DNA from: an uncultured Alphaproteobacteria bacterium
GTDB lineage: Bacteria; Pseudomonadota; Alphaproteobacteria; RF32; CAG-239
Length of the DNA: 64,000 nt
Direction: 5' to 3'
Assembly (NCBI GenBank): GCA_944390275.1
Contig: CALXPL010000004.1
Coordinates: forward strand, 95,814 to 159,813
The notes under the pieces are model-generated. The model was not told the DNA's origin and did no database searches. It saw only the letters and a list, made by a program, of their open reading frames with translations. The position numbers were made by a program, and so were the translations under genes. Every line of letters starts with the position of its first letter. The stretch's first letter is position 1. Positions 1 to 64,000 of this stretch are shown here, in pieces.

Positions 1-194
1 AAGATAGAAAAGCTACCGAAATTGACTAAAGCATTAACGGGAGCCTCGAGTACGGAAACGCGGCCGGTAATTTTATCCATAGCCTGAAGTTTAGCCGTAT
101 TCATACTGATTTCTTTTGCCTGAGGAGCATTTACAGATAGCACGGCAGAGCTCAAAGCGGCATAAAGGAAGAGATTATTGATTATTTTCACCAT
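1..194 (-). CDS. DUF2155 family protein (5' part; runs off window)
   Basis: Not in the ORF track. Hand translation MVKIINNLFLYAALSSAVLSVNAPQAKEISMNTAKLQAMDKITGRVSVLEAPV shows a signal peptide plus the LQAxDKITGR motif; usual neighbour of alphaproteobacterial mlaD pairs. Confidence 0.7.
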   Translation of the reverse strand, partial: MVKIINNLFLYAALSSAVLSVNAPQAKEISMNTAKLQAMDKITGRVSVLEAPVNALVNFGSFSI

Positions 195-636
195 TATCCG
201 TAACCATAAAAATTATTTCACCCACCATATCTTCAATAGTTTTGAAGTCTTTAACATTGGCAATGACATCGCCGTCTTTAAGAAATTCCTTAGATTTTCC
301 GGGTTCAATTTTAATAAATTTATCACCGATTAAGCCATCGCCGACAATAACGGCAGTACTGTCTTTAGGAAGTTTCAAGTCAGAAGCGAGGCTCATACCG
401 ATTTCGGCATCATAATTTTGGTTATCAAGTTTTTGAGAGACGACGGTACCGACTTTAATACCGTTAATGCGCACATCGGAACCGACATTAAGTCCGCCGA
501 CTTTCAAGAATTTAGCGGTAACTTCATACCCTTTAACGACTTGCAAATCAGAAACTTTATAAGCAAAATAGAGGAAGAAAGCGGCGACAAAGAGTACCAC
601 GATTCCCATAATAGTTTCCATAGGTTTTTTATTCAT
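175..636 (-). CDS. mlaD: MlaD/MCE outer-membrane lipid asymmetry protein
   Basis: N-terminal TM; GGLNVGSDVRINGIKVG and GLIGDKFIKIEPG MCE motifs; ATG at 636 follows AGGAG. Confidence 0.9.
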   Translation of the reverse strand: MNKKPMETIMGIVVLFVAAFFLYFAYKVSDLQVVKGYEVTAKFLKVGGLNVGSDVRINGIKVGTVVSQKLDNQNYDAEIGMSLASDLKLPKDSTAVIVGDGLIGDKFIKIEPGKSKEFLKDGDVIANVKDFKTIEDMVGEIIFMVTDNGENNQ

Positions 637-665
637 AAACAACTCCTTATAATAAGACAAAAACT

Positions 666-1151
666 TTATTTATCATTTTTCCGATTAGCTTTACCGATTC
701 CGATAATACGATCGATTAATTCTTCCAACACCATAGCGTCTTGAGTGTAAGCGAATTCGCTTCCGGGGGCAAGATAGTCAAAAGAGCCGCCGGGTTCGAT
801 TTCAATATATTTATTTCCCATGATACCGGAGCTCACGATGGAAGCACTGCTGTCATCGGGAATAAGAATACCGTCTTTAATGTCCAAAGTAAGGATAGCA
901 TGAAAATTATCATCAAGTTGAGCATTAACGACTTTACCGATATTAACCCCGGCCAAACGGACATTATCTCCGACCAACAAGCCGTCGGTACGCCCGAAAC
1001 GAGCATTAAGTTCATAAGATTTACCGTTTTCGGACTTATTTGAATAGCTTTTATGAGTATAGAAGAGCAAGACGACCAAACACAGGCACAAAGCGGTATA
1101 GAGACCAATTTTTAAGACTTTTGCTTCTTCAGAATTATATTTTTCAGGCAT
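666..1151 (-). CDS. mlaD: MlaD/MCE paralog
   Basis: DGLLVGDNVRLAGVNIG and SSGIMGNKYIEIEPGG motifs; tandem with the copy above. Confidence 0.9.
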   Translation of the reverse strand: MPEKYNSEEAKVLKIGLYTALCLCLVVLLFYTHKSYSNKSENGKSYELNARFGRTDGLLVGDNVRLAGVNIGKVVNAQLDDNFHAILTLDIKDGILIPDDSSASIVSSGIMGNKYIEIEPGGSFDYLAPGSEFAYTQDAMVLEELIDRIIGIGKANRKNDK

Positions 1152-1328
1152 AAAACACTCCCAATAGAAAAACTAACTTGTTACATAAAAACACATTTTA
1201 GGGAATAAGGAAATTAAAAAAACGACTTATCATCAAACTTTTTAAAAAATGAAAATAAGTTTTAAAAAAGAGTTAAAAAATAAAAAAGAATAGTCTAAAG
1301 TGAAAAAGAAGATTCGATTAAAAAGGGC

Positions 1329-2078
1329 ATGGAAATGATTACGGTAAGAGGAATAAGCAAATATTTCGGAGAAACAGCGGCTTTATCAGATGTAAGTTTC
1401 AGCATACGCAAGGGAGAGATAGTAGCGTTATTAGGAGCCAACGGAGCGGGAAAAACAACGTTACTGAGAATTATATCAGGATTATTGACGCCGAGCAGCG
1501 GTTGTGTATTTATAGATGAAACGGATATAGCGGATAATCGAGTTGAAGTATTGCAAAAGATAGGCTACATAGCGGAAAACAGCCCTCTTTATGATTATAT
1601 GAGTGTTTATGAATTTATGAATTTTGTTGCGGGGATGAGACAACTTTCAGCCTCGACTTTTTCCCAAAGGATGGAAGAACTAATAAGGGAGTTTGACTTA
1701 TCAAACGTTATCAACCGCAAGATAGGAGAGTTGTCAAAAGGTTTTCGGCACCGAGTGAGCATAGCGGCGGGAGTAATTCACAATCCGGAGATTTTAATTA
1801 TGGATGAGCCGGCCGAAGGTTTGGATCCCAATCAAAAATATGCATTAATAAATTTTATCAAGAGTTACGCACGGCATGGAATAATTTTACTATCCACACA
1901 TATAATGGAAGATGTCGAGGCATCAGCGACAAGAATACTTTTATTAAATGAAGGAAAATTGGTAAAAGATACGACGCCGACACGCTTAAAACATCTGTTG
2001 CCGGAACAAGACATCTCGGCGGCATTTCGAAGTTTGACAACCACTTCAGGAGGGCGGAAAGTTGAATCCCTTTATTAG
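1329..2078 (+). CDS. ABC transporter ATP-binding protein (GldA-like)
   Basis: Walker A GANGAGKT, LSKG signature, ILIMDEP. Confidence 0.85.
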   Translation: MEMITVRGISKYFGETAALSDVSFSIRKGEIVALLGANGAGKTTLLRIISGLLTPSSGCVFIDETDIADNRVEVLQKIGYIAENSPLYDYMSVYEFMNFVAGMRQLSASTFSQRMEELIREFDLSNVINRKIGELSKGFRHRVSIAAGVIHNPEILIMDEPAEGLDPNQKYALINFIKSYARHGIILLSTHIMEDVEASATRILLLNEGKLVKDTTPTRLKHLLPEQDISAAFRSLTTTSGGRKVESLY

Positions 2079-2784
2079 TTTATTCCGCAAAGAATTTTAT
2101 GCGTTGATAACAGGAGGAATAGGATTTTTTGTCCTGTTTATTTATATAGTTATTTCATACGGATTAACTTTTTATGCCGGAAATTTTTTCAGTATAAACA
2201 ACAAAAGATTATATTCATTTTTCATTTTTCAGCCGGAGGTTTTATCATTGCTTCTTCCCGCTTTATCCATGCATCTCTGGACGGATGAAAGCAAAAGGGG
2301 AACGCAAGATTTTTTACTTTCGCTTCCGGTAAAATATTCGACATTGGTTCTTGCAAAATATTCTGCGGTATATGTTTATGGGGCAATTATGCTTTTAAGT
2401 ACGCTTCCGCTCCCATTAGTCGAAAGTTATTGGATAAGAACAGATAATACGGTACTCATTTTATCTTATGTAAGCGTTTTATTGGTTATGGGAATATTCA
2501 TAGCAATCGGGAGTGTAGTTTCAGCCTTAAGTTCAAATTTTATACTGACATACATCGGTTCATTTTTTCTGATACGCCTGTTGATGGGATTAAATCCGAC
2601 ACTTTTAGTCAACAAAATAGTTGAAAAATTTCAAGGACAAATCAGTATGATTTTAGATTTCAAAACTATATACAACAGTTTAATTATGGGGCAGGCAGGA
2701 TTAAATAGCATTCTGTATTATGTATCAGGGATAGTCTTATTGTTGTGGTTAAACATCGTAATCATAGCACATAAAAAGGATTAG
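2062..2784 (+). CDS. ABC-2 permease (GldF-like)
   Basis: Multi-TM; PALSMHLWTDESKRGTQDFLLSLP resembles the GldF loop; operon context. Confidence 0.75.
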   Translation: MNPFISLFRKEFYALITGGIGFFVLFIYIVISYGLTFYAGNFFSINNKRLYSFFIFQPEVLSLLLPALSMHLWTDESKRGTQDFLLSLPVKYSTLVLAKYSAVYVYGAIMLLSTLPLPLVESYWIRTDNTVLILSYVSVLLVMGIFIAIGSVVSALSSNFILTYIGSFFLIRLLMGLNPTLLVNKIVEKFQGQISMILDFKTIYNSLIMGQAGLNSILYYVSGIVLLLWLNIVIIAHKKD

Positions 2785-2788
2785 GAAT

Positions 2789-4654
2789 ATGAAGATGACA
2801 ATAACCAAAAAAACAGGTCTATTAATTTTTGCGACGCTTCTGCTCTTATCTTTTTTGTTAATAAATTTCAGCAGTTCCGTAATTTTCGGAGGCCGCTATT
2901 TTGATTTCACGTCAGATAAAAGATTGAGTTTAAATCAAAAGACAAAAGATATGCTAAAGGAGATGACAACTCCGATAACCATACGTTTATATGTATCCTC
3001 GGGAATAGAAAAGGCCTATCCGAGAATGTGGCAATATTCGAAAGCCATTATAAAGCTATTGGAACAATATCGTCTTCATTCAAACGGCAAGGTAAATTAT
3101 GAAGTAAAATATCCGGAACCCTACAACAACACAGCCAAAGAAGGACAAAAAATAGGGATTAAAGAATTTTACAGTCCGGATGGAAAAAACGCGCTTTATT
3201 TTGGAGCATTGGTTATGACAGACCGAGGAGAAGGATACGTCATACCGGAATTTGTTGAATTACGGAATAATTATTTAGAAAGCGATATAAATCGCTTAGT
3301 AATAAAATTAAACGAAAATCAAGCGCGTCCCAAAGTAGGGGTTATGGCTCCCGAGTTAATAAGTGGTCGCATTTTAGGGAATACAGAAGAGACACTTCCA
3401 AAATTAAATTTTTTAAGACAGTTAACAAATGATTATGAACTTGTACTAATCTCTCCGAATACGGTTCAAATCGGAGTAGATATTAACACCATGATAGTTG
3501 TTACTCCGAGCGATTCTCTCTCCATAGAAGCTCTGTATGCAATAGATCAGTTTGTATTAAGAGGAGGTAATCTGATAATATTCATAGATTCCTACAATGA
3601 AACACACAACCGCATGAGTAAAGAAGAAGGAATAAAGCCGCTTTTAGAGAATTGGGGATTTGTGAGCGATATGACGCAAGTTATCGGAGATAAAAAGAAT
3701 GCAGAAGAAGCACTTTTTGAAGGACAAGCGATAATCTTTTACCCATGGCTGAATATTCCTTGGGGAAATATTAATCAACAACACCAACTGACACAAGGGT
3801 TAAACAATCTAATATATCGCTCTCCGGTCGGGATAGAAATAGTTTCGAAAGAAGGAATAAGATATACGCCTTTGGTTAGCACATCGGAACAAGGCGGCAA
3901 GATTTCAGCAAAAACGGTTTCACTTCCGGATAAGACAGCCGTATTAAGGCAATATAAGGATGAAAAAAAATATTATAATTTAGCCGTATTGGCAGAAGGA
4001 AAATTTACATCTTTGTTCCGCAAAAGCCTTTTTGCCAACAGCAAATACAAAGATAATCTTTTAGAATTTTTACCGGAATCGCTAAGCACGGGAAAAGTAT
4101 TGGTAATCGGAGATACAGATTTTATAGAAAATGAAATATGGTCAGATTCTGAATATACCGATAAAAATCCAATATATGGAATTATCTCTTGGGCAGATAA
4201 CGGAGATTTTGTATTACGTGCCGTTGATTATATGAACAACAAAACGAAATATTTGCAAAATCAGCATAAGCCGTTATTTTTTGATGCCTCATTACAAAGT
4301 CTGTTTCAAGACAAGGTTATGGAAGAATATCAAGAAAAATATAATGCATCTATCCGAGAATTAAAAAAGAACAACTTGATAGTAAAACAACTTCAACAAG
4401 AAGAAAGAACGTCAGGATTAACATTACAAAAGATGAAAGAGTTAAATGAAGTTCAAAGTAAAATTTCTGACAACGAACAAATGCTGAGAGAGTATAATTA
4501 TGAGATAGCAAAGAAAGTTGACCATCAAAAACTAAAATTTATCATTTATGTATCAGTATTAAGTATTGGATTGATAATAATTTTACTCGTTTTGGGAAAC
4601 ATAAGCCGACGTTCAAGACGTTATATTAATCCGTTGGAGGAAAAAGATGGATAG
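2789..4654 (+). CDS. GldG-family ABC auxiliary/periplasmic protein
   Basis: FDFTSDKRLSL, YAIDQFVLRGGNLIIFID, VLVIGDTDF; TM helices at both ends. Confidence 0.8.
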   Translation: MKMTITKKTGLLIFATLLLLSFLLINFSSSVIFGGRYFDFTSDKRLSLNQKTKDMLKEMTTPITIRLYVSSGIEKAYPRMWQYSKAIIKLLEQYRLHSNGKVNYEVKYPEPYNNTAKEGQKIGIKEFYSPDGKNALYFGALVMTDRGEGYVIPEFVELRNNYLESDINRLVIKLNENQARPKVGVMAPELISGRILGNTEETLPKLNFLRQLTNDYELVLISPNTVQIGVDINTMIVVTPSDSLSIEALYAIDQFVLRGGNLIIFIDSYNETHNRMSKEEGIKPLLENWGFVSDMTQVIGDKKNAEEALFEGQAIIFYPWLNIPWGNINQQHQLTQGLNNLIYRSPVGIEIVSKEGIRYTPLVSTSEQGGKISAKTVSLPDKTAVLRQYKDEKKYYNLAVLAEGKFTSLFRKSLFANSKYKDNLLEFLPESLSTGKVLVIGDTDFIENEIWSDSEYTDKNPIYGIISWADNGDFVLRAVDYMNNKTKYLQNQHKPLFFDASLQSLFQDKVMEEYQEKYNASIRELKKNNLIVKQLQQEERTSGLTLQKMKELNEVQSKISDNEQMLREYNYEIAKKVDHQKLKFIIYVSVLSIGLIIILLVLGNISRRSRRYINPLEEKDG

Positions 4655-5615
4655 GCAGACATTACGCTATGGGACCTACTTATTGATAATATCATTAAGT
4701 CTTGCAGTATTGAGCTTACTTCCGTTGTATTATAAACAAACGGACAATATGCAGGGCGAAGCTGTATTTTCAGAAGGGGTAGGTCAAGAAATTGAAACAA
4801 TAGTTATAAAGACACCGAAAGATAACGTAACACTTGCAAAAGATGAAAATTTGTGGCGGGTAAGCGAATCAGACATGTATTATGCCAATCAGAAACGAGT
4901 GGGACAATTATTGAGTTTTATTCAAGAATCAAGGATACACCGCCCGATAGAATTAAGTGATAAAGAATTTCAAGAAAATTTTGGAACAAATGGAACGGAA
5001 ATAACACTAGCAGGAAAAGAAGGATTAATATTGGGACGGTTGATTATCGGAAAATTGACTTATAACAACCGTTTTGCCTATGTTCGCTATCCTGATAGTG
5101 ACAAAAGTTATCTAGTAAGCCATGCTCTAAAACTTCCCGAATATCGTTATAATTGGCTTCAACAACCGTTAATTTCCATAGATAAGGGTCAAGTACAAGA
5201 TATAATAATAGATAAAGGTAAAAAAGAATTAGTCATAGGGAGAGATTTTCCGACATATCCGTTTTGGATAATTGAAGGGAGTAAATTGACAAATAAAGCC
5301 TATCCGGAAGATTTATTGCAACAATTGGAAAAGATAAATTTCATAGATGTAAAATCGGTTCAAAATTTTGATGAATCCACGGGAGAAGGAGTAAAAAGAT
5401 TTCAAGTAACAACTTTTAACGGACTTATTGCCGAATTTACGCTTATTAAAAAAGATAAAGAATATTGGTTGAAACAAAAATTAACGACGACAAGTCTTCC
5501 GACGCAAGCAGTAAAAGACTATATAGAGAATAATGAAGAATTATCAAATTATTGGTATTTTCGCTTAAGCAGCTATACAGGAAGTAAGATGTGGAACACA
5601 GATTTATTAAAGTAG
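4647..5615 (+). CDS. DUF4340 domain protein
   Basis: N-terminal TM; typical fourth gene of GldA/F/G-like operons; LIIGK...YVR motif. Confidence 0.65.
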   Translation: MDRQTLRYGTYLLIISLSLAVLSLLPLYYKQTDNMQGEAVFSEGVGQEIETIVIKTPKDNVTLAKDENLWRVSESDMYYANQKRVGQLLSFIQESRIHRPIELSDKEFQENFGTNGTEITLAGKEGLILGRLIIGKLTYNNRFAYVRYPDSDKSYLVSHALKLPEYRYNWLQQPLISIDKGQVQDIIIDKGKKELVIGRDFPTYPFWIIEGSKLTNKAYPEDLLQQLEKINFIDVKSVQNFDESTGEGVKRFQVTTFNGLIAEFTLIKKDKEYWLKQKLTTTSLPTQAVKDYIENNEELSNYWYFRLSSYTGSKMWNTDLLK

Positions 5616-5623
5616 GAAGGAAG

Positions 5624-6421
5624 ATGAAAAAACAAAGGATACCGAATACGGAAGAATGCGATTGTGAGGCATTAAACGAACGTTGTGAAGAAGCGGAAAA
5701 AAGGCTTGCCGCCAGTCAAAAAGAAAGTGCCTCAAAATCATATTTTTTGGCACAAGCCACCCACGATTTGGAACAGCCATTGCACGCGTTAAGAATATTT
5801 ATAAGTTTGCTAAAAAATACAGAGCTAAAGAAGGATCAACAAGAGCTTGTAGAAAAGATAGGCATGGCAGCCGATAATATGTATAAGCTGTTAGAAAATT
5901 ATTTAGATTTATCGAAAATAGAATATGGCGGAGTGAGGTACGAATCCTCCGAATTTTGTATTGATGAAGTAAGCGGCCGCTTAGCCGAAGAATTTAGCTT
6001 GATATGTGTGTGTCAGCAGAAAGAATTTCATTACATACCAAGTAAATTGGTTGTTGAAACGGATAAAATATTATTAGAAAGATTATTAAGAAATATCTTA
6101 TCCAATGCCGTAAAATATGCACAAAAGAGAGTAATATTTGGATGCCGCCGCCGAGGCAAATTTGTTCAAATTGAAGTATTAGACGATGGAAAAGGAATTT
6201 CTAAAAAAGATATTCCGCATATATTTGAAGAATTTTATCAAAGTTCAGAAGATAAAGAGAATAAGAAAAAAGGCTCAGGTTTAGGCCTTGCTATTGTAAA
6301 AAAAATAGCAGACATCATGAGTTTAGATATAAAAATAAGAACCAAAAGCAAACACGGAACAAGTTTTAATTTTCAAATACCGCTAGCAACAAAGAAACAA
6401 GAATACTTATTCAGGGGTTGA
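5624..6421 (+). CDS. Histidine kinase (HisKA + HATPase_c), no sensor or TM domain
   Basis: H-box ATHDLEQPL, N-box NILSNAVKY, DDGKGI, GSGLGLAIV; ATG at 5624 follows AGGAAGG. Confidence 0.85.
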   Translation: MKKQRIPNTEECDCEALNERCEEAEKRLAASQKESASKSYFLAQATHDLEQPLHALRIFISLLKNTELKKDQQELVEKIGMAADNMYKLLENYLDLSKIEYGGVRYESSEFCIDEVSGRLAEEFSLICVCQQKEFHYIPSKLVVETDKILLERLLRNILSNAVKYAQKRVIFGCRRRGKFVQIEVLDDGKGISKKDIPHIFEEFYQSSEDKENKKKGSGLGLAIVKKIADIMSLDIKIRTKSKHGTSFNFQIPLATKKQEYLFRG

Positions 6422-6841
6422 ATTATAATTTCGCAATACCGAAGAAATATAGATTAATTGTCGCAAATTCATATCCATAAGACAACTTTCACGGTTGTAA
6501 GTAGGAGAACCGGTGTAATTTGTCATGCTAAGTACGTATAAATCGCAATATTCATTTTTGAAATTGGTCCAATTTTCATAAAGATTTTTCAAACGACCGC
6601 GAAACATACCGGAACCTTGATTCCAATTTGTGAAACTAGAATCTTTTGAAATTTTTTCATACTCGGAATAAATTTGCTTATTAAGGCGAGAGTTTTCAGC
6701 TTTCATACATTCAGCCATAGCCTCATCACTAACTTTTGCGGCATCTTTAATGCAATAATTATAAGCCGCAGATTGAGCAAAGACATTACAAGCAAGGGAG
6801 CAAAAGAAGCAAACAGCACAAAAAGAAAACGATTTCGACAT
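6407..6841 (-). CDS. Secreted LprI/DUF1311-like (lysozyme inhibitor-like) protein
   Basis: Signal peptide; pattern C...MAECMKAE..RLNKQIY...W..FKNEYC...G.....C. Confidence 0.6.
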   Translation of the reverse strand: MSKSFSFCAVCFFCSLACNVFAQSAAYNYCIKDAAKVSDEAMAECMKAENSRLNKQIYSEYEKISKDSSFTNWNQGSGMFRGRLKNLYENWTNFKNEYCDLYVLSMTNYTGSPTYNRESCLMDMNLRQLIYISSVLRNYNSTPE

Positions 6842-6846
6842 GAGAA

Positions 6847-7287
6847 TTACCTTTTCGTTACAGCCATATCATTGTAAATTTTAACAATAGCCTCAACATT
6901 AGAAGCAAAACGATTTGTTAAATCCAACATACATTGAGATTTTTGAACATCAGTAATTGTACCGATTCCTTGAGAGAAAGTATAAGAATATAAGGAACAA
7001 TATTTATTACGATAATCGATCCATTGTTTTAAGAGGGTTTGAAAATTTTGAGATGAAGAAAGAGTTTGGTCATTCCATTGAGTGAAATATTTATTCGTCA
7101 TGATAGAAGAAAGACGAGATTGAATTTTGCGCATTTCACGAGAAACTTCATCATTATTGCATTTTGCGATATCAAAATCGCCTTGAGCATTGTTCATACA
7201 AGAATCATAATCAGAAGAAGCGAGAGCCGGAAAGGCACACGCAACAGAAGCCCACAAGGCAGCCAGAGCGAAATAACGATGCATCAT
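6847..7287 (-). CDS. Secreted LprI/DUF1311-like paralog
   Basis: Signal peptide; same 4-Cys spacing; QWIDYRNKYC and GIGTI...QCMLDLT. Confidence 0.65.
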   Translation of the reverse strand: MMHRYFALAALWASVACAFPALASSDYDSCMNNAQGDFDIAKCNNDEVSREMRKIQSRLSSIMTNKYFTQWNDQTLSSSQNFQTLLKQWIDYRNKYCSLYSYTFSQGIGTITDVQKSQCMLDLTNRFASNVEAIVKIYNDMAVTKR

Positions 7288-7420
7288 AAAACCTCCACAA
7301 AAAACAAGTTAACTAAACTATAAACAATATTAATTAACATTAGATTAAATTAAAAAATAAACTTGTGTTCAGAAAAATAGTCTATATATTAGAAAGTATA
7401 GAAAACAGAGGAAGGAAAAA

Positions 7421-7744
7421 ATGTATAGATTTCTTTGGATATTTTTAATAATAGCATTATTAAGTTCCTGCTATTCAAGACGAGGTCATAGGATAGCGGA
7501 TGATAGCTTTGTCGGAATGAGTGAAGAAGAATTAGTTACGACAATAGGTCCTCCGGATAGTTATTATGAAATGGGCAAGGAAAAATATTTAATATATAAT
7601 AAGAATGGGTCTCAGTATTATGCGGGAAGTTACATTCCGATGATGTGCAAATTAACATTTGTTTTTTACAGGGGAGTTTTAGATAATTGGCATTATGAAG
7701 GCAATATGTGTGATGCCGTAGCCGAAAACATTGATTTGCATTAA
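7421..7744 (+). CDS. Small lipoprotein (SmpA/OmlA-like fold)
   Basis: Lipobox LLSSC; GMSEEELVTTIGPPD motif. Confidence 0.6.
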   Translation: MYRFLWIFLIIALLSSCYSRRGHRIADDSFVGMSEEELVTTIGPPDSYYEMGKEKYLIYNKNGSQYYAGSYIPMMCKLTFVFYRGVLDNWHYEGNMCDAVAENIDLH

Positions 7745-7746
7745 GC

Positions 7747-7785
7747 AAAAAAGAGAGATTTCAAAAAAGAGAAATCTCTTTTTTT
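7747..7785. terminator. Bidirectional intrinsic terminator
   Basis: AAAAAAGAGAGATTTC...GAAATCTCTTTTTTT inverted repeat between convergent units. Confidence 0.65.
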
Positions 7786-8388
7786 ATGAGCCAGAGCGAA
7801 CCCTTGGGAGAGAACCCGTAAATGAGATAAGAAAAAAGCCGCAATCTTATAATAAAGATAACGGCTTAAAGAATGGTAGGCGCGTGGGGCTGGAGGAAAA
7901 AAATTTCTCCTGAGGAGGAATTTTTGACGACAGAGTCAGAAATGTTAGTTTGCGAGCAAGCGAAAGCGCCGTAAAGCAAACGTTACATTTACTGTTGACC
8001 GCAGCGAGTTAGCGTTTGAGGAAAGCAAACGCTTATGAGCCAGAGCGAACCCTTGGGTGAGAACCCGAGAATGGGGCAAGAAAAAAAGCCGCAATCTTAT
8101 AATAAAGATAACGGCTTATAAACTGGTAGGCGCGTGGGGCTGGAGGAAAAAAATTTCTCCTGAGGAGGAATTTTTGACGACAGAGTCAGAAATGTTAGTT
8201 TGCGAGCAAGCGAAAGCGCCGTAAAGCAAACGTTACATTTACTGTTGACCGCAGCGAGTTAGCGTTTGAGGAAAGCAAACGCTTATGAGCCAGAGCGAAC
8301 CCTTGGGTGAGAACCCGTAAATGAGATAAGAAAAAAGCCGCAATCTTATAATAAAGATAACGGCTTATAAACTGGTAGGCGCGTGGGG
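7784..8388 (-). repeat. tRNA-linked tandem repeat, ~250-bp unit, ~2.4 copies
   Basis: TTATGAGCCAGAGCGAACCCTTGGG recurs at 7784, 8033 and 8283; TGGTAGGCGCGTGGGG (tRNA 3' end) recurs at 7874, 8124 and 8373. Confidence 0.95.
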
Positions 8389-8448
8389 GTTCGAACCCCA
8401 GACCCACTGATTAAGAGTCAGTTGCTCTACCAACTGAGCTACGCACCC
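8373..8448 (-). tRNA. tRNA-Lys (CTT)
   Basis: GGGTGCGTAGCTCAGTTGGTAGAGCAACTGACTCTTAATCAGTGGGTCTGGGGTTCGAACCCCCACGCGCCTACCA; 76 nt, anticodon CTT, encoded CCA. Confidence 0.97.
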
Positions 8449-8520
8449 GTGAGTAGGAACTCAACAACAAAGGCACTATACTCTGTGAAAATTAAATTTG
8501 CAACAAAATTTTTAATTTTT

Positions 8521-8973
8521 TTAATATTCGATTTTATCGGGTTTATTTTTCCATTCATTCATAACGGCGACAGCCTCATCCAATACAATTCTATGTAAAT
8601 TGATAGGATCGTCATCATAAAAGACTCTATCGCGAAAACCGATATTTTCGGCATCATAACGGTCTGCGGCATAATAGATTTCGGCGATATTAGCCCATTT
8701 TGCGGCATTGAGACACATGGGGCAGGGTTCACAAGAGGTATAGAGAGTACATCCAGAAAGGTCAAAACTGTTGATATTACGACAAGCGTTTCGAATAGCA
8801 ACGACTTCACCGTGAGCAGTTGGGTCATTATCAAGAGCAACGCGATTATGCCCTTCACCAATAATTTTTCCGTTTTTGTCAACGATAATACATCCAAAGG
8901 GCGAGCTACCGGCATCAATGGATGTTTTGCTTAATTTGATAGCTTTTTCTAAATTTTCTTTGTGATTAATCAT
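8521..8973 (-). CDS. guaD: Guanine/nucleoside deaminase (cytidine deaminase-like superfamily)
   Basis: PFGCII, DPTAHGEVVAIR and CEPCPMC zinc motifs; short Bacillus-type GuaD. Confidence 0.75.
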   Translation of the reverse strand: MINHKENLEKAIKLSKTSIDAGSSPFGCIIVDKNGKIIGEGHNRVALDNDPTAHGEVVAIRNACRNINSFDLSGCTLYTSCEPCPMCLNAAKWANIAEIYYAADRYDAENIGFRDRVFYDDDPINLHRIVLDEAVAVMNEWKNKPDKIEY

Positions 8974-9209
8974 GATAACACCTCATAAACAAACAACTTT
9001 TAGAAAAATAGCAAAAAAAAGTAAAAAGAACAAGAAGAAAACACTTTACAAAATAAAACATAATGGATTGTAAAAATATACAGGACAAGAGAATTACTTA
9101 ATCATTAAAAAAGAGTCTGTTTGTGAAAACGGGCTCTTTTGCCTTTTTAAATAAAAATTAACGGAAGTGCACTAATCTCGACACAAAGAAAAATGCAAGG
9201 GGAAAAAAG

Positions 9210-10058
9210 ATGGAACAAAAGGGCAAACAAGACGAAGCCTTGCTGCTGAAGTATTACAAACGCTGTAAAGATAAAGTCCGCGATAATCAATATTTAAGTT
9301 TATATGCCGATGAAAAGCTCACGCACAGTTTTCAGGTTGTCGGAGCCGGAAATTATATCATGCGGCATGAAGATGTGTTCAAGAAAAGAGCAGATGAAAG
9401 ATACCTGCGCTCCGCAAAATTAGCTTATCTGTTTCACGACATCGGACGATTCGTTGAAATAGAACATTTATATGACGAATATCCCGATTTTAAGAAACAC
9501 GACCATTCACAATATAGTTATGAAATTTTGAAAGGAATTTTGGATTACGCACAAGCAGAAATATTGCTCCCGGTAAAACACCACGGACACATGATAAAAT
9601 CGTTATACGAAGATGAAGATTATCAAAAAATAAAAGATATCCAACAAAAGCAAGATGTTGAGCATATCGCTTTTTTGGTTCGCGATGCGGATAAAATAGC
9701 CAATTTTTACTTAATGAAAAATTCACAAAAACAAGAGAATGACATATTTGAGCATCTGTTCATGAATAAAGCACCGGAGGGAGAATTATCAGAGAAGATG
9801 GTTCATGACTTTTTATCATTAAAAATGCCGGGGCGAGGGGATATAAGATGCAAAGGCGATTGGATGCTTAATTATCTTTCATGGATATATGATTTAAATT
9901 ATCAGGCATCTTTTGACTTTTGCCGCAAAACAGGCGTGTTTACCGCCATGTTTAGGATACTCGATAAATATAATAAGAATAAAGACTTGCAGAAAGAAAT
10001 AGAACGGACTATTGTAGAATACATAAATCACCGAAATCAACAATTTGAAAGGGGATAA
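9210..10058 (+). CDS. HD-domain phosphohydrolase
   Basis: KLTHSFQV, LFHDIGRF, HH and VRDADKI motifs. Confidence 0.85.
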   Translation: MEQKGKQDEALLLKYYKRCKDKVRDNQYLSLYADEKLTHSFQVVGAGNYIMRHEDVFKKRADERYLRSAKLAYLFHDIGRFVEIEHLYDEYPDFKKHDHSQYSYEILKGILDYAQAEILLPVKHHGHMIKSLYEDEDYQKIKDIQQKQDVEHIAFLVRDADKIANFYLMKNSQKQENDIFEHLFMNKAPEGELSEKMVHDFLSLKMPGRGDIRCKGDWMLNYLSWIYDLNYQASFDFCRKTGVFTAMFRILDKYNKNKDLQKEIERTIVEYINHRNQQFERG

Positions 10059-10061
10059 GAC

Positions 10062-10826
10062 ATGAAAAAAAGATATCTGTTATTAGGTTTGGTAGCCGTA
10101 GCTGCCGGAGCATATTATTTTACGCCGTCCATCAGCAGCATAGTTTCGAGCTTGGTTCACAAGTATGGCAGTGAAGTTCTCGGAACCAATGTTGAAATGA
10201 AAGGGCTTGATTTTTCGTTGAGTAAAGGCGAAGCCAGTATTGATAAAATCACCATTGCCAATCCGAAAAATTATAAAAGCCCGACCTTGTTTGATTTAAC
10301 CAAAGTACAGGTAAAGGTTGATTTGAAGAGCTTGGCAAGCGATACGATAGTAATAGATTCAATTTTAATCGATAAACCGGAAATCACTTATGAAATGTTG
10401 TCGGTAACTCAAAATAATATTAAACAAATACAAGATAACATACAAAATTATCTGAAAACTCATAGCTCACAAGAAAGCAAGGCTGAAGCAAAAGAAGAAA
10501 CAACGAAAAAAGAAGAAGGCAGTTCAAAAAAAGTTGTGATTAAAGATTTGCAGATTAAAGGAGCGAAATTAGCGGCCGCGGCAATGGGTAAGGAAATTTC
10601 GGTAACTCTTCCGGATATTACGATGAAAAACATCGGAGAAGAAAAGAAAGAAAAGAGCATACCGGAAATTATTGCTGATGTTATGAACAAGATTTTAAGC
10701 ACCGCATCACAAGCTGTTGTCAGTAATAATTTGAGTAATCTTGAAGATGTCGCTAAAGAAAACTTACAAGAAGTTGTCGGAAATGTAAAAGACAGAGTTA
10801 AAGAACTCGGTATTTTCGGAAACTAA
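10062..10826 (+). CDS. AsmA/DUF748-like membrane-anchored protein
   Basis: N-terminal TM; IANPKNYKSP...IVIDSILIDKPEITYE...NNIKQI. Confidence 0.55.
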   Translation: MKKRYLLLGLVAVAAGAYYFTPSISSIVSSLVHKYGSEVLGTNVEMKGLDFSLSKGEASIDKITIANPKNYKSPTLFDLTKVQVKVDLKSLASDTIVIDSILIDKPEITYEMLSVTQNNIKQIQDNIQNYLKTHSSQESKAEAKEETTKKEEGSSKKVVIKDLQIKGAKLAAAAMGKEISVTLPDITMKNIGEEKKEKSIPEIIADVMNKILSTASQAVVSNNLSNLEDVAKENLQEVVGNVKDRVKELGIFGN

Positions 10827-10840
10827 GAAGATAAAAAACA

Positions 10841-10873
10841 AAAAAAGAGCAGGGTGAAATACCCTGCTTTTTT
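10841..10873 (+). terminator. Intrinsic terminator
   Basis: AGCAGGGT-GAAAT-ACCCTGCT followed by a T run. Confidence 0.7.
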
Positions 10874-10936
10874 ATGAGTTTATTTATAGAATACCTCGAG
10901 TTTACAGCGAAGTATTTATATCATAAGAACAGAAAG

Positions 10937-12556
10937 TTATTTAAAATATTGAGCGACAATATTGGGTGTAAGGATTTGCGGCAGAATTTGCAACTTTTCT
11001 CCGTCATAATAGACATATAAAGGAATACTGTTCCGTCCGTAATGCTCTAAGGCTTGAGCAATTTGCGAGTCCTTATTTGTCCAATCGGCTTTGAAGAGAA
11101 GAATATTTTTTTCTTGAGCGAGTTTGGCAAATTCTTGTGTGTTAAGAGTTGATTTCTCATTTGCAATACAAGTAATACACCACTTAGCCGTAAAATCGAT
11201 AAAAACTTTTTGCCCGTTATTGACAGCTTGCGTAACAGTTTCGTAATTATATTTATTCCAAGCAATACCGAATTGATTAACATCGGGACGATTGGCAAGC
11301 TGATTATAAAGAACCCAGCTCAACCAGACACAAGTGAGAAAGACGGGGATAACAAAAATACGTTTAAGTGTAACCATCCATTTCCCAGGTTTAGGCAACA
11401 GACGAGCCAAGACTTTCGGATAAAATCCGAGAAAGAGGAAAGGCGCGGCATAACCAAGAGACAGAGAAAAGAAAATGGGATAATAATAAAACACCGGTTT
11501 TGTTAAGGCATAAGCAATGGCAATTCCCATAAAAGGAGCGGTACAAGGTGTAGCAATCAACACAGAAAACACTCCGGTAAAGAAAGAGCTGAAATGCCGA
11601 GCCTTAACCGAAAGACGAACCATCGGGTCGGTAAATGGATTTTGCACTTTTATCAAATCAAGGAACATGAACAAGATAAGAATAAAAATAGCAAGGAGTA
11701 TCGACACAAAAACGGGAGATTGCATTTGAAAACCCCAACCGATTTTTTCGCCGTTTTCGCGAAACACCACTAAAACAAAAGCCATGAGTAAGAAAGAAGC
11801 AACAACCCCAACCGTATAAAGCAAAGCATCAGATTTCGCACGTTTTTTGTTTTTTGCCCCTTTAACGAGTGCAATAGCCTTAAGCGAGAGAACCGGAAAA
11901 ATGCATGGCATTAGGTTTAAGATAAGACCGCCGCCGAAGGCCATAAGCAAGATGAGCCAAAATTCGGGTTCAGAGTTAAGGTTAGGAATTTTGTCTTCTT
12001 GGAGCATAAAAGTTTTTTCGGCATTCCATAAAGTTTTATACCATGATTTTGACGGAGATACATTTTCTTTTGTAACCGGAAGGGTGAACGAAAATTTATG
12101 TTCTTGCGGAATACATTCATCGGCACATTCCTGCCAATATACCGTAGCCTCAAAATCAGCGGAAGGATTATCGGAGCAAGCCGGAGAGATGAGAGCATGA
12201 TAATAGGCTTTATCGGCATAGACGTTAAGGAGCAAGCCGTCATCATTAATTTCCTGAGCCAAACTCCAACGAACATGGGATATTTTGTAACCTTTAGGCA
12301 GTGTCCAATCCACTTTGGTTGGCAAACCGATATCTCCGGGAGCCGGAGAAAAAATATGCCAACCTTTTTCGATGTCAAATTCAAGAAGAACCTGCATATC
12401 TTGACAAGAATTAATTTTATCGGTTGTCGTCAAGAGTTTTAGGTTAACATGAGGTGTGCTTTTAGACAAAGAAAGAGCTTGCGCATTAGGAGATACTCCC
12501 AATCCCATTCCGATAAGACACCAAAGGATGGCAAATTTTTTCAACAATGATTTCAT
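10937..12556 (-). CDS. dsbD: DsbD-family thiol:disulfide interchange protein
   Basis: N-terminal DsbD domain with CxxxC, LNLMPCIFP, ATPCTAP, C-terminal thioredoxin WCITC. Confidence 0.85.
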   Translation of the reverse strand: MKSLLKKFAILWCLIGMGLGVSPNAQALSLSKSTPHVNLKLLTTTDKINSCQDMQVLLEFDIEKGWHIFSPAPGDIGLPTKVDWTLPKGYKISHVRWSLAQEINDDGLLLNVYADKAYYHALISPACSDNPSADFEATVYWQECADECIPQEHKFSFTLPVTKENVSPSKSWYKTLWNAEKTFMLQEDKIPNLNSEPEFWLILLMAFGGGLILNLMPCIFPVLSLKAIALVKGAKNKKRAKSDALLYTVGVVASFLLMAFVLVVFRENGEKIGWGFQMQSPVFVSILLAIFILILFMFLDLIKVQNPFTDPMVRLSVKARHFSSFFTGVFSVLIATPCTAPFMGIAIAYALTKPVFYYYPIFFSLSLGYAAPFLFLGFYPKVLARLLPKPGKWMVTLKRIFVIPVFLTCVWLSWVLYNQLANRPDVNQFGIAWNKYNYETVTQAVNNGQKVFIDFTAKWCITCIANEKSTLNTQEFAKLAQEKNILLFKADWTNKDSQIAQALEHYGRNSIPLYVYYDGEKLQILPQILTPNIVAQYFK

Positions 12557-13230
12557 TATTTTCCAGCAATAACAAAGTTATAATAAGCGGCAATCATAAT
12601 GCTGAAGGCTTTGACCAAGCATAAGATACCGAGAACGATGGCAAATTCCATAAACCAGAAAGGCAAGATGCAGAGGACAACGGAAGCCAAAAAGACTTCA
12701 GCCCCTTGAGCAAAGCCTCCGAGATAAAAAGGAGACTTGTCAAAGACGATTTGTTTTTCGGTTTGTTTTTTATAAGCAATAACGGCATAAGCGAGCATAG
12801 CGCAAGCAGAAGACGTAAAAGCAAAGAGAAAGAAGGAAGCGACAACGGCATTTTGCAAAGGATTAGCCAGAGCAAAACCGAAAATAATGCCGGCATAGAA
12901 CACATAATCAAGAGCCGCATCAAGAAAGATACCGAATTCCGTAATTTTGGAATGACGAGCAACGGCACCGTCGAGCAAGTCAAACACGCGATTGATAAGA
13001 ATACAAGCCAAAGCCCAACCATACATATTAAGAGCCAAAAAATTTACGGCAGAAATACCGATAATAAAGCCGAGAATAGAGATAAGATTAGCGTTAACGG
13101 ATTTTTTTACCAAGAATTTGGCTAAAACATTCACTTTATTAAGGAGAAGATTGTGAACTTTCTCGCAGGCTTTGTTTATATCTTGAAGAGATTTCTTGAT
13201 TCTGGAAAAGAGATGTTTATTCTCAAACAT
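12556..13230 (-). CDS. CDP-alcohol phosphatidyltransferase family protein (YnjF-like)
   Basis: DLLDGAVAR...G.FLD..LD motif. Confidence 0.85.
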   Translation of the reverse strand: MFENKHLFSRIKKSLQDINKACEKVHNLLLNKVNVLAKFLVKKSVNANLISILGFIIGISAVNFLALNMYGWALACILINRVFDLLDGAVARHSKITEFGIFLDAALDYVFYAGIIFGFALANPLQNAVVASFFLFAFTSSACAMLAYAVIAYKKQTEKQIVFDKSPFYLGGFAQGAEVFLASVVLCILPFWFMEFAIVLGILCLVKAFSIMIAAYYNFVIAGK

Positions 13231-13326
13231 GGTAATTGCCTTTCAAAAATAATGACTAAATTTATTTTAAAATAGAACAAAAAATCCATAAAGTAAAAGC
13301 AAGTTAACAAGTTATTAAACAAAAAA

Positions 13327-14412
13327 GTGAGAGACCAACGGATGGAACGCAAAAATATACTCTTAAGATACGGAAAAATCAGAATTTTTGCCTTAATAAT
13401 ATTAATCGTCGGAGCGGCTTATTACGGCTTAAAACACTCCTATCGTGCTTATCCGCTTTACGAAGGGGAAACGATGGGAACCTACTATCGTATCAAAATT
13501 AACTCACCGCGCGTTCCTTTATATATTCATGATTTAATAGAAAAAGAATTAAAGCAGGTAAACAAAGCCATGTCAGTTTTTGATAAGACATCGGAAATAA
13601 GCCGCATTAATCAAGCTCCGGCGGGGGAGAAAATAGAACTGTCTCCGGCCATGAGTGAATTAATGCAAACGGCGGAAAAAGTTTACAAACAAAGCCACGG
13701 AGCCTTTGATCCGAGTTTGGGAAAATTAATCAAAGTTTGGGGATTCGGACCGCAAAACCCAACAGAGCATCCTCAAAAAGCCGACATTGAAAAGTTAATG
13801 CAAACGGTAGGCTTTGCCAAAATAGAATTTTCACCGGATTATAAACAAATGCACAAAAAGGTAGAGGGTTTAGAGTTGAATTTATCAGCCATAGCCAAAG
13901 GCTACGGGGTTGATAGAGTTTATCGTTTGTTAAAAGAGAAAGGATACCACGATTTTATAGTTGATATCGGAGGAGAAGTCCGAACATTCGGCAACCGTAA
14001 TGCGGAAGAAGCAGGTTGGAATGTCGGGATTTCATCACCGGACAACAGCGGCAGAACGGTTTATGTCATGAATTTGCAAGATAAAGCCATTGCCACATCG
14101 GGAGATTATCGCAATTACAAGGAGGAAAACGGCAAACGCTATGCACACACCATTTCTTCCCAAGACGGCTATCCGGTAGAAAACAATGTGGCTTCGGTTA
14201 CCATCATTTCGGATAATTGTATGGAAGCCGATGCTTATGCTACGGCAATCATGGCGTTAGGGGCACAACAGGGAATGGCTTTGGCGGAACAACAAAATAT
14301 GGCCGTATTGATTTTTGAACATATTCCCAACAGCCAAGGAGAATACAAACTTTGGCATAGTGAAGAATTTAAAAAGATGGTAAAAGGTCCGCTTTATGAA
14401 CAATATCAGTAA
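13327..14412 (+). CDS. apbE: FAD:protein FMN transferase ApbE
   Basis: TMGTYY, LSAIAKGYGVD, DIGGE, ATSGDYRN, ADAYATA; start may be the ATG at 13342. Confidence 0.92.
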   Translation: MRDQRMERKNILLRYGKIRIFALIILIVGAAYYGLKHSYRAYPLYEGETMGTYYRIKINSPRVPLYIHDLIEKELKQVNKAMSVFDKTSEISRINQAPAGEKIELSPAMSELMQTAEKVYKQSHGAFDPSLGKLIKVWGFGPQNPTEHPQKADIEKLMQTVGFAKIEFSPDYKQMHKKVEGLELNLSAIAKGYGVDRVYRLLKEKGYHDFIVDIGGEVRTFGNRNAEEAGWNVGISSPDNSGRTVYVMNLQDKAIATSGDYRNYKEENGKRYAHTISSQDGYPVENNVASVTIISDNCMEADAYATAIMALGAQQGMALAEQQNMAVLIFEHIPNSQGEYKLWHSEEFKKMVKGPLYEQYQ

Positions 14413-14836
14413 AGAAGGAGAAATAATCGCACTGACGGATAAGTCTGTTACCATCCGTTATCTTTGTGCATCGGCCTGCCGCAATTGTCCGGCACAAAAC
14501 CTTTGTCCAAGCCATGAAAACCAAAATAAAGAAATAGAGATTATGCGAGACAAGGACAAAATTTATCATATCGGAGATAAGATAAAGATAAATTTACAAG
14601 AACGAAGCGGTTGGCTGGCCATAATTTTAGCTTATCTGATGCCGTTAGCGATAGTCCTTGGATTTATAAGCTATGCCACAGCTGAAAAATGGTCAGAGTT
14701 AACAACGGCAACAATAGGCTTGTTAATTGTTCCTGTGTATTATATACTTCTTAATCGAATGAGTAAACGATTGCAAACAATGATAAAGATAGAAATACAA
14801 GAAAAGCAAAGCCAAAAAGGAGCGGAAGAAAAATGA
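14396..14836 (+). CDS. rseC: RseC/MucC family protein
   Basis: SACRNCPAQNLC motif and AYLMPL TM pair. Confidence 0.8.
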   Translation: MNNISKEGEIIALTDKSVTIRYLCASACRNCPAQNLCPSHENQNKEIEIMRDKDKIYHIGDKIKINLQERSGWLAIILAYLMPLAIVLGFISYATAEKWSELTTATIGLLIVPVYYILLNRMSKRLQTMIKIEIQEKQSQKGAEEK

Positions 14837-15660
14837 ACGCCATAGTGATAAATATTTTAATTGTGGGAGGAATTTCTTTTTTTTCTGCGATAATTCTGTA
14901 TTGGGTATCACAAAAATTTTCCGTAAGAGAAAATCCGAAAATCAAAAAGATTGAGAGTTTGCTTCCCAACGTCAATTGCGGCGGATGTGGAAAAGCCGGC
15001 TGCCGTGATTTTGCTCAGAGTTGTGTCAAAGCTGACAAAGAAACCTTTGCCAAACTTTATTGTACGGTAGGCGGACAAACCGTTATGGAAAAAATCGGTC
15101 GCGAATTAGGTTTTGAAGTTGCGGAGCATGAAGCACTGGTAGCGGTATTACGTTGCAACGGAACATGCGAAAACGCACCGTCAAAATTTGAATATGTCGG
15201 CTTAAAAAGTTGTCGTATGGCCGCAAGAATCACCACCTCACAAAGCGAATGCCCGACAGGTTGTGTGCGTTTTGGCGATTGCGTCAAAGCGTGCAAATTC
15301 GGGGCTCTGAAATTATCAAAAGAAACAGGTATGCCGGTTGTAGATACGGATAAATGCATCGGATGCGGAGCTTGTGTAAGAATATGTCCGAAACAACTGT
15401 TTGAATTAAGACCGCGTGGAAAAAATAACGAGCGTGTTTATGTCGCTTGCCGCAACACTCAAAAAGGAGCGGAAGCACGCAAGAACTGTAAAGTAGCTTG
15501 TATCGCTTGTCAAAAATGTGCAAAAATTTGTAATGAGATAAAGATAGAGAACAATTTATCTTATATTCCGAGCAGTGTCGATGCTCAAAAATACGGAAAG
15601 CAATTAGCAGACGCTTGCCCGACGGGAGCAATACACTATACGGGTAAAAAGGAAGGATAA
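14833..15660 (+). CDS. rnfB: Rnf complex subunit B
   Basis: LPNVNCGGCGKAGC and ferredoxin CxxCxxCxxxCP motifs. Confidence 0.92.
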   Translation: MNAIVINILIVGGISFFSAIILYWVSQKFSVRENPKIKKIESLLPNVNCGGCGKAGCRDFAQSCVKADKETFAKLYCTVGGQTVMEKIGRELGFEVAEHEALVAVLRCNGTCENAPSKFEYVGLKSCRMAARITTSQSECPTGCVRFGDCVKACKFGALKLSKETGMPVVDTDKCIGCGACVRICPKQLFELRPRGKNNERVYVACRNTQKGAEARKNCKVACIACQKCAKICNEIKIENNLSYIPSSVDAQKYGKQLADACPTGAIHYTGKKEG

Positions 15661-15662
15661 GG

Positions 15663-16988
15663 ATGAAAAAATACACATTTCCCTTAGGCGGTATCCACAT
15701 CAACAAACACAAAAGAAGTTCGGGATTGGCAATCATACCGGCAGGGTTACCGGAAACGGTTTATATTCCGATACGCCAACATATAGGTTCACCGGCCAAA
15801 ATACTTGTCAAAAAGGGGGATAAAGTAAAAGTCGGAACACTTCTGGCTGATGCCGACGGTGTTGTTTCCGCAGATATTCATTCGTCGGTATCGGGAGAAG
15901 TGATAAAAATTGATGACATCATTGATGACAGCGGTTATCCGAGTACGATGATTGTTATCAAAGTTGAAGGAGATGACTACGAACCGAGCATAGACCGTAG
16001 TCCGGATATTATTCGTGATATAAAAGACGATAAAGAGACAATAATCAAGAAAATACAAGCCTCCGGCATAGTCGGAATGGGCGGAGCCGGTTTCCCGACC
16101 CCGATAAAGGTAACTTTGCCCAAAGGGAAAAAAGCGGAATATTTAATCTTAAACGGCATTGAATGTGAGGCATATTTAACAGCCGATGACCGCTTGATGG
16201 TAGAGAAGGCGGAAGAAATCATCATCGGAGCCAAAATATTAAATAAGGCGTTAGGAATACAAAACGCAATTATCGCCATAGATGAAAATAAACCAGAAGC
16301 CATAAAAGTTTTATCAGAATTGACAAGACGCTATGTCGGAGTAAATGTCCGTGTTTGCAAGAGTAAATATCCGCAAGGAGCGGAGAAGCAATTAATCAAG
16401 GCCATTACCGGACGAGAAGTCCCGAGCCGAGGCTTGCCGATAGATGTCGGCTGCGTTGTTCAAAATGTCGGCACGGCTTATGCCGTTTATGAGGCGGTCC
16501 AAAAGAACAAACCGCTTTTTGAAAGAGTTGTAACCGTCTCGGGAGATGATGCGGTTGATAATCCGGCCAATTATTTAGTCAGGGTAGGAACACCGGCCTC
16601 GTTTTTAATCAAACGTTCATGTTCAGACACCTCGCGTATCGGAAAGATTATTTTCGGAGGAGCCATGATGGGAACAGCCGCCGTCAATAGTGATGCTCCG
16701 ATAACCAAACTGACATCGGGAGTTTTACTCTTAAATGATTTAGATGCGCAAAAGCCGCAAGAAACAGCATGTATCAGATGTGGAAAATGTGTTGAAGCCT
16801 GCCCGATGGGACTAAGACCCTTCGCCATAGCCTCAGCCATAAAGAATAATGATGATTTAAATGAATTACGACGTTTGCATACATTAGATTGTATCGAATG
16901 TGGTTCCTGTGCTTATACTTGTCCGGCCAAGATACCGCTTTTAGATTATTGCAAACTCGGCAAAATAGAACTACGCAAACAAAAATAA
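15663..16988 (+). CDS. rnfC: Rnf complex subunit C
   Basis: QHIGSPA, GIVGMGGAGFP, ECEAYLTADDR, YPQGAEKQLI, two 4Fe-4S motifs. Confidence 0.95.
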   Translation: MKKYTFPLGGIHINKHKRSSGLAIIPAGLPETVYIPIRQHIGSPAKILVKKGDKVKVGTLLADADGVVSADIHSSVSGEVIKIDDIIDDSGYPSTMIVIKVEGDDYEPSIDRSPDIIRDIKDDKETIIKKIQASGIVGMGGAGFPTPIKVTLPKGKKAEYLILNGIECEAYLTADDRLMVEKAEEIIIGAKILNKALGIQNAIIAIDENKPEAIKVLSELTRRYVGVNVRVCKSKYPQGAEKQLIKAITGREVPSRGLPIDVGCVVQNVGTAYAVYEAVQKNKPLFERVVTVSGDDAVDNPANYLVRVGTPASFLIKRSCSDTSRIGKIIFGGAMMGTAAVNSDAPITKLTSGVLLLNDLDAQKPQETACIRCGKCVEACPMGLRPFAIASAIKNNDDLNELRRLHTLDCIECGSCAYTCPAKIPLLDYCKLGKIELRKQK

Positions 16989-16998
16989 GGCAAAAAAT

Positions 16999-17979
16999 AT
17001 GTTAAAAATATCCACGGCACCTCATTTAAATTCTCCGCTATCAACACGCGGTATTATGGGACATGTCATAATTGCCATGCTTCCGTTAGCATTTATGAGC
17101 ATTGCCTATTTTGGAATTTCCGCACTTGAAGTCATAATAACCTCGGTTGCCGGTTGTGTTTTATTTGAATATCTCATCAGTCGCTATTTGATGAAAGTAC
17201 CAAACAGCACGCGTGATTTATCGGCAGTTGTAACCGGCTTGTTATTAGCCTTTAATCTTCCGGCCGGCATGCCGATTTGGATGACGTTGGTGGGTTGCTT
17301 GATTGCCATAGGTGTTGCCAAAATGGCTTTTGGCGGCATAGGAAAGAATTTGTTTAATCCGGCTCTAGTCGGAAGAGTCTTTTTGTTCATTTCGTTTCCG
17401 GTCCAAATGACACATTGGATAAAGCCGGATTTATTCCATTTTATGAACTTGGATGCCCAGACAGCGGCCACACCACTGGGAATATTAAAACATATGGATG
17501 CTTTAAGCACGGCAAGTCAACACCATCTTCCGCAATATTGGGAAATGTTTGTCGGTTATACGGGAGGCAGTTTGGGAGAAGTCTCGACCGCTGCCATTTT
17601 ATTGGGCTTTATCTATATGTTGTGGAAAAAAATAATCGGTTGGGAGATACCGGTTTACTACATCGGAACATTTTTAATTTTCATCGGAATTCATTGGCTG
17701 TTAACGGGAGAAACACGTTACGAACCGATGACACACATTTTGTCGGGAGGTTTGATGTTGGGAGCCGTATTTATGGCAACCGATTACACAACATCACCGA
17801 TGACACGAAGAGGACGCATAATTTTCGCCATCGGCTGTGGATTTTTAACTTATATAATCAGAATATATAGTGTTTATCCGGAAGGCGTGTCTTTTGCCAT
17901 ATTAATTATGAATGCTTTTGTCCCGATAATTGACATGACCTGTATTCCGCGGGTCTTTGGCAGCAAGGAGCGCAAATAA
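16999..17979 (+). CDS. rnfD: Rnf complex subunit D
   Basis: FGGIGKNLFNPA, TAATPL FMN site, FMATDYTTSP. Confidence 0.95.
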   Translation: MLKISTAPHLNSPLSTRGIMGHVIIAMLPLAFMSIAYFGISALEVIITSVAGCVLFEYLISRYLMKVPNSTRDLSAVVTGLLLAFNLPAGMPIWMTLVGCLIAIGVAKMAFGGIGKNLFNPALVGRVFLFISFPVQMTHWIKPDLFHFMNLDAQTAATPLGILKHMDALSTASQHHLPQYWEMFVGYTGGSLGEVSTAAILLGFIYMLWKKIIGWEIPVYYIGTFLIFIGIHWLLTGETRYEPMTHILSGGLMLGAVFMATDYTTSPMTRRGRIIFAIGCGFLTYIIRIYSVYPEGVSFAILIMNAFVPIIDMTCIPRVFGSKERK

Positions 17980-18560
17980 TGAAAAAAATACCATCATCAT
18001 TAAAAAATATGATACTCAGTCTGTGCCTAATCGGAATATTTTCGGCCTTTATCATCGGCAGTGTTCATCAAATCACCGAAAAGCCGATTGCCGAAGCCAA
18101 GAACAGAGCTGAAGCCGATGCCATTTATAAAATAATAGGTATGAAAGCAGACAACAATCCCTTTGCCGATAAGCTGAAAGTAAAATTAAAAAACAGCAAA
18201 AGCAAATTAACGGTATATCCGTTAAAAAAAGACGGATTAATTAAAGCCTTCGCCATAAAATCGAACAGCAACAAAGGGTTTGGCGGAAAATTAGAAATTT
18301 TGGTCGGGATTACCATTGACGGTTACATCTTGGGCTATGAAGTCTTAAAAAGTCAGGAAACACCGGGGTTAGGCAGCAAAGTTTCGGAAGAAAAATTCAA
18401 ATCGCAATTTGTCGGATTAAGACCTAAAGAAGAGCTAAAGGTTAAACAAGACGGCGGAGAAATAGATGCGGTAACCGCGGCAACAATTAGTTCACGAGCC
18501 GTAACCGAAGCCGTTCAAAAAGCTTATGACGGATATAAGAAATTAAGCCACAGGAGATAA
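17979..18560 (+). CDS. rnfG: Rnf complex subunit G
   Basis: ETPGLG and DAVTAATISS FMN site. Confidence 0.93.
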   Translation: MKKIPSSLKNMILSLCLIGIFSAFIIGSVHQITEKPIAEAKNRAEADAIYKIIGMKADNNPFADKLKVKLKNSKSKLTVYPLKKDGLIKAFAIKSNSNKGFGGKLEILVGITIDGYILGYEVLKSQETPGLGSKVSEEKFKSQFVGLRPKEELKVKQDGGEIDAVTAATISSRAVTEAVQKAYDGYKKLSHRR

Positions 18561-18563
18561 CAA

Positions 18564-19160
18564 ATGGATAAGACGAGTAAAGAAAATTTAACCAGAGGCA
18601 TAATCCGAGAAAACCCGACATTTGTTATGCTTTTAGGAATGTGTCCGACATTAGGGGTAACGACTTCGGCATTAAATGGTTTAGGCATGGGTTTGGCAAC
18701 AATGTTTGTTTTGGCACTTTCCAACATGGCGGTATCAAGTTTTAAGAATGTCATACCCGACGGGGTGAGAATACCGGCTTATATTGTTATCATCGCGTCA
18801 TTTGTAACGGTAATCGAAATGTTAATGGCGGCTTATGTCCCTTTATTGCACCGCGCCTTGGGAATATATATTCCGTTGATAGTTGTAAATTGTATTATCT
18901 TAGGGCGAGCTGAAGCCTTTGCTTCCAAAAACAGTATCGGACAATCATTGTTGGACGGTATTGGCATGGGCCTTGGCTTTACGATAGCACTGTTTTTGTT
19001 GGGAAGCATAAGAGAGATACTCGGTTCAGGAAGTTTTCTGGGATACAACTTTTTTGACGAAGGAGCAGAAACCATATTAATGTTTATCATGCCTCCGGGA
19101 GCCTTTTTAGTCTTAGGATTTTTGATTGTTATCTTTAACCGAATAAAAGGAGCAAAATAA
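18564..19160 (+). CDS. rnfE: Rnf complex subunit E
   Basis: LLGMCPTLG, IPLIVVNCIILGRAE. Confidence 0.95.
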   Translation: MDKTSKENLTRGIIRENPTFVMLLGMCPTLGVTTSALNGLGMGLATMFVLALSNMAVSSFKNVIPDGVRIPAYIVIIASFVTVIEMLMAAYVPLLHRALGIYIPLIVVNCIILGRAEAFASKNSIGQSLLDGIGMGLGFTIALFLLGSIREILGSGSFLGYNFFDEGAETILMFIMPPGAFLVLGFLIVIFNRIKGAK

Positions 19161-19161
19161 A

Positions 19162-19737
19162 ATGAGTTATGCGATGATTTTTATTGCGGCGATATTTGTA
19201 AATAACATAGTCTTATCTCAGTTTTTAGGGATATGCCCGTTTCTGGGAGTATCTAAAAAGATAAGTACTTCGGTAGGCATGGGCTTTGCGGTAATGTTTG
19301 TGATGACCTTATCTTCAATCGCGACCTATGCAATATATCACGGATTATTGCTTCCGTACAATCTGCAATATATGATAACGGTAGTTTTCATATTGGTTAT
19401 AGCCTCTTTGGTTCAGGTTGTTGAAATAATCATGAAAAAGATGACCCCGTCACTTTATCAGGCTTTAGGAATATTTTTACCGTTAATCACAACAAATTGC
19501 GCGGTTTTGGGAATTGCCATATTATCGGTACAAAAGGAACTGAGTCTAGCCGAAACAGTGTGCTATAATTTAGCCAATGCCATGGGATTTACCTTAGCCA
19601 TTGTCTTATTTGCGGGCTTGAGAGAAAGATTGAGCCGCACCAAAATACCGCAAGCTCTCCAAGGCACTCCGATAGCTTTAATTACGGCGGGATTGCTTTC
19701 TATGGCTTTTATGGGTTTTTCAGGAGTAGGGAATTAA
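19162..19737 (+). CDS. rnfA: Rnf complex subunit A
   Basis: FLGICPFLGVS, LPLITTNCAVLG. Confidence 0.95.
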   Translation: MSYAMIFIAAIFVNNIVLSQFLGICPFLGVSKKISTSVGMGFAVMFVMTLSSIATYAIYHGLLLPYNLQYMITVVFILVIASLVQVVEIIMKKMTPSLYQALGIFLPLITTNCAVLGIAILSVQKELSLAETVCYNLANAMGFTLAIVLFAGLRERLSRTKIPQALQGTPIALITAGLLSMAFMGFSGVGN

Positions 19738-19761
19738 AAGAAAAAAAATACGGATAAAAAA

Positions 19762-19797
19762 ACAAACTTCAGAGAGTTTTCTCTGAAGTTTGTTTGT
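19762..19797. terminator. Hairpin terminator between convergent genes
   Basis: ACAAACTTCAGAGA-GTTT-TCTCTGAAGTTTGT inverted repeat. Confidence 0.7.
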
Positions 19798-19806
19798 AAG
19801 AACTTT

Positions 19807-20394
19807 TTACAGATAGTAAACAGCGCGAACAAAATTTTTGCAGTCCTTTTCTTCTGGAATAAATTTGGACTTTCCGTCCGTTCCGTCATACATATTCAAG
19901 AGCCAAGCGGTATCGGCACTAACATCTTCCTCCAACCACCATTCTCCATACAAAATTGGTTTTGCCCCAAAATATTTTAAAACGGCATTAAGAAGAGGCA
20001 TATAATTGTTTTTCAATGCCTTTTTTGTAATTTTTTTACCAAGGAGGTGAGCGGGCTTACCATCAATCGAGGGAAGCTGCTGACAATAGGCAAGAGCTTC
20101 ATCATGAGTAAGCACTTGAGGAGCATCTACTGCGGTAATGAGACAGCCGTTGACGAACACACCGAACAGTTCTTTTTTTTCAGGTTTAATAGAACGGGTA
20201 CCATCTCCATACATGACAGCCAACCGAAGATTTCCGTCTTTATCAAGTGCAGATATTTTGTCTGTGGTTTGTTCGCCTGAATCTTTGACCTTCCAACCGG
20301 CAACTTCGGCAAAATCATTCATTGTACAACCGTTTTGAGCAAGACGAAATACGAGTTCTTGATGTAAATCTTGTAAAAATTCTTGTTTTTCCAT
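19807..20394 (-). CDS. Hypothetical protein
   Basis: 195-aa ORF; C-terminus WWLEE...AWLLNMYDG...K...NFVRAVY loosely resembles CLec/DUF1566-type tails. Confidence 0.5.
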   Translation of the reverse strand: MEKQEFLQDLHQELVFRLAQNGCTMNDFAEVAGWKVKDSGEQTTDKISALDKDGNLRLAVMYGDGTRSIKPEKKELFGVFVNGCLITAVDAPQVLTHDEALAYCQQLPSIDGKPAHLLGKKITKKALKNNYMPLLNAVLKYFGAKPILYGEWWLEEDVSADTAWLLNMYDGTDGKSKFIPEEKDCKNFVRAVYYL

Positions 20395-20548
20395 AATAGT
20401 AGGATTAAAAAAATTAATAATAGAAATTTCAATACACGAATATGACTTTTTTTGACAAAAGTCAAGTTTCTTTTTTTATTAGGAAAAAAAACGCATAAAA
20501 AAAGCAGCCGCACAGAAAATTGTGCAACTGCTTTTGGGATAGACCACC

Positions 20549-21586
20549 TTACAAACCTAGGGCTTGACGAGGTGTTTTGCCATTGCCTGTATGTATCTTT
20601 TTGACACCATGAGTACGGATGTCATTTTGATACATTCCTTGTTCGTACATTTCTCTCAAAGAGAGGAATTTGTACGACAGGATAGGCATATCAAGAAACT
20701 CTTGCGGTTCTATTGAACCGATCCAGAGATTTTTCAATACCCAAAGGTATTGTTGTGCTTCGGTACCAAGTGTTCTTTTGGAGCCATCTGCTTTGTGCAG
20801 ATGCATTTTTTTCTCGGCACCAATTAAATCTCCGGATTTAATAGCCGCAAGAAAGTCGGATTTTTGGAAACCATATTTGCCATTTCGCATGGCAAATAGA
20901 ATCACGGTAACCAATTGCCTTTTTGACAATTTAACACCGTTTAGTTCTTTTTCTACCAAGACACGCCAGTCTTTGGCTATGATTTCCTTGGCTTCCTCGT
21001 AGGTCTTGCCGCTGAACTCCATTTCCGATACCGGACGTCCATCGACATATTTTAAACCTACTAAAGCTCTTTTTTCGCCTTGTCCTTGAACACCATCAAG
21101 GTAGGCTCTTGAAATTACTACCCAATCAAAAGCTTCATTGAATTCTTTTTTGAATTCTTCGGCTTTTGAAATGGTTATTTTTTCGGATGGTTGTTCTTGG
21201 CGAGAGCAGCTAGAGCATCCCTTGCCGAGGAGCATTGCCAGCAAAACCAGCAATATTATGGCAAGGAGGGTTAGTCCAATCTTTTTCATTTGTTTTTGGG
21301 TGATTTTTCCTTTTTTGAGGAGATATCTCCCCAAGAGGAAAAGTAAAACCAAACCCAAAACAATCAGCAGCCATACCCATTGGGCGGCTAACCAAACAAT
21401 GCCGTCCCAAGCCAGACTGGCTAATGCCGACACGCCTAGGAACAATCCATATATGAGCCCGCCAATCGCTGCAAGCGCGGCGATAATTAATAAACTGATG
21501 AATATCAGTTTCAGATTGAATCTGAAACTAATTTCATAAGTGTATTTACGGATTTTTCTCGCGCTGATGAAATAACTCTTTTCCAT
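20549..21586 (-). CDS. Membrane protein with a degenerate GH24 lysozyme-like C-terminal domain
   Basis: About 3 N-terminal TMs; AYLD..G, TYEEAKEII, VKLSKRQLVTVILFAMRNG..GF.KS.FLAAIKSGDL.GA resemble the GH24 consensus. Confidence 0.5.
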   Translation of the reverse strand: MEKSYFISARKIRKYTYEISFRFNLKLIFISLLIIAALAAIGGLIYGLFLGVSALASLAWDGIVWLAAQWVWLLIVLGLVLLFLLGRYLLKKGKITQKQMKKIGLTLLAIILLVLLAMLLGKGCSSCSRQEQPSEKITISKAEEFKKEFNEAFDWVVISRAYLDGVQGQGEKRALVGLKYVDGRPVSEMEFSGKTYEEAKEIIAKDWRVLVEKELNGVKLSKRQLVTVILFAMRNGKYGFQKSDFLAAIKSGDLIGAEKKMHLHKADGSKRTLGTEAQQYLWVLKNLWIGSIEPQEFLDMPILSYKFLSLREMYEQGMYQNDIRTHGVKKIHTGNGKTPRQALGL

Positions 21587-21753
21587 AGCTTTTGTTGTTT
21601 ACTCCTTACGGAGAAGGGGGCCTTAATCCCTTTTTTTATAATTTAATAATAATTTCTTGTATCTTTAATAATAGTGTAAATGGCAATCTTTGTCAATACA
21701 AGAAATTTTGTCAAAAGATGAAAAATAGACAAACTATTTGCTAGAGGAAAAAG

Positions 21754-22200
21754 TTAATCTTGAGAAGCATGGGCTTGAGCCTGTTGGCGGGCTAGGGTAT
21801 CAACACGCTCGTTTTCCGCATGACCGGCATGTCCTTTGACCCATATCCATTGAATTTCATGAAGTGGAAGCAATTTGTCCAGTTCTTCCCAAAGTTCTTG
21901 ATTTTTTACCGCGCCTTTTTTGTTGCTCGTTTTCCAACCGTTGCGTTTCCAGTTAGGCAACCATTTGGTAACACCTTCCATAACATATTTACTGTCTGTA
22001 TATAAGGTAATATCACAACGTTTTTTGAGAGCCTTCAATCCTTCGATTACCGCGGTAAGCTCCATGCGATTATTAGTCGTTTCCGAAGCTCCGCCGCTTA
22101 ATTCTTTTTCAATATCTTTGTGTCTTAAAAGAACGCCCCAACCTCCGGGGCCGGGGTTGCCGGAACAAGCTCCGTCTGTGTACATTTCAACGCGATACAT
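21754..22200 (-). CDS. rnhA: Ribonuclease HI
   Basis: [40 protein letters not shown]. Confidence 0.97.
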
Positions 22201-22201
22201 T

Positions 22202-23296
22202 TTATTGCTCGCTCCTGAAAAATTCGTGGAAAAACTCAATTAAGAGCTGTTGTTTTTGTTCCTCTTCGGTTTCGCTTCCTTCAAGGCGCAAAACTTTGGC
22301 TACATAAGAACGAAGTGTGTTTTTATTAATATAAATACGAAAACTCTTAGGAGCCGCTTCATCGGCACCGACCACTCCGTCAAATAAAAAGTCTTGTTCG
22401 GTGTCCGGTGTTAAGATAATTTCAATATTGGCAAAACGGATGCTTCCGCGCGGCGGCAGTCTTAATTCCGGTCGGCTGATTAGATTAAGCTGATTGTGCA
22501 TTCCGCCAATAGAATCCATTTGATTGTAATTAAGAAAACGCACTTTGTTATATTCACCGCCGCTGCTGCTTGTGGTGCAGGATAAATAGACTTCTCGCGC
22601 AATAACACTGCTTTCGTTTTTGGCATGGAGTGAAAAACTGATACGCACAACTTTATCAAATTCTTTATTTTCGTTATTTTCATCGCTAAATACGATTTGT
22701 TCCTTTTGGTTATCGACAATTTCCAAACTTTTTTCATTGATAACCAGTTCAATATTGGGCTGAGGACGACGGCCGAACATTCCGGCAATAACTGAATAAG
22801 GGGCAGGGACATTGTTTGATCCGGAACGAATATAAATATTGTTGCCCACGGTTGACATCAAAGGAGAAACTTCCGCTTTGGGAATATAAGTGGCAATATA
22901 GCCGTCGCCGTTTTCATCAATGCTGATAATATGATTGCGCACCTTGTTATGACTGGGAATGGTACAGCCGGAAATGGCATTTTCCAACCAACTTAAATAA
23001 CGATGAACATTCGGAACTTTAATTTTGGCTTTGGCAACATCTCCGATATCCATATCGCGAGAACATTCAACACCCCAAATAATAACACCGCCTTCCGAAT
23101 TTCCAAAACCCGAAATACATTTTGCCAGATTTTTGCGATCATCACGCGGTAAAGAGGTTACGTTTTTGCCTATCCCCGGTGTCGTCTGTTTGAAATCTAA
23201 AAACAACTCTTCGGCTTGACGGTTGATAATAAAATCATCAAGAGCATCTTCACCGAAGTAAATCAATTTTTGAAAAATATCTTCCGCGCGGGACAT
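22202..23296 (-). CDS. Schlafen/AlbA_2 domain protein
   Basis: [34 protein letters not shown]; unrecognised beta-rich C-terminal half. Confidence 0.8.
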
Positions 23297-23339
23297 CTTG
23301 TTATCCTTTTCTCACTCAATATGCTGCGGGATTGTCACA

Positions 23340-24290
23340 TCATATTTTAAATTTTACATTTTCTTTTGCTATTATGACATGATGAATATTAATATTATTA
23401 TAACGTTTTGCAAATTCTTTGAGCAATTCTTCGACAAGATGTTCGGGAGCCGAAGCTCCTGCGCTGATACCGATTTTTTGAAACGAGGCGATTTTTTGCC
23501 AATCAACTTCTTGTGCGTCGTTAATTAAACAAGCGAATTTGGCTCCGTTTTTTTGTGCCACATGACGCAACTGATTCGAATTTGAAGAGTTTTGCGAGCC
23601 GATAATTAAAACACACTCGGCTTTTTCGGCCAGAGCTTTGACAGCATTTTGACGATTGGTTGTCGCGTAGCAAATATCTTGGCGTTTTAAGCCGGCAATT
23701 TTAGGAAACCTTTTTTGTAAAATAGCAATAATTTCTTTTGTGTCATCAACCGAAAGCGTGGTTTGGCTGACAAAAGCAATTTCATCAGGGTTTTCGACTT
23801 CAACGGTTTCGGCTTGTTCTTTCGTATTGATTATGGTAATTTTTTTGTAATCCGGAAGCTGGCCAACCGTACCGATAATTTCGGGATGGCTTGCTTTGCC
23901 GATAACAATAATATCTTTACCTTCTTGTGCATATTTTTTAATTTCGTTATGAATTTTTGCCACTAAAGGGCAGGTGGCATCAATAACAATTTTATGTTTT
24001 TGTTGGGATTGCTCATGGACGGCTTTTCCGGCTCCGTGCGCTGAAATAATTAACGGTTTTGCCGCATCCGTTTCGCAGAGTTCTTCAACAAAAACGGCAC
24101 CTTTGCTTTCCAATTCTTGAATAACATGACGATTATGTACAATTTCATGACGAACAAAAACCGGAGCTCCGTATTTTTTTAGGCTTTCTTCCACCAGAGA
24201 AACCGCGCGTCTGACACCGGCACAAAATCCGCGAGGTTCGGCTAAATAGATGTCAACGACGTTAGGGGCATTCTTTTTTTGTTCGCTCAT
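23340..24290 (-). CDS. ispH: 4-hydroxy-3-methylbut-2-enyl diphosphate reductase
   Basis: PRGFCAGV, HEIVHN, DATCPLV, ICYATTNRQ, SSNS. Confidence 0.97.
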   Translation of the reverse strand: MSEQKKNAPNVVDIYLAEPRGFCAGVRRAVSLVEESLKKYGAPVFVRHEIVHNRHVIQELESKGAVFVEELCETDAAKPLIISAHGAGKAVHEQSQQKHKIVIDATCPLVAKIHNEIKKYAQEGKDIIVIGKASHPEIIGTVGQLPDYKKITIINTKEQAETVEVENPDEIAFVSQTTLSVDDTKEIIAILQKRFPKIAGLKRQDICYATTNRQNAVKALAEKAECVLIIGSQNSSNSNQLRHVAQKNGAKFACLINDAQEVDWQKIASFQKIGISAGASAPEHLVEELLKEFAKRYNNINIHHVIIAKENVKFKI

Positions 24291-25561
24291 TATTTTTCCT
24301 TAGTCTTTAAGAGTTTTTTCAAATCTTCATAACTTGGATATCCGGCAATGTCACCGACTAAGGTATAAGTCGGTTTGCTCTCAAAAATTCGGCAAGCGAT
24401 GCGTTTAATATCTTCTTTGCTGACAGCCTCGATTTTGGCAACCATTTCTTCTGTCGGAATAATGCGATTAAACACCAACATCTGACGGGCATAGATTTCG
24501 GATGTTGTGCTGGAACTTTCCAATCCCATAAGCATACTGGCTTTAAACTGGGTTTTGGCACGTTTTAATTCTTCATCACTGACATCTTGCGTTTTGATTT
24601 TTTGGATTTCTTCGGCAACAACCGGAATAACTTGTTGCAACTCTTGGCGGGTTGTTCCGGCATAAATTCCGAACAAACCGCTCATGCTGTGAGCATTGAT
24701 AAAACTATATACGGTATAAACCAAACCGCGTTTTTCACGAATTTCTTGGAACAAACGCGATGTTGAGCCGCCTCCGAGAATGGCTGATAAAATAGCCGCG
24801 CTGTAATAATCTTTATCATGATAGCTGACACCTTCAAATGCCAACAATACATGAGCTTGTTCAATATCACGTTCTTCGGCATAACAACCACCGACATAAT
24901 GTTGTTCGGGAGTTGCTCCGTTGTTAGATTTCGGTAAGTGTTCAAAGCGTGTCTTTACCATACGGACAAAGGCATCATGTTCAATATTACCCACGGCACA
25001 AACGCACATATTTTGTGTGCAATAAAATTTTTCACGATAATTTCTTAAATCTTGTGAACCGTATGTTGCTATTTTTTCGGCCGGACCGAGTATTGTTCGA
25101 CCTAAGGCTTGACCTTTAAAGGCTTCCGCTTGGGCATAGTCAAAAATAATATCATCGGGAGTGTCAATCGTTTGTTTGATTTCTTGAATAACGACGTCTC
25201 TTTCCTTAACCAATTCTTCTTCCGGGAAACGGGCGTTTAGGACAATATCGGAGAGGACATCAAGAGCCAACTCGGCATCAGCTTTGAGCATTTTGGCATA
25301 AAACGAGGTTATCTCGCGTGCGGTATAAGCATTGCTTTGTCCGCCGGCATCTTCGATTTCCGCATCAATTTGGAAGGATGTTCGTGTCGGAGTACCCTTA
25401 AAAACCATGTGCTCCAATAAGTGAGACATTCCATTAATCTCTTCTGTTTCACGTGCCGAACCTGTGTTTATCCATATTCCTAAAGAGACGGTTTCGGTTT
25501 CTTTTCTTGTTGCCGTAATAATTCTTAAACCGTTTTCCAATGTTGTTATTTGTGTTTGCAT
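24290..25561 (-). CDS. M16 family zinc peptidase
   Basis: HLLEH inverted zinc motif, SRLFQEIREKRGLVY. Confidence 0.93.
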   Translation of the reverse strand: MQTQITTLENGLRIITATRKETETVSLGIWINTGSARETEEINGMSHLLEHMVFKGTPTRTSFQIDAEIEDAGGQSNAYTAREITSFYAKMLKADAELALDVLSDIVLNARFPEEELVKERDVVIQEIKQTIDTPDDIIFDYAQAEAFKGQALGRTILGPAEKIATYGSQDLRNYREKFYCTQNMCVCAVGNIEHDAFVRMVKTRFEHLPKSNNGATPEQHYVGGCYAEERDIEQAHVLLAFEGVSYHDKDYYSAAILSAILGGGSTSRLFQEIREKRGLVYTVYSFINAHSMSGLFGIYAGTTRQELQQVIPVVAEEIQKIKTQDVSDEELKRAKTQFKASMLMGLESSSTTSEIYARQMLVFNRIIPTEEMVAKIEAVSKEDIKRIACRIFESKPTYTLVGDIAGYPSYEDLKKLLKTKEK

Positions 25562-25639
25562 AAAAACCTCTTTTCAATCATCTTAGCCGAGATGTATTAT
25601 GGTAATCTCTTTGTAAAAAGTAAAGATAAAAGTTAAGGA

Positions 25640-26238
25640 TTAATTTTGCTTTAAAGAACAATTATCCTGTAATTCTTTTTCAATAATATTGATAATAAAA
25701 TAATATTTTTCTCTATCAAGAGTTTGATAACTGTGATAATTGTATTTTCTTTTTAAGTCGTTATGAATTTTTTGAGGAGTTTGCTTTCGGCACTGAGCGA
25801 GTTTTTTAACTTTTTCTTTAAAAGAACCAGCTTCGTAAGTTGTTATGATTAAATTTGAAGAAGGGATTTGAAGAGGAGGAATAAAAGGATGGGAAAGTTT
25901 TTGTTTTTGTTTATTATTAGTAGCTAATATAAGCAAAGTTGAATTATCATTAAGTGTATCGGAATTAAGAATATTCGTCTTAAGTTCTATTTTAGGGCTG
26001 TTTGAAAAAAAATCCAAGCCATTGTAAGGGCGAGGATTGTTGAAATGATAAGACCATTAGCATTTATATTCACTCGATTGTGATTTATTTTAATATCGCG
26101 AGCGGCAATTTTAATATTTTTAATGTTTGAAGATTTGTGAGTTTCTTGTATTTGCTTTTCAGCAATTTGGTTATCATCATTCGCAGGAGTTGCACTGCGC
26201 AAGATATCCATTATCTTTTCCTTGCTCATTTTTTTCAT
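25640..26238 (-). pseudogene. Probably one gene split by a frameshift at a T8 tract (ORFs 25987-26238 and 25640-26017); single TM plus ORF6C-like C-terminus
   Basis: Adding one T to the run at 26005-26012 joins ...AWIFF to SNSPKIEL..., giving about 199 aa. Confidence 0.5.
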
Positions 26239-26259
26239 ATCCTTGTTTGATTATTTTTA

Positions 26260-26697
26260 TTAAGAGGCTTTTGTTTTGATTAAAAATTTAGTAAAATCAA
26301 CAATTTTTTCAGAGCGTTCATTTTTTGGCAAATCGAAAGTTTCTTCGTACAAGGCTTTAATTAATTGAGCCTTGTTTTTTGGGCTTAAACTTTTTTTATT
26401 GTCTTTTAACCACAATTCGACCGTTTCGATTATTTCTCCGACATAATTCAAAGAGACATCATTCGTTTGAGGCAAATTTTCAGGTTGCCATTCTTCGGGT
26501 AGAAGCTCATAGGGACGGCAATGTAAGGCTTTTGCTAAGCGATCAATCCATTCCAAACTCATATCGCGTTCGCCTCGTTCGAGACGAAAAATTTGGGGTT
26601 GGCTGGTACCGGCGCGAAGAGCTAACTCATCTAGAGTTAGACCGGATTTTTGCCTAAGTTCTTTCAGTCTGTTTTTAATTCGAATTTTTTCAATCAT
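26260..26697 (-). CDS. XRE-family HTH regulator (phage repressor-like)
   Basis: RLKELRQKSGLTLDELALRAGTSQPQIFRLERGER HTH_3; start is uncertain (26697 or 26724). Confidence 0.85.
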   Translation of the reverse strand: MIEKIRIKNRLKELRQKSGLTLDELALRAGTSQPQIFRLERGERDMSLEWIDRLAKALHCRPYELLPEEWQPENLPQTNDVSLNYVGEIIETVELWLKDNKKSLSPKNKAQLIKALYEETFDLPKNERSEKIVDFTKFLIKTKAS

Positions 26698-26730
26698 TTC
26701 AAGCCTTTTTCTAGAGTTATGCACGCATAA

Positions 26731-26753
26731 TTTTATACCTTAATGGTATAAAA
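26731..26753. promoter_or_regulatory. Palindromic operator overlapping the putative XRE promoter
   Basis: Perfect inverted repeat TTTTATACC-TTAAT-GGTATAAAA; adjacent TTATGC-AC-GCATAA at 26717-26730. Confidence 0.6.
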
Positions 26754-26943
26754 AAGCAATATTTATTTTAATTTTTCAACAAACAATTATGCATTTTTAT
26801 CAAAAATAAAGAGGTGTCAAAACACAAAATTATTCATGAGAAAAAAATAATTTTATTCGCATTTTGTTCTTTTTTTGTTGACTCTTAGCTTTTTGTTTTT
26901 TATCTTATCTTATCCTATCCTTGCTTTTGTTTCGAGGAGTTTA

Positions 26944-28152
26944 ATGATGAAAATTTATCTCTCTTGCTTGGCTTTTTGTCTTTCGTTGTTTTTACCGTTT
27001 ACGCTTAAAGCCGTTTCCGTATCCAGCTTTCAACAGCCTAATCGTATGTTTGATGAACATCATCAACCTTATAACGGTGAGAATGAGGGGGTGTGGGAAG
27101 ATGGTACAAAGTTTCATATTACTTATGAAAATGGTTATGCGCAGGGTAAGGCTCTCTTTGAAAATATTGATGGAACAACCATGCAAGTCTATTTTGTTGA
27201 CGGTAACGCGGAAGGTCCTCTCAATCATTTTGATAAAGACGGAAAATTGCAAAAAGCTTTCTTCTATAAAAAAGGCCTGCAAGATGGAGAACAAAAAACA
27301 TTTTATCCAAACGGCCAGCTAAAAAATGTTGTTCCTTTTCAAAACGGATTAAGAAACGGAACGGCAATCGCTTATGATAGTAAAGGAAATGTTGAAAATA
27401 AAACAGAGTTTCTCGGTGGTTTGGAAAATGGTATTTCCGAATTTTTCTATCCCGACGGAACACTTCAAGAGCAATACTTTTATGTTGATGGTATATTAAA
27501 CGGTAATTATGTTTCCTATCATCCCAATGGTCAGGTAAAAAGAACGGCATCTTATGTTAAGGGTTCTTTTGACGGAGTTTTAACAGATTATGATGAATTG
27601 GGCAATCGAACACAAGAAGTTGTGTGGAACAATGGAAAAATTATCGGTTCTGTTAAAGAATATTACCCTCAAGGCAGCCTTTATGCCGAAACACCATATC
27701 AAGAAGGAATGCGTAACGGAATCGCCCAAGTTTATTATGAAAACGGTAAGATTTTCAAACTTATTCCGTATAAAGACAATTTAGAAAACGGAATTTATAA
27801 AGAATTCTATGAAAATGGTATCTTAAAAGAGGAAATTGCGGTTGAAAACGGGGTTCGGCAAGGTGTTTCAAGAAGCTATTATCCCAATGGAAAATTAAAA
27901 GCCGAATATAGCTATGCAAATGATAAATTAAATGGATTTTACCGGGAATATGATGAAACGGGAAATTTAGCCTTTAAAGCTATTACTCTTGAAGATGGTT
28001 TTGTTAAAAGAGATGATTATCCTCATGAGCAACAAGAACAATTTACTATTTTTGCAACAATAATTGCCTTTGCGGCAGCCTTACTTGGCGTCATTGCGGC
28101 ATATCTCGTTTTCAAATACCGTGAAAATAAATCCTCAAGATTTCCTTTGTAA
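26944..28152 (+). CDS. MORN-variant repeat (YwqK-like) exported protein with C-terminal TM
   Basis: Many YYPNGxLK..xYxNG repeats; signal peptide; GAGGAG RBS before the ATG at 26944. Confidence 0.8.
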   Translation: MMKIYLSCLAFCLSLFLPFTLKAVSVSSFQQPNRMFDEHHQPYNGENEGVWEDGTKFHITYENGYAQGKALFENIDGTTMQVYFVDGNAEGPLNHFDKDGKLQKAFFYKKGLQDGEQKTFYPNGQLKNVVPFQNGLRNGTAIAYDSKGNVENKTEFLGGLENGISEFFYPDGTLQEQYFYVDGILNGNYVSYHPNGQVKRTASYVKGSFDGVLTDYDELGNRTQEVVWNNGKIIGSVKEYYPQGSLYAETPYQEGMRNGIAQVYYENGKIFKLIPYKDNLENGIYKEFYENGILKEEIAVENGVRQGVSRSYYPNGKLKAEYSYANDKLNGFYREYDETGNLAFKAITLEDGFVKRDDYPHEQQEQFTIFATIIAFAAALLGVIAAYLVFKYRENKSSRFPL

Positions 28153-28184
28153 TACGATTAGATCTTTTAGAATAGGATAGCAAG

Positions 28185-29216
28185 ATGAATAAAATTTATT
28201 TAAGTTTGATTTTGGGAATATTCAGTTTTTCATCAGCCTTAGCCCAAAGTGAAAGTGTCACAAACCAAACAGAAACTCAACTCTCTCAAAGAGAGGAGCA
28301 AAATAAAGATGAGTATAAAAATATTATTACCAATATGCCGGAAATAAAACAAATTCTTGAAACAAAGAATAGCCAGACCGACAATATCATTACGCAGCTT
28401 TTCTCGGTTTGCAAACGTCCCAAACTTGATGAACAAGGAAATTTGTATAACGGGCTGAATATACAAAATTTTGATAAAGGTGTGTTAGGATTGGTTTATC
28501 AAAAGGGAATTCTTGAGGGGAATAGTTATGCTCTGATGAATGATGACACTAAATTTATTATTCCTTTTAAAAACGGTGTTATTACCGGTTCTATGAAAAT
28601 ATATTATCCCAGCGGAAGACTGAAAGCTGATGCGGAATATAAAAATGGTGCTTGTGTCGCGACAGAACATTACTATTATGAAAAGGGCAATTTATGGTCA
28701 GAAAGAAAATGCCAAGACGGTATTTATGTGGAAATGCGCACCTATTATCCCAATGGAAAACTTGATACGATTTATCCGTTGAACAATAATGTTGCTCACG
28801 GAAAAGCTCTACGTTATGATGAAAAGGGAAATTTTCTGTCTGAAGCATTCTATGTTAAGGGCAAACGTCAAGGGCAGGGAAAGAGTTATTATCCTGATGG
28901 AACGTTGCAAGGAACGATTACTTTTGTAGATGATGTTCTAAACGGCGAAGCGGTTGACTATTATCCTAATGGAAAAGTTTTTCGAAAATTTGCGTTTAAA
29001 AATAATGTTCCCGAAGGAGTTACCAAGCAGTATTATGAAAGCGGACATCTCTTTGTTAAATTTTTAGCTAAGGATCAAACAATCAGCAATACAACCTTTT
29101 ATTATGATGAAACATCTCCATTTGTCTATTACGCTTTAATAGCCGGAGTTGTTTTTGTGATAGTATTTATTATGACCTATGCGTTACTCAAGCGCAAAAG
29201 AGCTTCACGGATATGA
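28185..29216 (+). CDS. MORN-variant repeat protein paralog with C-terminal TM
   Basis: Signal peptide, YYPNGK repeats, terminal TM followed by KRKR. Confidence 0.8.
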   Translation: MNKIYLSLILGIFSFSSALAQSESVTNQTETQLSQREEQNKDEYKNIITNMPEIKQILETKNSQTDNIITQLFSVCKRPKLDEQGNLYNGLNIQNFDKGVLGLVYQKGILEGNSYALMNDDTKFIIPFKNGVITGSMKIYYPSGRLKADAEYKNGACVATEHYYYEKGNLWSERKCQDGIYVEMRTYYPNGKLDTIYPLNNNVAHGKALRYDEKGNFLSEAFYVKGKRQGQGKSYYPDGTLQGTITFVDDVLNGEAVDYYPNGKVFRKFAFKNNVPEGVTKQYYESGHLFVKFLAKDQTISNTTFYYDETSPFVYYALIAGVVFVIVFIMTYALLKRKRASRI

Positions 29217-29338
29217 ATTAAAATTTTAACGAGGTTGCGTTATCATGCGCCAATGCTTATTCTGGACATCAAATCTGCTGTTATAATACTCCATTAAGGC
29301 ATACTCATTATTCTGCGGCAGAAAACTCTACGGATAAA

Positions 29339-30255
29339 CTAAGGACAAGTAACGACCCATGCACCTGTTGTATGACCATCACACATATTGCTGTTAACGG
29401 AAGGAATAGCAGCCTCACAGGAGGCAATATCATTATAACGTGTGCCAATATACCTATTTGTTGTGCTACAATCAGCACCGTTTTCATCACAAGTACATTC
29501 TTCATCAAAATAAATATGATAACCGCCCAAATATCCAGGCTCACAACGGCAATTAATAGTTCTTATCGTCTGATGTTTCATTTCCCAATTTGAACCACTT
29601 CCACTAGAAGAGCCGCTTCCGGAACCACTGGACGAACCGCCGCTACCGGAAGAAGAACATCCCGAGCCGCCGCATTTTGTATCACAAGGTTGAAGCGTTC
29701 CGTCTTTACAGCAATCTCCATGACAAGTACTATGAACGGGGCACCAGTCGGAGGAACTTGAATCGCAACATGATTTTGATTTATAACACATTGTTCCGCA
29801 CTCTGTTCGACTTGTATTATAACAACCTCCGGGGTTTGTTTTAGAATAACCGCTTGGGCAAGTATCACTGCAACAAGATTTACAGCTTGAGTAAGTGGTT
29901 TTACCGTTAATGGTACAAGAAGTTGCCCCGACAGCTCCGCCGCAATCACAAGATTTGTAACTACTCGGACATTGACAAGATTGATATTTTCTGCCGCAAG
30001 ATGTTCCGCCACCGCTTCCTCCGGTCGGACTTTCGAGATTACCGAATTTATCTCCCGTGCAATTTCCGGCATCGGTTATAAAACACACCGAAGCAACTTT
30101 AATTCCTTTTGCTGTTCTTTCATCAAAAAGGCGTGATGATAAGAATCTTTCAAGAGTTTGGTATTTATATGTGTGATGTGATTGGTGTGGTTGTTGACAA
30201 AAATGTATTTTTTTTGTCTTGACGGTATAATGAATCTGTTGTAATATATTCTCAT
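29339..30255 (-). pseudogene. Cys/Gly/Ser-rich protein; 5'-decayed paralog of 36234-38033
   Basis: The frame stays open upstream of 30088 (HHTYKYQTLERFLSSRLFDERTAKGIKVASVCFITD) but has no in-frame ATG or signal peptide; the ATG at 30255 is out of frame across an A8 tract. Confidence 0.6.
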
Positions 30256-30363
30256 AAACAAATTATTATGGTTATTATCAAATGTTGCGAGTTCTCTTAA
30301 AAGAAGTCATGACGTGATAGGGCTGTAATAATTTTATTGTTTCATTTTTTAATTTTTACATAT

Positions 30364-31215
30364 ATGGAAAAGAAAATTTTCGGCCTTATCACCGAAGCCT
30401 TTGGCCATGGATTCTTTGCGTTAAATGCATGTCAAGTGTTGGGTCTTATTCCTGTCGCTTTTAGCGATAAGAAAAAAGATGATGAGCGTGAGGCTCACAT
30501 CGCGCAGATTAAGTCAAACTTCGACGGATTTGTTCCCGAATGGGGAAATCCAGACGAAGTAACCGAAGAAAATTCGGTTAACCTCCGTAAGGAGCTGTTA
30601 GCCGGACACTTCGACAAAGACTTTTGGGAAAAGTTTGCCGAATCAACCTTGGCACCAGCTTGGGAGCCGGATCTACCCGCGTTTCGCAAGTTAGACTTTG
30701 GAGGATACATAAACACAATGTTTGTTCCGCAAAAACTTATCAGCGATGGTATGTGCGGAACGACAGCGGCTCAGCAGTCGCTGCCCAATGAAGTTTTTGA
30801 CTTTTTGGTGAATGAGGAATATCGTCCCATTCTCGGTCAGAACTTCAACAAAGTTACTGACCTTGATAAAGTGGCGGAATTTCAAAAGCAGTTTCCCAAT
30901 GCTTATATCCCCGGACAAACCGAGGATAAAAAAGTGTTCGGAATACGGGGAATAGCCCACAAAATGTATCTAAACCTCTACGACAAGCTCGACTTGTGCG
31001 TCGGAGTGGCAGGTACGCATACGTGGTACATTCTCACCTGCTTCCCACAGGTGCCGCAAGTTATCTTGTATAACAAAGGCGGCGTCGAGGACTGGGCGAT
31101 GATTGCTGAAGCCTATCGCAAAGCCGGATATCTTGTTCGAGCTATTGGGTTTGATGCCCAGAGCGATATGGGAGAACTCAAAACAAGAATTCTGCAGGCT
31201 ATTGCAGAACGTTAA
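30364..31215 (+). CDS. Hypothetical protein with a weak GT9 glycosyltransferase-like C-terminus
   Basis: DLCVGVAGTHTWYILTCFPQVPQVILY; appears more GC-rich than its neighbours. Confidence 0.45.
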   Translation: MEKKIFGLITEAFGHGFFALNACQVLGLIPVAFSDKKKDDEREAHIAQIKSNFDGFVPEWGNPDEVTEENSVNLRKELLAGHFDKDFWEKFAESTLAPAWEPDLPAFRKLDFGGYINTMFVPQKLISDGMCGTTAAQQSLPNEVFDFLVNEEYRPILGQNFNKVTDLDKVAEFQKQFPNAYIPGQTEDKKVFGIRGIAHKMYLNLYDKLDLCVGVAGTHTWYILTCFPQVPQVILYNKGGVEDWAMIAEAYRKAGYLVRAIGFDAQSDMGELKTRILQAIAER

Positions 31216-31224
31216 AAAAAAGAA

Positions 31225-31263
31225 AAGGTCTTGGCTCATTGAGAGCCAAGGCCTTTGTTTTTT
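31225..31263 (+). terminator. Intrinsic terminator
   Basis: AAGGTCTTGGCTC-ATTGA-GAGCCAAGGCCTT followed by a T run. Confidence 0.7.
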
Positions 31264-31364
31264 GTGATAATTTTTATATTTTTTAAAAAAAAATTTCTTG
31301 ATTTTGTCAATTTTGTATGTTATAGCTTCGAAAACGAATTTTGTTAAGAGAGGAATTTATCGCC

Positions 31365-33374
31365 ATGGTAAAAGGAGCAGGAACAGATAAAAATATCGGA
31401 ACGAAGATAATATTTATCGGCGGTGTTAACGAAGACCGTATCGGTGGTAATGCAACGGTGATTGAACACACAAATGAAAAGAATGAAACAAAACGTGTTT
31501 TGGTTGATTTGGGTGCAATGTTTGCTCCTTATGAATCCGGTTTTGAAGCCGCTTATCCGAATATGGAAGAATATTTTGACCGTGTTAATCCGGCAACCGG
31601 AGAAGAAACAAAAGCCCAAAAACCTATTGATAGTATTTTTATTACTCACGCTCATGAAGACCATATCGGTGCTTTGGTTAATTATGTTCGTATGGGCTAC
31701 AAATTGCCTCCGATTAGAACATCGCGCTTTACCAAAAATGTAATTAATATCGTATTTAATCAAGAAAGAATTAAAGTTCCTGAGATGATAACGGTTAACC
31801 CCGGAGACAATATTCGCATTGGCGATGATATGGTGGTCGAACCTTTCGGAGACAGCCACTCAACAATAGAACCCTTAGGTTTTCATGTCTTGACTTTTAT
31901 GAATGACAAACCGCATGCGGGTATTGTAACCTATGGAGATTTGCTAACGGTTGAAGATATGCCTGTTGGAAAATTCGGTTATAGCCAAGAGGCAATGAAT
32001 GACTTGTTAAAACGAAAATTGACAACAACTTTTTTAATAGACTCAACCTCTATTACGCCGCAAACAAAAGAAAGATTAAGTTTTGAAGAACTCGTCAATA
32101 ATTGTTGCGAAGTAATCAAGAATAACCCCGACAGAAAGACAATCTTATCTCCGGTAATTTCAAGAAGTTTTCAAAATGTTGCCATAGATATAGAAGTTGC
32201 ACGACGTTTAGGAACCAAAGTCTGCTTGGAAGGCGCATGGGTCAAATTGATATACAAGGCGATGCAATTTAGCGGTTATAAAGATTTTGACGATGTGATT
32301 TATAAAGGGTCGTTAAAAAATTATTTAGCAGATGATAAGGTCAAATTAAAATATGTTGTCAGCACGGGAGCATTCGCTCAAGGGTTGAAAGAATATCAAG
32401 AAAATCAAAGCGATGATTTTTATAATATTCCGATGGCGGCCGCAACAAAAATCGCTTTAGGTCTTCATAAAGATATGGGAATTAATCCCCGAACTTTGAT
32501 TTTGGCAAGACAAAGAATTATTGATGAAATTAATGGCGAAAGCGGTCCGGCAATGTTACAGATGATGGCGGCTAAAGGAGCGAAGGTCGTTATGTCTCCG
32601 AGTGGGCGTAAAATAGCCAATTTTGAAGAAGTCATCATGCAAAATTCGGGACATCTAAACAGACAAGAATTTTCTAAATTAATAAAAGAAAATAAAAAAT
32701 ATGCTCCGAATGCGGTTTATATTTCTATTCACGGTAATCCCGAACAATGTGCCTTTACCGCGCAAGTTGCCCAAAATGAAAGGATGAAAACGTTACAGGT
32801 TTTGAATTCGGAATGCATAAAGGTTAGTGAGGGGCAGGCAGAAAAACTTCCGCAAGGCAAAGAACCGTTCCGTTGGATAGCCGTAAAGAGAATATTACCC
32901 AATCCGACTCAAGAAAATTCATCTATTCCGCCGGAAGGCAAGTTAGAATTTTGGAAAGTTGATAAGGACTATATGCCTGTTGATGATTCCCCATTTTATG
33001 ATACCAGTTTGGTACGCAGCATAAAACCCAGAGATGGAAATTATTACGATAATCATCCGGAGCTTGGCAAGAATGCGGAAATGTTAAGTGATACTTATGA
33101 AGAACCGAAACGTGAATCGAATAAAGAAATAAAAGCCAAGATGAGCCGTAAAGATAAAAAAATGCTTGATAAACAAGAGAAATTGGAAAAAAAGAAGGCA
33201 AAAATAGAAGCGAAAAAGACGGCTTACCAGAAACAGCAGCAAAAATCACAAGATGAGATTATGAGTTTTGTTGACGGAATGGGAAGTGAACATATAAAAT
33301 ACACGAAGAGCGGCAAGCCGAGAAAAATAAATCCGTTAAAATTAAGAAAGGATAAAGAAAGCGGAGGAAGATAG
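31365..33374 (+). CDS. rnj: Ribonuclease J-like beta-CASP metallo-beta-lactamase, divergent, with Lys-rich tail
   Basis: GGVNEDRIGGN, VDLG, THAHEDHIG, HS, GD, DST, SGH, IHG motifs in RNase J order. Confidence 0.7.
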   Translation: MVKGAGTDKNIGTKIIFIGGVNEDRIGGNATVIEHTNEKNETKRVLVDLGAMFAPYESGFEAAYPNMEEYFDRVNPATGEETKAQKPIDSIFITHAHEDHIGALVNYVRMGYKLPPIRTSRFTKNVINIVFNQERIKVPEMITVNPGDNIRIGDDMVVEPFGDSHSTIEPLGFHVLTFMNDKPHAGIVTYGDLLTVEDMPVGKFGYSQEAMNDLLKRKLTTTFLIDSTSITPQTKERLSFEELVNNCCEVIKNNPDRKTILSPVISRSFQNVAIDIEVARRLGTKVCLEGAWVKLIYKAMQFSGYKDFDDVIYKGSLKNYLADDKVKLKYVVSTGAFAQGLKEYQENQSDDFYNIPMAAATKIALGLHKDMGINPRTLILARQRIIDEINGESGPAMLQMMAAKGAKVVMSPSGRKIANFEEVIMQNSGHLNRQEFSKLIKENKKYAPNAVYISIHGNPEQCAFTAQVAQNERMKTLQVLNSECIKVSEGQAEKLPQGKEPFRWIAVKRILPNPTQENSSIPPEGKLEFWKVDKDYMPVDDSPFYDTSLVRSIKPRDGNYYDNHPELGKNAEMLSDTYEEPKRESNKEIKAKMSRKDKKMLDKQEKLEKKKAKIEAKKTAYQKQQQKSQDEIMSFVDGMGSEHIKYTKSGKPRKINPLKLRKDKESGGR

Positions 33375-33543
33375 AACGCCATAACGGTTAATTAAGAGAG
33401 GGAAGGGTAAATTCCCTCTTTTAACCTCCTTCGGGAGGTTTTTTATTTATTGCTTGGGATATGTTGAATTAAAATTCTTGATTTAAATTTTTGTTCGTCA
33501 TATTTATATTTTAAATTTATCATTTATTAGCGAAAGTTTATCC

Positions 33544-34725
33544 ATGAATTTGAATCTTCTTCTCGGTATTGCCGGAATTCTTATGCTTTTTTGTGTTTTT
33601 GCGAACCGCTTGTCCGATCGCTATGGCATTCCCGCTATGCTCATGTTTCTCGGTTTGGGAATGCTTGCCGGCTCGGATGGAGTAGGACAAATTCAATTCT
33701 ATGATGCCAAACTTTCAAATCATATCGGTACCGTCGCTCTTATTTTTATTTTGTTTACCGGAGGCTTAGAAACGCGTTGGAACGATGTAAAACCCGTAAT
33801 ATTTCGCGGAACGCTTTTATCAACGCTTGGCGTCGTCTTTACGGCACTGTTTCTATATCTTTGCACGCATTTTATTCTTGGAATTTCAAACCAAATCGCG
33901 TTACTGCTTAGCGTTATTGTATCTTCAACAGATGCTCCGGCGGTTTTCTCTTTACTTCGCTCTCAAAAAAAAGAATTAAAATCAGGGCTTAAACCATTGC
34001 TCGAATTTGAATCGGGAAGTAACGACCCGATGGCAATTCTTCTCTCCATGGGGGTTATTCAAATTTTTTCAACTCCTGATTTTAACGGGGCAATTTTACT
34101 GCTCAATTTTGTTTTACAACTTGTTTTGGGAACGGCATTTGGAATTTTGATTGGTAAAGCAGCCGTCTATGTTCTTTCCAAACTCCGTCTTGCATATAGT
34201 GGATTGTATCCGGTTTTTGGTGTCGGCTTGGTTATGGTTACGTTTAGTTTCACGCAAATTGCATTTGGTAATGGCTATTTGGCGGTTTATCTCTGTGGAA
34301 TTATTCTCGGAAATGCCGGATTTATGTACCGCCGCCATCTTTTAAGATTTCATGATTCCTTAGGCTGGATTATGCAAATAGGAATGTTCCTCATTCTGGG
34401 GTTATTGGTCAATCCGGCAGAATTGCTTGACGTTTTTTGGCTAAGTTTCGGTTGTTCTGTATTTCTTGTTTTCATAGCTCGTCCTTTGGCCGTATTTCTC
34501 TGCCTTTACAAAAGCAAATATTCATTTGAAGAAAAAATATTTATCTCATGGGCAGGGCTTAAAGGAGCTGTTCCCATTATTCTCGCGACTTATCCCTTAA
34601 TGGTTAATTCGCCAAATTCACAGTTTCTCTTTAATACCATCTTTTTTATAGTTATATTATCAGTATTAGTTCAAGGACAAACCTTACCGCTTCTGGCGAA
34701 AAAGTTTAAACTCTATAAGAAGTAA
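33544..34725 (+). CDS. K+/H+ antiporter, NhaP2/CvrA type (membrane domain only)
   Basis: GMLAGSDG, SSTDAPAVFS, LEFESGSNDPMA, WAGLKGAVPIILA. Confidence 0.9.
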   Translation: MNLNLLLGIAGILMLFCVFANRLSDRYGIPAMLMFLGLGMLAGSDGVGQIQFYDAKLSNHIGTVALIFILFTGGLETRWNDVKPVIFRGTLLSTLGVVFTALFLYLCTHFILGISNQIALLLSVIVSSTDAPAVFSLLRSQKKELKSGLKPLLEFESGSNDPMAILLSMGVIQIFSTPDFNGAILLLNFVLQLVLGTAFGILIGKAAVYVLSKLRLAYSGLYPVFGVGLVMVTFSFTQIAFGNGYLAVYLCGIILGNAGFMYRRHLLRFHDSLGWIMQIGMFLILGLLVNPAELLDVFWLSFGCSVFLVFIARPLAVFLCLYKSKYSFEEKIFISWAGLKGAVPIILATYPLMVNSPNSQFLFNTIFFIVILSVLVQGQTLPLLAKKFKLYKK

Positions 34726-34736
34726 GGAGAAGAAAA

Positions 34737-35519
34737 ATGTCATATTTGACAGAATTACAGCAAAAATTTGATAATTTATGGTGGAAACCAAAGGGTTTTT
34801 TTTGCATTTTTTTCCGGAATATCAATATTTGTGTGTTTGTAGGATTAATATTACTTTCTCTTCATCATAAAATAGTTTTATATAATTTGCCCGATTTTCA
34901 TAGTAAAACGATGGCTTTTTTAACAGTGCCTTTGGTCAACGGCATATTGACAATGATTTTTTATTTGGTTCTCAATCATTATTTTGCCAAACGTCATTAC
35001 ACGGATTATAGCTTCAATTCAGAAAATAAAACGGCTCTCGGTATAACATCTTTCATCGGAGGGGTATTTTGTTGTTTTATTACTGCGGATGAAACATGGA
35101 CATATGTTATTACGGGAGTAATAATTTATGCGGCATATCGTTGCGTTCGACTTTTTATAGGAAAACTTTCGGCATTACTTTCTCCCGATGAAAAGGCAAA
35201 ACCGCAAGATTTAGCAGAATTTATGCTTTTTTTTATAAACCTGGTTATTTCCTTTAGTGTAATTAATTTGACACTTAACACAATTCATTTTCATTTAGGA
35301 GCGGAAACAGCATTTAATTTTTCGCAAGGAGTGCAGGGGATATTAGATGCGGTTTATTTCTCATTAATTACCATGACGACGGTTGGATACGGAGACATAT
35401 ACCCTCATTCTGAAATTGCGCGTCTTTTTGTCGGTTTGGAGTGTCTGACAAGCTATATTCTCCTCGGAATTATGATAGGAATTATCAGCCGCGGTGTCGA
35501 GCTAAAACGAAAGAGTTAG
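34737..35519 (+). CDS. Potassium channel family protein
   Basis: YFSLITMTTVGYGDIYP selectivity filter. Confidence 0.85.
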   Translation: MSYLTELQQKFDNLWWKPKGFFCIFFRNINICVFVGLILLSLHHKIVLYNLPDFHSKTMAFLTVPLVNGILTMIFYLVLNHYFAKRHYTDYSFNSENKTALGITSFIGGVFCCFITADETWTYVITGVIIYAAYRCVRLFIGKLSALLSPDEKAKPQDLAEFMLFFINLVISFSVINLTLNTIHFHLGAETAFNFSQGVQGILDAVYFSLITMTTVGYGDIYPHSEIARLFVGLECLTSYILLGIMIGIISRGVELKRKS

Positions 35520-35522
35520 AAA

Positions 35523-35696
35523 TTAGATAAGAAAGGCAAAAATCAAAAAGATACCGGTACTGACATGAAGTCCGATAAGAAAACCGACAACTTTTTCTTC
35601 ATTTCGAAGAATTTGGGGAACAAGCGGCATATCAAAAGGGCTTTTTGTTTTTGCATGGCAATCAAAATCCTCAAGAGTTAATTGTTTGAATTTCAT
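35523..35696 (-). CDS. 57-aa small ORF with hydrophobic C-terminus (below the ORF-track cutoff)
   Basis: MKFKQLTLEDFDCHAKTKSPFDMPLVPQILRNEEKVVGFLIGLHVSTGIFLIFAFLI; AAGGA RBS; directly follows the 35712 gene. Confidence 0.4.
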   Translation of the reverse strand: MKFKQLTLEDFDCHAKTKSPFDMPLVPQILRNEEKVVGFLIGLHVSTGIFLIFAFLI

Positions 35697-35711
35697 ATCA
35701 AAATTCCTTAT

Positions 35712-36044
35712 TTAGTGTCGTTCATGAATAAGTCTCAAAATATCGCGCATAAACTCGCTGACATCTTCGCGTAAATTATCATCATGGATAAATTCCGCAA
35801 ACCACCCTTTGTTATCGCATAAGAGGTATTCTTGAGCCAAAACGAGCTGATCTTCAGAAGACAGACGGTATTTATATTTTCGAGGAGGACACTCGTCTGT
35901 AACATAGGAAAAACCTTCTTTTTCTGGTAAAAAGTGTTCAATATATTTACTATCGTATCGGCTGTTTTCAGCCCATCCTTTTTCCAGTTTGGTAAAGGAA
36001 GGAAGTTCTTTAAGGGAAAGGTATAAGATGTCATTGCCGTACAT
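35712..36044 (-). CDS. Hypothetical protein
   Basis: 110-aa ORF with a TTGACA promoter element upstream. Confidence 0.55.
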   Translation of the reverse strand: MYGNDILYLSLKELPSFTKLEKGWAENSRYDSKYIEHFLPEKEGFSYVTDECPPRKYKYRLSSEDQLVLAQEYLLCDNKGWFAEFIHDDNLREDVSEFMRDILRLIHERH

Positions 36045-36074
36045 TTAAGTTTCTTTCGAATTAAGACTGCTTAA

Positions 36075-36095
36075 TAAATACCATAACGGTATTTA
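36075..36095. promoter_or_regulatory. Palindromic operator (ATACC-N5-GGTAT core)
   Basis: TAAATACC-ATAAC-GGTATTTA lies just downstream of a minus-strand TTGACA, within the putative promoter spacer. Confidence 0.5.
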
Positions 36096-36156
36096 ATTGT
36101 CAAGAATAAAATTATCAAAATGGTATATTAATGAGCAAAATAGGAAACAGCAAAAG

Positions 36157-36181
36157 AAAGGGAACAGTTCGCTGTTCCCTT
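36157..36181. terminator. Hairpin terminator
   Basis: AAGGGAACAG-TTCG-CTGTTCCCTT. Confidence 0.7.
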
Positions 36182-36233
36182 ATTTGCAATTTTTTTACTG
36201 ATGATGATTAAAGAAAAGATGAAGTTGATTTAT

Positions 36234-38033
36234 TTAGTTGTGGTCGCAAGCACCATAACAATAAACATCATCATATTCTGGCATTGTGGCAAGATATTTT
36301 TCACAATCTTCCATGGTGCGGAAAGATTTTTCATAGCTGCTCCCTCTCCAACAAGGATGTGGGATTTTGTGGGTTCTTACGCTTCCATCGGCAAATTGAC
36401 ATAATTCTTCTGTATTTGCATACCAAGCAGAATAAGATCCGTTATAAACATGGCAATATTTGTTAGTATGTCTTTTAATTTGTTTTCCTCTTGCGCAAGC
36501 CATCATGGACGATCTTCCACATCCTCCGTAAGTCATTTCAAAATAACCAGTGCATTTTTCAACACCAAAAATTTCAAAATCATCCCATCTGCCATAATCT
36601 GATGGATAGGATGTACAACGGCAATCACCAATACTACTTTCGTATTGGAAGCCATAACTTACATCACATCCTAAATCAATGTATGTTTTTGAGCATGTTT
36701 CATATTCGCATTTATGGCCAAAAGGACAACGACTTAATGTTCCTTTATTGGGACAAACGCATGTGTCTCCTTCTCTGACATAACTTGTTTTACAACTTGA
36801 CAAAGAATATTTACCCGAACACGATTCATACCAACAATTACCGTTTGCCGGACAAGAATCCAAGGTTGCTTCATAATCGCAATGTTCTGTACAAGTCTCA
36901 TAATAAGAATCCCAATCGTAACCGGAAGCACAACCATCGACTTTGTAATATTTTTTACTGCATTTTTCGTATTCGCATAAATATCCGGTCGGGCAAGAAG
37001 AGTAAGTTCCTTTATTGTCACAAGTACACGTTTTGGCCGCGGCATTCCAATCGAAACCGTCTTGACAGCCGTCAACTTTATAATATTTTCCACTACATCT
37101 CTCATATTCGCATTTATATCCGATCGGACAAGTTGCATAAATCCCCAAGTTAGGACAAGGTTTGCACTTATCATATTTGGTAACCGTTCCCGACAAGCAA
37201 GAATTGGCTCCGATTTCAGGGGCTGTTAAACTGCAATCATAAAATCCGTCGCAAGGATTGGGAGCTAACTTAAACCATGGTTCATTATCGCAATTCACAC
37301 AAGTTTCGCCTTTGACATAACCTTCGGGAATATCTTTTTCATCATTATAGGTGTAGCCGTTGCACAAATTGCAACAAAGTCCGTAGCTGGGATCAAAAGA
37401 ACATTTTGTATCGCTCATCTGCCAACCGCTCGGACAACTTGTAACATAATTTCCGTTTTCTTCTTTGCAAGCACGGTCAAGGTCTTCTTCACATTTTTGG
37501 TATTTTCCGCCGCAAGATTCTCCAACCCCATAATTCGGAGCCTGACATTTTTGACTGAACTTTTTATCGCAAGAACAGGCAAAATAGTTGGGGGCAACCG
37601 GACAAGGAATAGGAGAAGACCCTTCGGGGCAAGGCGTTTGACCATAACCGGCATCTTGACAAACTTCTTCGGGAGTTTTGTATTCGGGAGTTTCCGGAGT
37701 TTCGCCGCTTCCGCTCCCCGGAGCTCCGTTTCCGTTCTCCGGTCCATCGGTATTATCAAATTTATCAACCGAACATTTATGTGTATCGGTTATAAAACAT
37801 ACCGAAGCAACTTTTTGTTCTTCTCCCGAAATCCATAAATCATCAAAAAGGCGTGATGATAAGTTCGGATATTTAAGAGTATGGCGTATTTGTGTGTGAT
37901 GTGTGTGTAGAGTGTTGATGCCAGACTTTGGGATGGAATCCGGTATTTTAATTGAAGCATAAGTTACATTTCCGCTATTGACACATAAGCCCATAGCAGA
38001 CAAAAGTATCGCCTTAGAAATACTATTCATCAC
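36234..38033 (-). CDS. Secreted Cys-rich repeat protein
   Basis: Signal peptide, AGGAGG RBS, very high Cys content, four ~45-aa internal repeats. Confidence 0.75.
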   Translation of the reverse strand: MMNSISKAILLSAMGLCVNSGNVTYASIKIPDSIPKSGINTLHTHHTQIRHTLKYPNLSSRLFDDLWISGEEQKVASVCFITDTHKCSVDKFDNTDGPENGNGAPGSGSGETPETPEYKTPEEVCQDAGYGQTPCPEGSSPIPCPVAPNYFACSCDKKFSQKCQAPNYGVGESCGGKYQKCEEDLDRACKEENGNYVTSCPSGWQMSDTKCSFDPSYGLCCNLCNGYTYNDEKDIPEGYVKGETCVNCDNEPWFKLAPNPCDGFYDCSLTAPEIGANSCLSGTVTKYDKCKPCPNLGIYATCPIGYKCEYERCSGKYYKVDGCQDGFDWNAAAKTCTCDNKGTYSSCPTGYLCEYEKCSKKYYKVDGCASGYDWDSYYETCTEHCDYEATLDSCPANGNCWYESCSGKYSLSSCKTSYVREGDTCVCPNKGTLSRCPFGHKCEYETCSKTYIDLGCDVSYGFQYESSIGDCRCTSYPSDYGRWDDFEIFGVEKCTGYFEMTYGGCGRSSMMACARGKQIKRHTNKYCHVYNGSYSAWYANTEELCQFADGSVRTHKIPHPCWRGSSYEKSFRTMEDCEKYLATMPEYDDVYCYGACDHN

Positions 38034-38262
38034 ATCCTCCTTTACTTACCATCACGACTCTAATATAACATATTCTTCTACCGTTTACAATCATTATTTT
38101 TGTTTTAGAAGGAGAAAAAGGACAAAGTAATTAAAAAATTTGAGATATTTCAGTAAGGAGAATAAGTTATTTTGTTGAGAAGCAATAAAAAAAACCATCT
38201 TAATTATTGTAAGATGGTTTTTATGGACTAAATTACAAAGATACGAAAAAAACGGAGAAATA

Positions 38263-38787
38263 TTATTTTTTCCGTTTTTTTGTGCGAGTTAAACGAAAAT
38301 TCGAGATTTCATTATCATCATCATCGGAAGATGCGGGAATTTGTGTTTTAGACATGATGATAGCCAAATCGAACAGTTGTTTTGCAGCAAGCCGATTGGG
38401 AATTTTATAATAAGCACGAACCAAATCAAAAGTTTCTTGCCGAGACATAGGATCAACATTTTCAAGAGGAGAAGAAGCAATACCGGTAAGTAAGGCTTTA
38501 GGACTTTTACTCGCTGTTTCTTCTTTCATATCTTTGAAGAAGAAACCGATTTCGACGTCGAGAGCATGACTAATATCCCACAAACGGCTTGCACTGACGC
38601 GGTTTTGTCCTTGTTCATATTTTTGAATCTGTTGAAAAGTCAACCCAAGCATAGAAGCGAGTTTATTCTGGCTAAGTCCCAGAAGTTGTCTTCTGATTTT
38701 AATACGAGAGCCGACATGTCGGTCGATAGGATTAGGTTGTCCATTTTCCATACGTCCGCGACGTAATCTTGTACTTTTGGTTGTCAT
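38263..38787 (-). CDS. XRE-family HTH regulator (conserved alphaproteobacterial type)
   Basis: PNPIDRHVGSRI..RR..LGLSQ...LGLTFQQIQKYE.G.NRVSASRL. Confidence 0.9.
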   Translation of the reverse strand: MTTKSTRLRRGRMENGQPNPIDRHVGSRIKIRRQLLGLSQNKLASMLGLTFQQIQKYEQGQNRVSASRLWDISHALDVEIGFFFKDMKEETASKSPKALLTGIASSPLENVDPMSRQETFDLVRAYYKIPNRLAAKQLFDLAIIMSKTQIPASSDDDDNEISNFRLTRTKKRKK

Positions 38788-39060
38788 AGAAAAGTCCTCA
38801 TACTCTTATTAAGATATTAAGATAAAAATATATAGATTATATATAGTAAAAAAAATATAATTTAAATAGGAAAAATAAGTTAGTAATAGAAAAATTTAAA
38901 AAAACGAGTTAAAAGTAGTAAAAAAAGTTAGGAAAACAAAGGACTATTGATTATAGTAAAAATAAAAACTTTCTAACAGGAATTTAGTAAAAAGTAAAAA
39001 AAGTCATAAAAAAGTTAAAGAAGAGCCGACAGACTCGGAACAGACCATCGGAACGAAACA

Positions 39061-39540
39061 ATGCAAAAGTACAAACAAGAGTATGACATAAAGAGGATTC
39101 GCCTGTATTTATATGAACAAAACAATATTTTGGAGAGAATAGCTTTTATGCCAAACCAAGAAAAGGAAGTAAATTATAGGCAAGTCGAAACAGAATTTAT
39201 GAAGAGAGTAAAAGAAGAGATAGAAGAATATCTCAACGGGCAAAGGAAAAAATTTGACATTCCTCTAATTCCGCAAGGGACGGAATTTCAACAAAGAGTA
39301 TGGCAAGAGATAAGCAAAATACCTTATGGAGAAACAAGAACATATAAAGAAATAGCTGAAAGGATAGGAGAGAGGAAATGCTATCAAGCCATAGGTCAAG
39401 CCTGCCGTAACAATCCCTATGTAATAATTGTGCCTTGTCATCGGGTAGTTGGCAGCCATTCGGAGTTAGGAGGTTATGCGGGAGGTCTTGAACTGAAACA
39501 AAAACTTTTGGACTTAGAACAAGGAATATATGGTTTTTAA
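39061..39540 (+). CDS. ogt: Methylated-DNA-protein cysteine methyltransferase
   Basis: GTEFQQRVW, IPYGETRTY, VPCHRV active site. Confidence 0.93.
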   Translation: MQKYKQEYDIKRIRLYLYEQNNILERIAFMPNQEKEVNYRQVETEFMKRVKEEIEEYLNGQRKKFDIPLIPQGTEFQQRVWQEISKIPYGETRTYKEIAERIGERKCYQAIGQACRNNPYVIIVPCHRVVGSHSELGGYAGGLELKQKLLDLEQGIYGF

Positions 39541-39582
39541 GTAAAAAAAGAGCTCTTCGAAAGAAGAGCTCCGGCATAAGGA

Positions 39583-40971
39583 TTAGAAATCGCGGGCAGG
39601 AACACCGTTCTGCCAATTTTTTTCAATCTGCTCAAGAGAGCGACCTTTGGTTTCCGGTAAATATTTGTAAGTAAAGAACAAACTAAAGATACCGATAACC
39701 CCAAATATCCAGAAGGTATAAGCTTCACCGATTTTTTCGAGCAAGACCGGAAAAGTCAAAGCAACAACGAAGTTAAATCCGAAGTTAGCCATGGTACAAA
39801 GGCTCATAGCCAAACCGCGAATTTTAAGCGGCATGATTTCAGAAACGATAATCCAACCGATAGGTCCGAGAGAAAAGGCAAAGCATGCGATATAAACCAC
39901 AATACTGGCCACGGCTACCCATTTCAAATTATCACCCAAAATATCCGTCAGGAAGAAGGATCCACCCAGAGCAAACAAGCTGAGGGTAACGCCGCATAAG
40001 CCGGCATAGAGCAGGGGTTTTCTGCCGACTTTATCCGTAAAGAAGATAGCTACAAAAGTCATGGTAAAATTAACGACACCGACACCGATTGTTGCATAAA
40101 GGGCACCGAGAGTATCGGTAAAACCGGCAGCTTTAAAGATGGTTGCCGTATAATAGATGATGGTATTAATACCGGTGCAAATCTGCATAAACATCATTCC
40201 GACACCGACAATAACCGGCATAATCATCCATTTTTGGAAGGGAGTTTTTTGAGAAGAAGTCTTTGTTTGAGATTTGAGAGTTGATTTAATTTCGGCAATA
40301 TGTTCATTTGGATTCGCATCGGGTTCAATTTTTTTGAAAATTTCGCGAGCTTCAGCCTCACGTTTTTTAGAAATCAACCAACGTGGAGTATCTCCCAAGA
40401 AGCTAATTCCGATAAGAAGGATAAGAGCTGGAATAAGTCCGGCTCCGAGCATCCAACGCCAGTTATATTCGCTCAAAGCGAAGACTCGGTTAATCAAATA
40501 AGAGAAGAGGATACCGGCGGTAATAGCGAGTTGATAAAGGGAAACCAACATACCTCTAACTTTTTGTGGAGATAATTCAGAGAGGTAGAGAGGGATAACG
40601 AAATTCACCATACCGATAGCCAGACCTAAAATCATACGACCGCAAATGAGCCAAAAGACGCTAGTTGCAAAACCGCACAAAAGCGAGCCGATGGCAAAGA
40701 TGATTGCGGTTGCGATAATAACTTTTTTTCGCCCATAGACATCAGCTAAGACACCATTAGCCGCGGCACCGAGTACAGCACCGACCAAAGCGGAACTGAC
40801 GACCCAACCTTGTTCAAGGGCGGAAAGCGGCCAAGTATCATTAATAAAGAGTAAAGCACCGGAAATGACACCGGTATCGAAACCGGAAAGCAAGCCGCCT
40901 AAAGAGGCGACACCGGCAATAACATAAAGCCAAAGATGACGGAGCTTGAAGGTCGCGACGGAATTTTTCAT
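39583..40971 (-). CDS. Sugar porter family MFS transporter
   Basis: GFDTGVISG, DVYGRKK, TGINTIIYY, LPETKGRSLE. Confidence 0.93.
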   Translation of the reverse strand: MKNSVATFKLRHLWLYVIAGVASLGGLLSGFDTGVISGALLFINDTWPLSALEQGWVVSSALVGAVLGAAANGVLADVYGRKKVIIATAIIFAIGSLLCGFATSVFWLICGRMILGLAIGMVNFVIPLYLSELSPQKVRGMLVSLYQLAITAGILFSYLINRVFALSEYNWRWMLGAGLIPALILLIGISFLGDTPRWLISKKREAEAREIFKKIEPDANPNEHIAEIKSTLKSQTKTSSQKTPFQKWMIMPVIVGVGMMFMQICTGINTIIYYTATIFKAAGFTDTLGALYATIGVGVVNFTMTFVAIFFTDKVGRKPLLYAGLCGVTLSLFALGGSFFLTDILGDNLKWVAVASIVVYIACFAFSLGPIGWIIVSEIMPLKIRGLAMSLCTMANFGFNFVVALTFPVLLEKIGEAYTFWIFGVIGIFSLFFTYKYLPETKGRSLEQIEKNWQNGVPARDF

Positions 40972-41106
40972 AAAACATCTCCACAAAAATTAATGTAACA
41001 AAGATATAATAACATAAAAAGAAAAAACAATAAATAGCATTAAGAGTTTTTAAAAAAGTTCTTATTAAAATAGCACAAAATCATAATTAAATAAAAGGGT
41101 AGCGGA

Positions 41107-42429
41107 ATGATAAAGCGGGGGATAATGTTGTGTCTTGGCTTAAGCGGATTGTGCAGCACCAATGCATGCGCATCAGTAGCTTATATGGAAAAAGCCGGAC
41201 AGCCTCCGCGAGAATATCAAGAATGGTTAAAAGATTTGCAAGAAGAAATGCACGACAAAGGGATATCGACAGCGACATTGGGAAAAGCCTTTGCCAAAAA
41301 TTACTATCACCCGAAACATAAAGTTGTCGAAAAAGACCGCAATCAAGCGGAATTCATCATGAGTAGTACGGAATATCTCAATCGCTTGGTCAATCGTCAA
41401 CGAGTAGAGAAGGGAAAGCAAAAATATAAAGAGATTCGTTCTCACTATCAAAAGGTTGAGAAGGACTATGGTGTTCCGTTAAATTATTTGGTTGCCTTTT
41501 GGGGAATGGAAACCAATTACGGAAAAAGTTTTGGCAATCATGAAGTCATAGAAGCCTTAACGGTTTTGAGTTATGACAACCGCCGTCCGCAATTTTTTCG
41601 AAACGAATTATATCAGGCATTAAAAATCATAGACAACGGAAACATTACGGTTGAAGGAATGGAAGGTTCTTGGGCCGGAGCCATGGGACATTTTCAGTTT
41701 ATGCCGTCAACTTATAATGCCTATGCGGTTGATTATGATAAAGACGGCAAAATAGATATTTGGAACAATTACGGAGATGCCATAGCATCCGCGGCGAATT
41801 ATTTGCAAAGCATCGGGTGGAAAAGAGGAGAGCCGTGGGGAATGGAAGTAACGCTTCCGTGGAATTTTGATTACACAAAGAGCGGCCGAGAAATAAAAAA
41901 GAGTATAAAAGATTGGGAAAAATCAGGTGTAAGAAAAAACAACGGCAAGAAGCTAGGATTAAATGCAGAGTTAAAAGGTTCAATAATCGTACCGGAAGGT
42001 TATAAAGGCCAAGCCTATTTGGTATTGGACAATTTTGATAAAATCATGCAATGGAACAAATCGGAAAATTATGCTTTGGGAGTATCTTTGTTAGCCGACT
42101 ACGTAAAAAGCGGCAAAGCATGGCAAGCGCGACAAAACAAGAGTCAAAAAGAAAAAATTTCCAATGAAGACATCCTTGAACTTCAAAAGTTCATCAACCA
42201 ACACAAAATTGCCCAAATTACCGAAGACGGACAATTAGGGAGTAAAACACGAACGGCAATAAAGAAATTGCAAAAGAAAGCAGGTTTTCCGGCGGATGGC
42301 TACCCCAGCATTCGCTTGATAAATAAAATTAAAAATTTTGATGAAAAGATAGGATTTTCGGTACCGCTACAACCCCAAAAGCCTCATAGGAAGCCCAACA
42401 AAACACGCTCCGAGATAAAGAAAAAATGA
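41107..42429 (+). CDS. mltB: Lytic murein transglycosylase (MltB/SLT_2 with PG-binding domain)
   Basis: WGMETNYG, GSWAGAMGHFQFMPS. Confidence 0.9.
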   Translation: MIKRGIMLCLGLSGLCSTNACASVAYMEKAGQPPREYQEWLKDLQEEMHDKGISTATLGKAFAKNYYHPKHKVVEKDRNQAEFIMSSTEYLNRLVNRQRVEKGKQKYKEIRSHYQKVEKDYGVPLNYLVAFWGMETNYGKSFGNHEVIEALTVLSYDNRRPQFFRNELYQALKIIDNGNITVEGMEGSWAGAMGHFQFMPSTYNAYAVDYDKDGKIDIWNNYGDAIASAANYLQSIGWKRGEPWGMEVTLPWNFDYTKSGREIKKSIKDWEKSGVRKNNGKKLGLNAELKGSIIVPEGYKGQAYLVLDNFDKIMQWNKSENYALGVSLLADYVKSGKAWQARQNKSQKEKISNEDILELQKFINQHKIAQITEDGQLGSKTRTAIKKLQKKAGFPADGYPSIRLINKIKNFDEKIGFSVPLQPQKPHRKPNKTRSEIKKK

Positions 42430-42524
42430 ATTCACAGGGATAAAATCGGGTCTTTACGAAGTCAGAAAAAGAGTTTATCTTAATTGAGATAAAAAAATCA
42501 AAGAGAAAATATTAAGGTACCGCA

Positions 42525-43505
42525 ATGAATCGTCTAATTACAAAAATCATATTGGGAGCAGCCCTGATAGGCTTGGCAGGCTGTGCCAGCAAAGAAGTTG
42601 ATTTGGATGCCTCTCCTTATTCGCAAGCAGAAACGATAAAAGACATGGGAGGAAGTTATAAAGTAGGAAAGCCCTATGAAATAATGGGACAAACTTATTA
42701 TCCTCGTGAAGATTATAAGTATTCGGAAGTTGGTATAGCATCATGGTATGGTGAAGATTTTCATGAAAAGACGACAGCAAACGGAGAAGAATATGATATG
42801 AACAGCCTAACCGCAGCGCATAGAACGCTTCCGTTGCCGTCGATTGTAAAAGTAACCAACTTGGAAAATGGTCGTTCTTTAATTTTGAGAGTTAATGACC
42901 GCGGTCCTTATGCCAAGAACAGGATTATAGATATATCAAAGCGCGGAGCGCAATTATTAGGTTTCCAATCAAAAGGCACAGCGAAAGTTCGGGTTGAGAT
43001 TATGCCCAAAGAAAGTATAGCCCTTAAGCAAGCCTTATTGGGACAGGAGTTAGAACCGACATATGCCTTGTATAACGCTCGTTCTGAAGCCTTAGCCATA
43101 CCACCGGGGGCGGGGAGAGTAAGCCAAGTTTCAAATACGATACCGGCGGCACAAATGAGTGATTTTGAAAAAGACCGCAACTATCTGGTTGGAGCTGAAG
43201 TTGCCCAAGAAACTCCTGAAAGGATAAATGTACCGCAACGTCCGCAAATCAGCACAACCGGAGTTATCGGCAACGGGAAAAAGTTTTATGTTCAAGCCGG
43301 AGCTTTTTCAGAAGAAGCACGAGCCCAAAATCTATCAGCAAAATTACAAAGAATAGGCAGCGTCAATATGACGGTAGCAACGGTAAACGGAACAGATTTT
43401 TATCGTGTACGCTTAGGACCTTATAACACGGAAGACGATGCAAACACCACGTTAAGCAAATTAATAAACTACGGCATTTCGAATGCACGCATCATTAAAG
43501 ATTAG
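42525..43505 (+). CDS. rlpA: Septal ring lytic transglycosylase RlpA
   Basis: Lipobox LAGC, GIASWYG, TAAHRTLPLP, C-terminal SPOR domain. Confidence 0.93.
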   Translation: MNRLITKIILGAALIGLAGCASKEVDLDASPYSQAETIKDMGGSYKVGKPYEIMGQTYYPREDYKYSEVGIASWYGEDFHEKTTANGEEYDMNSLTAAHRTLPLPSIVKVTNLENGRSLILRVNDRGPYAKNRIIDISKRGAQLLGFQSKGTAKVRVEIMPKESIALKQALLGQELEPTYALYNARSEALAIPPGAGRVSQVSNTIPAAQMSDFEKDRNYLVGAEVAQETPERINVPQRPQISTTGVIGNGKKFYVQAGAFSEEARAQNLSAKLQRIGSVNMTVATVNGTDFYRVRLGPYNTEDDANTTLSKLINYGISNARIIKD

Positions 43506-43532
43506 ACGAGAAGATATAAGAAGGGACAGACA

Positions 43533-44684
43533 ATGACATATAAACAGGGACTGGGATTAGCACTCTTAACAAGCTGTATCATGAGTTGGGGCATGGATGT
43601 TTCAGCCATGGAAACCAAAGCGCGAAACGCTATTTTAATAGATTTTACGACCGGACAACAATTATATGCCAAAGACCATAAAAGAATGGTACCTCCGGCA
43701 TCAATGAGTAAGTTAATGACTGTTTATATGATATTTGACAAATTAAAAGACGGTTCATTGTCGTTAGATGATACCTTCACGGTGAGTGAAAACGCATGGC
43801 GCAAGGGCGGAGCGGCCACCGGAGGATCGACCATGTTTTTGAAGATTGGTCAAAAAGTTCGTGTTGAAGATTTGCTAAAGGGAATTTTAATACAATCAGG
43901 AAATGATGCGTGCATAGTAGCAGCGGAAAACATCTCGGGTTCGGAAGAAGACTTTGCCGCACAAATGAACATCAAAGCCAAGCAAATGGGTTTAGGCAAC
44001 AGTTCATTTGTCAATTCGACGGGATTACCGGATCCGGAACATAGAATGTCTGTTGAAGATTTAGCGAAATTGTCCAAAGCCATTATCGAAGAATTTCCGG
44101 AATTTTACCATTTATTTTCAGAAAAGAATTTTACCTATAACGGCATAAAGCAAGGCAATCGCAATCCTTTGTTATACAGTATGCCCAATGCGGACGGTTT
44201 AAAGACGGGACATACGGAAGAAGCAGGTTTCAGCTTGGTAGCATCCGCCAAGAAAGGCGACAGAAGATTGATTGAAGTCATGACCGGCATGAAAAGCAAC
44301 AAAGAACGCTCGGAAGAAGCGGAAAAATTGATGTCATGGGGTTTCAGAGAATTTCAAAATTATAAGATTTATGAAGCCGGACAAAAAATAGTTGAAGTAC
44401 CGGTCTGGTTTGGCAAAAGCAAAAGCGTCAATTTAGTTGTTAATGAAGATGTAATCAAGACTTTGCCGCGTAATAAAAGAGATGAAATAAAACTGATTGC
44501 CGTATATAAAAAACCATTGCCTGCTCCGATACAAAAAGGAGAAGAACTGGGGCAATTAAAAATAGAGATACCGGGGATGGAAACGGTAAAGATACCATTA
44601 TTCGCGGCAGATAATGTTGAAAAACAAGGATTTTTCGGCAGAATCAGTACAAATTTAAAATATCTGATATTTGGGGCAGAATAA
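43533..44684 (+). CDS. dacA: D-alanyl-D-alanine carboxypeptidase
   Basis: PASMSK, SGND and KTG motifs. Confidence 0.92.
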   Translation: MTYKQGLGLALLTSCIMSWGMDVSAMETKARNAILIDFTTGQQLYAKDHKRMVPPASMSKLMTVYMIFDKLKDGSLSLDDTFTVSENAWRKGGAATGGSTMFLKIGQKVRVEDLLKGILIQSGNDACIVAAENISGSEEDFAAQMNIKAKQMGLGNSSFVNSTGLPDPEHRMSVEDLAKLSKAIIEEFPEFYHLFSEKNFTYNGIKQGNRNPLLYSMPNADGLKTGHTEEAGFSLVASAKKGDRRLIEVMTGMKSNKERSEEAEKLMSWGFREFQNYKIYEAGQKIVEVPVWFGKSKSVNLVVNEDVIKTLPRNKRDEIKLIAVYKKPLPAPIQKGEELGQLKIEIPGMETVKIPLFAADNVEKQGFFGRISTNLKYLIFGAE

Positions 44685-45343
44685 TGACTTTGTCAGGAAA
44701 ATTCATAACCTTTGAAGGTGGTGAAGGAACAGGAAAATCGACCCAACTGAGGCTTTTGTCGGAATATCTCACCCAAAAAGGGATTGAAAACATCCAAACC
44801 AAGGAACCGGGAGGCACCGAGATTGGGTTAGAGTTAAGACGCATCTTGGTAACCGGAGATAAAGACAAGATGGATGCCGTTGCCGAAGCCTTAATGTATT
44901 ATGCCGACCGCAGAATACATTTAACCAAAAAAATCTGGCCGGCTCTGGAAAAAGGGGAATGGGTATTAAGCGACCGCTTTGCCGATTCGACGGTAGCTTA
45001 TCAATATTATGGTTATGAAAAACGTATTCCCAAAGATTTATTAGACGATTTATATAAAATCAGTGTCGGAGATTTCAAACCGGATTTAACTTTGATTTTA
45101 GACTTAGATCCGGAAATAGGATTGGCACGCTCCATGAAAAAAGCCTCCGGCATGGTTCAAAAAGAAACCCGTCATGAGAGCCGCGGTTTAAAATTTCATC
45201 AAAATCTCCGCGCGGGATTTTTGGAAATGGCCAAAGCCGAACCGCACAGATTTGTTGTCATCAATGCCGATACGGACATTAACAGCTTACACAGCCAAAT
45301 CGTTGAAGTCGTTAACGAAAGGTTTGGATTAAGCCATGAGTGA
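44684..45343 (+). CDS. tmk: Thymidylate kinase
   Basis: FITFEGGEGTGKSTQ, DRFADSTVAYQ. Confidence 0.96.
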   Translation: MTLSGKFITFEGGEGTGKSTQLRLLSEYLTQKGIENIQTKEPGGTEIGLELRRILVTGDKDKMDAVAEALMYYADRRIHLTKKIWPALEKGEWVLSDRFADSTVAYQYYGYEKRIPKDLLDDLYKISVGDFKPDLTLILDLDPEIGLARSMKKASGMVQKETRHESRGLKFHQNLRAGFLEMAKAEPHRFVVINADTDINSLHSQIVEVVNERFGLSHE

Positions 45344-46403
45344 AGGCAGTGAGAAGAGCGCAATTACCCCCAACAACAACCCCATTCTGCAAGGTCATGA
45401 AAAAGCAGAAGAAATATTGCTAGATGCATGGAAGCGCAATGCGTTGCACAATTCATGGTTAATCAGCGGCATTGAAGGCATCGGCAAGGCGACATTAGCA
45501 TACCGATTTGCCCGTTTTTTATTATCGGCAGATGAGAACAAAAGAGAAAGTTATACCAGTCTTAATGTTTCACAAGACAATCCGATATATCGTTTAATTG
45601 CTAACAATTCGCATCCCGATTTAAAAGTTTTGGAACGGGATTATACGGAAACGGATAGAAAGAAGATTTTAAAATCCATAAAGAGTGGAGAGCAACTGTC
45701 GGAAGACGAACAAAAGAACTTAAAAAGATCGGCATTCATCAAAGTCGATGAAGTTCGCACCGTAAATGAATTTTTAAGCAAACGTTCATCAAATGATGGG
45801 TGGCGTGTTGTGATTATTGACAGCATTGATGACATGAACACGGCCAGTGCCAACGCCATATTAAAAATATTGGAAGAACCGCCGCACAAAGCCTTAATGT
45901 TGCTCATCAGTCATAATCCGGCACGTTTATTAGCCACTATAAAATCGCGTTGTGCCAAACTTCCCTTACTTCCCTTGGAAGATAAGGTATTATCGAGTTT
46001 AATTCGTCGCTATCGTCCCGAATTAGAAGAACAGGACATCAAAGAGTTAACGGAACTCTGTTCCGGCAGTATCGGCAAAGCCATACGTTATGCCGAGCAT
46101 GATGCAATTGAGATATATGAAAGATTGGTCAAAGTAACAAGTGCCGCAAACAAACCAAAACTTGCGGAACAATTAAGTTTTTGTGAAGAAAACAGCGCAT
46201 CGGAAGAAAATTATGAACTTTGCAAAGAATTATTCTTAAAACGAATTACGGAAAGAATAAAGACCGATAAAGAAAAAGAAGAATTAGCCAAACTCTGGGA
46301 AAAAGCCGTACAAATGTTTGATGAAACAGAGCGTTTGAATATGGATAAGAAACAAGTATTACAACAACTTGTATATAATTTGAGTAAAATAAGCGAAGGG
46401 TAA
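45336..46403 (+). CDS. holB: DNA polymerase III subunit delta'
   Basis: GIGKATLAYRFA, HPDL, SANAILKILEEPP, TIKSRC. Confidence 0.92.
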   Translation: MSEGSEKSAITPNNNPILQGHEKAEEILLDAWKRNALHNSWLISGIEGIGKATLAYRFARFLLSADENKRESYTSLNVSQDNPIYRLIANNSHPDLKVLERDYTETDRKKILKSIKSGEQLSEDEQKNLKRSAFIKVDEVRTVNEFLSKRSSNDGWRVVIIDSIDDMNTASANAILKILEEPPHKALMLLISHNPARLLATIKSRCAKLPLLPLEDKVLSSLIRRYRPELEEQDIKELTELCSGSIGKAIRYAEHDAIEIYERLVKVTSAANKPKLAEQLSFCEENSASEENYELCKELFLKRITERIKTDKEKEELAKLWEKAVQMFDETERLNMDKKQVLQQLVYNLSKISEG

Positions 46404-46411
46404 GAAAAAGC

Positions 46412-47212
46412 ATGTTAGTGGACAGCCATTGTCATCTGGATTTTAATGACTTTGAGGAAGATTTTGAAGAAATGTTAGACAGAGCCAAAGAGCAGGGGGT
46501 TACAGCCATGCTCAATGCCGGCAACAACATAGGAGAGTTGCAACATCAACTTGAAATATCGGAAAAATATCCGTTTATTTATACGGCAGTCGGTGTTCAC
46601 CCGCACAATGCACATGAATATCCCGAGATAAAGGCGCAAGATTTCATAACAGCTGCGCAAGGCCACAAAAAAATCGTAGCCATAGGCGAATGTGGATTAG
46701 ATTACTACTATGATTACAGTCCGCGAGAAATGCAGATTAAAATATTTAAAGAGCAAATAAAAGCGGCACAAGAAACCGGACTTCCGTTAATCATTCATAA
46801 TCGGGAGTCAGACCAAGATATGATAGAAATTTTGCAAGCCGCATATAAAGAAAAGCCTTTCAGCGGAGTGATACATTGTTTTTCATCCGGTAAAGAATTG
46901 GCAGATTTTGCCTTATCGATAGGCTTTTACATTTCGGCATCAGGTATAATAACTTTTAACAAATCCAATGACATAAGAGAAGTTTTCGCACAAATACCGG
47001 AAGATAAATTATTGGTAGAAACAGATGCTCCTTATTTGGCACCGGTTCCGGTCCGAGGCCGCCGCAATGAATCGGCCTTTGTCAGCTACACGGCAGAAAA
47101 GCTGGCACAAATCAAGAACAAGAGCTTTGAAGAAATCGCCCAGATAACATCGGACAATTTCTACAAACTTTTCCGCAAAGCGAGTGACAAAGGGAGATAT
47201 GACTACGAATGA
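46412..47212 (+). CDS. tatD: TatD family DNase
   Basis: DSHCHL, GECGLDY, ETDAPYLAP. Confidence 0.93.
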   Translation: MLVDSHCHLDFNDFEEDFEEMLDRAKEQGVTAMLNAGNNIGELQHQLEISEKYPFIYTAVGVHPHNAHEYPEIKAQDFITAAQGHKKIVAIGECGLDYYYDYSPREMQIKIFKEQIKAAQETGLPLIIHNRESDQDMIEILQAAYKEKPFSGVIHCFSSGKELADFALSIGFYISASGIITFNKSNDIREVFAQIPEDKLLVETDAPYLAPVPVRGRRNESAFVSYTAEKLAQIKNKSFEEIAQITSDNFYKLFRKASDKGRYDYE

Positions 47213-48000
47213 GCGGAAAAATTATCATATTAGGAGCGGGAGCGGCTCCGGGAGTTCCGTCGTTATCCATGGGTTGGGGATATTGTAATCCAGCCAACAA
47301 AAAGAACGAAAGACACCGTACATCAACTTATGTCGAGCTAAAAGGTGTTAAGATATTAATAGATACGTCACCGGATTTACGGGAACAATTAATACAGAAT
47401 AACATCAAATCCTTAGACGGAGTTTTATACACTCATTCGCATGCCGACCATGTACATGGGATAGATGATTTGCGGGAAATAAATCGCTTATCTAGGCAAA
47501 GTCTGAATATCTATGGTGGGAAAAAGACCCTAAAAACAATCAAACAACGCTTTGACTATCTGATAGCCAAACCGCGACAAGTAAAGAATGTCGTAAGGAT
47601 GCCGAGTTTGATACCAAACACCGTAAAAGGTAATCATGAATTTTTTATAAAAGGGTTAAAGATAACCCCAATAAAACTATTGCAGCATTGTGAAGAATGT
47701 CTGGGCTATATTTTCAATGATGGCGAATATGTACATATAGCGGATTTCAAGCAGATAGCCGAAAGTGCGTTTAAGATGATAAAACGTCGTCCCAAATTAG
47801 TTGTCATGCCATTAACAACACCATACGGTCAAATACAGCATGCCGGATTGGATGAAGTTTTGGGTTACATCTCAAGAATAAATCCGGAAAGGGTCGTCTT
47901 AAACCATTTGGCAAGTGAAAGCGATTATGAAGAGTTGAGCCAAACCACACCGGATAATATTGACATAGCCTACGACGGCATGGAAATAGAAATCAAATAA
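47209..48000 (+). CDS. MBL-fold hydrolase (PhnP-like)
   Basis: IDTSPDLREQL, THSHADHVHGIDDLR. Confidence 0.88.
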   Translation: MSGKIIILGAGAAPGVPSLSMGWGYCNPANKKNERHRTSTYVELKGVKILIDTSPDLREQLIQNNIKSLDGVLYTHSHADHVHGIDDLREINRLSRQSLNIYGGKKTLKTIKQRFDYLIAKPRQVKNVVRMPSLIPNTVKGNHEFFIKGLKITPIKLLQHCEECLGYIFNDGEYVHIADFKQIAESAFKMIKRRPKLVVMPLTTPYGQIQHAGLDEVLGYISRINPERVVLNHLASESDYEELSQTTPDNIDIAYDGMEIEIK

Positions 48001-48057
48001 AGAAAGAAGAAAAAACAAGAAAGAAGTTAAAGAAAAAAGATAAGGAAGGGAAAAGAA

Positions 48058-48927
48058 ATGTTATGTATATATCATATAGCCGACCATGATGGCAAAGGTT
48101 CCGCGGCGATTGTGCGCAGCCGTTATCCGGAAATAGAATTATTGGGATTAAATCACGATATGGAAATCCCCTATGAAACGATAGAACAGCACGATAAAAT
48201 CATCGTATGCGACATTTCTTTACCGGTAGAATATATGTTTAAATTGAGCGAGAGCAAAGACTTTACCTGGATAGACCATCACAAATCGGTAATAGATGAA
48301 TATGACGCCTATCGCCAAGCAACAGGAAAAGCGGAAATAAAAGGCATAAGACGTTCGGGAACAGCGGCAATAGAATTGACATGGGAATATTTTTATCCCA
48401 AACAAGAAGTTCCTGAAGGAATACATTTATTGGCATTGCAAGATATTTATGACTTATCGGATCCTCGTGTTATGCCCTTTGAATATGCGTGCCAGTCCAT
48501 GGGGGTTAACCGTCCTGATGATGAATTATGGAAAAAAATCATCAATAACGAGTTAGACATAGCCGAAACGGTAGCCAAAGGCGAGGCGATATTATCATGG
48601 ATAAAGATAAGAGATTATCGTTTGGTAAGAGGAATGTCATTTACGAGTCATTATAAAGGAATGAAATGTATATGCGCCAACATGCCGCAAGGAAAATCAG
48701 CATTTTATGATTCACTTCCGCACATTGGAACATTTGATTTTATGGTAAATTTTTTCATGAACAAAAAGAACACATGGAATTTGTCGTTTTATACCAGCAA
48801 AGACAATGTTGACGTCTCAAAAATAGCGGCAGAATTCGGAGGAGGCGGACACCAAAAAGCGGCGGGGGCTTCATCGCTCAAAGAGCTTCCTGAATTTTTG
48901 CGCCACGGACAATACAGCAAAGAATAA
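48058..48927 (+). CDS. DHH/DHHA1 phosphoesterase (nanoRNase-like)
   Basis: YH.ADHDG, DIS, WIDHH, GGGGHQKAAG. Confidence 0.85.
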   Translation: MLCIYHIADHDGKGSAAIVRSRYPEIELLGLNHDMEIPYETIEQHDKIIVCDISLPVEYMFKLSESKDFTWIDHHKSVIDEYDAYRQATGKAEIKGIRRSGTAAIELTWEYFYPKQEVPEGIHLLALQDIYDLSDPRVMPFEYACQSMGVNRPDDELWKKIINNELDIAETVAKGEAILSWIKIRDYRLVRGMSFTSHYKGMKCICANMPQGKSAFYDSLPHIGTFDFMVNFFMNKKNTWNLSFYTSKDNVDVSKIAAEFGGGGHQKAAGASSLKELPEFLRHGQYSKE

Positions 48928-49004
48928 GAATTTTGCAAAAAAGCGGAAAAGCCGAATAAAAAAAGAAAACACTCCTTTGAAATAAAACAAAGGAGTGTAA
49001 TTTT

Positions 49005-49811
49005 TTAAGCAAATTTAATGCATCTCAACCAAAATTTCGGAGAATTATCTTTCATCATCAAAAACTCGGGAGCAGGCACATGAACACCTCCATTTGTTAA
49101 CACAAAAACCTTTCTGTTAAGAGGTTTCAAAGCCTTTATAAGAGATGGATTAAGATTTTTCAAAGCCCATTCTCGTGTTACAATGAGGTCCTGATAATAA
49201 ATTTCAGACACAGGTTGTCGTTGAATGGTTCCATCGGAGAAATAGCTTCTCTGAATAAGTTTAAAACCGATGACGGTACGAGGGGCATAAACGAGAGCGG
49301 CAATAGCTTCCGCTACGGTAGAGAACCCCGGTTCAACCACTTCTGCACCGATAAGTTCGACGGTATAATCTTGAACAAGCAGTTTCGCAACCGTTGAAAG
49401 TTTTTTCCGATTAATAAAAGCGAACATCAAACTCTCGGGATAAACTTGTACATTATCCGTATAAGGCAAACCATCTTTAAGACGTTCATTAAAAACGATT
49501 TCAGAAAAGCCTTGTTCTTTCCAATCTTCAATTTTTTTAATAAAATGAGAAGGATAGAGAGACAAGTCCAAATCAGGGGTATCAATTTTTAATTTTTTAC
49601 CAAAGGCAAAGATTTGATTATTTTCTTTATTTTCCAACAGACGGGAATTAAGTGTGTAACAAAACTCGCGAGAGAAAGAAATATAAAAACCGTTTCGTTG
49701 ATACATTTGCAGAACGGCCTGTCGGAAAGAACGTTCAATACGAGCCGTATTCAAACCGTCTTGTTCAGCAATGTCAAAAATCGGAACACGAAATAAAACT
49801 TTAGTAGCCAT
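49005..49811 (-). CDS. Hypothetical protein
   Basis: 268-aa ORF with its own TTGACT-N17-TATCTT promoter and a hairpin at about 48969-48998. Confidence 0.55.
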   Translation of the reverse strand: MATKVLFRVPIFDIAEQDGLNTARIERSFRQAVLQMYQRNGFYISFSREFCYTLNSRLLENKENNQIFAFGKKLKIDTPDLDLSLYPSHFIKKIEDWKEQGFSEIVFNERLKDGLPYTDNVQVYPESLMFAFINRKKLSTVAKLLVQDYTVELIGAEVVEPGFSTVAEAIAALVYAPRTVIGFKLIQRSYFSDGTIQRQPVSEIYYQDLIVTREWALKNLNPSLIKALKPLNRKVFVLTNGGVHVPAPEFLMMKDNSPKFWLRCIKFA

Positions 49812-49884
49812 AATTATAAGAATTAAATATTAATAATAAAAAAAACAAGATGAAGATAACCGAAGTTAGACAAAAAGTCAAATT

Positions 49885-50535
49885 TTATTTTTGAGCCAAT
49901 AAGGAAGCAAATTGGGCGACAATCTGCTCAAACATTTCGAAAGTCAAAACACCTGTATTAATGTTATACCGTGAGGTATGGTAGGAATTGAGCAATAGGA
50001 GATTATGCTTATCAAGAAAATGAACAGCCCCATGTTTAAATTTAAAATTAGATTTTTTATAACCGAGAACGGACAAAACGGCATTATGAGCGATTCCGCC
50101 GAGAGTAAGAATGAGTTTAAGATTAGGCATAGCGGCAATTTCATCGGTTAAGAACTTTCCGCAATTTCGAATTTCTTCACCGGTAGGCTTGTTTTCAGGA
50201 GGAACGCAGCGCACGGAATTTGTAATTCGAACATTTAAGAGTTCGAAGCCGTCATCTTTACGTTTTTTATATTCTCCTTGAGCAAAGCCAAATTTTTTAA
50301 GAATAGGGTAGAGGACATCACCGGCATAATCATTTGTAAAAGGACGCGCGGTTTGGTTAGCTCCGTTTAACCCCGGAGCAAGTCCAACGATAAGGACTTG
50401 AGCATTCAAGGGACCGAAAGGAGGAACGGGAGCATTAAAATAGGTAGGAAATTTTAAACGATTTGCAGAACGAAATTCGACCAAACGGGGGCAAAGGGAA
50501 CAGTTTTTATCGGGACAAACAAAAGTCATAATCAA
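49885..50535 (-). CDS. Uracil-DNA glycosylase, family 5 (UdgB-like)
   Basis: CSLCPRL, GLAPG..GAN.T.RPFT, VRCVPPENKP, YHTSRYN. Confidence 0.88.
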   Translation of the reverse strand: MIMTFVCPDKNCSLCPRLVEFRSANRLKFPTYFNAPVPPFGPLNAQVLIVGLAPGLNGANQTARPFTNDYAGDVLYPILKKFGFAQGEYKKRKDDGFELLNVRITNSVRCVPPENKPTGEEIRNCGKFLTDEIAAMPNLKLILTLGGIAHNAVLSVLGYKKSNFKFKHGAVHFLDKHNLLLLNSYHTSRYNINTGVLTFEMFEQIVAQFASLLAQK

Positions 50536-50649
50536 AAATCCTTAAAAAGGAGCACAAGGAATATTAAGATTGTGCATCACTAAAGTTTTTACATTGCATA
50601 AATATTTACGCATGATATTTTTTAAGAAAAAATTAACAAGGAGAAAGAA

Positions 50650-50997
50650 ATGAGCGATACAAAAAGATCTTATTTATACATATTAATATTCGGCTTGTTT
50701 TTATTAGGACTAGGATTCGGTTATAATATAGCCATCATAAAAAGTTTATATTACAACACGGTAGCAACGGTAAGCAAACCGCTAGTTTTGGTTCCTGCCG
50801 TATTATGCGCTTTTATTTTTTTGAAGAGCGGTTATTATTGGTTAATCATGATAATCTGCGCTTTGGGAGATGCTTTCGCTTATCACTTTTTAGCCGGCAA
50901 GACGGTTTATAGTTTTGGACCTTTGGCCATGACGGCATTTGCCTTTTTGGTCATTGTTTATTTTTTGAACTTTGCCAGAGCCATAATAAAAGACTAA
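50650..50997 (+). CDS. Small membrane protein
   Basis: Four hydrophobic segments; AGGAG RBS. Confidence 0.6.
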   Translation: MSDTKRSYLYILIFGLFLLGLGFGYNIAIIKSLYYNTVATVSKPLVLVPAVLCAFIFLKSGYYWLIMIICALGDAFAYHFLAGKTVYSFGPLAMTAFAFLVIVYFLNFARAIIKD

Positions 50998-51025
50998 GGA
51001 AATAAAAAACAAAGAGGAATCTGCA

Positions 51026-53242
51026 ATGGATGATGTTATATTAGACAGACAACCGGTTTCTGTCGTTGTCGGCAAGAACGGAAATATCAAATTAAAGATA
51101 CTGGGATGGGGATATTATCTTTATAATATCATGATAAAAGGATTCCTGATAGGGTTGTTATTGAGTTTAAATTTCAGCTTATATGTAAAGGCGGGAGGAT
51201 ATTCTGTTTTTTCAACGACATATTTGCCCAATCCTGAAGTTTTAAACATAATTTTAGGCATATTTGCGGTATCATTTTTTCTGATGATAGTCTTGTCATT
51301 TTCCGACTTTCTGCAAAATTTGCTGATAGCCGTAGTAGGCGGTTTATTTGTTTTCATGATGATAAATCAGTTTGCCTTGTTTGACAAATACGACTTTATG
51401 ACGCGCAGTTTCATGATTTATCTGGGAGAGGGAGCGGCAAATTTTGTTTCAGGCTCATGCCATATCATAGTCAGTATCATCATTGGCATATTTACCTTAT
51501 TGTATATATATTTTTCGAGCACATCGAATAAACTATATTTAGCAGCCGCATTAGCCTTAATTAATATATGGGTTTTGTACGGAGCATATAACAAAAAAGA
51601 TAATAATAACAATTATGTTTACGAATATGATATGGCAGCAGTAGGAAATGAAAGTGGTAAAAAATTCATCACAATATATTTGAAGAATGCAGCATCATAT
51701 AATTATTTGACAGAACTAAAAGACGGCAACACGCAAGATGATAAAAAGATAAATGATGTACAAAAAATCATGTTAGGATTTTTGGAAACAAATAATTTTG
51801 ACATATATAATAACGCTTACGTAAGCCATAAAGAAGCAGAATTAAACGAAGCAGAGAGTATCAATCCGTTGATAAAAGAAGGACAAGAGATTGTTTCATC
51901 AATAAGAAATGGTTGTTGTTCATGGCAGTTCAGCCCGATAAATGATAAGACGCACAGTTTATTGGAATCACAATTATTAACAACATTCAAAAAAGCACAA
52001 TACAAGATATCGGCATATCAAGGTCGTGGCTTGGATATATGTTACAAATACGGAGTACCGCAAGTTGACAGATGTTTAAACAAATCGAGCGAACCGGCAG
52101 ATGTAAGTTTGTTAGGCAGCAGTACCTCAGAAAAGATACAGTTGTTAAGTGCGCAATGGTTAGAGAGTTCGGGATTACTAGACAGTCCGATGATAAGCAA
52201 AGCCTTAGGAATGGTAAGCAAAGTATTTAAACAACCTGTAAAGAAGCTCTATGTAGTCAATTCGGCACAAGCCTTAGATTTAGCGGCATTAGACATAGCC
52301 AAAGACAAGAACAACGGAGCCTATTTTGTATATGTTGATTTACCGGCAGATATGTTTATTTATAATGAATTTTGTCAGGTAAAGCCGATAGAGAATTGGA
52401 TTTCCATGCAAGATATAAAATCGGCAGAGATAAAAGACGCTCGCAGAGCCTATGCTGAACAATATGCGTGTGTTTTCGGCAAATTGCAGAATTTCATAGA
52501 TAGTTTAAAATCCAAAGGTCTGGAGAAGAAGTCCGTCATAGTCATACAAGGGGCAAGCAGCATGCAAGACCGCGAATATAATAAGAAGACAGAACGGATA
52601 GAGTTAGGTTTCGGAGCAAACAATAATGTAATAATGGCAGTCAGAGATCCCTTGAGAACAGAAAGTACAAAAAATCAGCAAATTTGTAAAACAGCGGAGA
52701 TTATGGCATCCCACTTATTCAAATCGGTTAGTTGTAAGGAATACAAGGGCTTAGGCTTAAGTGAAGAAGAAGCAAAAAGTTTGAAGGAAGCGTTAGGGAA
52801 ATATACGATTTCGGCAGAAACCGAAAAGAAATCGGCAGAATACTTCAAATTATGGTATCAATATTGGTTAAAAGCGAATGGCTTTGATGTAAAAGTAGAA
52901 GACAAGGATCTGGAAGAAACCGCAGAAGAAGAGCAGGGCAAAGACCAAGTTTTGGAAGCCGTACGAGTAATAAAAGAGAACAAAATTATTGATAAAGTAA
53001 TTGAAACGGAAGCGGAAGCTCCGACAAAGAGTTTGAAAGCAGAGATGTTAAAGAACCCCATTTTGCCGGAAGATACGGATATTCAAGGCAAAGCGCAAAG
53101 CGAAGAAGCAAAAGTCGATAACAAAGCAGAAGAGGGCGTTTCCGAAGGAGAAGCCCTACCTTTAAGAGAGCAAACCGCAGAAGCAAAGGCTGCCGGCTCG
53201 ATACCGCAAAATGAAACAGCGCAACCCGTAAAGGGACAATAA
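51026..53242 (+). CDS. Large membrane protein: ~5 TMs, soluble domain (possibly sulfatase/LTA-synthase-like fold), acidic tail
   Basis: TM cluster, then Y.EQ..C.FGKLQNFIDSLKSKGLEKKSVIVIQG, reminiscent of alkaline-phosphatase-superfamily C-termini. Confidence 0.4.
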   Translation: MDDVILDRQPVSVVVGKNGNIKLKILGWGYYLYNIMIKGFLIGLLLSLNFSLYVKAGGYSVFSTTYLPNPEVLNIILGIFAVSFFLMIVLSFSDFLQNLLIAVVGGLFVFMMINQFALFDKYDFMTRSFMIYLGEGAANFVSGSCHIIVSIIIGIFTLLYIYFSSTSNKLYLAAALALINIWVLYGAYNKKDNNNNYVYEYDMAAVGNESGKKFITIYLKNAASYNYLTELKDGNTQDDKKINDVQKIMLGFLETNNFDIYNNAYVSHKEAELNEAESINPLIKEGQEIVSSIRNGCCSWQFSPINDKTHSLLESQLLTTFKKAQYKISAYQGRGLDICYKYGVPQVDRCLNKSSEPADVSLLGSSTSEKIQLLSAQWLESSGLLDSPMISKALGMVSKVFKQPVKKLYVVNSAQALDLAALDIAKDKNNGAYFVYVDLPADMFIYNEFCQVKPIENWISMQDIKSAEIKDARRAYAEQYACVFGKLQNFIDSLKSKGLEKKSVIVIQGASSMQDREYNKKTERIELGFGANNNVIMAVRDPLRTESTKNQQICKTAEIMASHLFKSVSCKEYKGLGLSEEEAKSLKEALGKYTISAETEKKSAEYFKLWYQYWLKANGFDVKVEDKDLEETAEEEQGKDQVLEAVRVIKENKIIDKVIETEAEAPTKSLKAEMLKNPILPEDTDIQGKAQSEEAKVDNKAEEGVSEGEALPLREQTAEAKAAGSIPQNETAQPVKGQ

Positions 53243-53249
53243 TCAAGCA

Positions 53250-54275
53250 ATGCAGCTGTCTCCGCTAACACAAAGACGCTTATCGGCCTTTAAGAGCAAC
53301 AAAAGAGCCTACATATCTTTTGTTGTTTTTCTGATAGTTATGATAATAAGTTGTTTTTCGGAATTAATAGCAAACGATAAACCGTTGATAGTTAAGTATA
53401 AAGACAAAATATTATTTCCACAGCTTGTGAGTTATACCGACAGCTATTTCAACGGAGATTTTCCGACCGAGGCCGATTACAAAGACCCGTTTATAGTTCA
53501 AGAAATAAACCAAAACGGTTGGATGCTCATGCCTTTAATACCTTTTTCTTATAACACGATAGATTATGAATTGGAAAAACCGACGCCAACCGCACCATCA
53601 AGCAAACATTGGCTCGGAACAGATGACGAAGGACGCGACATTGTCGCACGAATTCTATACGGTATAAGACTTTCGGTAATTTTTGCGTTTACATTGACAT
53701 TAATATCCTCAATAATCGGCATATTTGCCGGAGCCATACAAGGCTATTTCGGGGGAAAGCTCGATTTATTTATGCAAAGATTTATCGAAATATGGGAATC
53801 CTTGCCGCAATTATTTATATTAATAATAGCCGCCAGCCTGTTTACCCCGAGTTTTATCAGTCTGTTAATAATATTGTTGTTTTTTTCATGGACAAGTCTA
53901 ACTGCCGTTGTCAGAGCCGAGTTTTTAAGAGTAAGAAATTTTGAATTTGTCAAAGCGGCAAAAGCCTTAGGAGTTCCAAACAGTCGGATAATCAGAAAGC
54001 ATATTCTTCCCAATGCGGTAATAGCCACCATAACTTATGTTCCGTTCATAATTTCAGAATCAATAGTCGCCTTAACGGCACTTGACTTTTTAGGATTGGG
54101 CTTAGGACATGATTACCCGTCTTTAGGAGATTTAGTCCGTCAAGGAAAAGACAATCTTCAAGCGCCATGGATTGGTATCAGCATATTTATTGTTTTATCA
54201 ACTTTATTAACCTTACTTATTTTCATTGGAGAAGGTGTGAGGGATGCCTTTGATTCGAGAAAAACCCATGGATAA
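53250..54275 (+). CDS. yejE: Peptide ABC transporter permease (YejE-like)
   Basis: LIANDKPL, HWLGTDDEGRD, VRAEFLRVR. Confidence 0.85.
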   Translation: MQLSPLTQRRLSAFKSNKRAYISFVVFLIVMIISCFSELIANDKPLIVKYKDKILFPQLVSYTDSYFNGDFPTEADYKDPFIVQEINQNGWMLMPLIPFSYNTIDYELEKPTPTAPSSKHWLGTDDEGRDIVARILYGIRLSVIFAFTLTLISSIIGIFAGAIQGYFGGKLDLFMQRFIEIWESLPQLFILIIAASLFTPSFISLLIILLFFSWTSLTAVVRAEFLRVRNFEFVKAAKALGVPNSRIIRKHILPNAVIATITYVPFIISESIVALTALDFLGLGLGHDYPSLGDLVRQGKDNLQAPWIGISIFIVLSTLLTLLIFIGEGVRDAFDSRKTHG

Positions 54276-55848
54276 CTTGCTTGAAGTAAAAGACTTAACC
54301 ATTTGTTTTAAAAACGGAAAAGACGATTTTTTAGCCGTAAATAATGTCAATTTTTCACTAAAGCAAGGAGAAATCTTAGGCATAGTTGGAGAAAGCGGCT
54401 CAGGGAAATCCGTAACAGCGCTTTCATTGTTACAATTACTACCGGCACAAAAAAGCGTACAAGGAGAAAAGTCATCAATTAAGTTTTGCGGGCAAGAGCT
54501 TGTAAAAGCAACAGAAAAAGAAATGGAAAAGGTAAGAGGAGGAGCCATAGCTTATATTTTCCAAGAACCGATGTCCTCTTTAAATCCGTTGCATACAATA
54601 GAATCACAAATTTCCGAAAGTCTGATATTGCACCGAGGAATGAACAAAGCCGAAGCGCAAAAAGAAACCCTCAAACTTTTATTGTTAACCGGCATAAAAC
54701 AAGCAAAGAAAAGGCTAAAATCTTATCCTCATGAGCTTTCGGGTGGACAACGTCAACGCGTCATGATAGCCATGGCTATTGCCAATAATCCTCAATTATT
54801 AATAGCCGATGAACCGACAACCGCTCTTGATGTAACTGTTCAAGAACAAATCATTAAGCTATTGTTAAAACTGAGGAAAAAATTAAATATGGCTATTATA
54901 TTTATTAGCCATGATTTAAGGCTGGTTAAAAAATTGGCAGACAGAGTTTGCATTATGAAAGAGGGAAAGATTGTCGAGCAAGGAAAAACCGAAGAAATAT
55001 TTGCTCACCCTCAAAATGCCTACACCAAACAGCTGATAAACGCAACCATAGCAAAAAAATCAGAGAGAAAACAAAGCAATAAAACCATACTATCAACAAA
55101 AGACTTAACGGTATCTTATCCGATAAAAAAGAATTTTTGGGGCAGGGTTGAAGAACAACTCTATGCCTTAAACAAAATCAATTTACAAATATTCGAGGGA
55201 GAATGTTTAGGAATAGTCGGAGAAAGCGGCTCAGGCAAAACAACCTTAGGACAAGCCCTGTGCGGATTAATAAGCTACAATGGGAAAATAGAATACAAAG
55301 GACAAGACATTAAAAGTATAAATAACAAAGAGATACATAAAGATATTCAAATCATATTTCAAGACCCGTACAACTCATTAAATCCGCGCATGACCATTGA
55401 ACAAATTGTAGGAGAGGGATTAAGCGTTCACAATCCGGAATTATCGAAAGAAGAAATAAAGAAAAGAATTAAGAAAGCTCTTGAAGATGTTGAATTATCA
55501 GAAAATATAATGAGCAAATATCCTCATGAATTTTCCGGAGGACAAAGACAAAGAATAGCCATTGCGCGAAGTTTGGTAATTTCTCCCAAAGTAATAATAT
55601 TTGATGAACCAACATCGGCTCTTGATGTTACCATCCAAGCACAAGTTTTAGAAATGTTAAACAAAATCAAAGAGAAGCGCAATTTAACTTACGTGTTTAT
55701 TTCACACGACATGAGTGTTATTCGAGCTGTTTCCGATAGAATAGCCGTCATGCACGGCGGCAAGATAATTGAACAAGGTAAAACAGAAGATATTTTTGAA
55801 CATCCTCAAGAAGAATATACCCAAGAACTGATAAACGCAGCGTTATAA
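54268..55848 (+). CDS. yejF: Peptide ABC transporter fused double ATPase (YejF-like)
   Basis: Two GESGSGK motifs and two YPHE.SGGQRQR motifs. Confidence 0.85.
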   Translation: MDNLLEVKDLTICFKNGKDDFLAVNNVNFSLKQGEILGIVGESGSGKSVTALSLLQLLPAQKSVQGEKSSIKFCGQELVKATEKEMEKVRGGAIAYIFQEPMSSLNPLHTIESQISESLILHRGMNKAEAQKETLKLLLLTGIKQAKKRLKSYPHELSGGQRQRVMIAMAIANNPQLLIADEPTTALDVTVQEQIIKLLLKLRKKLNMAIIFISHDLRLVKKLADRVCIMKEGKIVEQGKTEEIFAHPQNAYTKQLINATIAKKSERKQSNKTILSTKDLTVSYPIKKNFWGRVEEQLYALNKINLQIFEGECLGIVGESGSGKTTLGQALCGLISYNGKIEYKGQDIKSINNKEIHKDIQIIFQDPYNSLNPRMTIEQIVGEGLSVHNPELSKEEIKKRIKKALEDVELSENIMSKYPHEFSGGQRQRIAIARSLVISPKVIIFDEPTSALDVTIQAQVLEMLNKIKEKRNLTYVFISHDMSVIRAVSDRIAVMHGGKIIEQGKTEDIFEHPQEEYTQELINAAL

Positions 55849-55854
55849 AAAAGA

Positions 55855-55950
55855 TTAAAGAACAAGGCAGTAAGCAACCACCTTGTTCAAAAACATTAAC
55901 GAAGAGGTTGCATATAAAGAAACAAATACAAAACGATATAATATTTTCAT
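55855..55950 (-). CDS. 31-aa hydrophobic small ORF downstream of the c4-like RNA
   Basis: MKILYRFVFVSLYATSSLMFLNKVVAYCLVL*; AGGA upstream; occupies the position of icd/kil in c4 operons. Confidence 0.35.
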   Translation of the reverse strand: MKILYRFVFVSLYATSSLMFLNKVVAYCLVL

Positions 55951-56001
55951 AATGTGAACATCCTAAGTTTTAAGTTAAAACAAAAACCCGCACCAAAAGG
56001 G

Positions 56002-56079
56002 CGGGCGGATGTTCGAAACCATTGAAAGTTATGGCTCGGCCTATTCAGCACATAGCCTTATTTAGCCGACATCCACCCG
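56002..56079 (-). ncRNA. c4-type (P1 c4 / P4 CI-like) antisense RNA
   Basis: Closing stem CGGGUGGAUGU/ACAUCCGCCCG (G-U wobble only on the minus strand); two inner stems; ACUUUCA and GGUUUCGA are complementary to upstream UGAAAGU and UCGAAACC. Confidence 0.7.
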
Positions 56080-56125
56080 TAGGTAGAAATCGACGTAACA
56101 TTAAAGTCATCAAAAAATAATGACT

Positions 56126-56206
56126 ACTTTCAGAAGGGTTTCGACGCCCTGAACGACAAAATTGCCGTCTAAAAAAGAAGATAACATGACAAGATAATAT
56201 AAGCAA
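56126..56206 (-). promoter_or_regulatory. Sigma70-like promoter and a1/b1-type target of the c4-like RNA
   Basis: TTGCTT (56206-56201)-N17-TATCTT (56183-56178) with extended TG; target TCGAAACC-CTTC-TGAAAGT at 56144-56126. Confidence 0.6.
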
Positions 56207-56295
56207 GAAGATAATCAAATAAGCCACGAAATAATTAATGAAAGATTCATCAAAATATGGTAAGATATAAAGAAATAAAGAAGAGGCAGATACAG

Positions 56296-57093
56296 ATGAA
56301 TTTTGAAAAAATAGGTGAAACAAACTGTCGAATTGATGATATACAAAATCAAGATAAGATATTGATAGGTGGTTCTTTTTACGGGAAAATGGACTTAGCC
56401 GTTACGGCAGATTTAGAACAATTTGAAGATTTTTTTCAAAAAGTAGAAATCAACGCGCAAAAAGTGCAAGAAAACGAAGCAATGAAAAATTGGATAAATC
56501 AGGTCGCACCAAACCTTGACAGCACTCTATTTGCTCATATGTGGGCTTTTGATAACACCTTACGCAAAATGTATCCAAACTTATCAACCAACATAGACAA
56601 ACGTCAAAATTACTACGATGAGGAAGGAACAAAAAAATTATCTCAGTCCGTATCCGATGGAGTTTGCATGTGTGCCGAAATATCCATTTTAGCACAAGCC
56701 TATTTTCAAAAACAAAACATCCCAACCAAAATTTCGGGAGGAGAACTTTTGCATTCCCAAGATGAAGAATTCGGAGAAGCGCATTATTATATTAGCCTGC
56801 AAGATAAAAAGGGAGAAGATTATATTTACGATCCAGCCAATCCGTTGCTATATTCCAACACCTATTTACCAAGAATATCCACATTAGAAGTAACACCGGC
56901 ACAAAAGAAACAATTTGAAAATAAAATACATTCACAAGGCAAGGGAAGGGCATGTGCCTTTATGGAAGCCAAAGATGTAATAACCAAAACAAGCTGGTAC
57001 TACGGCTTTGGAGACGGCGCCAACATTTTTCCGAGTTTTCTATTTTCCAAAAACAATAAAAGTTCGGTACAATCATCGGAAAACAGCCTTTAG
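56296..57093 (+). CDS. Transglutaminase/papain-like Cys-His-Asp protein
   Basis: GVCMCAEISILAQ...EAHYYI...YIYDPANP. Confidence 0.55.
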   Translation: MNFEKIGETNCRIDDIQNQDKILIGGSFYGKMDLAVTADLEQFEDFFQKVEINAQKVQENEAMKNWINQVAPNLDSTLFAHMWAFDNTLRKMYPNLSTNIDKRQNYYDEEGTKKLSQSVSDGVCMCAEISILAQAYFQKQNIPTKISGGELLHSQDEEFGEAHYYISLQDKKGEDYIYDPANPLLYSNTYLPRISTLEVTPAQKKQFENKIHSQGKGRACAFMEAKDVITKTSWYYGFGDGANIFPSFLFSKNNKSSVQSSENSL

Positions 57094-57177
57094 CGGTATT
57101 GACAATTACGACAAAAATAAATAAGATAAAAAAAGTTAAAATTAACCATTTTGTTTTATTATTAAAAAATAAGAATT

Positions 57178-57639
57178 ATGCAAAAGAAAGTGATTGAAGC
57201 GTTTGCCAAAGATTACGCAAACATTTCAAAAAGAGTTTTAAATGCCAAAACATCGATGGAAATTTCCAAAATCCACCATGATTTAAACGAAATAGGCACA
57301 AACTATCGGCAATATTTTTGCAATAAAGGTCATTACAAAGCCGTCAAAAGAGCTTATGTCCGTCAAGCAGTCTTTTTCTATGAAAAGCATCCTAAACTTT
57401 GCTGCCACATTGGAATAGATTTGGCTTTAGACATCTTAAGAAAGGTCATTCAGGGCTGGATACCGATACAAAGAGGACGATTTTCAAGAAGAAAAAAAGA
57501 ATTATCCTATCAATTATGGTATTTTCTTTATGAAAAAGTCAAGAATGCCGGCTATGACTTAGGCTATCCGCAAAAAGATCTTCGCGGAAAAAACTTGTAC
57601 ATCAGATACAAACAAAACAAAGAAAAATTTAAACCTTAA
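57178..57639 (+). CDS. Hypothetical basic protein
   Basis: 153-aa ORF with TTGACA upstream and a terminator hairpin at about 57655-57686. Confidence 0.5.
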   Translation: MQKKVIEAFAKDYANISKRVLNAKTSMEISKIHHDLNEIGTNYRQYFCNKGHYKAVKRAYVRQAVFFYEKHPKLCCHIGIDLALDILRKVIQGWIPIQRGRFSRRKKELSYQLWYFLYEKVKNAGYDLGYPQKDLRGKNLYIRYKQNKEKFKP

Positions 57640-57730
57640 AAACAATCACTTAACAAGAGCTTTCTTCACCGAAAGCTCTTTTTTTTGAATAAAAGCAGAA
57701 AGAGTAGGGAACACATCTCCGCTGAAGCTG

Positions 57731-58102
57731 CTAGATTAAGTTATGAGAACTTAAATAATCATAAATTTCATCAGCCATAATTTGATGCCCTAAGGCATTA
57801 GGATGTGTTGCATCTTTATAAAATTCATTAAGATTACGATTTTTCCATAAATCATAGCGAGCATTGACCAGAATTAAATCAAAATGTCTTGATAAGGCTT
57901 CCGAAAGGGCGCGATGTGTTGCATCGGCAATATTATCACCGGATTGAGACATATTATTAAAAACATACTCACCCTTATGATATGACAATATTTTTTGAGC
58001 AAGTCGAGCAAAATATCCCAAATTTTGCTCATCATAATATCCATGAGCAATACTATCGCCAATCATTCCAATATTTTTAACCATATTCAAATCCTTAGAC
58101 AT
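57731..58102 (-). pseudogene. SGNH/GDSL hydrolase with an in-frame internal deletion
   Basis: Block I GDSIAHG, block II SGD and block V DATHPN are present; block III GxND and the following core are missing; only 123 aa. Confidence 0.65.
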
Positions 58103-58156
58103 TTCATAATGATATAGGAATATTAATATAAAAAGATGAAAGAATTTTTAATAAGA

Positions 58157-58405
58157 AACAAAGAACCATAACATGGCAATAATCATTTCACATTAAAAAT
58201 GAACCATCTCATAAATTAAAACAGTTCATAAACATAAGAAACAAATCATAACATAACGAAGCACAAAATAATAAAAACATCTCAAAACAAAAGAAACATC
58301 TCATAAACATAACTTCTCATAAAAACAAAAGAACCAGCTCATAACAAAAGAACAAGTTCACAACAAAAGAACCGGTTTAAAAAACAAGAGAAACTTATAT
58401 AAACC
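58157..58405. repeat. Degenerate ~19-bp tandem array, A/C-rich on the + strand
   Basis: AACAAAAGAACCAGCTCAT / AACAAAAGAACAAGTTCAC / AACAAAAGAACCGGTTTAA at 58324, 58343 and 58362; weaker copies upstream. Confidence 0.7.
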
Positions 58406-58439
58406 TTGGCGAAACAATCTCCCCCACTCGTAAATACTT

Positions 58440-58467
58440 TTGTCGCATAATATATATTATGTATAGT
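58440..58467 (+). other. dif site (XerC/XerD chromosome dimer resolution site)
   Basis: TTGTCGCATAA-TATATA-TTATGTATAGT versus E. coli GGTGCGCATAA-TGTATA-TTATGTTAAAT; intergenic; KOPS polarity switches across it. Confidence 0.85.
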
Positions 58468-58687
58468 AAGAATAATTTTTATTTTTTTAGAAACCTCAAA
58501 CAATCTTAAAGAAAATAAAAAATAATAAGGCGCGCTGACGACGAGCTGACGTATAAAATTACACAAATAATCTCTCAGCTCGTTCTGAGAGCTCAATTTT
58601 CTATTAAATCTTTGATTTTAAACAAATATACTATTACAAAAGATGAAATCAAAAGAAATTAGCATAAGTTATAATGTGAGGAACAAT

Positions 58688-58716
58688 AAAAAAGCCCGTC
58701 GAAAACAACGGGCTTA
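58688..58716 (-). terminator. rpsD terminator
   Basis: AAGCCCGT...ACGGGCTT hairpin with a T run on the minus strand. Confidence 0.75.
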
Positions 58717-58734
58717 AACTCTGGAATAAGTTTA

Positions 58735-59349
58735 TTATCTTGAATAGTATTCGATAACAAGATTTGGTTCCATTTGACATCCGTAAGGAACATCATCAAA
58801 TTTAGGAACAAATGTATATTTTGCAGTTAATTTCTTAGCATCAACTTCCAAATATCCCGGAACATCGCGAGTTGTTGATTCAACAGCAGCAAGAACCATA
58901 GGAAGTTGTTTAGATTTTTCACGAACTTCAATAACATCACCTGCTTTAACCATATAAGAAGGAATGTTAACTTTTTTACCATTAACCAAAACATGGTTGT
59001 GGTTTACAAATTGACGAGCTGCAAATACTGTCGGAACAAATTTAGCTCTGTAAACCAAATTATCCAAACGAGATTCCAAAATACCGATAAGGTTTTCAGC
59101 GGCATCCCCTCTTCTTCTGATAGCTTCGTCATAATATTTAGCGAATTGTTTTTCAGAGATGTTGCCATAAGAAGTTTTCAACTTTTGTTTTGCATACAAT
59201 TGTTGACCATAGTCAGTCATTTTTTTCTTACGAGCGCCATGTTGTCCCGGAGCTGTTTCTCTTTTAACGAAAGAAGCATTAGCTTCACCCCAGATATTTG
59301 CGCCATAACGACGAGTAGCTTTTTTCTTAGCGTTTTCAATACTTTTCAT
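58735..59349 (-). CDS. rpsD: 30S ribosomal protein S4
   Basis: [49 protein letters not shown]. Confidence 0.98.
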
Positions 59350-59569
59350 ATAAGTTATCCTTATTTATTAAAATAAAACAATTATTGTCCCGATAGTTTT
59401 GCTCCACCAAAAGAACAAACGGGAAGCCTCTAACGAGTCATCCACATTCTCGGAAGTGATTGCAAAATAACATAAAAATTATAAATTTCAAGTAAAAAAA
59501 AGCATAGCACAACAAATTTTTAAGGAATATGATATAAGTTAAGAAAAAAAGGAGAAAGATACGCGAAAA

Positions 59570-61318
59570 ATGGGGTACGATTTAATTTTTTCACAAGCCT
59601 TAAAATTGCACGAAGCCGGAAGATTTGACGAAGCGGAAAGATTATACCGTCAAATTTTAGAAACGGCACCGGAAAATCCGGATGTCTTAAATCTTCTCGG
59701 ACTAGTCGCTCAAGCCAAAGGCATTCATGAAGAAGCGATAAGTTTATTTGACCAAGCCGTCAGAATCAGTCCCCAGCATGCACCCTACTGTTTCAATCTG
59801 GCTTTATCATTAGCCGCCACGGGAAAATACTACGAAGCCATAAAATTATACGAAAAGGCCGCCTCATTAACACCGAATGTCGTTGAAATATGGATAGAAT
59901 TAGGCAAAGCCCATAAAGCCGTTGGCAACCATCAAACCGCCCTAACCTGTTTCAATCAGGCATTAAGCCGCGATAAAGATAATATTTCCGCAAAAATCGA
60001 AAAGGCATTACTGTCAGAAAACAAAGAGAAGGAATTACACGAATTAGAACAAACCTTTCCTCAAGAACCGGCAATAAAGCATCAGTTAAGTTTAAATTAT
60101 CTCGAAAAAAAACAACACGAAAAAGCTCTTGATTATGCGTTAAAAGCCTATTCACAAGAGCCTGACAATGAAGAAATTTGTGAAATCATCGGTTATTGCT
60201 ATCGTCAAAAAGGCGATTGGGAAAAAAGCAAAGACTATTTCAATAAAGCCCTGAAAATCAATAAAAAATCAGTATTTGCCTTAACAAATCTAGGGAGTAT
60301 CTTCAGCCAAGAAGGCAACAACAAGCAAGCCGAAGCCTATTTTCAACAAGTATTTTCATTAGATAATAACAATGCGGAAGCCCACATAAATTATGCCGAT
60401 ATGCTCTATCATGCCGACCGCATGTTGGAAGCCATCGAAGAATACCACAAAGCGGTTCTTCTTCAACCGGATAATCTTGCCATCAGCAACAATTTGGGAG
60501 TTATACTCAAAGATATCGGAGATTATACAGAAGCCTTAGGCTTGTTTTTCAAAGCCTACAAACAAAATCCCCACGATGAAAAAATATCAATCAACATTTA
60601 TGAAACCCTACAAATTTTATATCAAAGCGACAAAGAAACCGCAAAAAAGATAGCCGAGAACTGGAAAAAAGACAGTCCAAACAATTGCTATGCAGAACGA
60701 ATAAATCAAAATTTCCGCGGAGAAGAACCCACGCAGGAAGAAAACAATCGCTTCAACCAAAAGCTGTTTAATAACTTTGCAACAGATTATGAGCAAGTTT
60801 TAACCAAAATAAATTATACCCTCCCCCAACAAATTTCACAAATTTTGGGAAAAGTTCAAGGAAGAATATGGGATTTGGGATGCGGTACGGGTTTATGCGG
60901 ACAGTCTTTAAAAAACGAACAAAATCAACTAATTGGCATTGACATATCGCCGGAAATGGTAGAAAAAGCCCGAAAAAAAGATATATATGAAGATTTAATC
61001 GTTAAAGACATAACGGAATTTCTAAAGAATCCGCCGTCCCAAAGAGCCGATTTAATCGTTGCCGCGGATGTTTTTTGCTACTTTGGCAATTTGGAAGAAA
61101 TAATAAGGCTTTGCGCACCGACAGCCCTATGTTTTTCGGTTGAAAAAGGCGAAACGGATACCTATATATTAAGAGAAAGCGGAAGATTTCAGCACAATGA
61201 CAATTATGTTAAGAAGTTGTTAACTCAAAACGGATATTCTGAAATTGAAGTAAAAGAATCGCTATTAAGAAAAGAAAACAATCAAGACGTCAAAGGATAT
61301 ATATTTTATGCCCGCTAA
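59570..61318 (+). CDS. TPR-repeat protein with C-terminal SAM-dependent methyltransferase
   Basis: Multiple TPRs; DLGCGTGLCG, ADVFCYFG, SGRFQH. Confidence 0.88.
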   Translation: MGYDLIFSQALKLHEAGRFDEAERLYRQILETAPENPDVLNLLGLVAQAKGIHEEAISLFDQAVRISPQHAPYCFNLALSLAATGKYYEAIKLYEKAASLTPNVVEIWIELGKAHKAVGNHQTALTCFNQALSRDKDNISAKIEKALLSENKEKELHELEQTFPQEPAIKHQLSLNYLEKKQHEKALDYALKAYSQEPDNEEICEIIGYCYRQKGDWEKSKDYFNKALKINKKSVFALTNLGSIFSQEGNNKQAEAYFQQVFSLDNNNAEAHINYADMLYHADRMLEAIEEYHKAVLLQPDNLAISNNLGVILKDIGDYTEALGLFFKAYKQNPHDEKISINIYETLQILYQSDKETAKKIAENWKKDSPNNCYAERINQNFRGEEPTQEENNRFNQKLFNNFATDYEQVLTKINYTLPQQISQILGKVQGRIWDLGCGTGLCGQSLKNEQNQLIGIDISPEMVEKARKKDIYEDLIVKDITEFLKNPPSQRADLIVAADVFCYFGNLEEIIRLCAPTALCFSVEKGETDTYILRESGRFQHNDNYVKKLLTQNGYSEIEVKESLLRKENNQDVKGYIFYAR

Positions 61319-61346
61319 AATCTAAGATAAAGAAAAGGAGGAAAAC

Positions 61347-62000
61347 ATGAGCGAAGAATTAATAGACATATATGATGAAAATATGCAGCTCATAGGACAG
61401 GCCTCAAAAGAGCAAGCGCACCGTGAAGGATTATGGCATAAAGCATTTCGTTGTTGGATAATCAAAAAAGATAAAGCAAATAATTGCAAAGTATGGATGC
61501 AGTTGCGTAGCAAGAACAAACAACTTTATCCGAATTTATTAGCCACCTCGGCCGCCGGTCATTTAAAAAGCGGAGAAAAGAACCGAGACGGCATTCGAGA
61601 GATTGAAGAAGAACTTGGACTAAAAATAGATAAAGAGAAACTGGTAAAATTATTTACAGGCAAACGTTTCTATCGTGATGATAAAATGATAGACAATGAA
61701 TTTAATCCCACCTATCTCTGTGAAATAGATAAAGATTTTCAAAGTCTGAAACTTCAACCGGAAGAAGTTGACGGTATTTTTGAATTTGATTTGGAAGATT
61801 TATTAAACTTATTCAATCACAAAGTTGAAAAAATTTACTCATCCGGCTTAGTAAGGAGTGATGACAAACAAGGCACCGAATTAAAAACCGGATATTTCTG
61901 GCGCAAAGACTTTGTCCCGCATGAAGATGACTATTATCAAAAAGTATTCACCACCATCAAAAGATATAACGAGGGCATAACGCCGCAAGCAGCGGAATAA
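61347..62000 (+). CDS. NUDIX hydrolase (IPP isomerase-like)
   Basis: HREGLWH, SAAGHLKSGE....GIREIEEELGL, LQPEEV. Confidence 0.85.
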   Translation: MSEELIDIYDENMQLIGQASKEQAHREGLWHKAFRCWIIKKDKANNCKVWMQLRSKNKQLYPNLLATSAAGHLKSGEKNRDGIREIEEELGLKIDKEKLVKLFTGKRFYRDDKMIDNEFNPTYLCEIDKDFQSLKLQPEEVDGIFEFDLEDLLNLFNHKVEKIYSSGLVRSDDKQGTELKTGYFWRKDFVPHEDDYYQKVFTTIKRYNEGITPQAAE

Positions 62001-62024
62001 CAAACCCCAGACGCTATTCTCCCA

Positions 62025-62054
62025 AAAAAGGAAGCCGCAAGACTTCCTTTTTTT
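62025..62054 (+). terminator. Intrinsic terminator
   Basis: AAAAAGGAAG-CCGCAAGA-CTTCCTTTTTTT. Confidence 0.7.
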
Positions 62055-62127
62055 GTCATTATTGTTGACATAATAATAAAATATATGTTATTATATTATC
62101 AATATGGACCATTAAGGAGTTTGTGCT

Positions 62128-63471
62128 ATGGAAGAAAACAATACAAAAACAACAGAAGACTTAGATGAATATTTCCAAAAACGCGAAGAAGAAATACAAA
62201 AAATAGAATTCAGCATCGACCGCAATAAAGAAAAAAATAAATTAGAAGAAGAATATAAAGCCGCAGGTTATAAAAAAATAGTTATTGGTTTAGCATCTCC
62301 GAGAGGATTGTACCAATCGATTAAATGGTATAATCCGCAAAAAGAAAACGAAGAAACGGCTCGAGTAAGAATAACAAAGGAACTTGAGAAGACAATAGAA
62401 GAAAAAGAGTTTTTTCCAATCAGCATAAAAAAAATGGAAACGACAGCAGAAAAAGACCCCGATAATTTATTTGATACAATAAAAGGCGAAATGGGAAAAT
62501 GGGAAGAAAGAATTTCTCAATCATCGCCTCAAGAACAAGAAAAAATCATAAACTCCTTAGTAGAATTGGCTGCATTAGATAAAAGCGGATTAGCAACAAA
62601 ATACATAACGCAAAACATTTTACGCTGCTCAAAAAAGCCTCATAATAGAGACGAAGCAATCTATACATTAATTAGTACGGCAAAAAATGACCGTCAACTT
62701 GCTTCAATCATATCCGGCATAAAAGAAGGCTCCAATACAGATAATAACAAATGGAATTTATCTCCACTTATGGATTGTCTAGATAATCCAAACTTTGGAG
62801 TACAATCAATGGAAGTTTTATCAAGTGCCTTACTTAGCGAAAACATTGCAGGATGGGAAGATAGGAAAATAATTAATCATGCATTAAAAGAGAAGTTTCT
62901 AACAGTGAAAGGGAAACTCCCCGAACGCGCACAATCACGCATAGATTATATGTTGCAAAGATTTGATGAATTAGAGCAAAAACACGCCAAAAAAGAAGAA
63001 GAAAGGAAGAAAGGCTCCCAAGAAAGACCATTTAATGAAATGGGACACGCAAAGGAAAAGGAAAAAGAAGAAGAAACTCAACAAAACGAAACACCAGCCC
63101 AAAAGACTTTAGGACAAAAGATATATAATTTTGCAAAACAAACCGCAAAATATGCAGGGAAAGCGGCGCTCTATGTTATAAATTTACCATATACAATGGG
63201 AAATGAAATATCCAAAAAGCTCAAAGAGGCCTTACAACCGGCATCGGTTAGACAACAGCACTATGAAGAAATTCGCAGGAACCGAAAAGAAAGAAAAGCA
63301 AAAAAAATCAACCTTAAAAACCAAGATTTTTTTAAAGATTTAAGAAATGGAAAAAATGTGAATTTAGAGGAGAAAAATGAGAAAACAACCTTTGCTCGCA
63401 AAACAGAACACAATAAAGACACGGCAAAAGCATACTTTGAAGTCTGGAGCAAAAAAGATTATACTCATTAG
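62128..63471 (+). CDS. Hypothetical charged helical protein
   Basis: 447-aa K/E-rich ORF with TTGACA promoter element and AGGAG RBS; no motif recognised. Confidence 0.6.
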   Translation: MEENNTKTTEDLDEYFQKREEEIQKIEFSIDRNKEKNKLEEEYKAAGYKKIVIGLASPRGLYQSIKWYNPQKENEETARVRITKELEKTIEEKEFFPISIKKMETTAEKDPDNLFDTIKGEMGKWEERISQSSPQEQEKIINSLVELAALDKSGLATKYITQNILRCSKKPHNRDEAIYTLISTAKNDRQLASIISGIKEGSNTDNNKWNLSPLMDCLDNPNFGVQSMEVLSSALLSENIAGWEDRKIINHALKEKFLTVKGKLPERAQSRIDYMLQRFDELEQKHAKKEEERKKGSQERPFNEMGHAKEKEKEEETQQNETPAQKTLGQKIYNFAKQTAKYAGKAALYVINLPYTMGNEISKKLKEALQPASVRQQHYEEIRRNRKERKAKKINLKNQDFFKDLRNGKNVNLEEKNEKTTFARKTEHNKDTAKAYFEVWSKKDYTH

Positions 63472-63478
63472 CCAAAAA

Positions 63479-64000
63479 TCAATTATTTTCAACAAATTGG
63501 CGAAGTTGATTATAAAGGACAAGAAATTCATCATCATGAGAGTTAAGGAAAGAACGTCTTTGAGCCGTGTCTAAAAACTCCAGAGCCGTCCCCTTCTCTA
63601 TTTTTTGATGTTGATAGTAAAAGACAGCTTGAAAAGCGCTTTCGAGTTTATCAATATTGCGAACAAAACGAGCTTCGGGAGTTTCGGCTTGTTCATATTC
63701 ATAAAAGAGAGCAACAAGATTCGGAAAATTGAGTTTTTCTTCCAAAAGGTTCATCACCGCCATTTCTTGTTTTTGCTTATCATTTTCATCGACACCGTCA
63801 AAAGGCGTAATATCTCCGACATAAATTTCGGCCAAGTCATGAATCAAAGACAATTTTAAACATTTTTCAAGATTGAGATGTTCCGGAGCAAGCATAAGAA
63901 CGAGAAAAGCCGTTCCAAAGGTATGATCAGCAACAGATTCGGCATCGGTTACATTATTTCTCACCCAACCGGTTCTTTTAAGATTTTTCAAATTACCGAG
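63479..64000 (-). CDS. HD-domain 5'-deoxynucleotidase-like protein (start lies outside the window)
   Basis: LKRTGW...ESVADHTF...HDLAE...GDITP...DKLE. Confidence 0.85.
   Translation of the reverse strand, partial: LGNLKNLKRTGWVRNNVTDAESVADHTFGTAFLVLMLAPEHLNLEKCLKLSLIHDLAEIYVGDITPFDGVDENDKQKQEMAVMNLLEEKLNFPNLVALFYEYEQAETPEARFVRNIDKLESAFQAVFYYQHQKIEKGTALEFLDTAQRRSFLNSHDDEFLVLYNQLRQFVENN

Follow-up and report, generated by a model that had tools for sequence, protein, structure and literature searches.

RNase P is the enzyme that processes the c4 antisense RNA, and c4-like small RNAs occur in multiple copies in Acinetobacter, as described in the accessible part of PMC5320573. The accessible part of PMC4825925 adds two further cases. 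There, the CI RNA of P4 pairs with seqA upstream and with seqC downstream, which leads to transcription termination. For IsrK of the Salmonella prophage Gifsy-1, one promoter gives rise to a short terminated RNA and to a translationally inactive read-through mRNA; acting in trans, the short form shifts the long form of the same RNA between two structures (PMC4825925).

The locus discussed here lies in a window of 64,000 nucleotides, i.e., the whole stretch of DNA that was analysed, from the genome of an uncultured alphaproteobacterium. A first-pass annotation had seen in it a stand-alone c4-like antisense switch. On balance, we consider it probable that the locus is a copy of a multi-copy, self-addressed leader riboregulator resembling c4, P4 CI and IsrK, the downstream gene of which has apparently been lost here.

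Anatomy of the Leader

All elements lie on the minus strand and are given in window positions. The module comprises about 230 nt and consists, in this order, of a promoter, a 5′ hairpin, the target a1-b1, a three-stem RNA exposing b′ and a′, a terminator, a Shine-Dalgarno (SD) region and a gene. The promoter-like site (56178..56206), as read from the sequence, has TTGCTT as −35 box (56206-56201), a spacer of 17 nt and TATCTT as −10 box (56183-56178). Its −35 box aligns with the TTTACA, TTGACA or TTGCxx boxes of other copies; a simple consensus scan left TTGCTT-17-TATCTT uncalled, with 8 of 12 matches at a limit of 9. It is followed by a predicted hairpin, H0 (GACGGCA-AUUU-UGUCGUU; 56152..56169), which, judged from the folding model, is probably situated at or near the 5′ end of the transcript. 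The equivalent window of 27 nt reaches −5 kcal/mol or lower in 112 of 123 copies, compared with 21 of 123 after shuffling, and comprises 112 distinct sequences.

Next comes the self-target, TCGAAACC-CTTC-TGAAAGT (56144-56126). Together with its invariant head AGGGCGU (56150-56144) it covers 56126..56150 and is made up of a1, UCGAAACC (56144-56137), of CUUC and of b1, UGAAAGU (56132-56126). The hairpin H1 (AGUCAU...AUGACU; 56105..56125), recognised by its fold and by alignment with other copies, lacks the loop sequence GCAUA that is present in most of them. A pseudoknot of this GCAUA with a downstream UAUGC was considered and dropped; swapped partners perform like cognate ones (4.21 versus 4.20), and covariation gives it no support. 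Between H1 and the three-stem RNA, the nested minimum-energy fold places a sequestor strand, ACGUCGAUUUCUACCU (56081..56096).

The three-stem RNA, a cloverleaf of 78 nt resembling c4 and sRNA-Xcc1 (56002..56079), is delimited by covariance models and covariation. Its closing stem P1 joins 56075-56069 with 56012-56006 and can be extended to 56079/56002; the extended stem (56079-56069 with 56012-56002) has 11 bp, one of them U-G. P2 joins 56068-56065 with 56040-56037, the inner stem reading UCGGC/GCCGA, and P3 joins 56034-56031 with 56022-56019 in the hairpin CCAU-AACUUUCA-AUGG (56034-56019). The segment b′, ACUUUCA (56029-56023), forms the loop of this hairpin, while a′, GGUUUCGA (56020-56013), belongs to the 3′ linker behind it. 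Terminator 1, an intrinsic one, can be read and folded as CCCGCCC-UUUU-GGUGCGGG with the U-run UUUUUGUUUU (55977..56005); its stem is bulged, and the consensus scan did not call it. The SD region AGGAUGUUC (55956..55964) is complementary to GAACAUCC (56013-56006), i.e., to the 3′ strand of P1. A hydrophobic ORF of 31 codons follows (55855..55950). Its last codons are overlapped by terminator 2, a 12-bp hairpin with a T-rich tail (55860..55888) right behind the convergent yejF-like gene.

For the core of 111 nt the folding energy is −39.3 kcal/mol (z = −2.55), and equally good folds were obtained in 4 of 200 shuffles. The window copy has kept both complements (7 and 8 nt), every stem and the two terminators intact, and its promoter and terminator 1 align with those of the other copies. 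The promoter, the target, the 78-nt RNA, the terminator and the 31-aa ORF had all been correctly placed by the first-pass annotation. H0, H1, terminator 2 and the SD complementarity were not in its list.

An Apparently Undescribed Family of Leaders

A covariance model built from 26 copies, here called R1, has matches in 142 of 151 genomes belonging to the same family of bacteria, and in 21 of 23 genera. It yields more than 1,100 matches, with up to at least 25 in a single genome. In the survey of the order, 134 of 149 family genomes matched at E ≤ 1e-6; in that of the class, R1 matched 11 of 149 other families, and a further sample of the phylum gave none in 150 genomes. By blastn, a query of 402 nt found matches in 22 of 41 genomes. 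One pattern match, from a Planctomycetales-titled entry, did not match R1 and was taken as chance.

The window copy scores 94.9 bits with R1, which is the 77th place among 101 aligned matches. It combines the R1 match with an upstream AGGGCKU-a1-b1 complementary to b′-a′, a terminator and a downstream SD in register, i.e., with the features that define the new family. Its own genome contains five leaders. One is this high-scoring copy; the other four belong to a diverged subfamily, and each of these, as read by eye, comes with complementary a and b sites of its own. The locus thus does not "stand alone", as had been proposed; it is one of five in its genome and one of the more than 1,100 in the family.

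Rfam has no match at the locus at gathering threshold. The best cmscan result there is sRNA-Xcc1 (RF02221) with 34.9 bits, below the gathering score of 53; among 17 other copies the same model scores 27.6-41.4 bits in 13 and is not found in 4, all values being below 53. Rfam C4 (RF01695), one of the models that the first-pass annotation had named for cmscan, gives no match even at E ≤ 10, neither in a region of 901 nt nor in the whole genome; in the 17 other copies its best score is 24.8 bits, reached by one of them, compared with a gathering score of 45. Literature searches on C4 antisense RNA in Alphaproteobacteria and on small RNAs of related taxa yielded no description of the family. Apparently, then, a large and so far undescribed family of leaders exists in gut Alphaproteobacteria, which does not reach the Rfam cut-offs.

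Pairing of the RNA with Its Own Target

Of 124 copies, 122 have an a core that is exactly reverse-complementary to a′. This core has 3 nt and comes in 13 types, and with shuffled partners the mean is 25.6 and the maximum 38. For the b1:b′ duplex, the mean energy is −10.8 kcal/mol with the cognate partner and −2.9 kcal/mol with non-cognate ones; of 125 copies, 91 have the cognate partner in first place and 121 have it among the first three. When the comparison is confined to one genome at a time, which was done for four genomes, the cognate partner comes strictly first in all 45 copies, by median margins of 5.3 to 9.9 kcal/mol. Because the two sides covary across more than 120 copies, comparative analysis shows that the RNA pairs with its own upstream target and that each copy has a different "address". 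The c4-like anatomy proposed before, with three stems, segments in loop and 3′ linker and an upstream, exactly matching target of two parts within the same transcription unit, is thereby corroborated.

In the 1.77-Mb genome of the window, the two-part complement is found only in the target itself and in the antisense of the RNA, the backwards control giving 0 and 0. With up to two substitutions, 50 matches were obtained versus 62 in the backwards control, hence no second target in the own genome beyond chance. The sole target site with one mismatch is at window 49385-49401. A pattern for target heads, applicable to leaders other than those of subfamily 2, found no further one in the own genome. 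A second a/b target over the ribosome site is absent at the locus; the only complement there is that of the SD to GAACAUCC.

The variability of the addresses has to be read with some care. The normalised distances are 0.54 for H0 and 0.51 for b1, so that H0, which needs no address, varies as much as b1 does. The orthogonality within genomes could for this reason be due to neutral drift.

Two Mutually Exclusive Folds

In 100 distinct copies, 97.8% of the cells in the alignment of cloverleaf and terminator are paired, and 15 of 21 pairs change on both sides. None of 500 shuffles reaches the observed value, and slid controls reach 30-41%. For the terminator helix, changes on both sides are seen in 5 of 6 pairs. 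P2 and P3 of the cloverleaf have compensatory changes of their own, the pair 14:48 being A-U in 11 copies and 55:95 being A-U in 17.

The same leaders can adopt a closed fold, in which a1b1 pairs with a′b′ and the sequestor with the 5′ half of the RNA, i.e., with the 5′ strands of P1 and P2. This is the nested minimum-energy structure in all of 123 leaders. At homologous positions the sequestor pairs are C-G in 107, U-A in 10 and U-G in 5 copies, A-U in 66 and G-C in 34, and G-C in 102 and A-U in 11; the upstream GCYGA on the sequestor side tracks the UCRGC of P2. As the sequestor occupies the 5′ strands of P1 and P2, the cloverleaf is excluded. Compensatory change thus shows, at the level of sequence, two mutually exclusive folds that are both kept. 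In the nested energy model none of 123 full leaders forms the P1 of the cloverleaf, and only 5 of 111 do so with a1b1 blocked; its rarity in full-leader folds implies that a c4-like fold would need prior processing at the 5′ side. In this context, the feature relevant to RNase P is, as read from the sequence, an acceptor-like stem of 7 bp that begins at GGA and is followed by CCC. AAUAAGG, GAGCC and AGGGCGU stand out as strongly conserved unpaired stretches.

The first three C of terminator 1 also close the extended P1. This extension is GGR/CCC in most of the 101 aligned copies, e.g., GGA/CCC in 53 and GGG/CCC in 21. The overlap gives no covariation signal because it consists of just three invariant C. 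The terminator is predicted to be intact in 122 of 123 closed folds. An antiterminator GGGCG:CGCCC was considered and rejected; with the terminator intact in all but that one leader, the folds pair GGGCGU with ACAUCC.

A second possible output concerns the ribosome site. GGATGTT is found 2-7 nt before ATG in 63 of 148 copies, compared with 1.8 expected from shuffles, the exact SD complement being limited to these 63. Pairing of the SD with GAACAUCC is predicted in 36 of 111 free folds versus 88 of 111 with a1b1 blocked. The 8-nt pairing GGAUGUUC:GAACAUCC is the sole complementarity of the RNA at the start of the ORF, and the same pairing precedes ordinary genes. Copies of the pilin type share one common SD region, whatever their a′.

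Downstream Genes and a Probable Gene Loss at the Locus

Of 148 copies, 34 are followed by a pilin-like gene, 31 by a lipoprotein-like one and 52 by others with a signal- or membrane-like N-terminus; the remainder have no obvious signal (25), a short ORF of less than 45 aa (4) or no gene (2). Pfam matches of the downstream genes comprise OMP_b-brl/Opacity three times, EcoRI_methylase, GT2 and TM2. The orientation of the module is uniform, directly before the ORF, and promoter and SD belong to it.

In a syntenic relative, 532 nt including the gene of a 143-aa lipoprotein are found where the window locus has 115 nt. The identity between the two is 69% in the leader and 77% in the 3′ end of yejF. 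The window copy therefore seems to have lost its downstream gene and to have retained an intact leader. Since this rests on one syntenic relative, and in 12 other genomes of the genus yejF has no such RNA next to it, an insertion in the line of the relative is also possible. A search of 150 family genomes with the 31-aa peptide gave nothing significant, the best two E values being 0.07 and 0.09, and Pfam has no match either; the comparison with the N-termini of the other downstream proteins, a tiny search, gave chance level only (E ~0.006-0.03). Probably, judged from these comparisons, the 31-codon ORF is a remnant left where the gene was lost.

The flanks contain a YejF-like ABC transporter and unknown genes. 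Phage genes are not found nearby, as had been observed before. An exact-pattern scan of IMG/VR, to which diverged phage copies are invisible, found 0 copies. The first-pass annotation had itself considered a decaying prophage edge with an unconserved peptide; the peptide is indeed unconserved, but the locus is no prophage edge.

A Proposed Mechanism and Its Alternatives

In the self-addressed leader that we favour, most transcripts would stop at terminator 1, and the short RNA would be trimmed to the cloverleaf, as are c4 and P4 CI. The trimmed RNA would then bind in trans to the a1b1 of nascent or read-through transcripts, and only to those of its own locus. This binding would shift the balance between closed fold and cloverleaf, with two consequences: masking of the ribosome site by GAACAUCC would become possible or be prevented, and the terminator would or would not be weakened by the extended closing stem. 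As to the direction of control, the model leans towards negative feedback, as with c4; a positive one, as with IsrK, would be allowed as well.

A serious competitor is a leader that acts purely in cis. It would be an attenuator or riboswitch-like device of four segments (a1b1:a′b′ helix, sequestor hairpin, extended closing stem, terminator), and its switching signal would be a protein, a ligand, temperature or the ribosome, without any RNA acting in trans; the likeness to c4 would then reflect common ancestry or convergence of the fold only. We judge this to be a minor, yet real, possibility. The covariation is entirely between parts of one transcript and could all be accounted for by pairing in cis, while action in trans is what we infer by analogy. 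The closed fold as the energy minimum in 123 of 123 leaders and the lack of a second target in the own genome also agree with the cis device, as does H0, which is as variable as b1 without being an address, and the conserved unpaired AAUAAGG, GAGCC and AGGGCGU could bind a factor. The compensatory changes in P2 and P3 (14:48 and 55:95), however, concern stems that are unneeded in the closed fold, and within genomes the cognate partner is strictly ahead of the others in all 45 copies. Moreover, the sequence of target, RNA and terminator is the architecture of the trans-acting c4, CI and IsrK, as presented in the accessible parts of PMC4825925 and PMC5320573.

The functions originally offered for the locus, a domesticated, RNA-only immunity against related phages or a type-I-like toxin switch on the 31-aa peptide, now appear very unlikely. 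They could build on the lack of phage genes nearby and on the short hydrophobic ORF directly after the RNA; one may add that in integron cassettes sRNA-Xcc1, the nearest Rfam family, precedes the toxin gene symE, according to the accessible part of 10.1101/2025.06.18.660453. The missing phage genes, however, also speak against immunity, as do the 0 copies in the exact-pattern scan of IMG/VR and the fact that the RNAs match their own leaders and not foreign targets, the one in the window matching no site but its own leader. The toxin switch is contradicted by the ordinary genes that follow nearly all copies (an ORF of less than 45 aa in 4 of 148), by a peptide without relatives in 150 family genomes and by the lipoprotein gene at the same place in the syntenic relative. 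The 31-codon ORF should, consequently, not be annotated as a toxin. Just as hard to believe is a decaying or selfish repeat, be it a miniature mobile element or a leftover, that has no present function at the locus. In its favour are the high copy number and the varied contexts and, for the window copy, a score of 94.9 bits (77th of 101 aligned), an H1 loop off the consensus and a missing gene. Yet the module invariably points the same way, immediately in front of an ORF, and includes promoter and SD; its alignments do not reveal terminal inverted or direct repeats, and in the window copy the complements, the stems and both terminators are intact.

The self-addressed leader also has a bolder extension, which we regard as rather improbable. 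The leaders of a genome could form a set of RNA-only switches, in which each surface-protein gene has its private short RNA and target and feeds back on its own locus. Pilin-like, Opa-like porin, lipoprotein, glycosyltransferase and DNA methylase genes would be controlled in this way; with positive feedback the ON and OFF states could become bistable and heritable, and the orphan in the window would then be either a remnant of the set or a member standing on its own. If such a set existed and the feedback were positive, a surface diversity resembling phase variation would arise without any change in DNA.

Comparison with Known Systems

Like the c4 of phages P1 and P7 (RF01695), the RNA has three stems, derives from the leader of its own operon and presents segments a′ and b′, whose counterparts a and b are part of the same transcript; segments and targets differ between copies, b′ is in a hairpin loop, and a′ is single-stranded next to the closing stem. 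The GGA at the 5′ end of the closing stem in the window RNA resembles the GGW of the RNase P site in the accessible part of PMC5320573. Unlike c4, the leader family has no a2/b2 at the ribosome site; the RNA is followed by a terminator, and the complement of the SD is the 3′ strand of the closing stem. The P1 c4 system presumably has an upstream a1/b1 pair as well. Also, c4 precedes icd/ant, whereas the leader family precedes host surface proteins and has no phage context.

With P4 CI the likeness is one of description. The P4 system also has the downstream target seqC and Rho-dependent and other terminators, whereas the leader family has one upstream two-part target and an intrinsic terminator abutting the RNA. 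Common to both are, from the accessible part of PMC4825925, the upstream complementary target (seqA) and, putatively for the leader family, the processing from an untranslated leader and the premature termination as outcome. IsrK is an activator encoded at a single prophage locus, whereas the leader family, which may act in either direction, is chromosomal and has up to at least 25 addresses per genome; the Rfam model of IsrK has no match at the locus or in the other copies scanned.

The sRNA-Xcc1 of Xanthomonas (RF02221) is the best Rfam match, over the full length of the model, and it likewise lies upstream of, and co-directional with, a protein gene, symE (10.1101/2025.06.18.660453). It differs in being carried in integron cassettes, and the accessible part of that article reports no self-target. 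The Group 1 c4-like small RNAs of Acinetobacter baumannii resemble the family as a large chromosomal set within one genome, processed from longer transcripts, with a variable specificity loop (PMC5320573). They do, however, match Rfam C4, are not described in the accessible part of that article as leaders with an upstream cognate target, and their proposed controllers are two separate antisense small RNAs.

Seen against these systems, an RNA that is made from a leader and recognises a site in the same leader would be the standard front end of genes for surface or secreted proteins in a family of uncultured gut Alphaproteobacteria. With the cognate partner being the best in all 45 copies tested, in four genomes, the leaders amount to a natural set of orthogonal RNA-RNA pairs. 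They would allow locus-specific feedback by RNA on cell-surface genes to be tested in a concrete case and would supply ready-made parts for synthetic biology. While c4, P4 CI and IsrK are single curiosities of phages or prophages, the same logic appears to have been copied up to at least 25 times per genome in this family.

Composition of the leader

Every element that the first-pass annotation had named within 55855-56206 was recovered by reading the minus strand: a promoter-like TTGCTT-N17-TATCTT (56206-56178), a two-part target UCGAAACC-cuuc-UGAAAGU (56144-56126), a 78-nt RNA (56079-56002), terminator 1 (56005-55977), whose first C residues are common to the closing stem of that RNA, and a 31-codon ORF (55950-55855). 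The RNA consists of an 11-bp closing stem (P1, extension included), an inner stem UCGGC/GCCGA (P2), a hairpin CCAU-AACUUUCA-AUGG (P3) and a linker GGUUUCGA. Its two exposed segments are, as had been claimed, exact complements of the upstream target. A simple consensus scan missed both the promoter and terminator 1; it yielded a terminator 2 (55888-55860, minus strand; 12-bp hairpin and T-rich tail), which lies just beyond the stop of the converging yejF-like gene and takes in the last codons of the 31-codon ORF. The 111-nt core folds with -39.3 kcal/mol (z = -2.55). Its two-part complement is unique in the 1.77-Mb genome (backwards control, 0), and a search of this genome for a second target with up to two substitutions gave 50 matches versus 62 for the backwards control. 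The sole genomic site within one mismatch of the two-part target, 49385-49401(+) (TCGCAACC-GT-TGAAAGT), probably arose by chance.

In the alignment of copies the module runs from the promoter through a 5' hairpin H0, an invariant AGGGCGU, the first target part a1, CCUU, the second part b1 and a hairpin H1 to the sequestor strand (UGCCGAUUUC...), the three-stem RNA, the terminator, about 35 nt, the Shine-Dalgarno (SD) sequence and the start codon. The commonest SD region among copies is AAGGAUGUUC. H0 is free in sequence (112 distinct versions) and reaches -5 kcal/mol or lower in 112 of 123 copies, versus 21 when shuffled.

A multi-copy family

The leader had been taken for a stand-alone element. 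It is not. In a blastn search of 41 genomes with the 402-nt interval, 22 matched, among them 20 of the 24 other genomes of the host family, with as many as 18 places in one genome; the matches span RNA and terminator and often the upstream target as well. From 27 copies, collected and aligned, a covariance model (R1) was built, which detects the leader in 142 of 151 family genomes and 21 of 23 genera: 150 matches were listed and 953 more counted, with at least 25 per genome in four genomes. Across the order, at E <= 1e-6, R1 matched 134 of 149 genomes of the host family; the only other family, represented by one genome, gave no match. Across the class, sampled with one genome per family, 11 of 149 other families matched, five of them strongly, and all of these were small genomes; a phylum-wide sample of 150 genomes gave no match.

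An exact pattern derived from the alignment occurred nowhere in IMG/VR and in at least 123 stretches of the species-genome collection; nearly all of the stretches listed are titled uncultured gut Alphaproteobacteria, of human, ruminant and other animal origin. One pattern match, L119, is a chance hit and is rejected by R1. Several records (L042, L045, L061, L161 and others) carry many leader copies with pilin-like genes and are titled Eubacteriales, Bacteroidaceae, Lachnospiraceae or Ruminococcus gnavus; such non-alphaproteobacterial titles probably reflect mislabelled bins. Sequencing runs matching the DNA of the window are labelled chicken gut. In two runs (X12 and X20) gut-metagenome contigs match the RNA core only (56033-56092), with unlike sequence on both sides, as is to be expected of other family copies in other organisms of the same samples. 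Some relatives have tandem modules, or a weaker second module near the first (L006:1263-1388(+) with L006:1529-1639(+); L012:3662-3772(-)); the first module of a tandem pair may be another orphan.

In the source genome itself, R1 finds one strong copy (94.9 bits) and four weak ones (23-34 bits) at C3:152154-152297(+), C1:489457-489567(+), C2:140217-140320(+) and C3:830-956(+). The weak copies form a diverged subfamily of unchanged plan. On reading, the a and b sites of each prove complementary to the loop and linker of that same copy; the subfamily is marked by a target head GGAGC...GCUC, a closing-stem 3' strand ACUCUCC and a terminator GGCCACC...GGUGG. The ORFs that follow comprise 249, 494, 491 and 99 codons. 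An Rfam scan of three of the four (L033-L035) gave no match.

Pairing and addresses

The target a1b1 pairs with a'b', i.e., with the 3' linker (a') and the P3 loop (b'). The 3-nt variable cores of a1 and a', of which there are 13 types, are exact reverse complements in 122 of 124 copies, versus a mean of 25.6 and a maximum of 38 in 1000 trials with shuffled partners. b1 and the P3 loop are hypervariable and still complementary, G-U pairs included, so that the pairing is at the RNA level. The b duplex averages -10.8 kcal/mol for cognate and -2.9 for non-cognate partners; among all loops the cognate one ranks first for 91 of 125 targets and within the top three for 121. In four genomes, with 12, 9, 13 and 11 distinct copies, every one of the 45 targets pairs strictly better with its cognate segment than with any other of the same genome; the median gaps are 5.3 to 9.9 kcal/mol. 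Locus-specific addresses are present, as are a terminator and an SD complement.

Two exclusive folds

The leader has two mutually exclusive folds, both of them conserved. In the cloverleaf with terminator (100 distinct copies), 97.8% of cells are paired and both partners vary in 15 of the 21 pairs, counts that come from an alignment fitted to the model; none of 500 shuffles reaches the observed value, and slid controls lie at 30-41%. Folding of the whole leader to its nested energy minimum yields another, closed structure for each of the 123 copies, in which GGGCGU-a1-b1 pairs with b'-a'-ACAUCC, and the sequestor with the 5' strands of both P1 and P2. P1 is then present in none of the 123; the terminator is intact in 122. 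The sequestor hairpin has double changes (C-G 107/U-A 10; A-U 66/G-C 34; G-C 102/A-U 11), counted on per-sequence folds that are biased towards pairing. Eleven copies with A for G in the 5' strand of P2 have U in its 3' strand (11 of 11) and in the sequestor (10 of 11); they are probably close kin.

In most copies P1 can be extended by two to three G-C pairs into the first three C of the terminator (n = 101: GGA/CCC 53, GGG/CCC 21, GAG/CCC 11, AGG/CCC 7). The bases involved are invariant, so that they offer no covariation by which to test the extension.

Of 148 copies, 63 (1.8 expected) carry GGAUGUU, which is complementary to the invariant AACAUCC, at 2-7 nt upstream of the start codon, and 49 more carry near variants. 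Pilin-type copies have one SD region whatever their a'. Folds predicted for the read-through RNA of 111 leaders pair the SD with GAACAUCC in 36 cases if the leader is free and in 88 cases if a1b1 is blocked. Complement and predictions together suggest a downstream element that the 3' part of the RNA could mask.

Genes behind the module

Simple motif rules sort the N-termini behind 148 copies into 34 pilin-like, 31 lipobox and 52 other signal- or membrane-like ones; 25 show nothing obvious, four ORFs have fewer than 45 codons and two copies lack an ORF. By "pilin-like" we presume no more than likeness to the prepilin cleavage motif; these products had no match in Pfam or NCBIfam. Of 18 full-length products searched with Pfam, three match OMP_b-brl/Opacity/Surface_Ag_2, one each EcoRI_methylase, a family-2 glycosyltransferase and a TM2 protein, and lipoproteins weakly DUF3244; the rest had no match. 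The three of these short ORFs other than the 31-codon one look like broken longer genes.

The leader in the window is flanked by the converging gene of a YejF-like ABC ATPase and, on the other side, by two ORFs, 56257-57093(+) (278 aa) and 57178-57639(+) (153 aa), without a match in Pfam, NCBIfam or PHROGs. The 278-aa ORF was found in none of 14 other genomes of the genus; together with its neighbour it has the look of an accessory insert lodged between rpsD and the yejF-like gene. A 738-aa ORF (51026-53242(+)), immediately ahead of the genes of the YejB/E-like permease and the YejF-like ATPase, contains several hydrophobic segments and ends in an acidic tail of low complexity; it has no PHROGs or NCBIfam match.

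Among 14 genomes of the genus with a YejF orthologue, two only have the RNA next to that gene: the source genome and a syntenic relative (G009). The module of G009 leads into the gene of a 143-aa lipoprotein. The leaders are 69% and the yejF 3' ends 77% identical; between these blocks lie 115 nt in the source genome and 532 nt in G009. The 31-aa product had no significant match in 150 family genomes and no family match. Most likely, the gene behind the source-genome leader was lost and the leader left intact; a less likely alternative is an insertion in the line of G009.

Mechanism and relation to known RNAs

By analogy with c4, P4 CI and IsrK, the terminated RNA would be trimmed to the cloverleaf and bind newly made transcripts of its own locus at a1b1, shifting them out of the closed fold. 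Two outcomes are conceivable. GAACAUCC, set free, could mask the SD, as the fold predictions suggest, which would be negative feedback; or the extended closing stem could weaken the terminator and free the SD, which would be positive feedback. The main rival to such a trans-acting RNA is a purely cis-acting attenuator. It is favoured by a b1 that is no more variable than H0 and by covariation confined to one transcript, and for the latter reason covariation cannot separate the two; the trans-acting RNA draws on the precedents named.

At Rfam gathering thresholds the sole match in the whole window is a tRNA gene (8376-8448(-), 69.2 bits). The C4 covariance model gave no match at E <= 10 on 901 nt around the leader or anywhere in the genome. 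The top match by E-value on the 901 nt is sRNA-Xcc1 (RF02221), with 34.9 bits over the full model length, short of its gathering score of 53. Among 17 further copies, 13 score 27.6-41.4 bits with sRNA-Xcc1 and one scores with C4 (24.8 bits; cut-off 45). By the criteria of both families the RNA thus stands outside them, though its type of fold is common to all three. In Rfam 15 and a literature search we found no description of such a leader as the standard front of surface-protein genes, of an upstream-only self-target, of a built-in terminator and SD mask, of orthogonal addresses or of this host group. A 'c4-a1b1' motif without Rfam number, which may bear on the upstream target, appears in the supplements of Weinberg et al. 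2010 (PMC2864571).

Systems of this kind are already known: c4 is processed by RNase P (PMC5320573), P4 CI stops transcription by pairing with an upstream site, seqA, and a downstream one, seqC, and the short form of IsrK has its own read-through mRNA as its target in trans (both PMC4825925). The a2/b2 pair of c4 differs from the putative SD-masking element of the present leader; multiple copies of c4-like RNAs have a precedent in Acinetobacter (PMC5320573).
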